Virus record (IMG/VR): IMGVR_UViG_3300045988_012347
Coordinates: 1 to 5,929 of that record
DNA from: a virus
Length of the DNA: 5,929 nt
Direction: 5' to 3' (one strand)
Shown here: piece after piece, positions 1 to 5,929 of the stretch
How the letters are laid out: every line of letters begins with the position of its first letter
Position numbering within the stretch: the stretch's first letter is position 1
Translations under genes and position numbers: made by a program
Notes under the pieces: generated by a model
Told to the model about the DNA's origin: nothing
Seen by the model: only the letters and a program-made list of their open reading frames with translations
The model's database searches: none

Positions 1-119
1 ATGTTTTTCGTCCGCTTTGCAGTCTGCGTGAAACGTCGCTGGTCGCCACGGCCTGCGCCGCTACGATGTGCCATTGTGTCACCTCCTTTTATCCTTTGTC
101 TGCATTGTATCAAAAAAAC
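1..119. repeat. Terminal direct repeat, left copy (circular-genome assembly overlap)
   Basis: Nt 1-119 match nt 5811-5929 base for base, implying a circular unit of 5810 nt. On the minus strand this copy carries the first 74 nt (1-74) of the small basic ORF whose complete copy is at 5768-5884. It also carries that ORF's SD and the -10 box of promoter P1. Confidence 0.95.
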
Positions 120-132
120 TCCCGGCTGTCAA
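104..132 (-). promoter_or_regulatory. Sigma70/SigA-type promoter P1 for the main (structural/lysis) operon
   Basis: The minus strand reads TTGACA (127-132), a 17-nt spacer, TGa (110-112) and TACAAT (104-109). That is a perfect -35, optimal spacing, an extended -10 TG and a 5/6 -10. It lies about 20 nt upstream of the AAAGGAGGTGA SD and the ATG (74, equivalent to 5884) of the basic ORF. Confidence 0.7.
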
Positions 133-140
133 CCGGGAGT
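112..140 (-). terminator. Rho-independent terminator ending the 60-aa ORF cassette and the genome-length transcript
   Basis: Minus strand: ACTCCCGG-TTGACAG-CCGGGAGT, a perfect 8-bp GC-rich stem (118-125/133-140) with a 7-nt loop. It runs straight into seven T residues (the last stem T plus 112-117). It sits 11 nt downstream of the TAA stop at 151-153. Confidence 0.85.
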
Positions 141-150
141 TTGCTTTTGT

Positions 151-333
151 TTACGCGAAAATTTCCGTTTTGTCGATTCTGTGCAGCTCTACAGAATCGA
201 TGCCTCTCAAGTTTGCAAGCTTACTGCAAAAGTCTCTTGCTTCTTTGGTTTTTAAGCATCTGATTTCATATGTGCTTGTGCAGTCATCATGTTTTGTGAT
301 GACGAGGAACTTGTATTTCTTTTGTTCTGCCAT
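151..333 (-). CDS. Hypothetical 60-aa protein (orphan accessory gene with its own promoter and terminator)
   Basis: Track ORF 151-342 begins at a GTG inside the SD. The real start is most likely ATG 333-331, preceded by AAAGGAAGGTGA with a spacer of about 5-7 nt. Product: MAEQKKYKFLVITKHDDCTSTYEIRCLKTKEARDFCSKLANLRGIDSVELHRIDKTEIFA. It has no recognisable motif and no TM segment. It is flanked by promoter P2 and a strong terminator. Confidence 0.7.
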   Translation of the reverse strand: MAEQKKYKFLVITKHDDCTSTYEIRCLKTKEARDFCSKLANLRGIDSVELHRIDKTEIFA

Positions 334-360
334 TTCTATCACCTTCCTTTTTGTGATTAT

Positions 361-389
361 ATTCTACCATTTTTCATTGAAAAAGTCAA
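361..389 (-). promoter_or_regulatory. Sigma70/SigA-type promoter P2 driving the 60-aa ORF
   Basis: The minus strand reads TTGACT (384-389), a 17-nt spacer, TGg (367-369) and TAGAAT (361-366). An A/T-rich UP-like tract (390-420) lies upstream. The SD starts about 11 nt and the ATG about 28 nt downstream of the -10. Confidence 0.75.
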
Positions 390-429
390 TGTTTTTTTGA
401 AAAAAGTTTAAATAAATCTTGCATTGATG

Positions 430-471
430 GCCGTCCGTTCGGCTCTGGTGAGCCGACGAAGAGAGGACGGC
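430..471 (-). other. Long imperfect hairpin immediately downstream of the VP4 stop codon
   Basis: The outer stem GCCGTCC (430-436)/GGACGGC (465-471) has 7 bp. The inner stem CGTTCGGCTC (437-445)/GAGCCGACG (450-458) has 9 bp with a TGGT loop. There is a 6-nt asymmetric bulge at 459-464. The hairpin begins 13 nt after the TAG at 484-486. No adjacent T-run follows on the minus strand, so this is not a canonical terminator. Confidence 0.5.
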
Positions 472-483
472 GCGACGTTTAGG

Positions 484-1488
484 CTAGATTCCGGTCCGTT
501 CCTTTATTGGCTCACGCCATTTTTGTTTCTGCTTGTCTTTCTCCTTCTGGATTTCGAGGTATGTCGAGTACAATACACTCGTGTTTTGCTCAAGGTTTAC
601 GAGACTTAGCACCGCGTTTCTCCTTCTTTTGGCTCTTACCTCTCTCAGCTCGTCAGAATGGGCCTTGAAATAGCTTTCAGCGTCTTGGTTGGTATCCTTA
701 TCGAGTAGCTTGTCAAAGTACCTCGGTGGCTTTTTCTGCCGCCCTCCAGCGCACGTTATGTTATCGGTTTCAAGTATTTCGTTCATGTGCTCTTTAAGGT
801 ACTTCTCCCCGATGCCTTTTGACATGATTCTAAACTCTGGTTCTCTGCCTTGCATCCAGTATTTTGCATTCTGCTCTGCGCCGATGGCTTTCTTGTTGAC
901 GTACTGCGCTACATACGCGTATGAACCCGGTGCTGCTGGTGAGAAGTCTACAAAGCCTTTTCCCCAGAGGTTTGTTAGCCACTCGCTCTTGAAGTACGAG
1001 TTGCCTTTCTGGTTTTTGTACCACTGTCCATCCTCCGGCTTTAATCCAAAGAAAATTCCGTGATAGTGCGGTCGCTTTGTCCTGTCTCCGTATTCGCCCG
1101 CAATAAAGTACTTTATCGGCTTCTTGTATGCCTTTCTTAGACGTTTTAGAAATAGCTGTACGTCTCTTTTACTTACTGTCTGAGATTGTATACTCTGGTA
1201 GCCTTTTATGATTTCTCCATAAGGTACGTTTTCTTCGTCATAGGTCATCGTTACAAAAATCACGTCTTCCCAGTCTTTTGCTTCAAGCTCGATTCTCGTT
1301 GCCCACTGGTCGGCCATTTGTTTTCTGCAATACTCACACTGCCCACAAGGTAATAACGCGAGGCTTCCTTTTTTGACGCCGTCCATGATGGTTATTTCCA
1401 TGCCCTGCTTCTTTAGGTTTCTTAAACTTCCCCACATTCGCGGCTTGTTCAAGTTCATCTGAAAAACATTCGGATTTGTACATGGCAT
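484..1488 (-). CDS. VP4: Rolling-circle replication initiator protein (Microviridae VP4 / gpA-like HUH endonuclease)
   Basis: 334 aa. The N-terminus MPCTNP is typical of gokushovirus VP4. A CxxCxxC cluster (PCGQCEYCR) is present. RCR motif 1 is FVTMTYD. The HUH motif is PHYHGIFFG (H codons at 1066-1068 and 1060-1062). The double-tyrosine motif AYVAQYVNKK (Y codons at 913-915 and 901-903) is nearly identical to the phiX174 gpA active-site segment YVAKYVNKK. Confidence 0.93.
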   Translation of the reverse strand: MPCTNPNVFQMNLNKPRMWGSLRNLKKQGMEITIMDGVKKGSLALLPCGQCEYCRKQMADQWATRIELEAKDWEDVIFVTMTYDEENVPYGEIIKGYQSIQSQTVSKRDVQLFLKRLRKAYKKPIKYFIAGEYGDRTKRPHYHGIFFGLKPEDGQWYKNQKGNSYFKSEWLTNLWGKGFVDFSPAAPGSYAYVAQYVNKKAIGAEQNAKYWMQGREPEFRIMSKGIGEKYLKEHMNEILETDNITCAGGRQKKPPRYFDKLLDKDTNQDAESYFKAHSDELREVRAKRRRNAVLSLVNLEQNTSVLYSTYLEIQKEKDKQKQKWREPIKERTGI

Positions 1489-1540
1489 ATTATCTGGCCC
1501 AAGCTTACTTGTCTATCTTGGGCCAGTTGACACCTCCTTT
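1489..1540 (-). promoter_or_regulatory. VP4 translation-initiation region: strong SD separated from the AUG by a perfect 10-bp hairpin
   Basis: Minus strand: AAAGGAGGTG (1531-1540) TCAA [CTGGCCCAAG-13 nt loop-CTTGGGCCAG] (1494-1526) ATAAT ATG (1488). The linear SD-AUG distance is 42 nt, or 9 nt if the helix is closed. An in-frame TAG inside the loop rules out an upstream start. Confidence 0.6.
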
Positions 1541-1550
1541 CACTCTAAGT

Positions 1551-1738
1551 TGCGTGTGCGTGCGTGTTTCACGCGCGCGCGCGCAGATGCTGTTTACCTT
1601 AGCTTCGTCTCCCCAGCGACAGCCCCCGCGCTAGGGGGCGCCGTCGCAAGGGGGCCGCAAACTTGTTTTGCGGCCCCTGTTTCTACAGAGCTTTTTTGTT
1701 CTGATACTCTTCTTTTGGTTCCCCTGTGCTGGGGAACC
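1551..1738. other. GC-rich cluster of four stable hairpins in the large noncoding region (candidate ssDNA origin, packaging element or structured RNA)
   Basis: H1 (1551-1585) pairs two alternating Pu/Py tracts, (TG/CG)n and (CG)6, into 16 pairs including 3 T.G, with a TTT loop. H2 (1616-1647) is GCGAC..GCCCCC-GCGCTA-GGGGGC..GTCGC. H3 (1651-1677) is GGGGCCGCAAA/TTTGCGGCCCC, 11 bp with a 5-nt loop. H4 (1717-1738) is GGTTCCCC/GGGGAACC, 8 bp with a 6-nt loop. A 9-mer ACCTTAGCT is repeated at 1596-1604 and 1736-1744. No ORF with an SD is present. Confidence 0.6.
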
Positions 1739-1815
1739 TTAGCTCTGCGCGGAAGGGTTTTGTTTTGCTCTACTTGCTTTATTATATAACTTGTTGTAGT
1801 CGTAGTAGTAGTAGC

Positions 1816-1980
1816 GTGGAAACTGTTGAAAACACTAAATTATAGCGTTGATACGCATAATTATCGCCCCTTTTTCTGTTGAAAGTTTTGTTGAAAACTT
1901 GTTTAAATGTTGAAAACTTGTTTTTGTCTTCAACTATGGTTGTTTTTCCTGTTGAAAACTCTGTGGAGAATGTTGAAAAC
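1816..1980. repeat. Iteron-like array of the 10-mer TGTTGAAAAC
   Basis: Perfect copies lie at 1824-1833, 1889-1898, 1908-1917, 1950-1959 and 1971-1980. A variant TGTTGAAAGT lies at 1877-1886. An inverted 8/9 copy (GTCTTCAAC) lies at 1926-1934. Two copies extend to an identical 16-mer TGTTGAAAACTTGTTT (1889-1904, 1908-1923). The outermost copies extend to GTGGA-N3-TGTTGAAAAC (1816-1833, 1963-1980). The array is AT-rich, noncoding and sits between the VP2 stop and the GC-rich hairpins. Confidence 0.85.
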
Positions 1981-2000
1981 TGAAGTTTTCCACAATTTGT

Positions 2001-2846
2001 TTAATTGCCTGTGTAGCCTCTCATTGGGCTTGTGTTCGGCATCAGCGGAACATTTTTCAGGTGGTCGCTCCACTTTCTTGCTCCTTCGTCAACCGTTTTT
2101 CTCACGTTGTTGCCTATTTCTTTGCCTGTGTCTAGGAGTTTGTCTCCGAGTTCGTTGGCCATATAGCTATAGTCTGCCACTTGTTTTGCGCTTGACTGTG
2201 CAAGGCTGCTTGCGGCTTCTTTCCAGCTCTTTGCCGAGTGGTATTGCTTCGCGCTCGTGGCTTTCTTTGCCAGCTCTAAATACCGGTTTGCTAGCTCTGC
2301 CGTGTTGTTGCCATACTCGTACATTGCTGAGACAGACGCTGCTTGTGCGCTCTGCTGGTTATATCTCTGTGTTCCGATACTTGCTGATGCTCCTGACGGT
2401 GTTGCTGTTGCTCCGTTGTTTGCCGCCAGAATTGGATTTATGCCGGCTGCTATCATGTCTTTTACGGTGTCTTGATACGCTGTGCCTCGCATTTCCTTTT
2501 CAAAGGCTCTCTCTGCCGCTGCTTCGGCGCTGTTGTACTTTTTTGCGCTTGCTTGGCTTCCCGCGTTCATGATGTTACTGAGCATCGACGACATAAAGCT
2601 CATCATGTTCGCATTGGTTACGCTTCCCTGATTGCTGTACGTTCCGAAGCCCGTCGGCGTTCCGATTTGCGTAGAACCGATTTGCTGCGGAGCCGTCAGA
2701 CTGCCTGTGGTTGTCTCGTTTCCGTCGTTGTACTCTTGTCCGCCTCTGTCTGTTTTCGTTGCGCTGGAACTGTTTGAATTTGTGATGACATTGCTTAACA
2801 GGCTAAGTCCCTGCATCACAAAAGGCATCCATGATAAAAGACTCAT
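2001..2846 (-). CDS. VP2: Minor capsid / DNA pilot protein (Microviridae VP2)
   Basis: 281 aa. It has a hydrophobic N-terminus, and the rest is Ala/Ser/Gln/Asn/Gly/Thr-rich and low in complexity. It contains the conserved gokushovirus VP2 segment AYQDTVKDMIAAGINPILA (the AG-[LI]-NP-x-L motif). Its position directly after VP1 fits the family gene order. The start is ATG 2846-2844. The SD AAGGAG (2877-2882) lies upstream of the intervening hairpin. Confidence 0.8.
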   Translation of the reverse strand: MSLLSWMPFVMQGLSLLSNVITNSNSSSATKTDRGGQEYNDGNETTTGSLTAPQQIGSTQIGTPTGFGTYSNQGSVTNANMMSFMSSMLSNIMNAGSQASAKKYNSAEAAAERAFEKEMRGTAYQDTVKDMIAAGINPILAANNGATATPSGASASIGTQRYNQQSAQAASVSAMYEYGNNTAELANRYLELAKKATSAKQYHSAKSWKEAASSLAQSSAKQVADYSYMANELGDKLLDTGKEIGNNVRKTVDEGARKWSDHLKNVPLMPNTSPMRGYTGN

Positions 2847-2874
2847 TCAAAAATAGCCGGGACTTTGCCCGGCT
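2847..2874 (-). terminator. Intrinsic terminator/attenuator between VP1 and VP2
   Basis: Minus strand: AGCCGGG-CAAAGT-CCCGGCT, a perfect 7-bp stem (2855-2861/2868-2874) with a 6-nt loop, followed by ATTTTTGA (2847-2854) and then the VP2 ATG. It lies 10 nt after the VP1 TAA stop. Confidence 0.7.
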
Positions 2875-2884
2875 TTCTCCTTTC

Positions 2885-4543
2885 TTAAATTCTTTCGATT
2901 CCCGGAATGCTGTAGATGGGCATTTCCCGGAACCATGTTTCGTTGTACCAGAAGTCACAAAGGAACTGGTGCGCCTTTGCGCTTGTTACCGCAATCGTGC
3001 GGTCAATGTTTTCGCGTCCTTCCTGAATCCACTCCGCCGACAGTGTCGGCAGAGTGTCGTAATCGTCCGCATAGTGCCATGCATCCAGAGACTTTTTGTA
3101 GTTTGAACGCATTTCGCCGGTCACATAGGAAGGTTTGTACCTGTAGTCGGCCCAGCACTCCTGATACCCGAAGATTTCGTCATCTTTTTCCGTACCCTGT
3201 GCGAAGATTTCGCGGTTATATACCGGCTGTTCTCCGAGTGCCGCTAGCCGCGGGTCGTAGTATGTGAATCTTCCTTTTCGCGTCCATTTGGTTGTGAGTC
3301 CCTGCTGGTAGCTGTGCTCCACTCGTACCACTGCCAGACCGATGATATACCCGTACTCAGTTGCCGCGTAGTCCACCATCTGTTTGCTACAGGTCGTCAG
3401 ACTGTATGCCGCCGTGTTGCCCAGTGCCTGACCGGTCTGTTCGTCCGTCTGGCTTGTCTGGATGACCTGATTGACATTGATAGCGATTCTCTGCCCGCCG
3501 ATGTACTCCGGGATTTGCAGGCGGCTGTCCGGGCTTGTCACTCCCCATGTGCCGGAAAGGAACTCGCGGTAGCGCGTGCCATTTCTGGCATCGGCCTCGA
3601 AGATGTGTTGCAATGCGATGGCCTGTCTCAGGTCGTTGATGGTTATTGCGGTTACGCTGCTGAGGTCTGCCCCCAGGTATGCCGATGCTGAGTTTGTGTC
3701 GTCATTTTCATCTTTTCCAGATACCAGTGTGACACTGTTTTTGTAGTCTTCTCCGTTGTTTCCGCTGTTGTACATCGTCGGGTTGCTGTAATTGGTACTG
3801 ATAAGTTCTATTGTTTGTTTGAACTCTTGGGTTAAGTTTCTGTCGTCGTACATCTTTACTTTTGCAGGGCCGCCCAGCGGCAGGCTGATTTCCTCTGCAT
3901 TTTTCAACGGCGAAGGTAGGCAGGATGTGAAGTAGTCGTGGAACTTACCAGCTCTTGCCGGTTTCATCGCGTACAGCGTTGCTTCGTTGGTGTTGGTCGT
4001 CTTGTCGATGGCGTTTGCGCTTGACGTCTCTTTGCTGGCGTCTGCGTTCGTGCCGCTGTCATCCGACTTTTTGTAGCCCAGCATTAACGGCGCTTCGAGG
4101 TTTTCATCTCGAAACCACTCGTTGTAAATCATCGCATAGGCCCGCGCCGGGAGTGCGTTTACCTTCAGTGCGTTGGTCACTTCGGTCGGCAATCCGAAAT
4201 AGTCGCCAATACTGCCGTTTGCGAGTCCGCTTGTGCCGCCGATTGTGCAGGTTGGAGTGGAATACTCCGTCTTTTCTGCCCAGTAATCGGTGTTGTTCTC
4301 GCCGAACATATTTTCAAAGTGTTCCCACAAGAGACGTGACGGTACAAAGAAAAAGTATGTGTCCATGTAGCAGTTATCCATGATGGGATAGATAGGCGTA
4401 CTCATACGGATAAGGCCGTTCAGCTGTACTCTCGCGGTATCACCCGGGAGCACTTCGTCCATATAGATAGGCACCAACTCGCCTTCGTTGATGGTCGTCA
4501 ACAGCTGGTGTCCTCGGTCAAATTTAGACCGTGGTCTCTGCAT
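2885..4543 (-). CDS. VP1: Major capsid protein (Microviridae VP1 / F-like)
   Basis: 552 aa and the largest ORF. The N-terminal segment SKFDRGHQLLTTINEGELVPIYMDEVLPGDT matches the conserved Microviridae capsid N-terminus (F-D-x-S/G-H..T...G.L.P....EVLPGDT). Length is typical for gokushovirus-like VP1. Confidence 0.95.
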   Translation of the reverse strand: MQRPRSKFDRGHQLLTTINEGELVPIYMDEVLPGDTARVQLNGLIRMSTPIYPIMDNCYMDTYFFFVPSRLLWEHFENMFGENNTDYWAEKTEYSTPTCTIGGTSGLANGSIGDYFGLPTEVTNALKVNALPARAYAMIYNEWFRDENLEAPLMLGYKKSDDSGTNADASKETSSANAIDKTTNTNEATLYAMKPARAGKFHDYFTSCLPSPLKNAEEISLPLGGPAKVKMYDDRNLTQEFKQTIELISTNYSNPTMYNSGNNGEDYKNSVTLVSGKDENDDTNSASAYLGADLSSVTAITINDLRQAIALQHIFEADARNGTRYREFLSGTWGVTSPDSRLQIPEYIGGQRIAINVNQVIQTSQTDEQTGQALGNTAAYSLTTCSKQMVDYAATEYGYIIGLAVVRVEHSYQQGLTTKWTRKGRFTYYDPRLAALGEQPVYNREIFAQGTEKDDEIFGYQECWADYRYKPSYVTGEMRSNYKKSLDAWHYADDYDTLPTLSAEWIQEGRENIDRTIAVTSAKAHQFLCDFWYNETWFREMPIYSIPGIERI

Positions 4544-4568
4544 TCGCGGTACTTGCGCGAAGTGCGAT

Positions 4569-4982
4569 TCACTGTTCCGGTTTATTGTCGTTCACCTCTT
4601 CCTTTTTTTCCTCCTGCTTCGGCGGTTCGGTCTTCTGCTCCTTCTTCAGCTGTTCCAGCGTTTCCGCTGCCGCCTGTGCTTTCTCGTGCATTGTTACCAC
4701 GTCCTTAGGCAGGTTTTCCAACGGCGTCCCCTCGGTGTATACCATGCTCTTTGCCTTGATGCTTATATCGCCAGCTTCCAGCCGTGCGATTGCGCTTGCG
4801 AGGTCGTAGCCCTCACCGGCCCGCTGGATTTTCTCGTATACGTTCTCGGGCGGCTGTTCGATGTACTCGGTTGTGCCGTTCGCCCGCTTCACTGCTTTCC
4901 ACGTCGGTGCCATTTCTGAGCCTGCCTTGTTCGGCACTCTCTCGGTCGGCATCCCGAAGAACTTTACGTTAGGATTTGTCAT
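4569..4982 (-). CDS. VP3: Internal scaffolding protein (Microviridae VP3-like)
   Basis: The track ORF starts at TTG 4988. ATG 4982-4980 is preceded by AAAGGAG with a 7-nt spacer, giving 137 aa (MTNPNVKFF...). The segment NVYEKIQRAGEGYDLASAIARLEAGDISI resembles the gokushovirus VP3 core (Y-E-x-IQ...D-[IL]..I..R...GD). The C-terminal tail is charged. The position immediately upstream of VP1 fits the family order. Confidence 0.7.
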   Translation of the reverse strand: MTNPNVKFFGMPTERVPNKAGSEMAPTWKAVKRANGTTEYIEQPPENVYEKIQRAGEGYDLASAIARLEAGDISIKAKSMVYTEGTPLENLPKDVVTMHEKAQAAAETLEQLKKEQKTEPPKQEEKKEEVNDNKPEQ

Positions 4983-5226
4983 TTCCAAACTCCTTTTTCA
5001 GGTCAACCAGTTTGCACAGCTGTTTCGGCTCTGCCCCGTACATCTCGCCGGTTTCGCTGTTGAACTCGCCCAGCTCTACGAGGCTGATGTCTTCGATTTC
5101 CTGCAACGTGCCTTCGTCTGCCTTCCACTTTGCCGTGCGGATTGCCTGCGCCCGGTTCTGCTGAAGGAACGGATTGCTGTAGCCATTGGTCACGCTGTCA
5201 TGAAAACTGTAAAACGTGTATTTCAT
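4969..5226 (-). CDS. Conserved small Microviridae nonstructural protein (ORF5-like family; function unknown)
   Basis: The track ORF starts at GTG 5235 inside the SD. ATG 5226-5224 follows AAGGTGGA with a 5-nt spacer, giving 85 aa (MKYTFYSFHDSVTNGYSNPFLQQNRAQAIRTAK...ISLVELGEFNSETGEMYG). The pattern [FY]S-x-xD-S/K...PF.....A.R.F ... L.ELGEFD..TGE matches, from memory, a family common in gokushovirus-type genomes. It forms an ATGA start/stop overlap with the peptidase gene and a 14-nt overlap with VP3. Confidence 0.65.
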   Translation of the reverse strand: MKYTFYSFHDSVTNGYSNPFLQQNRAQAIRTAKWKADEGTLQEIEDISLVELGEFNSETGEMYGAEPKQLCKLVDLKKEFGNDKS

Positions 5227-5615
5227 TTTTTCCACCTTGCCTTTTTTTCTCGTGTGTCGATATGTGTAAAGGTCCAGTAGCTCCCGATGCCGTATTTGTT
5301 CTGGTATTTATTTTTCAGGTACTGTTGCACCTTACTCGCCGGAACTCCTTTTACTCGAATATCTGCCGCCGTGCCTTTTGTGTGCTGTGAGTTTTTCACA
5401 CCGCCGATTTTCGCGTTGTATTCCGGTGTCCTGTAGCCACTGGTGATTATTACAGGTGTGTTAAAGTGTTCTCTTACATCTTCCAGCACTTTTACCAGCT
5501 CTGTGTCGATGAGGATTTTGTCACACCTGCCGTCTTTTTGTGCAAATTCTTTGATTCTGAAGTGTGTGCTCACTCGTTGGGCGCCCTGATGAAATAGGCT
5601 GTATTCATTTAGCAC
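5223..5615 (-). CDS. Zinc D-Ala-D-Ala carboxypeptidase-fold cell-wall hydrolase (Peptidase_M15 family, putative endolysin)
   Basis: 130 aa. The start is GTG 5615-5613, with the SD GAGGA 6 nt upstream. Motifs are STHFRIKEF, ITSGYRTPEYN, SQHTKGTAADI (H78 codon 5382-5384, D85 codon 5361-5363) and FTHIDTR (H118 codon 5262-5264). This is the H-x6-D...H zinc triad and the SGYR/SxHxxGxAxD signature of the M15 (VanX/Peptidase_M15_3-like) fold. No signal peptide or TM segment is present. Confidence 0.88.
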   Translation of the reverse strand: MLNEYSLFHQGAQRVSTHFRIKEFAQKDGRCDKILIDTELVKVLEDVREHFNTPVIITSGYRTPEYNAKIGGVKNSQHTKGTAADIRVKGVPASKVQQYLKNKYQNKYGIGSYWTFTHIDTREKKARWKK

Positions 5616-5733
5616 TGTTTTCCTCGCTTTCGTCGTTGTCTGCGTCCTCTGCGTCCTTCACGACTGCATGATAGATTTTATCTACCATCTCCAGAATTTT
5701 CAGCAGAGTGTTCATGGTTTCCTTAAAGTCCAT
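5605..5733 (-). CDS. Hypothetical 42-aa acidic protein
   Basis: The track ORF 5605-5892 (95 aa) starts at a GTG in another gene's SD and runs across the basic ORF in a different frame. The internal ATG 5733-5731 has a strong SD (GAAGGAAGGTGA, about 5-nt spacer). Product: MDFKETMNTLLKILEMVDKIYHAVVKDAEDADNDESEENSAK, a predicted helix followed by an acidic tail. Its stop overlaps the peptidase start by 11 nt. Confidence 0.55.
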   Translation of the reverse strand: MDFKETMNTLLKILEMVDKIYHAVVKDAEDADNDESEENSAK

Positions 5734-5767
5734 TGTGTCACCTTCCTTCTTTGTTCCATGTGGAACA

Positions 5768-5884
5768 TTACAGCCGGATGCCGCCCCGGCTGACCTTCGG
5801 TCGGACGTTGATGTTTTTCGTCCGCTTTGCAGTCTGCGTGAAACGTCGCTGGTCGCCACGGCCTGCGCCGCTACGATGTGCCAT
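5768..5884 (-). CDS. 38-aa highly basic protein, putative DNA-binding/packaging protein (phiX174 J / gokushovirus ORF8 analogue)
   Basis: This ORF is not in the track because it is too short. ATG 5884-5882 is preceded by AAAGGAGGTGA with a 5-nt spacer, and the TAA stop is at 5770-5768. Product: MAHRSGAGRGDQRRFTQTAKRTKNINVRPKVSRGGIRL, with 8 R, 3 K and 1 D. It is the first gene after promoter P1. Its 5' part is duplicated at 1-74 by the terminal overlap. Confidence 0.7.
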   Translation of the reverse strand: MAHRSGAGRGDQRRFTQTAKRTKNINVRPKVSRGGIRL

Positions 5885-5929
5885 TGTGTCACCTCCTTTT
5901 ATCCTTTGTCTGCATTGTATCAAAAAAAC
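5811..5929. repeat. Terminal direct repeat, right copy (circular-genome assembly overlap)
   Basis: Identical to nt 1-119. Confidence 0.95.

Follow-up and report, generated by a model that had tools for sequence, protein, structure and literature searches.

A probable optional accessory-gene cassette in a hypervariable slot between Rep and the structural operon of a human gut gokushovirus

We found that the minus-strand region 112-389 of a 5,929-nt stretch of viral DNA (the window) is probably a genuine optional accessory-gene cassette, located in a hypervariable slot between the genes for Rep and a J-like protein. A 60-codon gene, ORF60, is predicted to be transcribed from its own promoter (P1) and to be followed by an intrinsic terminator overlapping a second promoter (P2), which would serve the structural operon. 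An earlier, sequence-only reading had likened this region to moron-type accessory genes, and comparison with relatives upheld the likeness: the gene is optional, is replaced by others, is shared with a divergent gokushovirus, has a lower GC content and is under purifying selection. The description as a self-contained unit between Rep and the structural operon was borne out by the signals in the window, but the terminator proved lineage-specific and P1 resembles a resident promoter. Coordinates of all features are given in Table 1.

The 119-nt direct repeat at the ends of the window is an assembly overlap of a circular genome, so that the genome length is 5,810 nt. After removal of the overlap the window is a circular gokushovirus genome from the human gut, in agreement with the 5.8-kb ssDNA microvirus proposed earlier. 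Every gene, the cassette included, is carried on the minus strand. The operon downstream of P2 encodes an Arg-rich J-like protein (J38), an M15 peptidase, VP5, VP3, VP1 and VP2. J38, which is 87-100% identical across Rep-related relatives, bounds the variable slot on its downstream side; the 5' part of the J38 gene is present again at 1-74 as a result of the terminal overlap. The junction between the cassette and J38 is split by the contig ends of the window and was found to be internal in three other contigs (L059, L060 and L066). The listed ORFs include no integrase, and a scan of genome contigs revealed no integrated copy: its only matches were one free 5.7-kb phage contig, assigned to a MAG bin, and a fragment of 513 nt.

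Table 1. Features of the cassette and its surroundings (window coordinates)
Feature	Positions	Strand	Details
Terminal direct repeat, identical copy of 5811-5929	1..119	.	Assembly overlap
Promoter P2 (predicted), overlaps the terminator	104..132	-	-35 TTGACA 132-127, 17-nt spacer, extended -10 TGaTACAAT 112-104
Predicted intrinsic terminator	112..142	-	Hairpin 142-116 plus T7 118-112; covariation
ORF60, MAEQKKYKF...HRIDKTEIFA, stop included	151..333	-	ATG 333-331, 60 codons, TAA 153-151
Shine-Dalgarno site AGGAAGGTGA, about 6 nt before the ATG	about 339..348	-	
Promoter P1 (predicted)	361..389	-	-35 TTGACT 389-384, 17-nt spacer, extended -10 TGgTAGAAT 369-361
A/T-rich UP-like tract upstream of P1, TAAACTTTTTTCAAAAAAAC	391..410	-	Similar tract before the -35 in relatives
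Rep/VP4, upstream border of the variable slot	484..1488	-	Pfam PF23343, E = 4e-19
J38, 38-aa Arg-rich J/VP8-like protein (MAHRSGAGRGDQRRF...), first gene downstream of P2	5768..5884	-	

Homologues of ORF60 formed at least 16 clusters (at 90% identity) of 59-97% identical proteins, plus divergent subfamilies, and nearly all clusters were exactly 60 aa long. All homologues began with MAEQK, and the alternative 63-aa GTG start of the ORF listing falls inside the Shine-Dalgarno site. Length and frame were kept in more than 25 loci, and the ORF60 sense frame was the only one to stay open in all relatives. The window-type group had a median omega of 0.14 and the A_2 group one of 0.07, with dS often saturated. 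Comparison at this level shows ORF60 to be a real gene under purifying selection; the sequence-only reading had named the lack of a conserved ORF in relatives as grounds for abandoning it, and conservation of the frame was found instead. Its term "orphan" fits in that no annotated family was matched, but not in view of the clusters and subfamilies described above. An exhaustive search of 1.84 billion representatives returned only 10 proteins, nine short microvirus-type relatives and one marginal 892-aa match. The GC content was 0.39 for ORF60 (GC3 0.47) and 0.38 for the cassette versus 0.49 for the genome and GC3 of 0.54-0.69 for the structural genes, a comparison resting on only 180-280 nt on the cassette side.

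In the window, 409 nt lie between the Rep stop and the start of J38, and in several close relatives (L001, L002, L012, L017-L020, L053, L055) the slot measured 112-124 nt and held no ORF. The closest relative in GenBank does not carry ORF60, and neither do nine other close relatives; it is missing from KX513864 (89% nucleotide identity over the whole genome) and from KT264784. In 57 genomes, a small sample partly selected for the ORF60 gene, the slot was empty in 12, held only an M15 peptidase gene in 12, an ORF60 homologue (family A) in 11 and a member of a second family (family B) in 13. The remaining nine slots, with neither A nor B, each contained a member of one of five further small-ORF families, so that at least seven such families and M15 peptidases alternate between Rep and J38. 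Remnants and deletions were seen in L051, L009 and L060. An allelic swap is seen between the window and L008: the 150 nt leading up to the ATG are 88% identical, and the sequences beyond it are unrelated. In L004, the Rep protein was only 31% identical, yet 310 nt covering promoter and ORF were shared at 79% nucleotide identity. These comparisons show that the gene is dispensable and replaceable by other proteins of about 60 aa behind the same promoter and leader, and that it has been exchanged between divergent microviruses. The check on related genomes proposed in the sequence-only reading thus found the slot empty, swapped or shared.

Family B (MKHKYELR...EPKxAKxRAKxYA...GIYSLYK...YFTE) consists of unrelated-looking proteins of about 60 aa that occupy the ORF60 slot of other relatives. 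With 574 clusters it is much commoner than family A. Length, position and promoter are the same for both, as is the predicted beta-beta-alpha-beta topology, the family B model being of higher confidence. In hhalign the two families matched with a probability of 39%, rising to 63% (E = 7e-5, 43 columns) with larger alignments, and hmmsearch gave at most 16 bits.

The near-consensus promoter with its A/T-rich tract and the strong Shine-Dalgarno site of the sequence-only reading were present in the window as described (Table 1). In a comparison of about 30 cassettes, the geometry of P1 (17-nt spacing, -10 end 26-28 nt from the ATG) was kept in nearly all window-type, A_2 and family B cassettes, and the leader ATAATCACAGAAAGGAAGGTG was conserved across cassettes. 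Only two sites in the 5,810 nt combined at least 10/12 hexamer matches with an extended -10 TG. These were P1 and P2, both on the coding strand and one on either side of ORF60. The expected number of such matches was 0.027 (mean of 300 dinucleotide shuffles), and none of the 300 shuffles contained two. The -35 box and upstream region of P1 correspond by homology to the sole late-operon promoter found in empty-slot genomes, so it is not evident that P1 arrived together with the gene; a resident promoter may instead have been captured by the cassette.

The terminator of the sequence-only reading, with its 8-bp GC stem and T7, was likewise confirmed as a predicted structure. In its core stem ACTCCCGG (140-133) pairs with CCGGGAGT (125-118), the folding energy is -20.1 kcal/mol (RNAfold) and the T7 is uninterrupted. 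Hairpins of the cassettes ranged from -13 to -24 kcal/mol. Across nine relatives, 94% of cells were paired and compensatory changes occurred in 6 of 12 pairs, a covariation score reached by none of 500 shuffles. The hairpin is thus supported by covariation, and we infer that it terminates transcription. An addition to the earlier reading is that the terminator overlaps P2: the hairpin loop is the -35 box of P2, and the 3' stem arm with the T-run forms its 17-nt spacer. P2 matches the consensus at 11/12 positions plus TG and lies ahead of the operon that begins with J38. The loop TTGAC[AG] and a downstream box of the TAcAAT/TAtAAT type were kept in L004, L007, L008, L059, L060, L065, L066 and L071, the stems of which differ. 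In L003-type genomes the U-tract is broken (TTTTATATTT) and the loop has no -35; in L005, L067-L070, L032, L035, L037 and L058 a homologous gene without a hairpin stands as first cistron, is directly followed by the M15 peptidase gene and is probably transcribed together with it. Judging from these genomes, the terminator is lineage-specific and not a trait of the whole ORF60 family, and the same therefore applies to the autonomy of the cassette.

Taken together, the predicted signals suggest the following mechanism. After conversion of the ssDNA to the double-stranded replicative form, a host sigma-70-type RNA polymerase would initiate at P1, which we infer because the P1 sequence is near-consensus and conserved. 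The product would be a monocistronic mRNA of roughly 240 nt ending at the hairpin and U7, to be translated into a 60-aa beta-beta-alpha-beta protein. P2 would then restart transcription for the J-like/M15/VP5/VP3/VP1/VP2 operon. As the restart would lie inside the terminator, the small gene could be insulated without silencing the structural genes. A terminator with the -35 of the next promoter as its loop would be a compact natural insulator-restart element and, should its activity be confirmed, could find use as a design part.

Sensitive sequence and structure searches, suggested in the sequence-only reading, assigned no function to ORF60, consistent with the claim that it has no recognised family motif and is not a core Microviridae gene. 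There was no match in Pfam, NCBIfam (a single score of 13 bits against a cut-off of 117) or PADLOC, the models of which describe defence and not anti-defence proteins. PHROGs gave only a weak match to a family of unknown function (E = 0.009), and a profile search of PDB sequences gave nothing significant, the sole match being protein H10 (E = 0.2). The AF2 model of ORF60 (pLDDT 84) was searched with Foldseek against the PDB, as was the family B model, with no significant match for either. The top ORF60 matches were phi29-family p56 chains (E 0.23-0.9, TM 0.37-0.54); matches to RB69 Dmd (TM 0.68) and YkzG (TM 0.43-0.48) were likewise non-significant. BFVD contained one good match, an unnamed 56-aa viral protein that is probably a member of the ORF60 family, and its weak matches included p56-type proteins. 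The pI of ORF60 is 8.5 (6.5-9.7 in relatives), and inspection of the sequence revealed no hydrophobic stretch. Identity with a core small protein (J/VP8, VP5 or an E-type lysis protein) was rejected on the lack of a Pfam match and of a hydrophobic stretch; the 38-aa Arg-rich protein and VP5 (PF20577) are encoded separately elsewhere in the genome.

Other explanations of the region were weighed against these data. ORF60 might be simply the first cistron of the late operon, with the hairpin serving as a leaky attenuator or mRNA stabiliser and downstream expression coming mostly from P1 read-through, which we consider unlikely. The relatives in which M15 follows directly without a hairpin would fit such an arrangement, as would the L003-type hairpin, and weak terminators set gene dosage in phiX174. 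In the window lineage, however, the stable hairpin ends in an uninterrupted T7, the loop -35 is invariant while the stems covary, and a near-consensus promoter with an extended -10 is built into the hairpin, which would be unnecessary if read-through sufficed. That ORF60 is spurious and the region regulatory non-coding DNA or a contig-end artefact is improbable in the extreme and largely refuted. The ORF is short and unannotated in GenBank relatives, the cassette adjoins the terminal repeat, and an antisense 110-aa ORF spans the region too. Against this stand the low omega with saturated dS, the conserved length and frame and the lack of any Rfam family in the cassette region. The antisense ORF was rejected because its open frame is not conserved, and a contig-end artefact because the same junction is internal in other contigs.

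Alternatives also exist for the protein itself. It could serve the phage's own cycle, modulating either lysis, as the M15 endolysin's partner or timer, or Rep and the synthesis of DNA, since family A and B genes lie immediately upstream of the M15 gene in many relatives, the usual place of a holin or lysis regulator, and the slot adjoins Rep. We regard this as quite improbable: the predicted fold is a soluble mini-domain without a hydrophobic segment, M15 without a small ORF is common (12 M15-only slots), the 12 empty-slot genomes (L001 included) carry M15 downstream, and in the window the terminator and two genes separate ORF60 from M15. Much less credible again is a p56-like UDG inhibitor, a Dmd-type antitoxin or a Gp2/epsilon-type RNA-polymerase binder, whose role would be to shield ssDNA replication or to block a toxin of the host. 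UDG inhibition could plausibly be useful to an ssDNA phage, and the weak Foldseek and viral-library matches point this way, but none was significant, the higher-confidence family B model did not reproduce them and the profile search of PDB sequences was empty. The pI range does not fit acidic DNA mimics, and an acidic DNA mimic or UDG inhibitor was rejected on this ground and on the non-significant fold matches.

For the probable optional accessory gene, the leading candidate role, possible rather than likely, is that of a small stoichiometric binder acting as inhibitor of a protein of the host or of a competitor (in counter-defence, host takeover or rival-phage exclusion). As neither sequence nor fold matched a function, the case for a conflict role comes entirely from genomic context; the variable accessory regions of phages mostly hold conflict genes, according to the available portions of two preprints (bioRxiv 10.1101/2023.04.06.535777; 10.1101/2024.10.15.618418). 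A wider proposal, to which we give less credence, is that the Rep-J slot is a plug-and-play site where mini-proteins would be swapped without disturbing the structural operon, together forming an unrecognised counter-defence and exclusion arsenal. Such a site would consist of a conserved strong promoter and leader followed by the dual terminator/promoter or an equivalent restart element, and its contents would be family A, the 574 clusters of family B and at least five other families.

In the human gut, microviruses rank among the most abundant phages. In the available text of PMC9239249 they are said to carry very few accessory genes and to exchange genes little. The arsenal, if real, would have been hidden in a group regarded as almost devoid of such genes. 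Small genes come and go, replace one another and pass between distant lineages at what the cassette indicates is a defined hotspot downstream of Rep. The slot yields a short, testable list of 60-aa proteins as candidate mediators of conflict with the host or with rival phages.

Morons of lambdoid and other dsDNA phages are autonomous promoter-gene-terminator insertions between conserved genes, a concept of Hendrix and Juhala. Like a moron, ORF60 is an additional gene placed between two that close relatives have side by side; its GC content is below that of its surroundings, and it is present or absent among relatives and common to several lineages. A near-consensus promoter and an intrinsic terminator are predicted for it in the window lineage, and would give it a transcription unit of its own. 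Unlike morons, it is carried by an ssDNA microvirus of 5.8 kb that shows no sign of lysogeny, so the benefit that prophage-expressed morons confer on the lysogen does not apply. P1 resembles the resident late promoter and not imported DNA, and the downstream operon has a predicted substitute promoter located within the terminator.

Among small inhibitors, phi29 p56 is an acidic UDG inhibitor and Dmd of T4 and RB69 an antitoxin. ORF60 falls into the same size class (50-62 aa) with three predicted strands and one helix, but it is not acidic and has no sequence similarity to them.

In phiX174, promoters PA, PB and PD are combined with leaky terminators TJ, TF, TG and TH. The genome studied here likewise has one coding strand on which host sigma-70-type promoters and intrinsic terminators, both predicted, would set dosage, although the terminator/P2 element has no sequence relation to those of phiX174. 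Coupled promoter-terminator elements are known in bacteria, and in the available part of that work (bioRxiv 10.64898/2026.08.19.745784) termination and initiation signals overlap physically, as predicted for terminator/P2. Different from both, as far as that part describes them, are the use of the -35 hexamer as terminator loop with the U-tract in the promoter spacer, and the conservation of this compact layout through compensatory stem changes.

Hypervariable regions and diversity hotspots of phages hold counter-defence and exclusion genes (bioRxiv 10.1101/2023.04.06.535777; 10.1101/2024.10.15.618418, available portions). Similarly, the Rep-J slot has a fixed position between conserved core genes, it is occupied alternately by many unrelated small ORF families, and its alleles turn over fast while each is under purifying selection. 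In contrast to such hotspots, it is known from sequence alone with counter-defence suggested by context, and the gokushovirus genome is an order of magnitude smaller.

For microviruses themselves, the available text of a 2022 mBio survey (PMC9239249) lists as accessory genes peptidases, methyltransferases and small proteins of about 65 aa and unknown function. ORF60, a gokushovirus protein of about 60 aa, resembles these, and the Rep-J slot also hosts M15 peptidases. Unlike what is seen in the slot, that text stresses a very limited accessory repertoire with little exchange, and a promoter/terminator-delimited swappable cassette downstream of Rep is not described in it. It also places a defensive hypervariable region, the known superinfection-exclusion determinant, inside the pilot protein VP2 (citing a PNAS 2021 paper), whereas ORF60 is a separate gene. 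Local recombination between divergent microviruses is reported there for the peptidase region, and the ORF60 cassette shows the same pattern.

On comparative evidence, the 60-aa minus-strand ORF of the window (ORF60) is a genuine gene. A search of 5.8 billion proteins returned 16 homologous clusters with 59-97% identity, all from metagenomic contigs that are short and no larger than a microvirus genome, and 15 of the 16 were exactly 60 aa long. When 1.84 billion representatives were searched exhaustively with a profile, the only additions were a few divergent relatives of 59-60 aa and some forms that are chimeric or truncated at the N-terminus. Cassette DNA was collected for 25 members of family A (ORF60 and its divergent subfamilies, A_2 and A_3) from IMG/VR and metagenome contigs, and Nei-Gojobori dN/dS was calculated on 17 of them. 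Median omega was 0.14 in the window-type group, where synonymous sites were saturated in many pairs and dN was near 0.2, and 0.07 in the second subfamily. The sequence-only reading had named frame disruption in relatives as an argument against coding; the sense frame alone was found to be open in all of them. A 110-aa antisense ORF of the window was rejected, its frame not being conserved among relatives. No Rfam family matched the cassette region.

Read on the minus strand, the cassette of promoter, Shine-Dalgarno site, 60-codon ORF and terminator described from sequence proved accurate. A generic promoter scan of the genome gave no overall enrichment (5 sites against 4.1 expected). When 10/12 or more matches and an extended -10 TG were both required, exactly two sites were found genome-wide, both on the coding strand and both flanking ORF60; 0.027 sites were expected per shuffled genome, and two were seen in none of 300 shuffles. 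The ORF60 promoter (P1) and leader were conserved in nearly all cassettes of the window type, of A_2 and of family B, another ~60-aa protein found at this position, with a -35 of TTGAC[TA], 17-nt spacing, TGnTAnAAT and a -10 end 26-28 nt from the ATG.

Features of the cassette and surrounding genes, in window coordinates
Feature	Position	Strand	Details
A/T-rich tract	410-391	minus	
P1 -35	389-384	minus	TTGACT; 17-nt spacer
P1 extended -10	369-361	minus	TGgTAGAAT
ORF60 Shine-Dalgarno site		minus	AGGAAGGTGA
ORF60	333-151	minus	ATG 333-331; 60 codons; TAA 153-151
Terminator hairpin	140-118	minus	ACTCCCGG/CCGGGAGT; -20.1 kcal/mol
Terminator T-run	118-112	minus	T7
P2 -35	132-127	minus	TTGACA
P2 -10	112-104	minus	TGaTACAAT
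J38	5884-5768	minus	38 aa, Arg-rich, J/VP8-like
42-aa acidic ORF	5733-5605	minus	after J38; then M15 peptidase and structural genes
M15 peptidase	5615-5223	minus	
VP5	5235-4969	minus	
VP3-like scaffold protein	4988-4569	minus	
VP1	4543-2885	minus	
VP2	2846-2001	minus	
Rep/VP4	1488-484	minus	

A new point is that the -35 of the second promoter (P2) forms the loop of the terminator hairpin; the P2 spacer consists of the 3' stem arm and the T-run. Downstream of P2, and across the circular junction, lie AAAGGAGGTG and then J38. The same design (stem, TTGAC[AG] loop, complementary stem, T-run and TAcAAT/TAtAAT-type box) was present in nine distinct sequences (the window, L004, L007, L008, L059, L060, L065, L066 and L071), family B cassettes among them, with three to four stem types (CTCCCGG, CTCCTGG, GGGGGC, AGAGGG). 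In the hairpin alignment 94% of cells were paired and both sides had changed in 6 of 12 pairs. The covariation score was reached by none of 500 shuffles, and slid registers paired at only 39-73%. This covariation supports a conserved hairpin; because independent lineages are few, it does not prove termination itself. The ORF60 transcript would be insulated by the terminator, with transcription restarting at P2.

Other lineages appear to restart transcription differently or not at all. L003 and similar relatives have a long hairpin (GGCAGGC...GCCTGCC) whose U-tract is interrupted, and L010, L057 and similar ones a plain promoter (TTGACA-17-TGGTAAAAT). In L005, L067-L070 and the A_3 subfamily the terminator is absent and the M15 peptidase directly follows the family A gene. 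The self-contained unit claimed from sequence is thus present, as a set of signals, in the window's lineage, and autonomy appears to be a trait of that lineage and not of the gene family.

Further arrangements were observed around this element. In L010, L015, L052, L054 and L057 a promoter (TTGACAATATCACCTTCTTATGGTAAAATAACCATAAGGAGGTG) lies 90 nt upstream of J38, and its spacer/-10 region includes CACCTTCTTATGG. This segment is complementary to CCATAAGGAGGTG, within which the J38 Shine-Dalgarno site lies; transcripts reading through from an upstream promoter could therefore sequester this site, while those from the local promoter could not. Where the hairpin lacks a loop -35 (L003, L006, L013, L014, L016, L063, L064), the last family A codons and stop are ATTGACAAAACAGAGATTTTTGCATAAAAT, which amounts to TTGACA-17-TAAAAT. 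An embedded promoter may therefore add a constraint at the DNA level to RIDKTEIFA, the highly conserved C-terminus; the pattern is confounded by phylogeny. The same codons in the window's lineage (window 151-180) read ATCGAC...TAAACA. J38 is 87-100% identical across Rep-related relatives. It and the 42-aa ORF, whose product is amphipathic at the N-terminus and acidic in its tail, each have a strong Shine-Dalgarno site, and both lack annotation in KX513864 and KT264784.

These two human-gut gokushoviruses are the closest GenBank records (KX513864, 89% identity over 89% of the query; KT264784, 80%). Positions 5811-5929 repeat 1-119 exactly, so the contig represents a circular genome of 5,810 nt plus an assembly overlap; all its recognisable genes are on the minus strand. 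The roughly 510 nt that separate the VP2 stop from the Rep start (1489-2000) are non-coding, possibly an origin or an iteron region; they hold an alternating purine/pyrimidine GC-rich hairpin at 1550-1586 (TTGCGTGTGCGTGCGTGTTTCACGCGCGCGCGCGCAG), repeated TGTTGAAAAC-type motifs at 1816-1980 and, at about 1780-1916, inverted matches to L004, L005 and L071 just upstream of their cassettes. A long imperfect minus-strand hairpin just past the Rep stop (434-478, GCGCCGTCCTCTCTTCGTCGGCTCACCAGAGCCGAACGGACGGCC) has no T-run and is therefore not an obvious terminator; it is 88% conserved in L008, and a different GC-rich palindrome takes its place in KX513864.

To compare the DNA between Rep and J38 (the slot), the Rep stop and J38 start were placed in 57 related genomes. 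Judged by presence and absence, ORF60 is accessory and not core, as the sequence-only reading had held. Family A was found in 11 of the 57 slots (ORF60 and the subfamilies MKQKEYKFIAHITH...LYRIDKTEIFT and MKEYKFLVRVYF...LYRIDQTFEF), the unrelated-looking family B (MKHKYELRAWKDDD...EPKxAKxRAKxYA...GIYSLYK...YFTE) in 13, the M15 peptidase alone in 12 and other small ORFs (five families, 50-82 aa) in 11, two of them beside A or B. No intact ORF was present in 12 slots. Nine of these were just 112-124 nt long (including KX513864, KT264784, L012 and L017-L020), with a single promoter (AAAAACCTTGACTTTTG...TATAAT) directly before the J38 Shine-Dalgarno site; those of L009, L051 and L052 were 206-270 nt. 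With 574 clusters at E <=1 against 16, family B far outnumbers family A. Deletions occur in the slot, as seen from remnants: L051 retains only the last roughly nine codons and the hairpin, L009 has an apparent deletion between two TTGACA boxes, and the family A C-terminus of L060 is frameshifted.

The L060 contig (CYGL01001112.1, 7,064 nt) exceeds a unit genome; in its ORF60 homologue (95% identical) a frameshift in a T-run swaps the final residue for 22 aa that continue through the hairpin, which could reflect either a homopolymer sequencing error or genuine variation. The further small-ORF families of 50-82 aa, at least five, lie in the slots of L021, L025, L029-L032, L034, L039, L044, L045 and L054 (examples are MKGYDDYTGLF...RYYAKKYAK, MTLKSYRIEMTNTKTGKKE, MRKPRLSKRTI... 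and ...QRINQL...). The M15 peptidase occupies two alternative positions, before J38 (L021-L050, a clade with 82% Rep identity) or after the 42-aa ORF (the window's clade, 5223-5615); amino-acid identity between the versions at the two sites is only about 40%, which suggests independent acquisition or relocation.

Slot content has also been exchanged. The window and L008 (Rep 93% identical) share 88% identity over the 150 nt from Rep stop to start codon and are unrelated past it, where one genome carries family A and the other carries family B; by this comparison the difference is a clean allelic replacement. In L004 and L061, Rep is just 31% identical to that of the window, whereas a 310-nt promoter and ORF stretch has 79% nucleotide identity and is the best conserved between the two genomes, which indicates horizontal exchange. 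GC is 0.38 in the cassette against 0.49 in the genome, and GC3 is 0.47 in ORF60 against 0.54-0.69 in the structural genes.

The sensitive sequence and structure searches proposed in the sequence-only reading gave relatives and a predicted fold, and assigned ORF60 no function. ORF60 had no match in Pfam, NCBIfam or PADLOC and only a weak one, to a family of unknown function, in PHROGs. In its AlphaFold2 model (pLDDT 84), residues 6-15 and 20-28 form strands, 29-40 a helix and 45-53 a further strand; confidence is lower in the C-terminal tail. Foldseek found nothing significant in the PDB, and a structure search of a viral library gave one close match, an unnamed 56-aa protein. The best weak PDB matches were p56 UDG inhibitors of the phi29 type (E 0.23-0.9, TM 0.37-0.54), with RB69 Dmd (TM 0.68) and YkzG further down the list. 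A p56-like DNA mimic is disfavoured because pI values in the family run from neutral to basic (6.5-9.7), and the p56 matches are not significant. The family B model (pLDDT 91) has the same beta-beta-alpha-beta order; it had no significant PDB match, and the p56 and Dmd matches were absent. Profile-profile comparison of the two families gave a probability of 39%, rising with larger alignments to 63% (E = 7e-5, 43 columns), which is suggestive of a relationship.

As searches and models give no function, we commit only to a class of product. ORF60 would encode a small, soluble, single-domain protein expressed from a strong constitutive promoter, and we tentatively suggest that it could inhibit, stoichiometrically, a protein of the host or of a rival phage. 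In the slot, alleles turn over rapidly, genes are present in some relatives and absent from others, and sequence is shared horizontally; the abstracts of bioRxiv 10.1101/2023.04.06.535777 and 10.1101/2024.10.15.618418 describe such traits for conflict genes in the accessory regions of other phages. A role internal to the phage, such as modulation of lysis or replication, seems improbable to us.

According to the available portions of PMC9239249 and PMC7062461, the only accessory genes of microviruses are those for peptidases, methyltransferases and some small proteins (~65 aa) whose function is unknown, there is little gene exchange beyond the genus, and the known exclusion determinant lies inside VP2; no description of the Rep-J38 slot or its small-ORF families was found in those portions. 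This wider hotspot would be the aspect of greatest specialist interest. The ORF60 unit behaves like a moron and like a gene of a dsDNA-phage accessory region, and the moron-type reading made from sequence is supported: ORF60 is an addition between core genes that otherwise adjoin, its base composition is deviant, its own promoter and terminator are present as sequence signals, and the link of morons to lysogeny does not apply here.

Follow-up and report, generated by a model that had tools for sequence, protein, structure and literature searches.

Among the ssDNA phages of gut and environmental viromes, Gokushovirinae are the most abundant group. To our knowledge, their replication origin has so far not been defined in the searchable literature. 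Microviridae are defined as positive-sense, that is, the coding strand is packaged. The n' site of phiX174 and the minus-strand origins of G4 and M13 are start sites of second-strand synthesis, and autoregulatory origin sites occur in many rolling-circle replicons. Genes 38 and 25 of phage T4 have discontinuous ribosome-binding sites, in which a hairpin shortens the distance between the Shine-Dalgarno sequence (SD) and the AUG. In the phiX174 record, the rep_origin is placed at 4306, immediately 3' of CAACTTG; the origin reads CAACTTG/ATATTAATAACACTATAGACCAC (here and below, the slash marks the known or presumed nick), and the corresponding 30-mer ends 23 nt past CTTG, in GACCAC. According to a review (PMC5714925), the double-strand origin of phiX comprises a nick site as well as a bind site. 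Hairpins between the Cap and Rep genes of reekeekee- and roodoodooviruses have identical loops and compensatory stem substitutions; their function is unproven and negative-strand initiation has been discussed (PMC9865509). The latter study reports nothing that links these hairpins with strand composition or with the nick motif of phiX.

The window analyzed here is the whole stretch of 5,929 nt, corresponding to positions 1 to 5,929 of the IMG/VR virus record IMGVR_UViG_3300045988_012347 (Table 1). Upstream of the VP4/Rep gene, the minus strand contains, in this order, AAAGGAGGTG directly followed by TCAA, a 10-bp stem with a 13-nt loop, ATAAT and the VP4 ATG (1488-1486). The distance between the SD and the ATG is 42 nt, 33 of which are occupied by the hairpin, whose minus-strand arms, CTGGCCCAAG (1526-1517) and CTTGGGCCAG (1503-1494), are 100% complementary. 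No second SD was found between the hairpin and the VP4 ATG. A TAG codon in the VP4 frame (1515-1513), located inside the loop, closes the frame upstream of the ATG, and thus no upstream VP4 start is possible. The N-terminus, MPCTNP, was compared with 20 VP4 homologues, in which Cys3 is invariant and Pro6 nearly so. On all these points, namely, a sole and distant SD, a perfect stem leaving only 4 and 5 nt of the gap, a stop codon excluding an upstream start and a family-type VP4 start, our sequence checks agree with the original prediction. Perfect hairpins of at least 10 bp (loop 3-20) are represented by four distinct cases in the window versus 0.076 expected under a first-order Markov model. 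As ssDNA, the hairpin has a folding energy of -11.1 kcal/mol (z = -3.4). In the RNA centroid structure (-18.2 kcal/mol) only the hairpin forms, whereas the SD and the AUG are unpaired. The 101-nt RNA context of the hairpin is thermodynamically not significant (z = -1.2) and, therefore, the case rests on comparative data.

Table 1. Features of the VP4 upstream region, with coordinates in the window.
Feature	Position	Strand or sequence	Remarks
VP4/Rep gene	484..1488	-	334 aa; HUH rolling-circle initiator, Pfam PF23343 REP_ORF2-G2P, E 4e-19
Spacer ATAAT, hairpin to ATG	1489..1493	-	5 nt, unconserved
Whole conserved element	1490..1535	+ (non-coding)	5' arm, CTTG loop, 3' arm, TGACAC; candidate rolling-circle (double-strand) origin
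Stem arm	1494..1503	+ strand CTGGCCCAAG; minus strand/mRNA 3' arm CTTGGGCCAG	Perfect 10-bp inverted repeat
13-nt loop	1504..1516	+ strand CTTACTTGTCTAT; minus strand ATAGACAAGTAAG	CAAG/CTTG core
Invariant CTTG	1508..1511	+	Invariant column in alignment A3; putative nick between G1511 and T1512 by analogy with phiX174
Other stem arm	1517..1526	+ strand CTTGGGCCAG	Same inverted repeat; compensatory changes
Flank TGACAC (minus strand GTGTCA)	1528..1533	+	Ends 22 nt past CTTG; candidate 'bind' part for Rep
Shine-Dalgarno AAAGGAGGTG	1531..1540 (minus strand 1540-1531)	-	Final GTG shared with the conserved GTGTCA flank
Remainder of the 512-nt VP2-VP4 intergenic region	1541..2000	-	Fold z = -6.8

The hairpin is part of a conserved element of ~46 nt. 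The covariance model R1, built from 36 distinct elements (alignment A3), has a single match in the window (48.2 bits, E 1.8e-9). The element is found as one locus in 79 of the 87 related gokushovirus genomes. Among 79 independent loci taken from bacterial assemblies, 52 have the element, each with a single match to the covariance model. Among cultured viruses, it is present in Chp2, and SpV4 has a weak match (23.5 bits, E 1.4e-3). The bearers of the element span very different hosts, including Chlamydia, Spiroplasma and gut Clostridia. By contrast, no hairpin-type element was detectable in cultured phiMH2K with the model filters off, which counts against the element being an origin. The original prediction called for covariation across relatives, and the helix is indeed kept by compensatory changes, both within the clade of the window, where two stem positions are fully compensatory, and family-wide, where double changes occur at all 11 shared pairs. 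In total, 81 covariation cells were counted versus 32 +/- 6 in shuffles, and none of the 500 shuffles reached 81; stem pairing is 80% in register versus 28-43% when the arms are slid. A role of the helix at the DNA level explains this covariation equally well.

Conservation extends beyond the stem. The loop motif CTTG (CAAG on the minus strand) is invariant in 36/36 aligned and 66/66 distinct elements. The base following it is A in most elements and T in the clade of the window, L057, L059, L123 and SpV4. Within the TGACAC flank, TGA.A is invariant. The end of this flank lies 22 nt past CTTG in 32 elements, 23 nt in 33 and 24 nt in one; this spacing is fixed although, among the 66 elements, stems vary from 7 to 18 bp and loops from 5 to 18 nt. 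A hairpin follows 80 of the 211 GTGTCA sites, versus 0-7 per control hexamer.

We propose that the element is a gokushovirus cis element, which is most likely the double-strand (leading-strand) origin recognized by VP4, and onto which an SD was built in one clade; this reading is, in our estimate, probable but well short of certain. The element combines a CTTG core followed by A or T with a second block at a fixed distance; it occupies one locus per genome and is co-encoded with an HUH initiator. The commonest type of the element shares 14 of the 28 non-anchor positions with the phiX174 origin in register, a likeness reached by only 0.3% of background CTTG sites. The variant in the window carries ACTTG/TCT rather than ACTTG/ATA, and its match to the phiX 30-mer is equalled by 13% of background sites. 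The nick site, CTTG followed by A or T, would be presented in the hairpin loop to the HUH Rep VP4, which would make a second contact at TGACAC, the putative Rep-binding block. This arrangement agrees with the phiX174 origin, where a nick site is likewise combined with a bind site. We infer binding, nicking and the position of the nick from the comparison of sequences. A site at the DNA level where the HUH Rep nicks or binds was the second possibility raised in the original prediction, and it is the one that the comparative data favor. In the searchable literature, which does not cover older subscription papers on Chp2 and SpV4 that may discuss the hairpin, neither a CTTG hairpin nor an origin was found to be described for gokushoviruses; CAACTTGATA, used as a literature search string, retrieved unrelated primer lists only.

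The orientation of the element is linked to the strand composition of the genome. Composition at four-fold sites flips with the orientation of the element in ~90% of more than 130 genomes. The CTTG-bearing strand is T-rich at these sites in 54/54 and 23/28 genomes of set 1 and in 40/44 and 7/8 genomes of set 2 (p = 2e-7). The packaged strand of phiX174 is likewise T-rich at four-fold sites (T 0.61). The exceptions, ~10% of the genomes, include L107, L137, L139, L179, L213 and L150. On the VP1 tree, the element orientation occurs at at least three separate places. In the window, the CTTG strand is the non-coding one; the non-coding strand carries the element in the clade of the window, the large gut clade L058-L106 and genomes L135, L148, L168, L173, L192, L216 and L224. 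This suggests, without proving it, that the clade of the window packages the antisense strand. Composition alone cannot prove polarity, since the coding strand of phiMH2K is A-rich. A broader hypothesis, to which we give slightly less than an even chance, is that the element is a rolling-circle origin whose orientation sets the packaged strand, that clades with the element on the non-coding strand are negative-sense and that polarity was flipped repeatedly by inversion of the ~46-nt cassette. If, on the other hand, Microviridae always package the coding strand, the CTTG nick of the window would not be on the strand that a leading-strand origin requires. Papers questioning the polarity of the strand packaged by Microviridae were not found in the searchable literature.

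The link between orientation and composition also fits another kind of element needed on the packaged strand, namely, a complementary-strand (single-strand) origin, where the hairpin in packaged ssDNA would recruit host primase, RNA polymerase or PriA. The stability of the hairpin as ssDNA and its location in a hairpin-rich intergenic region agree with such a site, and the Cap-Rep hairpins of other microvirus clades have tentatively been read in this way (PMC9865509). However, a site recognized by the host is not expected to stay attached to the rep gene or to keep the same motifs in hosts as different as Chlamydia, Spiroplasma and gut Clostridia. Neither would such a site be expected to share with the phiX Rep origin a CTTG nick core and a geometry of 23 nt. 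We consider a complementary-strand origin unlikely and retain the double-strand origin recognized by VP4 as the preferred reading.

Position of the element relative to VP4 bears on the main claim of the original prediction, that is, that the purpose of the hairpin is to place a distant SD close to the AUG, which would set or limit Rep dosage. Several features of the window agree with this claim: the hairpin removes 33 of the 42 nt that separate the sole SD from the ATG, the SD and the AUG are predicted to remain accessible on either side of it, the stem is kept by compensatory changes, and a comparable order of SD, hairpin and ATG is seen at VP2 of this genome. Relatives, however, do not bear it out. 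In the orientation class of the window, the element adjoins VP4, yet in L058, L061 and L063-L106 it is located just past the VP4 stop codon, with no gene after it, and in many genomes it starts 0-8 nt past this codon. In L107-L141 and Chp2, it resides in the upstream intergenic region on the other strand, and in SpV4 it is also intergenic and on the other strand. In L057 and L059, the element does precede VP4, yet an ordinary SD follows the hairpin. Thus, most relatives with the helix have either no gene following it or a normal SD after it, and the hairpin, along with its loop motif and flank, predates the SD-hairpin-AUG arrangement and is independent of it. Furthermore, a helix serving as a spacer needs neither an invariant loop motif nor an invariant flank, and the unpaired spacing between SD and AUG is not conserved, being 9 nt in two clades and ~12 nt in the third; the ATAAT spacer is replaced by ACCT or TAACAAAA in sister clades. 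Bridging the SD to the AUG is, accordingly, quite improbable as the primary function of the hairpin.

The same idea fares better as a secondary adaptation. The GGTG of the element is extended to an SD match of 6-10 nt (GAGGTG to AAAGGAGGTG) only in the clade of the window, where the extension coincides with the absence of an SD match in the 5-12 nt past the hairpin in all 18 distinct contexts (18/18). Outside this clade, SD matches do not exceed 4 nt, except for one chance 5-nt AAAGG. The SD extension is present only where it is needed. We envisage that, in the clade of the window, the element came to sit directly before the rep gene and that an SD was then built by extending its GGTG to (AAAG)GAGGTG. 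The VP4 mRNA would have the order SD, hairpin, AUG, and initiation would probably take place across the folded hairpin, with ~9 unpaired nucleotides and the base of the helix separating the paired SD from the AUG. That the SD works across the hairpin, as a secondary consequence, is, in our view, somewhat more probable than the opposite. Strong SDs are also present at VP3, VP5 and VP8 and argue for an SD-using host. Bacterial assemblies yielded only one close relative, a contig of 5.7 kb that had been binned with a Bacteroides MAG, and this host assignment is unreliable.

Least probable of all is a transcription or RNA signal, be it an intrinsic terminator or a stabilizing hairpin at the end of the VP4 message in clades with the element behind VP4, or an operator for Rep self-repression. 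The location of many elements right behind the VP4 stop codon and the T-rich sequence after some copies would suit such a role, and autoregulation might be a second task of an origin placed downstream of the promoter and upstream of the start of rep. However, relative to the genes, the element lies on the non-transcribed strand in about one-third of the genomes. A terminator needs neither the invariant loop motif nor the fixed-distance flank and would be expected to have the T run that is absent after the hairpin in the window (next bases ATAATATG) and in most clades; located directly before the start codon of rep, it would prevent Rep from being expressed.

Other candidate signals in this region were considered and rejected. 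A sigma-70-like sequence covering the loop and the ATG, TAGACA-17-TAATAT, matches at 9/12 positions, but transcription from it would start after the ATG, and the number of sigma-70-like matches in the window is at the chance level. A dif/XerCD-type site and an IS200/IS605-type hairpin were also considered, and no sequence likeness to dif was seen. The remainder of the VP2-VP4 intergenic region contains GC-rich hairpins (1550-1586, 1622-1655, 1651-1677 and 1717-1738), a TATAAT-containing stretch and six TTTCAAC repeats (1831-1978), which are confined to this region. This intergenic module is kept but inverted in the L058/L061 clade. The TTTCAAC repeats were rejected as iterons locked to the hairpin, since the module that contains them is inverted relative to the element in L058/L061.

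A covarying hairpin present once per genome, with a phiX-like nick core and a flank at a fixed distance, is a concrete and directly testable candidate for the origin. For thousands of metagenomic microvirus genomes, it would also provide a landmark for annotation and a natural zero coordinate. Should the packaged strand be set by the orientation of the element, some members of the family would be negative-sense, with a bearing on taxonomy, on strand-aware methods of virome library preparation, on how mutation bias is modelled for ssDNA viruses and on vectors derived from these phages. At this locus, the putative replication signal and the translation signal have bases in common, as the GTG at the end of the SD is also part of the TGACAC flank; this overlap offers a simple route by which Rep might sense or regulate its own expression.

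Among known systems, genes 38 and 25 of T4 resemble the window in that the SD is too far from the start codon in the linear sequence and a stable hairpin lies between them. Unlike in T4, the hairpin belongs to a DNA element that was there beforehand and has conserved motifs of its own, and the predicted effective spacing is longer and unconserved (~9-12 unpaired nucleotides plus the helix end). The hairpins of reekeekee- and roodoodooviruses are, like the element, found in Microviridae, intergenic and located beside rep (PMC9865509); however, they belong to other clades and have other sequences. The double-strand origins of pT181 and pMV158 plasmids and the nonanucleotide stem-loop of CRESS-DNA viruses, in which the nick site lies in a hairpin loop, are a further parallel: in these systems too, a covarying stem with an invariant loop motif is found beside rep, next to a Rep-binding sequence (putative in the element), in one copy per replicon. 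They differ from the element in Rep lineage and in loop sequence, and there are no evident iterons directly beside the hairpin of the element, the TTTCAAC repeats being 300-450 nt away and not locked to it in orientation. The viral-strand origin of phiX174 (Bullavirinae), nicked by the gene A protein, differs from the element in being located inside gene A and having no hairpin, and model R1 finds nothing there, even when its filters are switched off; in the element, by contrast, the nick motif is in the loop of a covarying stem of 7-18 bp in an intergenic region and, in the clade of the window, on the non-coding strand. Despite these differences, the two have in common a homologous HUH initiator, an ACTTG(A/T) core at the presumed nick, a second block ending 22-23 nt past CTTG (TGACAC in the element and GACCAC in phiX), occurrence in one copy per genome and a bearing strand that is T-rich at synonymous sites.

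An exact direct repeat of 119 nt at its ends identifies the window as a complete, circular gokushovirus genome of 5810 nt with an assembly overlap. The minus strand carries every gene (Table), and the deposited relatives, at 80–89% identity, are human-gut gokushoviruses. In the VP4 leader, AAAGGAGGTG is followed by TCAA, the stem-loop CTGGCCCAAG-ATAGACAAGTAAG-CTTGGGCCAG, ATAAT and the ATG. The loop contains an in-frame TAG, and the VP4 N-terminus fits the family, Cys3 being invariant and Pro6 nearly so. The original prediction had described this arrangement exactly, reading the hairpin as the bridge of a split ribosome-binding site (RBS) or, alternatively, as a DNA-level nick or binding site for the HUH initiator VP4/Rep. 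Perfect hairpins of at least 10 bp are ~50-fold over-represented in the window (four versus 0.076 expected). As ssDNA, the VP4-leader hairpin has a z of −3.4; in the RNA centroid of the leader the hairpin alone forms, with the SD and AUG free.

Table. Positions of genes and sequence features in the window
Feature	Position	Strand	Remarks
Terminal direct repeat	1-119 = 5811-5929
Promoter match	132-104		near-consensus TTGACA-17-TACAAT with TG; just upstream of VP8-like ORF
Hairpin	116-142		perfect, 10 bp; overlaps promoter match; terminator-like, given the run of T after it on the coding strand
Hairpin	173-200		perfect, 10 bp
VP8-like ORF		minus	small, Arg-rich
M15 peptidase gene		minus
VP5 and VP3 genes		minus
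VP1 gene		minus	Phage_F, E 4e-147
VP1 ATG	4543	minus
VP1 upstream region	4544-4620	minus	nearest SD-like run inside VP3 end
VP2 gene		minus
VP2 leader	2846-2883	minus	SD 2883-2877; hairpin 2874-2855; ATG 2846
VP2–VP4 intergenic region			512 nt
TTTCAAC repeats	1831-1978	coding	six, plus inverted copies
GC-rich hairpin cluster	1550-1740
Alternating purine-pyrimidine tract	1550-1586		in GC-rich cluster
Hairpin	1651-1677		perfect, 11 bp; in GC-rich cluster
VP4 SD	1540-1531	minus
Conserved element	1490-1535	plus	covariance model match
VP4/Rep gene	ATG 1488	minus	PF23343

The hairpin belongs to a conserved unit of ~46 nt (hereafter, the element), with a GTGTCA flank and CAAG in the loop on the minus strand, read as CTTG and TGACAC on the plus strand. 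In ~50 close relatives, whose VP4 is 80–95% identical to that of the window, three sequence types of the region can be distinguished. GAGGTGTCAA and, in the loop, ATAGACAAG are invariant, while the stem changes in a compensatory manner (T-A or C-G at position 2; C-G, G-C or A-T at position 6). The covariation check suggested with the original prediction shows a stem kept by compensation: in an alignment of 12 sequences (A2), among them the related genome L057 (VP4 51% identical), pairing is 94% in register versus 19–43% when slid. The spacers before the ATG (ATAAT, ACCT, TAACAAAA) are unrelated between the three types, as are the sequences upstream of the SD. A covarying stem with an invariant loop and flank indicates that the stem-loop is sequence-specific and more than a spacer.

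Judged from sequence, the arrangements in distant relatives decide between the two readings. L057 has kept the hairpin and carries an ordinary SD, AAAGGGGA, downstream of it; the upstream GGTGTC is an arm of another small hairpin. In L059 (39%), GGTGTCA and an 18-bp hairpin are followed by a proximal SD. In L058 and L061 (35–39%), VP2 adjoins VP4, VP4 has an ordinary SD, and the element (GGTGTCA, a 10–11-bp stem and loop TATCAAGTAA) begins directly after the VP4 stop codon, with ~500 nt without a gene after it. Across the family, GTGTCA plus a hairpin with CAAG in the loop was found at one locus in 79 of the 87 genomes scanned; a hairpin follows GTGTCA at 80 of 211 sites, versus 0–7 per control hexamer. 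Read in this direction, the element is on the coding strand in 53 genomes, where it adjoins VP4, starting 0–8 nt past the stop codon or, in the window's clade, L057 and L059, lying instead just before the VP4 start. In the remaining 26 it is on the other strand, usually 100–300 nt upstream of VP4. Compensatory changes affect all 11 shared pairs in an alignment of 36 distinct elements (81 cells versus 32 ± 6 after shuffling; 0 of 500 shuffles reach 81), and the derived covariance model has a single match in the window, at 48 bits. In one sub-clade (L064, L066, L070, L072-L074, L080, L081, L083) the flank is duplicated (GTGTCATGGTGTCA), so that two GTGTCA motifs overlap upstream of the hairpin. 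L139, an IMG/VR contig of 7989 nt, contains two element copies (2141-2189 and 6194-6242) ~4050 nt apart, with the flanking ORFs duplicated, and has the appearance of a ~4-kb genome assembled as a concatemer, not of a genome with two origins.

The comparative evidence therefore favours the DNA-level alternative, with putative binding or nicking by Rep, over the main reading, so that the original interpretation is partly supported. We favour the element as a candidate hairpin-type phiX-like origin for Gokushovirinae, which would act like a rolling-circle double-strand origin. The hairpin-bridged RBS is not supported as the primary role, since the helix occurs without the SD–AUG arrangement in relatives, but is retained as a plausible secondary adaptation on account of the clade-specific SD. 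Upstream of GTGTCA, each of the 18 distinct contexts in the window's clade has a 6–10-nt match to the ideal SD (AAAGGAGGTGA), and no SD-like sequence follows the hairpin. L057 and L059, which have a proximal SD, retain upstream no more than the GGTG of the element itself, and ~47 contexts without a following gene match by GGTG or less, except for one chance 5-nt AAAGG. Such restriction to contexts needing an SD indicates that it was built onto the element exactly where needed, which argues for its use and hence for VP4 initiation across the folded hairpin in the window's clade. The unpaired nucleotides between the paired SD and the AUG, in addition to the helix end, number ~9 in two clades and ~12 in the third; this spacing is not tightly conserved. 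We infer that the bridged SD is inefficient but tolerated, as would suit a protein required only in small quantities, rather than tuned as a switch.

A similar layout is present in the VP2 leader, where the SD AAAGGAG, directly after the VP1 stop codon, precedes a 7-bp GC-rich hairpin (AGCCGGG-CAAAGT-CCCGGCT), ATTTTTGA and the ATG. Together, the hairpin and run of T resemble a terminator of the intrinsic type, or an attenuator, placed between VP1 and VP2; the window's clade keeps the layout without informative variation. The most abundant protein, VP1, lacks an SD in the ~45 nt before its ATG; the closest SD-like run, GAAGAGGTG, is ~48 nt upstream, within the terminal part of VP3, with only weak structure in between. 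SD spacing is ordinary for VP3, VP5, VP8 and the M15 peptidase. TTTCAAC repeats (mostly GTTTTCAACA), possibly binding sites for a regulator, are restricted to the VP2–VP4 intergenic region and absent elsewhere in the genome. They are also found in L057, and in L058 and L061 they are inverted along with the remainder of the intergenic module, the origin-like hairpin keeping its orientation relative to the genes. For the GC-rich hairpin cluster, which includes the tract GCGCGCGCGCGTGAAACACGCACGCACACGC, one candidate role is that of a complementary-strand origin; CGCGCAC-type tracts similar to those of the window adjoin the element in L058, L061, L063, L078 and L085. The 561-nt stretch 1440-2000, spanning the intergenic region, has a fold z of −6.8.

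Element orientation is linked to strand composition. At four-fold sites the window's coding strand is extremely biased (A 0.36, G 0.31, C 0.23, T 0.10), mirroring phiX174 (T 0.61, A 0.07) and many other gokushoviruses, and its non-coding strand (T 0.36 > C 0.31 > G 0.23 > A 0.10) has the rank order of the phiX174 packaged strand (T 0.61 > C 0.21 > G 0.11 > A 0.07). With CTTG on the non-coding strand, A greatly exceeds T on the coding strand in 54/54 genomes of the first set: the four-fold-site AT skew of the coding strand (AT4) is +0.61 ± 0.06 for 53 of them and +0.75 for L135, scored separately. With CTTG on the coding strand, mean AT4 is −0.52, and negative in 23/28. The non-coding orientation occupies three separate places on a rough neighbour-joining VP1 tree, with AT4 strongly positive each time. 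In a second, independent set of 79 loci from bacterial assemblies, 52 have one covariance-model match each; where the coding strand carries CTTG, AT4 is below zero in 40/44, and where the non-coding strand carries it, AT4 is above zero in 7/8 (p = 2e-7 by a Mann-Whitney test without phylogenetic correction). Exceptions include L107, L137, L139, L150, L179 and L213; in phiMH2K the coding strand is rich in A and no element was detected. Such a link is compatible with an element that determines which strand is displaced and becomes single-stranded, and the window's lineage may possibly package the antisense strand. Element orientation yields a directly testable, potentially surprising prediction on the packaged strand.

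In a review, the phiX double-strand origin is described as consisting of a nick site and a bind site (PMC5714925); the viral-strand origin is annotated in the phiX174 record at CAACTTG|ATATTAATAACACTATAGACCAC. Read on the opposite strand, the element consists of the first stem arm, the loop (T)TACTTGAT(A), the second stem arm and TGACAC. In 66 distinct elements TGACAC ends 22 nt (32 cases), 23 nt (33) or 24 nt (1) after CTTG, despite stems of 7–18 bp and loops of 5–18 nt; the corresponding distance in phiX174 is 23 nt. The commonest element type agrees with the phiX site at 14/28 non-anchor positions in register, a score reached by 0.3% of background CTTG sites, and the window's variant (ACTTG|TCT) at only 10, reached by 13%. 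Among cultured viruses, Chp2 has an element on the coding strand (14-bp stem, loop TCTACTTGAT, flank GTGATAGC) and SpV4 has GGGGCATAT-attACTTGttata-ATATGCCCC-at-TGACGAC. No description of the element was found in the literature searched, which did not extend to the older paywalled work on Chp2 and SpV4; conserved hairpins of uncertain function adjoin rep in other microvirus clades (PMC9865509). The element departs from a dedicated discontinuous RBS in one defining feature, because its helix is not tied to the SD–AUG arrangement in relatives. At the sequence level it has the features of a rolling-circle double-strand origin, with the nick core and two-part geometry in common with phiX174 and the hairpin presentation in common with pT181, pMV158 and CRESS origins.

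Follow-up and report, generated by a model that had tools for sequence, protein, structure and literature searches.

The complementary-strand origins of M13 and the single-strand origin (sso) elements of rolling-circle replicating (RCR) plasmids are dispensable and modular; the minus-strand origin of M13 can be deleted without killing the phage. To our knowledge, all characterized Microviridae have been described as packaging the gene-sense strand. Hairpins in the intergenic regions of microviruses are generally suspected to be start signals for the complementary strand (PMC9865509), and the over-use of NNT codons by phages with single-stranded DNA (ssDNA) has been put down to deamination (C>T) of the strand that is packaged (PMC3278643). 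The locus described here, a cluster of GC-rich hairpins in a gokushovirus genome, shares several features with such origins and pairs best on the strand antisense to the genes.

The window, the whole stretch of 5929 nt that we analyzed (IMG/VR record IMGVR_UViG_3300045988_012347), holds a circular gokushovirus genome (Gokushovirinae) of 5810 nt plus a terminal redundancy of 119 nt. Since positions 1-119 are exactly identical to 5811-5929, it represents a complete, circularly permuted genome. Every gene lies on the minus strand, namely Rep/VP4 (484-1488), VP2 (2001-2846), VP1 (2885-4543), a VP3-like gene, ORF5/VP5 and an M15 peptidase. The closest GenBank records are the human-gut gokushoviruses KX513864 (89% identity) and KT264784 (80%). 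Strong Shine-Dalgarno sites of the type AAAGGAGGTG precede several genes and suggest a host that uses such sites and is probably a Firmicute. Another strong Shine-Dalgarno site accompanies a minus-strand ORF at 5768-5884, whose highly basic product of 38 residues (MAHRSGAGRGDQRRF...) is probably a J/VP8-like DNA-binding protein; this ORF has no annotation in the closest GenBank records.

VP2 and Rep are separated by a non-coding gap of 512 nt (1489-2000), 8.8% of the genome, in agreement with the roughly 9% given in the original prediction. Its Rep-proximal half is indeed compositionally distinct, with a GC content of 0.53-0.58 (0.575 at 1501-1700, 0.525 at 1601-1800) against 0.33-0.39 elsewhere in the gap, and the predicted GC hairpins are found at their sites. 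Read on the plus strand, H1 (1551-1585) is a 16-bp hairpin of alternating pyrimidine-G with a TTT loop, whose arms are (YG)8 and CA(CG)6CA and whose three T.G pairs fall on this strand. It is followed on its 3' side by an unpaired motif, TGTTTACCTTAGCT (1591-1604). H2 (1616-1647) pairs GCGAC..CCCCC with GGGGG..GTCGC and has an internal loop, H3 (1651-1677) is a perfect, GC-rich 11-bp hairpin (GGGGCCGCAAA/TTTGCGGCCCC), and H4 (1717-1738) pairs GGTTCCCC with GGGGAACC. At the 3' end is a conserved, mostly unpaired motif, AACCTTAGCTCTGCGCGGAAGGG (1735-1757), which is common to a distant lineage of 6.8-kb genomes (see below).

The 9-mer ACCTTAGCT occurs within the first unpaired motif (1596-1604) and again at 1736-1744. 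The predicted direct repeat is thus present, but within one genome it is close to what chance would give (about 0.5 such pairs in 512 nt by our own arithmetic). Its core ACCTTA is kept at both sites in a second clade, and TGTTTACCTTA is kept there as well in the alignment. A long-range closure between CCCCAGC and GCTGGGG, which had also been proposed, did not hold up, as these segments are only part of a 76%-complementary pair that is not kept in relatives. Compared to 200 dinucleotide shuffles, the segment 1551-1738 is far more stable than its controls: as DNA, it folds with −54.5 kcal/mol on the plus strand (z = −7.8, 0/200 shuffles) and with −48.7 kcal/mol on the minus strand (z = −5.4, 1/200 shuffles), and as RNA, the z-scores are −9.4 (plus) and −6.3 (minus). 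In view of the z-scores on both strands, we consider the stability of the cluster and its strand asymmetry to be real.

The secondary structure is under selection. In a structure alignment of 17 sequences of the window lineage, RNAalifold recovers H1-H4, 97.2% of the cells are paired on the plus strand and nine pairs show changes on both sides. The covariation score of 0.224 compares to 0.139 in shuffles (0/500) and to at most 0.104 with slid partners. Compensatory changes occur in all four hairpins: H1 has double changes at three pairs and otherwise switches between G-C and G.T, hardly ever to A.C; a C-G pair of H2 is U-A in 8 of the 17 sequences; four pairs have changed in H3 and one in H4, for which the distant lineage has an equivalent GGTTT..AAACC.

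The strand asymmetry that had been predicted from the T.G positions of H1 proved to be systematic. On the plus strand, the non-Watson-Crick cells of the 17 relatives comprise 63 G.T and 7 A.C, and because nearly all of them are plus-strand G.T, pairing is better on this strand than on the minus strand (97.2% vs 89.5%). The same polarity is seen in the distant lineage, with 174 G.T vs 7 A.C in 75 copies. The G.T-only pattern of H1 may however result from a C>T mutation bias acting on a (CG)n hairpin and is therefore not independent proof of folding on the plus strand.

Among relatives, the cluster is an accessory cassette of about 220 nt. Its maximal extent, 1543-1775 on the plus strand, is given by an indel relative to 'empty' relatives, and its core, 1548-1766, is common to the second clade. 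The ends (~1543 and ~1775) show neither a duplication nor terminal inverted repeats; as they lie outside the two 9-mer copies, the 9-mer is not a target-site duplication. The cassette is non-coding; a coding reading of a plus-strand ORF for 79 residues (1550-1789) was rejected, since its frame is broken by single-base indels in KX513864 and others.

In 54 IMG/VR relatives collected via Rep, the VP2-Rep gap is bimodal, with either ~270-340 nt and a GC content of 0.32-0.40 or ~480-517 nt and 0.41-0.45. Alignments of the relatives show full copies, partial deletions and clean absence. One genome (L006) has only H1 left, in two (L007, L018) H1 has collapsed and H2-H4 are gone, and the genomes from which the cassette is cleanly absent include one (L005) with a Rep of 95% identity. 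The second clade (clade 2), with a Rep of ~81% identity, has the four-hairpin block in the same orientation and with ~72% identity, at the opposite end of the gap, immediately 3' of the VP2 stop. There the cassette substitutes for ~40 nt, and empty genomes of this clade carry a plain, canonical terminator hairpin at the site. Because filled and empty relatives are intermixed on the Rep tree, the cassette is, as judged from these genomes, dispensable and has been repeatedly lost, gained or recombined. As its divergence (~72-77% identity range) parallels that of its flanks, a recent sweep is not indicated. Within the cassette, single hairpins can be swapped, since in one clade 2 genome (L045) H1 has been exchanged for a different hairpin and H3 has been rebuilt with several compensatory changes. 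The idea of a fixed or core origin or packaging signal has to be given up, as the cassette is absent or part-deleted in many close relatives; nor is it a fixed feature of a packaged gene-sense strand.

The part of the gap that is conserved across GenBank gut gokushoviruses is the AT-rich half (~1778-1995), not the GC cluster. This backbone (1778-1995, plus strand) lies outside the cassette and is present with or without it. It contains about nine TGTTGAAAAC repeats (1816-1995), whose reverse complement, TTTTCAACA, resembles a DnaA box; TTTTCCACA at 1986-1994 fits the relaxed DnaA-box consensus. The repeat region is kept in dozens of gut gokushoviruses, irrespective of the cassette, and possibly represents the true origin or promoter region. 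A small conserved hairpin within it (TTATAGCGT/ACGCATAA, 1838-1862, z = −3.6) contains TAGCGT on the plus strand and covaries to AACGT/ACGTT in clade 2.

On the other flank of the cassette, a 10-bp hairpin on the minus strand (1494-1526, z = −5.4) lies between the Rep start codon (1488) and the Rep Shine-Dalgarno sequence, GGAGGTG (1531-1537, minus strand, within the AAAGGAGGTG at 1531-1540). It covaries, with one stem position being C-G, G-C or A-T across three clades. The Rep start codon lacks a Shine-Dalgarno site next to it, the AAAGGAGGTG being 43 nt upstream of the ATG; the folded hairpin would place it at ~10 nt from the ATG, in the manner of a split ribosome-binding site such as that of T4 gene 38. 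Elsewhere in the window, we noted a bidirectional terminator-like hairpin at 116-142.

We scanned IMG/VR, metagenomes and 596 Gb of bacterial genomes with the 3' motif AACCTTAGCTYTGCGCGGA. In IMG/VR, it matched 42 contigs, all of them microviruses, and in metagenomes 78 contigs, which belong to the same two lineages apart from ~12 chance matches. The 10 matching contigs in bacterial genomes were all chance, at or below the expected number, with no microvirus genes nearby and without the rest of the element; we therefore rejected a host copy, an attB or a prophage.

The second of these lineages, the 6.8-kb or large lineage, has AT-rich genomes of 6.4-7.2 kb, and its closest records are unclassified gut Microviridae. 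Its Rep and VP1 are only ~26-44% identical to those of the window, over short stretches. The element is shorter here and consists of an alternating YG hairpin within a 10-bp outer stem, GGTTT..AAACC and then the 3' motif. A covariance model trained on window-lineage copies only nevertheless matches all 17 searched loci of this lineage, on the gene strand, with E-values of 2e-7 to 7e-4, from which we conclude that the elements are homologous. The element is present in every genome of the lineage that we checked, at a fixed position within a highly conserved, non-coding VP2-Rep intergenic region. Its plus strand is the gene strand in the 6.8-kb lineage and the antisense strand in the window lineage.

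One further match of the model (L188, E ~0.001) was discarded as an unrelated GC-hairpin cluster downstream of Rep. It lies in the same gap in which the window has a second GC-rich hairpin (418-486, z = −3.2), immediately downstream of the Rep stop. A further observation, on L228 (183-696), L281 and L094 (~2970), concerns the conserved non-coding module of 510 nt of the large lineage, which occurs on a contig of 2.6 kb alongside an AAA ATPase and an ORF resembling a multi-haem cytochrome; either the assembly is chimeric or the module has been transferred. Several large-lineage genomes have insertions of 300-470 nt immediately 3' of the VP2 terminator.

The question of which strand actually uses H1, raised in the original prediction, proved to be the key point, and both mutation and composition bias point to the plus strand, antisense to the genes. 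At four-fold degenerate sites of the gene strand, T is frequent in phiX174 (T 0.53, A 0.12), Chp2 (T 0.51, A 0.23), SpV4 (T 0.65, A 0.27) and a genome of the 6.8-kb lineage (L094; T 0.63, A 0.16), and rare in the window (T 0.10, A 0.37) and in KT264784 (T 0.13, A 0.50). The antisense strand of KT264784 is nearly equal in composition to the sense strand of phiX174. Four-fold composition is bimodal among 50 sampled IMG/VR gokushoviruses. Sites of this kind separate two classes (L154-L222), a T-rich, classical one and an A-rich, T-poor one, which we call mirror, with a few intermediates (L201, L204). The mirror class comprises one large clade, which includes the window, and a few small groups, among them phiMH2K; according to the VP1 tree, it arose several times. 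In both lineages with the element, the strand on which the element tolerates G.T carries a bias of the ssDNA type (excess of C>T, G>T and A>T) and T-rich neutral sites, and the plus strand of the element is the T-rich strand in every one of the 17 window-lineage and ~55 large-lineage metagenome contigs. In the window clade, this ssDNA-biased strand is antisense to all genes, both at four-fold sites and in noncoding DNA.

The mutation spectra show the same reversal. We polarized four-fold substitutions by an outgroup with a triplet method, a version based on singletons having too few sites. On the gene strand, the rates were 0.032 for C>T, 0.145 for G>A, 0.007 for G>T and 0.052 for C>A in the window lineage, compared to 0.108, 0.034, 0.043 and 0.024, respectively, in the large lineage. 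When a classical gokushovirus clade is compared to a second mirror clade, one without the element, all six complementary-pair asymmetries are likewise reversed. In the noncoding backbone of the gap, which is free of codons, the plus strand has 27 C>T vs 5 G>A, a rate ratio of 9.

Selection on codons was rejected as an explanation of the mirror pattern, since the bias is present in noncoding DNA too and, by our own reasoning, codon selection under strand-symmetric mutation cannot satisfy a product test on the forward and reverse rates. A replication asymmetry of PolC-type hosts was rejected as well, because SpV4, which has a PolC host, is classical and phiMH2K, from Bdellovibrio, is mirror. The cluster of TTGAAAA repeats could not serve as an orientation marker across the classes, as it is restricted to the window lineage, and between sister classical and mirror groups, noncoding DNA is too diverged to reveal an inverted segment.

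On the simplest reading of the mirror-image composition and mutation spectra, it would be the antisense strand that the window clade exposes as ssDNA. This reading contradicts the general description of the Microviridae, and in the papers searched we found no report of antisense-strand ssDNA in this family. Beyond it, we tentatively propose that in a large clade of gut gokushoviruses, which includes the window and possibly phiMH2K, the antisense strand is displaced and encapsidated, making these phages negative-sense Microviridae whose VP2-Rep intergenic module, with the cassette in it, would be turned round against the genes, so that the cassette would mark the packaged strand; we consider this plausible, if somewhat more apt to fail than to hold. 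Were it true, the Microviridae could no longer be assumed to be positive-sense throughout, the exception being a clade abundant in the human gut, and ssDNA virome libraries and analyses of codon usage and host prediction would have to be read differently.

For the cassette itself, we regard it as possible, though short of an even prospect, that it is an exchangeable signal folding in ssDNA, on the window plus strand, like a single-strand origin for complementary-strand synthesis. The window plus strand, antisense to every gene, would be present as ssDNA in the window lineage, the cassette would fold on it into its four hairpins and two conserved unpaired motifs, and host enzymes would start complementary-strand synthesis at the folded cassette, in an auxiliary, sso-like and non-essential role. 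Such a role requires that the plus strand be the single-stranded one; if the gene-sense strand were packaged here, the plus strand would never be single-stranded and the origin reading would fail. The match between element orientation and skew would by itself amount to a 1-in-2 coincidence, since only two independent lineages carry the element. Taken together, the polarity of the element, the mirror composition of neutral sites and the mirror spectrum of 12 rates argue that the antisense strand is single-stranded. The cassette cannot be the sole origin, as it is missing or part-deleted in many close relatives, a patchy distribution that fits the dispensable and modular nature of the M13 and sso origins. 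A signal folding in ssDNA is the best fit because pairing is selected, because polarity is fixed and tracks the ssDNA-biased strand, and because the element is dispensable here and universal elsewhere. From the observed structure, selection on pairing, dispensability, distant homology and match of polarity to ssDNA bias, we infer action at the ssDNA level, a priming function and the packaged strand. Of the original proposal of a complementary-strand origin, packaging signal or structured RNA, what remains is a selected, structured cis-element, possibly an origin signal, which is neither essential nor core and has no match in Rfam. If it is sso-like, it would be the first candidate element for the start of the complementary strand in uncultured gut gokushoviruses, and such elements would be exchanged as modules between very distant microviruses.

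The competing explanations each fail at least one of five constraints, namely that pairing is selected, the polarity, the match to the ssDNA strand, dispensability here and universality elsewhere. The cassette could instead encode a structured small RNA on the window plus strand, whose direction would be antisense to the phage genes in the window lineage and sense in that of 6.8 kb, and which would act in trans or as an antisense regulator. This would account for the most extreme fold being that of plus-strand RNA (z = −9.4), for G.U pairs being tolerated on this strand only, for the conserved unpaired motifs and for an orientation free with respect to the genes, as expected of an independent gene. 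Also, H1 with its T-rich tail scores as terminator-like on the plus strand; the only terminator-like matches in 1489-2000 are at 1550-1586 on this strand, and none were found on the minus strand. We nonetheless judge such an RNA unlikely, since no sigma-70-type promoter for it was found upstream on the plus strand in either of the two contexts, since the C>T bias explains the G.T excess equally well and since it would be coincidental that the polarity goes with the genome-wide mutation bias. Neither did the proposed Rfam-type scan yield a family for the cassette: cmscan on the whole window (E ≤10) gave no match in 1489-1890, and the only weak match in the gap, to Yfr11 (1891-2002, E 3.2, 22.8 bits vs a gathering threshold of 44), falls outside the cassette, in the AT-rich half. 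The homologous region of L094 gave only sub-threshold noise, and ARAGORN found no tRNA or tmRNA genes in the window. A role in the gene-sense mRNA (window minus strand), as a 5' leader of Rep or a 3' stabilizer or terminator of VP2, seems less credible still. The cassette does occupy the VP2-Rep interval of the transcribed strand, H2-H4 are perfect on either strand, and in clade 2 the cassette occupies the place of the canonical VP2 terminator hairpin. However, no T-run follows the hairpins on the minus strand, where H1 has A.C mismatches and pairing falls to 89.5% from 97.2%; its two positions relative to Rep and VP2 fit one mRNA function poorly, and a common mRNA-level role is impossible because the distant homologue has the reverse orientation with respect to the genes.

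An explanation that dispenses with any role for the phage, a selfish or neutral palindromic cassette (MITE/REP-like) spread by recombination among co-circulating microviruses, has in its favor the patchy presence among near relatives, some of which have partial deletions (L006, L007, L018), the two insertion positions, the occurrence in two very distant lineages and the exchange of H1 in L045. We find it improbable in view of the compensatory changes, which represent selection on pairing, of ends without terminal inverted repeats or target duplication, and of the presence in every checked genome of the 6.8-kb lineage at a fixed position; moreover, the cassette of clade 2 replaces a terminator hairpin rather than being inserted, its divergence parallels the flanks without a recent sweep, and it is single-copy per genome, with no copy beyond chance in 185,579 bacterial species. 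Action in the double-stranded replicative form, as a promoter, operator or topology element, would permit either orientation, and H1, an alternating purine/pyrimidine inverted repeat, could form a cruciform or Z-DNA switch. Bacteroidetes promoters have the consensus TTTG/TAnnTTTG, which TTTTGG-N21/22-TAGCTTTG resembles, making TTTG..TAGCTTTG a promoter candidate of this type in the large lineage; the TAGCTTTG motif lies upstream of Rep-side genes in L094. This promoter reading is weakened, because the window reads TAGCTCTG and natural variants of the large lineage (TAGTTTAC, TAG-CTTG, TAGCTTCG) break TAnnTTTG. In the window, transcription from the motif would run into VP2 in the antisense direction, and with its strong Shine-Dalgarno sites the window lineage is unlikely to infect Bacteroidetes. 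As the compensatory changes keep pairing and not sequence, which is unexpected for a protein-binding duplex site, we give such an element in double-stranded DNA a low probability.

Among known systems, the attP(+) of CTXphi and the attC sites of integrons resemble the cassette in being strand-specific ssDNA hairpins that tolerate non-Watson-Crick positions. They differ from it in that the scan of bacterial genomes with the conserved motif turned up no bacterial counterpart, neither an attB nor a dif-like site of 28 bp, whereas a folded attP of the XerCD/dif type would call for both and for prophage copies, of which the window lineage showed none. REP/BIME and MITE-like elements are also GC-rich, extragenic palindromes of patchy distribution, which can alter neighboring transcripts. 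In contrast to these, the cassette is present in one copy per virus genome, has boundaries (~1543/~1775) without terminal inverted repeats or target duplication, the 9-mer lying inside it, gives only chance matches in bacterial genomes (596 Gb) and is universal and fixed in position in one virus lineage.

The cassette also resembles origins of the complementary strand. The primosome site of phiX174 and the minus-strand origins of G4 and M13/f1 consist, like the cassette, of several stable hairpins grouped in an intergenic region of a small ssDNA phage. Such origins are non-coding, strand-specific and act as folded ssDNA, as the cassette would by analogy. No sequence relationship to them was found, and the cassette differs in folding on the strand antisense to the genes and in being polymorphic among members of one species-level clade. 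Nor does it belong to the ssoA family, since CS-6 (TAGCGT/A in the terminal loop) is not conserved: the H2 loop is GCGCTA on the plus strand, so that TAGCGC occurs only on the opposite strand, and relatives have GCGTTA and CGCGTA instead. We found no similarity to a known origin; an RSB motif was not identified in the cassette, and the replicon is a virus and not a plasmid. Of the traits of sso elements, the fold, the polarity and the dispensability are observed, and only the mutation bias points to the plus strand as the displaced one. The cassette does share traits with the ssoA and ssoU elements of rolling-circle plasmids from Firmicutes, as these are structured, non-coding segments of 150-250 nt, dispensable and exchanged between related replicons, which are orientation-specific with respect to the displaced strand and have, as does the cassette, conserved unpaired motifs beside their stems.

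Follow-up and report, generated by a model that had tools for sequence, protein, structure and literature searches.

A candidate DnaA-dependent unwinding module resembling host oriC in the VP2-VP4 intergenic region of a gokushovirus

The window, the whole stretch of 5,929 nucleotides that was analyzed, is a complete gokushovirus genome of 5.9 kb presented as its reverse complement. Positions 1778 to 1994 probably (with a probability of roughly 0.7) represent a compact copy or mimic of the basal unwinding system (BUS) of a host chromosomal origin, co-opted as a DnaA-dependent element for opening the replicative form. The putative module combines an AT-rich tract, TAG DnaA-trios, a tandem pair of DnaA boxes, and about eight further boxes of the TGT[T/G]GAAAA type found in the oriC of gut Oscillospiraceae and Ruminococcus, and the phage probably recruits host DnaA to its own genome. 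The BUS itself (DnaA boxes with DnaA-trios) is already known from bacterial oriC; its occurrence in Microviridae was without report in the literature searched, where queries combining gokushovirus or Microviridae with DnaA boxes, oriC, iterons, or replication origin, and DnaA-trio with phage, returned nothing relevant.

All genes of the window are located on the minus strand according to the ORF listing, and the repeat array lies within the 512-nt gap between VP2 and VP4, 328 to 506 nt upstream of the VP4 start. On the coding strand, the array reads GTTTTCAACA and begins 6 nt past the VP2 stop codon, which is also the distance from that codon to the last box. From position 1778, the elements follow in the order AT-rich tract, (TAG)n run, short GC spacer, tandem 9-mers, and further 9-mers. 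The features of the region are as follows.

484 to 1488, minus strand: VP4 (Rep), gene for an HUH rolling-circle initiator (Pfam PF23343, E = 4e-19; VP4 annotation in KX513864)
1494 to 1534, plus strand: origin-like hairpin unit (stem-loop 1494-1526) with stem CTGGCCCAAG, loop CTTACTTGTCTAT, stem CTTGGGCCAG, and 3' flank TTGACACC
1550 to 1750, no strand assigned: GC-rich hairpin block, including an alternating purine-pyrimidine palindrome at 1550-1586
1622 to 1653 and 1601-1617/1728-1744: further hairpins of the GC-rich block
1651 to 1677: hairpin GGGGCCGCAA-ACTTGTT-TTGCGGCCCC inside the GC-rich block
1778 to 1789, plus strand: AT-rich tract TTTATTATATAA (12/12 bases A/T), in the position of a bacterial-origin DNA-unwinding element
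1784 to 1799: TATAACTTGTTGTAG
1790 to 1796, plus strand: phage-specific CTTGTTG, flanked by the AT-rich tract and the trio run; AACTTGTTG when the AA before it is included
1797 to 1814, plus strand: DnaA-trio-like run TAG TCG TAG TAG TAG TAG (TRF period 3; column identity 0.89)
1815 to 1833, plus strand: abutting tandem pair of DnaA-box-like 9-mers, the weak CGTGGAAAC proximal and the strong TGTTGAAAA(C) distal to the trios
1846 to 1854, plus strand: degenerate box CGTTGATAC within the palindrome GCGT-TGAT-ACGC (column identity 0.82 in clade A)
1877 to 1916, plus strand: three boxes, TGTTGAAAG (1877), TGTTGAAAA (1889), and TGTTGAAAA (1908) (mean box-column identity 0.84)
Between the 1889 and 1908 boxes, plus strand: degenerate TTGTTTAAA
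1926 to 1935, minus strand: weak inverted box AGTTGAAGAC (column identity 0.33)
1950 to 1979, plus strand: box TGTTGAAAA (1950), then two further boxes that abut as a second tandem pair, TGTGGAGAA (1962) and TGTTGAAAA (1971)
1986 to 1994, minus strand: inverted box, TTTTCCACA on the plus strand, fitting TTWTNCACA and forming an 11-bp palindrome with 1971-1981
2001 to 2846, minus strand: VP2 gene (ORF listing; synteny with VP2 as annotated in KX513864)

The repeats proved genuine, in numbers far above chance expectation. Matches to TGTTGAAAAC with at most one mismatch numbered 6 against 0.43 expected, a count reached in none of 200 shuffles, and all seven TGTKGAAAR 9-mers of the genome fell within 1824-1994, where 0.28 were expected. 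Most of what the original prediction had described in this array was recovered: five perfect copies of the 10-mer TGTTGAAAAC on the plus strand (1824, 1889, 1908, 1950, and 1971), an inverted near-copy on the minus strand (TGTGGAAAAC, 9/10, 1985-1994), a nested 16-mer present twice (TGTTGAAAACTTGTTT at 1889 and 1908), GTGGA-N3-TGTTGAAAAC at both 1816 and 1963 (89% identity), and a palindrome at the last copy (TGTTGAAAACT/AGTTTTCCACA, 1971-1981 and 1984-1994). The direct copy given as 9/10 is TGTTGAAAGT at 1877-1886 and matches at 8/10, or 8/9 over the 9-mer, and a weak inverted copy at 1926-1935, probably not functional, adds to those first listed. Spacings between perfect copies are 65, 19, 42, and 21 nt, some of which are helical multiples as proposed and others not. 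The repeats do span 1816-1994, but the functional unit would reach left to 1778 and include the (TAG)4 run. For the boxes at 1877-1916, TRF analysis returned an 11-nt period with the unit TTGTTGAAAAC.

Known regulatory and RNA elements did not explain the array. Scans of the intergenic region for sigma-70 promoters and terminators yielded nothing above shuffle expectation that would explain it, and Rfam comparison of positions 1400-2100 gave only sub-threshold chance matches, which indicates that the element is not a known RNA. Bacteroidetes promoter motifs and the Spo0A "0A box" TGTCGAA were rejected, as their invariant positions misfit TGT[T/G]GAAAA and Shine-Dalgarno sites are present. A "distant" blastn search of PLSDB with the array produced no match, arguing against a plasmid iteron relative.

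The repeats correspond to sites in bacterial chromosomal origins. In Oscillospiraceae and Ruminococcus genomes, the origin regions between dnaA and dnaN show the elements in the same order as in the phage, and TGTTGAAAA is also their commonest 9-mer. The phage 10-mer pair was searched across 185,579 bacterial and archaeal species genomes; among the 120 matches listed, 10 were within 1.5 kb of dnaA or dnaN (about 0.1 expected), and other taxa may share this box variant beyond those 120. Pfam annotation gave the order dnaA, array, dnaN in hosts L204 and L188. Their cores, "tatatgtt (TAG)5 ggggt GTTGAAAct GTTGAAAAC" in L188 and "atatataa (TAG)5 gggct GTTGAAAca GTGGAAAAC" in L204, compare with "tattatataacttgttgtagtcg (TAG)4 c GTGGAAAct GTTGAAAAC" in the window and "(TAG)5 gggct GTTGAAAA GTTGAAAAG" in phage L114, whose core is identical to the L204 oriC over 27 nt; the TAG run, spacer, and tandem-pair features of both hosts lay outside the search query. 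The host (TAG)5 occupies the position of the phage trio run, whose (TAG)4 is the sole (TAG)n run in the window genome (0.03 expected). Across eight host origin-type regions (seven beside dnaA, plus L264), the commonest 9-mers were TGTTGAAAA, GTTGAAAAC, and TGTGGAAAA, the same three as in both phage clades, and flanking preferences agreed as well. Because motif, flanks, tandem arrangement, and adjacent (TAG)n all match those of host dnaA-dnaN origins, the repeats are best read as DnaA boxes.

The element was compared with the published definition of the DnaA-trio, with consensus 3'-GAT-5' (5'-TAG-3'), and with the BUS search rules, which call for a box with ≤2 mismatches to a species-specific or TTATCCACA consensus, a spacer of 0 to 16 bp, ≥3 NAN trios, and tandem boxes (PMC8287927). 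The box TTTTCAACA (that is, TGTTGAAAA on the other strand) has two mismatches to the consensus TTATCCACA, and the inverted site TTTTCCACA at 1986-1994 conforms to TTWTNCACA, the general DnaA-box consensus. Four consecutive TAG trios lie nearest the box in the window, and at least three were present in most clade-A cassettes and in all detected clade-B cassettes. The strong box at 1824-1832 is separated from the trio run by 9 nt, a spacer that is itself the weak box at 1815-1823, and the boxes of the tandem pair are oriented as in L188 and L204. Between box and trios, where a GC-rich cluster of about 4 bp is found in a BUS, the window has just C(G) at 1815-1816, while relatives L004, L114, and L078 carry a host-like GGGCT or GGGTG spacer; the cluster is not obligatory in the published search rules (PMC8287927). 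An AT-rich tract precedes the TAG run at the same place in host origins: A+T content in the 30 nt that precede the trios averaged 67 to 83% in phages and hosts (71% in clade A, 83% in hosts), with the tract of the window, at only 12 nt, shorter than that of the hosts and separated from the trios by CTTGTTG. The 1- to 2-base GC spacer and the weakness of the trio-proximal box are counterpoints within the window.

The closest known system is incC of Bacillus subtilis, with DnaA-boxes #6/#7, DnaA-trios, an AT-rich element, and a DnaD recognition element (DRE), and the L204 and L188 Oscillospiraceae origins are the natural counterparts of the phage element found here. Shared with an oriC BUS are the tandem box pair, a short spacer (GC-rich in L004, L114, and L078), at least three TAG trios, the AT tract, and additional boxes at the opposite end, and the boxes are of the variant seen at Oscillospiraceae origins. 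The B. subtilis trio strand, obtained as the complement of the published DRE, is TAGTAGAAGTAATAGTAG (PMC10201434), and the complement of the phage trios is likewise automatically a series of TnnT repeats, the type bound by DnaD. Unlike an oriC BUS, the phage element measures only about 220 nt, is flanked by VP2 and VP4 in a 5.9-kb single-stranded DNA genome rather than by dnaA and dnaN, carries CTTGTTG between trios and AT tract, has almost no GC spacer in the window, and adjoins a rolling-circle nick-site-like hairpin in either orientation. The element would accordingly be classed as BUS-like or a BUS mimic, not as a chromosomal oriC.

The cassette was retained in 61 clade-A genomes, at least 18 clade-B genomes, and 37 GenBank gokushovirus records from mammalian guts, with 7 to 10 boxes per genome. 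Proteins of the two clades are only about 40% identical. Among 59 distinct clade-A cassettes, column identity was 0.89 for trios and 0.84 for boxes against 0.55 for spacers, and purifying selection falls on just these trios and boxes. No stretch of the cassette was more conserved than CTTGTTG (0.98 versus 0.55 for spacers); it is similar to the ACTTG hairpin-loop motif described below and was found in both phage clades and not in host origins. Palindromes of a similar kind (ACGTT..ACGT) are found at the position of the 1846-1854 box in clade B. The 27-nt identity between a phage core and a host oriC could be explained if the cassette were an inert fragment of host origin gained by recombination, functionless in the phage, which is scarcely credible given that about 80 genomes in two divergent clades keep it, that selection concentrates on boxes and trios while spacers drift, that no extended homology to host origins was found beyond the motifs or the 27- to 32-nt core, and that Microviridae are under tight genome-size limits. 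The same lack of homology beyond that core led to rejection of a recent capture from a host.

Searches of Chp2, SpV4, and phiMH2K for box clusters with trios found none, and these classical gokushoviruses are without the cassette. A canonical TGTGGATAA-type module (TAGTAGTAG-N0..16-TGTGGATAA) gave a single match among microviruses, in L377, rejected as a lone chance box within coding DNA; arrays in L119, L080, and L108 were rejected as coding or low-complexity repeats. Two nonmicrovirus phage contigs with the same repeat (L140 and L160) had neighboring proteins without Pfam matches or a useful BLAST relative, gave no clue to mechanism or host, and are weak as evidence, having been found by searching the motif itself.

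Position and orientation of the cassette varied. In clade B it lies on the opposite side of VP4, downstream rather than upstream, and in L161 and L063 it is cleanly inverted. Its distance to the ACTTG hairpin ranges from about 35 to about 290 nt, on either side, with about 230 nt of GC-rich hairpins intervening in the window. The AT-rich end of the cassette faces the hairpin in both main clades and is directed away from it in L161 and L063, so the cassette need not keep one fixed geometry relative to the nick site. These observations bear on the proposal that VP4 locates its double-strand origin by binding the repeats, in the manner of CRESS-DNA viruses and many rolling-circle plasmids, whose iterons are likewise short direct repeats accompanied by an HUH Rep gene and a stem-loop origin. 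The intergenic region of the repeats does also contain a conserved nick-site-like hairpin, and the Rep gene is adjacent. Rep-binding iterons are nevertheless a very improbable reading: the same motif accompanies clade-B VP4 proteins only 33 to 40% identical, is identical to host oriC boxes, and sits on either side of VP4 in variable orientation; the fixed position and orientation by a nick-site stem-loop that mark iterons were not found; and microviruses commonly have the hairpin unit without an array, as in a survey of 61, where the coding strand carried the unit in 47, all 47 lacking the array. Relatives keep the array, as the check proposed with the original prediction had asked, but its sequence does not covary with VP4. 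The predicted origin or replication region is thus upheld in its replication-control intergenic location and in the conserved ACTTG stem-loop at 1494-1526, and not in its VP4 iterons. Of the other function suggested for the array, a transcription factor cluster controlling VP4, sites for a host DNA-binding protein remain as the best reading, and a dedicated VP4 operator does not, as the array is found on either side of that gene.

DnaA-binding sites need not serve unwinding. DnaA-titrating loci of the datA type and DnaA-regulated promoters exist in bacteria, and the boxes could act as a sink or sensor, binding DnaA for titration or regulation and not for opening phage DNA: many replicative-form copies with about 10 boxes each could drain DnaA and block host initiation, or DnaA as a transcription factor could couple phage expression to the growth state of the host. 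The count of 7 to 10 boxes per genome agrees with such a role, as does a near-consensus promoter just downstream of the clade-B array (TTGACA-N17-TATAAC in L004 and TTGACA-N17-TAAAAT in L071). We consider it unlikely, since titration needs boxes alone and the conserved trios (0.89), spacing, tandem pair, and AT tract, kept in the arrangement of oriC, point to unwinding; position relative to genes and promoters also differs between the clades. The datA-type loci and the "A site" of the ABC primosome are, like the phage array, DnaA-box clusters outside oriC, and the window also has one box palindrome, but those elements lack oriC-arranged trios and an unwinding tract, and the phage palindrome is not conserved in clade B. 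Plasmid and phage origins such as pSC101, P1, F, RK2, and R6K likewise place host-DnaA sites beside their own initiator, where these may aid opening or helicase loading; unlike such origins, with one to few boxes and opening by Rep iterons, the phage has a full module of boxes, trios, and AT tract, no Rep iterons, and an HUH nickase.

The hairpin unit at 1494-1534 lies on the noncoding strand just before the VP4 start codon. Its stem shows compensatory changes across genomes, with loop and flank conserved, and it keeps a single orientation relative to the genes in 60/61 clade-A and 16/18 clade-B genomes. In Chp2, SpV4, and L377, the homologous unit is carried by the coding strand. The loop resembles the phiX174 origin CAACTTG^ATATT, annotated at 4306 in that genome, and the pC194-type nick site is CTTG^ATA. 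In sequence comparison with the CTTG^ATA core, the window loop is ACTTGTCTA and that of clade B, L377, and the 61 surveyed microviruses is TACTTGAT; relative to phiX174 (CAACTTG^ATATTAATAAC), the window loop reads TACTTGTC, and clade B, L377, and many other microviruses share TACTTGATA. Unlike the phiX174 origin, the motif is in an intergenic hairpin loop rather than within the Rep gene and is here on the noncoding strand. The likeness to phiX174 and pC194-type sites applies to the hairpin, not to the repeat array. T-richness is, like the ACTTG hairpin, on the noncoding strand, and the two together suggest that the noncoding strand is the one packaged; a literature search for negative-sense Microviridae returned nothing relevant. 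In the adjacent GC-rich block, the CGCGCACGCGCG tract is common to clade B and borders the inversion breakpoints, and the whole block is missing in the L003/L019 subclade.

Folded as single-stranded DNA, the intergenic region gave a z score of -7.6, and the 11-bp palindrome would present a double-stranded box on a single strand. Both would suit a complementary-strand origin, in which box hairpins (e.g., the palindrome at 1971-1994) on the incoming single strand bind DnaA, nucleate a primosome, and start the second strand, in the manner of the DnaA-box hairpin "A site" and ABC primosome of R6K and pBR322. Such an origin is quite unlikely, as a single-strand signal is strand specific and the cassette occurs in both orientations, the strong folding stems from the GC-rich 1489-1750 and not from the array, the inverted box shows little conservation across clade A, and clade-B arrays have almost no inverted boxes. 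Inverted and direct sites numbered 57 and 456 in clade A and 3 and 161 in clade B, and the near absence of inverted sites in clade B makes the box palindrome at 1971-1994 specific to clade A.

DnaA-dependent opening of the replicative form fits the occurrence of the cassette in either orientation relative to the genes, as expected for function on duplex DNA. From its architecture we infer that host DnaA-ATP would bind the boxes on the double-stranded replicative form and that a DnaA filament would extend onto the TAG strand, melting the adjacent AT-rich DNA. Opening would serve phage replication, probably with helicase loading via the host DnaD/DnaB/DnaI pathway; theta-type copying of the replicative form may begin there or, alternatively, exposed single-stranded DNA may allow VP4 to nick the neighboring ACTTG hairpin. 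Counting against this reading, a DnaA requirement is not known in rolling-circle microviruses, and Chp2, SpV4, and phiMH2K are without such a module. The putative hosts, Oscillospiraceae and Ruminococcus, are predicted with motif identity as the sole basis; the genome encodes a peptidase M15 cell wall hydrolase (Pfam), compatible with a thick-walled Clostridia host. A broader scenario, tentative and somewhat doubtful as a whole, is that these are DnaA-dependent, negative-sense microviruses of Gram-positive Oscillospiraceae whose replicative form carries a self-sufficient oriC-type module and can be opened by DnaA, perhaps even replicated and kept like a minichromosome or plasmid, with VP4 nicking the noncoding-strand ACTTG hairpin and the virion packaging that strand. 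If true, the phage would thereby be coupled to the cell cycle of its host and could be carried persistently.

Gokushoviruses rank among the most abundant gut phages of humans and animals, with origins, hosts, and replication control that are essentially undefined. The present reading assigns to an anonymous repeat array a specific mechanism that can be tested, the recruitment of host DnaA through a copy of an origin-unwinding module, and provides a sequence-based host prediction, Oscillospiraceae and Ruminococcus, Gram-positive Clostridia that do not belong to the hosts classically known for Microviridae. More generally, hosts could come to be predicted by pairing phages with candidate hosts that share their DnaA-box variant, and a natural origin module of about 220 bp could be of use in studies of origin opening and in vectors for uncultivated Clostridia. 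Packaging of the noncoding strand, if confirmed, would overturn the textbook view of Microviridae as all positive sense.

The window is a complete gokushovirus genome presented as its reverse complement, with 89% identity to Human gokushovirus KX513864 and 80% identity to Gokushovirus WZ-2015a KT264784. All real genes were found on the minus strand.

Genes of the window
484-1488, minus strand, VP4/Rep (PF23343)
2001-2846, minus strand, VP2 (synteny)
2885-4543, minus strand, VP1 capsid (PF02305, E = 4e-147)
4569-4988, minus strand, scaffold-like gene (Pfam)
4969-5235, minus strand, ORF5 (Pfam)
5223-5615, minus strand, peptidase M15, cell-wall hydrolase (PF08291)

The repeat array lies within the single large intergenic region (1489-2000), which runs from the VP2 stop to the VP4 start. 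Five perfect copies of TGTTGAAAAC, as originally predicted, were located at 1824, 1889, 1908, 1950, and 1971, together with one inverted 9/10 copy (1985-1994), the nested 16-mer, the GTGGA-N3-TGTTGAAAAC pair, and the terminal palindrome; the copy at 1877, described as a 9/10 direct match, scored 8/10. With actual spacings of 65, 19, 42, and 21 nt, the proposed helical phasing held only in part. Matches of the TGTTGAAAAC type were enriched (6 observed versus 0.43 expected; 0 of 200 shuffles reached 6), and the genome's seven TGTKGAAAR sites all fell inside 1824-1994 (0.28 expected).

In the basal unwinding system (BUS) of bacterial oriC, DnaA boxes direct DnaA onto neighboring DnaA-trios (for which 3'-GAT-5', that is, 5'-TAG-3', is the consensus), and flanking AT-rich DNA then opens (PMC8287927, PMC6669920). 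For B. subtilis, complementing the published DnaD recognition element gives the trio strand TAGTAGAAGTAATAGTAG (PMC10201434). Judged from its sequence, the architecture of the cassette at 1778-1994 is that of a BUS.

Parts of the cassette
1778-1789, AT-rich tract
1790-1796, phage-specific CTTGTTG
1797-1814, trios TAG TCG TAG TAG TAG TAG
1815-1832, tandem boxes CGTGGAAAC / TGTTGAAAA
1877, 1889, 1908, 1950, 1962, and 1971, further boxes
1986-1994, inverted box TTTTCCACA

The (TAG)4 run is the only one in the genome (0.03 expected), and the arrangement falls within the published BUS search rules (box with ≤2 mismatches, spacer of 0 to 16 bp, and ≥3 NAN trios). The GC cluster, GGGCT in relatives, is the only weak BUS part in the window. 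Among 59 distinct cassettes from the window's own clade (clade A), column identity to the window base was 0.98 for CTTGTTG, 0.89 for the trios, 0.84 for the boxes, and 0.55 for the spacers. This selection pattern, concentrated on CTTGTTG, trios, and boxes rather than spacers, argues against the alternative that the cassette is an inert captured fragment.

Clusters of GTTGAAAAC were present in 54/54 IMG/VR relatives (recovered by VP4, 80 to 95% identity) and in GenBank relatives, in every case in antisense orientation to the genes and directly upstream of VP4. Used as a DNA query, the intergenic region matched 37 GenBank gokushovirus records from human, pig, monkey, mink, raccoon, and dog guts, with 1778-1833 the most conserved stretch. 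A pattern scan of viral contigs recovered a second gokushovirus clade with the same cassette (clade B; for example, KT264792 [L004], L071, L078, and L114). Clade B is only 33 to 40% identical in VP4 and ∼41% identical in VP1, carries 8 to 10 sites of the same motif, and has its cassette downstream of VP4, on the coding strand in 16 genomes. In two clade B genomes, exactly the cassette (∼212 to 250 nt) is inverted (L161, 1542-1753; L063, 2072-2283; reference L071, 1016-1227), the genomes being otherwise collinear, with breakpoints between the GC-rich CGCGCACGCGCG tract and GCGCACAGCGCTAAAAA. The original prediction had read the array upstream of the Rep gene as possible Rep (VP4) iterons and had proposed co-variation with VP4 as the test. 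The motif is unchanged despite the divergence of VP4 and the placement of the cassette on the other side of that gene, and thus does not co-vary with Rep; the clean inversions indicate that it works in either orientation. Both results argue against iterons. Near-palindromic GC-rich tracts, CGCGCACGCGCG and GCGCACAGCGC, border the breakpoints and may mediate inversion.

No such box/trio module was detected in Chlamydia phage Chp2, SpV4, phiMH2K, or the other microviruses surveyed. Chp2 carries two TGTGCAAAA repeats, 12 nt apart, at 2820-2843, ∼60 nt 5' of its ACTTGAT hairpin; on the opposite strand these read TTTTGCACA, in agreement with the DnaA-box consensus TTWTNCACA, and no TAG trios accompany the pair. 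The full cassette may have been preceded by a minimal pair of DnaA boxes next to the origin hairpin.

A scan for TGTTGAAAAC-N1..31-TGTTGAAAAC in 185,579 bacterial and archaeal genomes, one per species, returned at least 120 matches, with gut Clostridia numerous among those listed. Among the matches listed, at least 10 were within 1.5 kb of dnaA or dnaN versus ∼0.1 expected (L188, L189, L196, L200, L204, L218, L220, L242, L246, and L276), mostly in Oscillospiraceae, Ruminococcus, or Eubacteriales MAGs. The gene order in L204 and L188 was dnaA, array, dnaN (Pfam). These host origins comprise an AT-rich tract, (TAG)5, GGGGT/GGGCT, GTTGAAA-NN-GT[TG]GAAAAC, and further boxes in both orientations, an order and orientation identical to those of the phage cassette. 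The top 9-mers in the eight host regions analyzed, TGTTGAAAA (36), GTTGAAAAC (27), and TGTGGAAAA (11), are the phage motifs, with agreeing flanking preferences, and phage L114 equals host L204 over 27 nt (TAGTAGTAGTAGTAGGGGCTGTTGAAA). The match predicts Oscillospiraceae or Ruminococcus as hosts, with which the M15 cell-wall hydrolase and Shine-Dalgarno sites are compatible. A peptidase M15 gene in a microvirus is also compatible with the thick peptidoglycan wall that the origin match predicts for the host.

Beside VP4 lies a conserved, origin-like hairpin unit consisting of a stem, the loop TACTTG(A/T)T, a stem, and (G/T)TGAYA(CC).

Hairpin units
1494-1534, plus strand, window
2904-2945, Chp2 (L295)
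512-548, L296
3522-3560, microvirus L377
∼3607-3650, minus strand, L004

The stems show compensatory changes, the loop and flank are conserved, and the unit keeps a fixed orientation with respect to the genes. The loop resembles the phiX174 origin (CAACTTG^ATATT) on one strand, with the shared core ACTTGAT. Chp2, SpV4, and L377 have the unit on the coding strand; clades A and B have it on the non-coding strand. Among 61 microvirus contigs with TACTTGAT-N8..22-GGTGACA, it was on the coding strand in 47, none of which carried the BUS cassette, and on the non-coding strand in 14, including clade B and four unrelated 4.4- to 4.7-kb genomes (L436, L457, L482, and L501). Coding-strand third-position AT skew in VP1 ranged from -0.86 to +0.05 in the former group and from +0.21 to +0.76 in the latter, with zero overlap; T-richness therefore follows the strand bearing the unit. 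The window's coding strand is A-rich (+0.29 in VP1, +0.39 in VP4, and +0.50 in VP2), and phiX174 gene F, a control with a known packaged strand, gave -0.72. In single-stranded DNA phages, deamination of the encapsidated strand would give T-richness. These data suggest that window-type phages package the non-coding strand, i.e., are negative-sense microviruses. The polarity of phiMH2K (L294), in which no hairpin unit was found, may deserve a fresh look; its coding strand is rich in A, with a third-position skew of +0.33, and the non-coding strand carries CTTGATA within Vp4 (∼4360-4372).

Within 1486-1545 (minus strand), the hairpin stands between the VP4 ATG and a strong Shine-Dalgarno sequence, AAAGGAGGTG, located ∼45 nt upstream of that ATG. 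Folding would draw this site near the start codon, so Rep translation may be coupled to formation of the 1494-1534 hairpin. Farther along are a GC-rich palindrome of alternating purine-pyrimidine (GCGTGTGCGTGCGTGTTTCACGCGCGCGCGCGC, 1550-1586) and several GC hairpins (1601-1750), one with an ACTTGTT loop (1651-1677). This GC-rich block, common to clade B and missing from the L003/L019 subclade, may be a complementary-strand origin or Z-DNA-prone element.

In the most likely mechanism, host DnaA would bind the cassette boxes on the duplex replicative form and oligomerize along the TAG strand, melting the AT-rich end; the opened DNA would then support loading of the helicase or theta-type copying, or expose a single strand for VP4. 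The cassette turns its AT-rich end toward the hairpin in both main clades, which favors a link to rolling-circle initiation. The reversed cassettes of L161 and L063 and the ∼230 nt of GC-rich hairpins intervening in the window argue against strict coupling. Less probably, the same boxes could form a DnaA titration or regulation site, or the cassette could be a single-strand priming signal.

Full-text literature searches returned nothing relevant on DnaA boxes, oriC, iterons, or origins in gokushoviruses or Microviridae, or on DnaA-trios in phages or negative-sense Microviridae. Non-coding origin-like modules with an AT-rich tract, TAG repeats, a GC spacer, and tandem boxes also occur in large non-microvirus viral contigs, with the TGTTGAAAA variant (L140, ∼3450-3650, minus strand; L160, ∼8760-8960, minus strand) or canonical TGTGGATAA (L325, L367/L315/L299, L381, L344, L310, and L312); tblastn detected no dnaA in these loci. 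L160 has a single ORF of ≥80 amino acids in 4.3 kb (6500-10838) under the standard bacterial code, suggesting either reassigned stop codons or a long stretch of non-coding DNA. The BUS is a known type of element; what appears to be new is that a rolling-circle phage with single-stranded DNA carries it as a movable and conserved cassette. Mimicry of origins may be widespread among phages.

Follow-up and report, generated by a model that had tools for sequence, protein, structure and literature searches.

The phiX174 protein E, the amurin of the Bullavirinae, is a small transmembrane protein that is overprinted in gene D and inhibits MraY. A section of Roux et al. 2012 (PMC3394797) is given to 11 microviral M15_3 peptidases, five of them in gokushoviruses, with members in human-gut Gokushovirinae and Alpavirinae, and proposes both an endolysin role and horizontal transfer; in later papers, peptidase or lysis genes are regular features of the Amoyvirinae, Occultatumvirinae and Tainavirinae. 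Gp7 of Ebor (Tainavirinae), a peptidoglycan hydrolase verified by zymogram, is the one microvirus hydrolase with proven activity (PMC11980548). Among tailed phages, LysPM1 of Proteus phage Homer is a Zn-dependent lytic endolysin with an SxHxxGxAxD motif, and other characterised M15A phage endolysins come from Burkholderia phage ST79 and Shewanella phage Spp001 (Spp64) (PMC13461873).

A preliminary description of the locus analysed here reported an M15 zinc peptidase gene in a microvirus and held that such peptidases had been noted only sporadically, which understates a literature that includes the 11 proteins above and the annotated peptidase of KX513864.1. The finding itself is confirmed as correct and is largely ordinary, because microviral genes of this kind have been known since 2012; by itself, it adds one genome to a recognised gene class.

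The stretch of DNA analysed (the window; 5,929 nt) is identical at positions 1–119 and 5811–5929, and therefore represents a closed circle of 5,810 nt. The virus is a small circular single-stranded-DNA gut phage of the Gokushovirinae (Microviridae), the subfamily in which the nearest records are classed; with membership defined by genes for the VP1 capsid, VP2 pilot, VP3 scaffold, VP4 Rep and VP5 on one strand of a circle of ~4.5–6 kb, all five were found on one strand of the 5,810-nt circle (Table 1). The VP3 gene is the next after VP5 in the same direction, and VP5 itself likely begins with the ATG at 5226, the homologous methionine being the VP5 start in relatives; the open reading frame listing has an upstream GTG at 5235. 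The ORF8-like protein (pI 12, C-terminus RGGIRL, dN/dS 0.06) is presumably a DNA-binding packaging protein analogous to phiX174 J, a label taken from gokushovirus ORF8 generally. Located 30 nt upstream of its start (position 74, equivalent to 5884), the hairpin and promoter-like element is, by consensus match, a candidate promoter of an ORF8–small ORF–peptidase–VP5–VP3–VP1 unit. An Rfam search of the window gave no credible match, and Pfam and PHROG searches (E ≤ 1) of the accessory ORFs and the small ORF yielded nothing significant, a 63-aa accessory ORF alone giving marginal hits below cut-off.

Table 1. Features of the window, with positions in the 5,929-nt stretch and the evidence for each assignment
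Feature	Position	Strand	Evidence
Hairpin then T-run, overlapping promoter-like TTGACA-17-TACAAT (11/12 matches)	104..142	-	Consensus match only
VP4 replication initiator gene	484..1488	-	Pfam and PHROG profile matches
VP2 DNA pilot protein gene	2001..2846	-	Pilot-protein PHROGs
VP1 major capsid gene	2885..4543	-	Phage_F, E=4e-147; PHROG
VP3 internal scaffold gene	4569..4988	-	Chlamy_scaf, E=2.9e-4, under the Pfam cut-off, plus synteny with relatives
VP5/ORF5 gene	4969..5226	-	Phage_ORF5, E=3.6e-13
Peptidase_M15_3 (MEROPS M15A-type) gene	5223..5615	-	Pfam, PHROG, motifs, AlphaFold2, Foldseek, dN/dS
FTHID, codons F116–D120, (W/F)xH motif	5256..5270	-	H118, predicted third Zn ligand
SQHTKGTAAD, codons S76–D85, SxHxxGxAxD zinc-hydrolase motif	5361..5390	-	H78 and D85, predicted Zn ligands
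Small acidic 42-aa ORF	5605..5733	-	Conservation, dN/dS; no Pfam or PHROG match
Shine-Dalgarno-like GAGGA	5621..5625	-	5 nt upstream of the peptidase GTG, within the 3' end of the 42-aa ORF
ORF8-like small basic protein gene, 38 aa	5768..5884	-	phrog_10695, E=1.3e-5 (function of that PHROG unknown)

The peptidase ORF (5615–5223, minus strand) encodes 130 aa (15 kDa, pI 9.8, net charge about +11) from a GTG, relatives having ATG or GTG at the homologous position. The two overlaps claimed in the preliminary description are both present: the TGA of the 42-aa ORF (5607–5605) falls within the opening 11 nt of the peptidase ORF, and the peptidase TGA (5225–5223) overlaps the VP5/ORF5 ATG at 5226 to give ATGA. 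In profile searches, the protein matched PF08291 (Peptidase_M15_3) with 98 bits against a gathering cut-off of 23.2 (E=4.5e-28, profile positions 3–108 of 108), PF05951 with E=4e-9, and PHROG 894, 'endolysin', with E=4.1e-45. An alignment of 25 sequences (50–89% identity) leaves S76, H78, G81, A83, D85, H118 and D120 invariant, D120 being the sole conserved acidic residue near H118, with R62 and F116 likewise invariant or nearly so. Because phmmer against PDB sequences returned 1LBU alone, and weakly (E=0.0029, over the H-x6-D segment), the protein had to be placed by fold search. The AlphaFold2 model obtained with a 25-sequence alignment reached a pLDDT of 92.7 and a pTM of 0.87 (pLDDT 55.6 from the single sequence), and with this predicted model as query the top Foldseek matches in the PDB all have the LAS/Hedgehog-DD-peptidase fold, the best being 1LBU (Zn DD-peptidase; prob 1.0, TMq 0.62), followed by VanY, Shh-N, LdcB, EndoT5, Ply500 and ChiX; in BFVD, phage 'Peptidase' proteins matched with TMq 0.89–0.95. 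With an HMM score above threshold, the SxHxxGxAxD motif, the (W/F)xH motif with its acidic residue and the predicted fold, the 130-aa protein is confirmed as an M15A/Peptidase_M15_3 zinc peptidase. The ORF and its H78/D85/H118 triad, first recognised from the letters, are thus borne out by coordinates, motifs and HMM, and the structure comparison that had been proposed as a check places the predicted model in the M15 fold.

The peptidase gene is under purifying selection (dN/dS 0.16 over 23 genomes, with VP5 similar at 0.19), and an M15_3 gene is present in all 53 of the 53 evaluable IMG/VR genomes whose VP4 is at least 80% identical. More than 100 clusters of the peptidase were obtained at 90% identity, mostly from contigs no longer than about 6 kb, with many in the range 5.4–6.1 kb. 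The earlier contention that this is an integrated phage gene and not a contaminant is supported, the gene being under selection. Among relatives with VP4 80–91% identical, M15_3 alleles are just 40–44% identical and lie at a different insertion site, and in a tree the microviral M15_3 proteins are not monophyletic; such non-orthologous alleles at another site in close relatives point to repeated capture or cassette exchange. The putative endolysin of this gut gokushovirus lineage is fixed but modular, with non-orthologous M15_3 alleles at two insertion sites in near-identical backbones, an arrangement that marks the VP4–VP5 region as a cassette-exchange hot spot and suggests that degrading the wall enzymatically is strongly selected for.

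A homologue search found 775 phage records matching the peptidase, many labelled endolysin, and its matches included roughly 100 microvirus records. A Pfam holin adjoins all six of the close homologues inspected in Clostridia and Gammaproteobacteria prophages (three Phage_holin_4_1, one Phage_holin_1, one LydA holin and one r1t holin); the position of the closest tailed-phage and prophage homologues beside holins suggests that an endolysin was captured without its holin. The search for a donor lineage advocated in the preliminary description led to tailed-phage and prophage cassettes but to no single donor: the type A allele is monophyletic in a neighbour-joining tree (189/200) with a sister group that shifts between bootstraps, and the nearest distances to it tie, at 0.58 for Yersinia phage phiR1-37 and 0.59 for an Oscillibacter MAG. 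Around the 80 closest cellular homologues, no VP1, VP2 or VP4 indicative of a microvirus prophage was found within 5 kb, and the VP1 gene had no blastn match in any of 5,426 complete E. coli genomes.

Transmembrane segments were sought in all three coding-strand frames, read stop-to-stop, of the window genome and six relatives. The window contains no holin-like protein, and no 19-residue Kyte–Doolittle window of 1.5 or more occurs in any coding-strand frame; the maximum, 1.38, falls at the VP2 N-terminus (MSLLSWMPFVMQGLSLLSNVI), the sole appreciably hydrophobic stretch of the coding strand. The small membrane protein of a canonical holin–endolysin(–spanin) cassette is absent from the coding-strand frames, none of which holds a pinholin, a spanin or an embedded transmembrane gene resembling phiX174 E; nor does any coding-strand frame of the window or the six relatives contain a transmembrane-bearing ORF of the E amurin type. 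The peptidase itself has neither a signal peptide nor a signal-arrest-release (SAR) segment, its N-terminus MLNEYSLFHQGAQRVSTHFRIKEF being hydrophilic with no hydrophobic window, and alleles B and C in relatives likewise have no N-terminal hydrophobic segment. The preliminary description, which had seen no holin-like protein and no signal on the enzyme, was accurate on both points.

Several hidden lysis genes were considered and rejected. Antisense holins were sought in a plus-strand ORF at 1907–2572 (221 aa) and in a very hydrophobic frame at 5593–5667 opposite the acidic tail, the latter with no ATG, GTG or TTG before 5668; Phe/Leu/Val-rich antisense frames occur genome-wide because the antisense strand is T-rich everywhere. 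Overprinted E-like ORFs within the peptidase gene (54 aa, in relatives) and within VP5 are Arg-rich, lack a transmembrane segment and show no conservation in the window, from which the peptidase-internal one is absent, and an open frame in the VP2–VP4 spacer containing 'STLLLLRLQQVI' gives just 17 aa from its sole start codon.

The gene product is quite probably a soluble cytoplasmic zinc M15A endolysin, captured from a tailed-phage or prophage cassette without the holin and used at progeny release. The gene would have been taken horizontally from a holin–endolysin cassette, leaving the holin behind, and inserted in the variable VP4–VP5 module, where the packed same-strand string that it forms with ORF8, the small acidic ORF, VP5, VP3 and VP1 makes co-expression with the late genes probable. 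As a soluble Zn-dependent peptidoglycan peptidase, the enzyme would degrade the host sacculus during progeny release, most likely after the membrane or wall has been damaged by another factor, which could be a core gokushovirus function (the hydrophobic N-terminus of VP2 being the sole visible candidate) or a host-dependent event. Both host lysis by the peptidase and its route to the wall are what we infer here, the enzyme being probably used to burst the host; against this, an endolysin confined to the cytoplasm should do no harm as long as the membrane is intact. In the literature searched, no enzymatic or genetic test of any gokushovirus M15_3 protein was found. Many gokushoviruses have no peptidase, among them 12 or more complete circular genomes of the locus survey described below, so enzymatic lysis of this kind is not a universal gokushovirus mechanism.

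The preliminary description had left the choice open between enzymatic lysis and a virion-associated entry hydrolase; lysis stands as the most plausible role, and entry finds no support in gene architecture or homologue context. A peptidase packaged in or on the capsid, digesting peptidoglycan locally during genome delivery and having no part in lysis, would have parallels in the M15A domains within large tailed-phage virion proteins (tape-measure and Gp5-like; 500–1190 aa) and in the trace amounts of Ebor Gp7 found in virions (PMC11980548). The peptidase is, however, free-standing and single-domain, as are its closest homologues, which lie beside holins and are not structural fusions; the gene architecture shows no hydrolase forming part of, or fused to, a structural protein, as would define a VAPGH; its site in the non-structural VP4–VP5 variable module shifts among close relatives; and the gene is wholly absent from many gokushoviruses, all of which renders entry very unlikely. 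Unlikely, too, is a non-lytic or auxiliary role, whether peptidoglycan remodelling, the dissolving of ghost sacculi or neighbouring cells after primary lysis, or the mere persistence of a decaying passenger: the absence of any export route fits an enzyme that meets peptidoglycan only once the cell has ruptured, and the peptidase is dispensable in other gokushovirus lineages, but decay is excluded by the dN/dS of 0.16, the invariant catalytic residues and the 53/53 retention, and the seemingly repeated, independent acquisition of one enzyme class speaks for a strong release-linked fitness effect. A finisher acting after rupture overlaps with the endolysin reading and does not contradict it.

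The 42-aa protein (pI 4.3) comprises an N-terminal amphipathic heptad helix (KILxMxDKIYHA core), with a hydrophobic residue at every a/d position, and an acidic tail; its ORF has a dN/dS of 0.09. It had been put forward as the possible partner of the peptidase, a role in which it would serve either as an export chaperone, comparable to Gp1 of mycobacteriophage Ms6, or as an inhibitor or antitoxin timing peptidase activity. The two genes are indeed adjacent (in the window they overlap by 11 nt; in at least 20 relatives 1–2 nt lie between them) and their products oppositely charged (−7 for the 42-aa protein, +11 for the peptidase). A dedicated partnership is nonetheless highly improbable: in a survey of 57 microvirus loci with a 42-aa-type ORF, 25 have the small ORF with its KILxMxDKIYHA core and no M15 or other peptidase gene, and elsewhere the peptidase lies upstream of the small ORF, split from it by ORF8 (loci L120 and L124) or by ~100 nt (L140 and relatives), with the small ORF still adjoining the ORF8-like gene in those lineages. 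The synteny of the pair, which the preliminary description had suggested surveying, is therefore not constant, the position of the small ORF relative to the peptidase varying and that beside the ORF8-like basic gene holding in nearly all arrangements inspected. The 42-aa ORF is a real, widely conserved small gokushovirus gene that is not peptidase-specific, and its acidic coiled-coil product is probably linked to the ORF8-like basic protein rather than to the peptidase; the protein is unannotated and strongly constrained, and travels with ORF8.

The peptidase always arrives without a holin, which sharpens the question of how a cytoplasmic endolysin acts in a phage of 5.8 kb that encodes no membrane protein. 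A more far-reaching and doubtful proposition is that a strictly cytoplasmic endolysin in 53/53 genomes with no membrane-spanning protein reflects holin-independent release, in which the VP2 pilot protein would take on a second role, late in infection, as membrane-lesion factor or, alternatively, an unrecognised non-transmembrane core gokushovirus protein would trigger envelope failure; such release, if true, would bear on the long-open question of gokushovirus cell lysis. As a compact (15 kDa), highly cationic enzyme, the peptidase is also a candidate enzybiotic.

Compared with described systems, the hydrolase encoded in the window is wholly unlike phiX174 E in mechanism, although E provides the lysis function of a fellow member of the Microviridae. 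Ebor Gp7 is likewise an accessory, tailed-phage-like peptidoglycan hydrolase gene product of a microvirus, but it belongs to another subfamily and apparently another enzyme family (HHpred match 6SSC; lysozyme in the authors' term), and Ebor has a gene for a predicted membrane protein of 45 aa (PMC11980548), unlike the window genome. The nearest annotated counterpart is KX513864.1, 'Human gokushovirus SH-CHD1', with 89% nucleotide identity over 89% of the window, whose protein ARQ15993.1, annotated 'peptidase M15', has 89% amino acid identity and equal length and synteny; the window genome is ~300 nt longer and has the extra accessory 63-aa ORF, the peptidase itself being no different. The best PDB match in both sequence and structure, 1LBU, is the Zn D-Ala-D-Ala carboxypeptidase of Streptomyces albus G and the MEROPS M15A type enzyme; it is ~20% identical to the window peptidase, has an additional N-terminal peptidoglycan-binding domain, and uses as general base a His that is replaced by Phe in the phage enzymes (PMC13461873). 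Enterobacterial podophage homologues are 48–59% identical and do not have the 13-residue N-terminal strand of the window peptidase. M15A endolysins of the LysPM1 group, which belong to tailed dsDNA phages equipped with holins and spanins, are likewise single-domain Peptidase_M15_3 proteins of ~115–130 aa with 1LBU as best structural match, and LysPM1 shares with the window peptidase the SxHxxGxAxD and (W/F)xH motifs, a conserved Arg and an Asp located two positions past the last His, so that H118 and D120 map, from published residue assignments, to LysPM1 H104 and D106 (PMC13461873).

The 130-aa protein is an M15 peptidase, as the preliminary description had proposed, and both profile and structure comparisons place it in that family. 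It matches Pfam Peptidase_M15_3 over the full domain (98 bits; cut-off 23.2; E=4.5e-28), Peptidase_M15_2 (E=4e-9) and PHROG 894, ‘endolysin’ (E=4.1e-45), and carries SQHTKGTAAD at 5390-5361 and FTHID at 5270-5256 on the minus strand; within a 25-sequence alignment (50-89% identity), S76, H78, G81, A83, D85, R62, H118 and D120 never vary, and F116 is almost constant. The same residues are singled out in LysPM1, an endolysin of the Peptidase_M15_3 type from a Proteus phage, with SxHxxGxAxD and (W/F)xH motifs, R47, and D106 two residues past the last His, the lysis of which is abolished by EDTA and partly restored by Zn (PMC13461873). Structure prediction yielded a pLDDT of 55.6 from the single sequence, and a pLDDT of 92.7 and pTM of 0.87 with the alignment; the first Foldseek match in the PDB was the M15A type enzyme 1LBU (prob 1.0, TMq 0.62), followed by VanY, the Sonic hedgehog N-domain, LdcB, the T5 L-Ala-D-Glu peptidase, Ply500 and ChiX, all of the LAS/Hedgehog-DD-peptidase fold, while the best predicted viral structures were phage ‘Peptidase’ proteins (TMq 0.89-0.95), with several Microvirus peptidases also matched.

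The gene is an integrated part of the phage genome. Reading of the sequence bore out the motif sites, coordinates and translational chaining previously described, with a GTG start preceded by GAGGA, an 11-nt overlap with the end of the 42-aa ORF, and an ATGA overlap joining the peptidase TGA to the VP5 ATG. Positions 1-119 equal 5811-5929 exactly, a terminal redundancy of 119 nt representing assembly overlap, and the record is therefore a complete, assembler-closed circle with a true length of 5,810 nt; the junction is spanned by ORFs close to the window ends, among them the ORF8-like gene, and all genes are coded on the minus strand. Across 23 related genomes, dN/dS was 0.16 for the peptidase, 0.19 for VP5 and 0.06 for ORF8. 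The protein database contains over 100 clusters of the peptidase at 90% identity, 68-89% identical to the window copy; most lie on contigs no longer than about 6 kb, many being microvirus-sized (5.4-6.1 kb). An M15_3 gene was present in 53/53 evaluable IMG/VR genomes with VP4 at least 80% identical to that of the window, a 54th locus being an incomplete fragment.

Features of the window in transcription order, followed by M15_3 loci of related microvirus records
Feature	Coordinates	Strand
VP4 (Rep)	1488-484	minus
Accessory ORF, 63 aa	342-151	minus
ORF8-like basic protein, 38 aa	5884-5768	minus
Acidic ORF, 42 aa	5733-5605	minus
Peptidase, 130 aa	5615-5223	minus
VP5	5226-4969	minus
VP3	4988-4569	minus
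VP1	4543-2885	minus
VP2	2846-2001	minus
Non-coding spacer, 512 nt, between VP2 stop and VP4 start	1489-2000	
M15_3 gene of L120	1633-2049	
M15_3 gene of L124	5209-5619	
M15_3 gene of L140	1595-1978	

Retention of the gene appears to be accompanied by exchange of its alleles. Four close relatives (L120, L121, L122 and L124) and around 30 others have VP4 80-91% and VP1 69-85% identical to those of the window, with non-orthologous M15_3 proteins only 40-45% identical to the window peptidase, inserted upstream of ORF8 as opposed to between the small ORF and VP5. Within the lineage, the window type (A) was counted 21 times, C 29 times, G twice and B once; type A also turns up on backbones whose VP4 is 81% identical (L170, L176), and alleles are therefore shuffled relative to backbone. 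The mismatch between allele type and VP4 backbone suggests that cassettes are exchanged in the VP4-VP5 module.

A tblastn search with the peptidase matched 775 phage records, many annotated as endolysin, the best besides two gokushoviruses being enterobacterial podophages (Vectrevirus and relatives) and Yersinia phage phiR1-37 (48-60% identity). In GTDB, sampled at one genome per species, the best matches were MAGs of Oscillospiraceae and other Clostridia (up to 57.7% full-length), then Providencia, Halomonas and other Gammaproteobacteria (about 50-55%); no microvirus genes were found at 80 GTDB homologue loci. At all six of the closest cellular or prophage loci inspected, the peptidase adjoins a Pfam holin (Phage_holin_4_1 at three, and Phage_holin_1, LydA holin and r1t holin), and in tailed phages, therefore, the family is a genuine endolysin; the microvirus acquired it alone, without the holin. 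In one gammaproteobacterial prophage, two further ORFs come after the peptidase, one having a TM-like hydrophobic N-terminus and the other a lipoprotein-like one; these are possible spanins. No single donor emerged for the window allele: the A clade is monophyletic (189/200) with an unstable sister group. For types C, D, G and H, the closest non-viral neighbours are Clostridia proteins, and microviral M15_3 proteins taken together do not form one clade.

The reported lack of a holin-like TM protein held when every stop-to-stop coding-strand frame of the window and six relatives was scanned for hydrophobicity: no 19-residue stretch in the window reached a Kyte-Doolittle value of 1.5, the maximum lying at the VP2 N-terminus (1.38, and 1.57-1.70 in the relatives). 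Long, very hydrophobic antisense ORFs, in the window for example at 1907-2572 (221 aa), 4488-4919 and 5593-5667 on the plus strand, were rejected as membrane genes, being composition artefacts found in all relatives because the coding strand is purine-rich; the most striking, 5593-5667, opposite the acidic tail, has no start codon. Neither the window peptidase nor alleles B and C contain a signal or SAR segment, and the peptidase is therefore predicted to be cytoplasmic, without an encoded route to the wall, a question to which the literature searched offers no answer. On the most economical reading, the peptidase would destroy the sacculus once some other event had breached the membrane or wall.

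The 42-aa acidic ORF, previously put forward as partner of the peptidase, is a genuine, strongly constrained gene encoding a KILxMxDKIYHA coiled-coil whose a/d heptad pattern is perfect for about 3.5 heptads and whose hydrophobic moment is high, ahead of an acidic tail (dN/dS of the helical core 0.09 across the 23 genomes). An alignment search of IMG/VR located it in 54 microvirus contigs; it occurs in many gokushoviruses with or without the peptidase (e.g. L037, L127-L156), and is left unannotated in the GenBank records inspected. A partnership with the peptidase is discounted: M15 is absent at 25/57 small-ORF loci pooled from IMG/VR and GenBank, many of them closed circles, and gene order relative to the peptidase (PEP) varies, from ORF8-small-PEP-VP5 in the window to PEP-ORF8-small-VP5 (L120, L124), PEP-small-ORF8-VP5 (L140) and small-ORF8-VP5 (L037, L127). 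The neighbour retained in nearly all arrangements inspected is the very basic ORF8-like gene, the sole exception seen being L036 (small-PEP-ORF8); we infer a putative functional link to the ORF8-like protein, perhaps the neutralisation of charge ahead of packaging.

Elsewhere, the VP4-ORF8 interval is a variable accessory slot, with a window occupant related to a 59-aa ORF of L012, L017 and L019; L003, L004, L007, L009, L016 and L120 hold an unrelated 60-66-aa ORF (MLKMTHYYELR...), and KX513864.1 and KT264784.1 have no accessory ORF there. The slot ORFs matched nothing significantly in Pfam or PHROG. The VP2-VP4 spacer lacks any credible ORF on the coding strand and may serve as an iteron-like, origin or regulatory region: GTTTTCAAC occurs five times exactly on the minus strand (1825, 1890, 1909, 1951, 1972) and twice on the plus strand with one mismatch each, its 9 hits in the window being equalled in 0/200 shuffles. 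Beyond the repeats come GC-rich hairpins and a tract of alternating GC/CA (~1550-1700), and KX513864.1 has a gap of comparable size (about 505 nt). At 104-142 (minus), a 12-bp hairpin and its T-run share sequence with a near-consensus TTGACA-17 nt-TACAAT with extended TG, 30 nt before the start codon of the ORF8-like gene; on consensus match only, this site could be the promoter of an ORF8-small ORF-peptidase-VP5-VP3-VP1 unit; a terminator-like GC-rich hairpin and T-run at 2855-2874 (minus), in the 38-nt gap between VP1 stop and VP2 start, may weaken transcription passing from the capsid gene into the pilot gene.

Among known systems, the orthologue in Human gokushovirus SH-CHD1 (KX513864.1; 89% identical) is annotated ‘peptidase M15’, and KT264784.1 carries an intact, unannotated 131-aa M15_3 ORF (~4461-4856; 75% identical), database counts of peptidase-bearing microviruses being therefore too low. 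M15 or other lysis peptidases have been described since 2012 in Amoyvirinae, Occultatumvirinae and Tainavirinae, and the single experimentally verified microvirus peptidoglycan hydrolase in the literature searched, Ebor Gp7 (PMC11980548), comes from another subfamily and seems to belong to another enzyme family. The observation is confirmed; the role given to the 42-aa ORF is not supported, and the core endolysin reading is sound but already published: Roux et al. 2012 (PMC3394797) described 11 such microviral genes, five in gut gokushoviruses, proposed an endolysin role, mentioned adjacent unknown ORFs, showed holin-adjacent homologues and argued for horizontal transfer in several independent events. 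The non-monophyly and allele swaps extend that last conclusion without changing it, and what remains of interest is the puzzle of the missing holin and the pattern of allele swapping.
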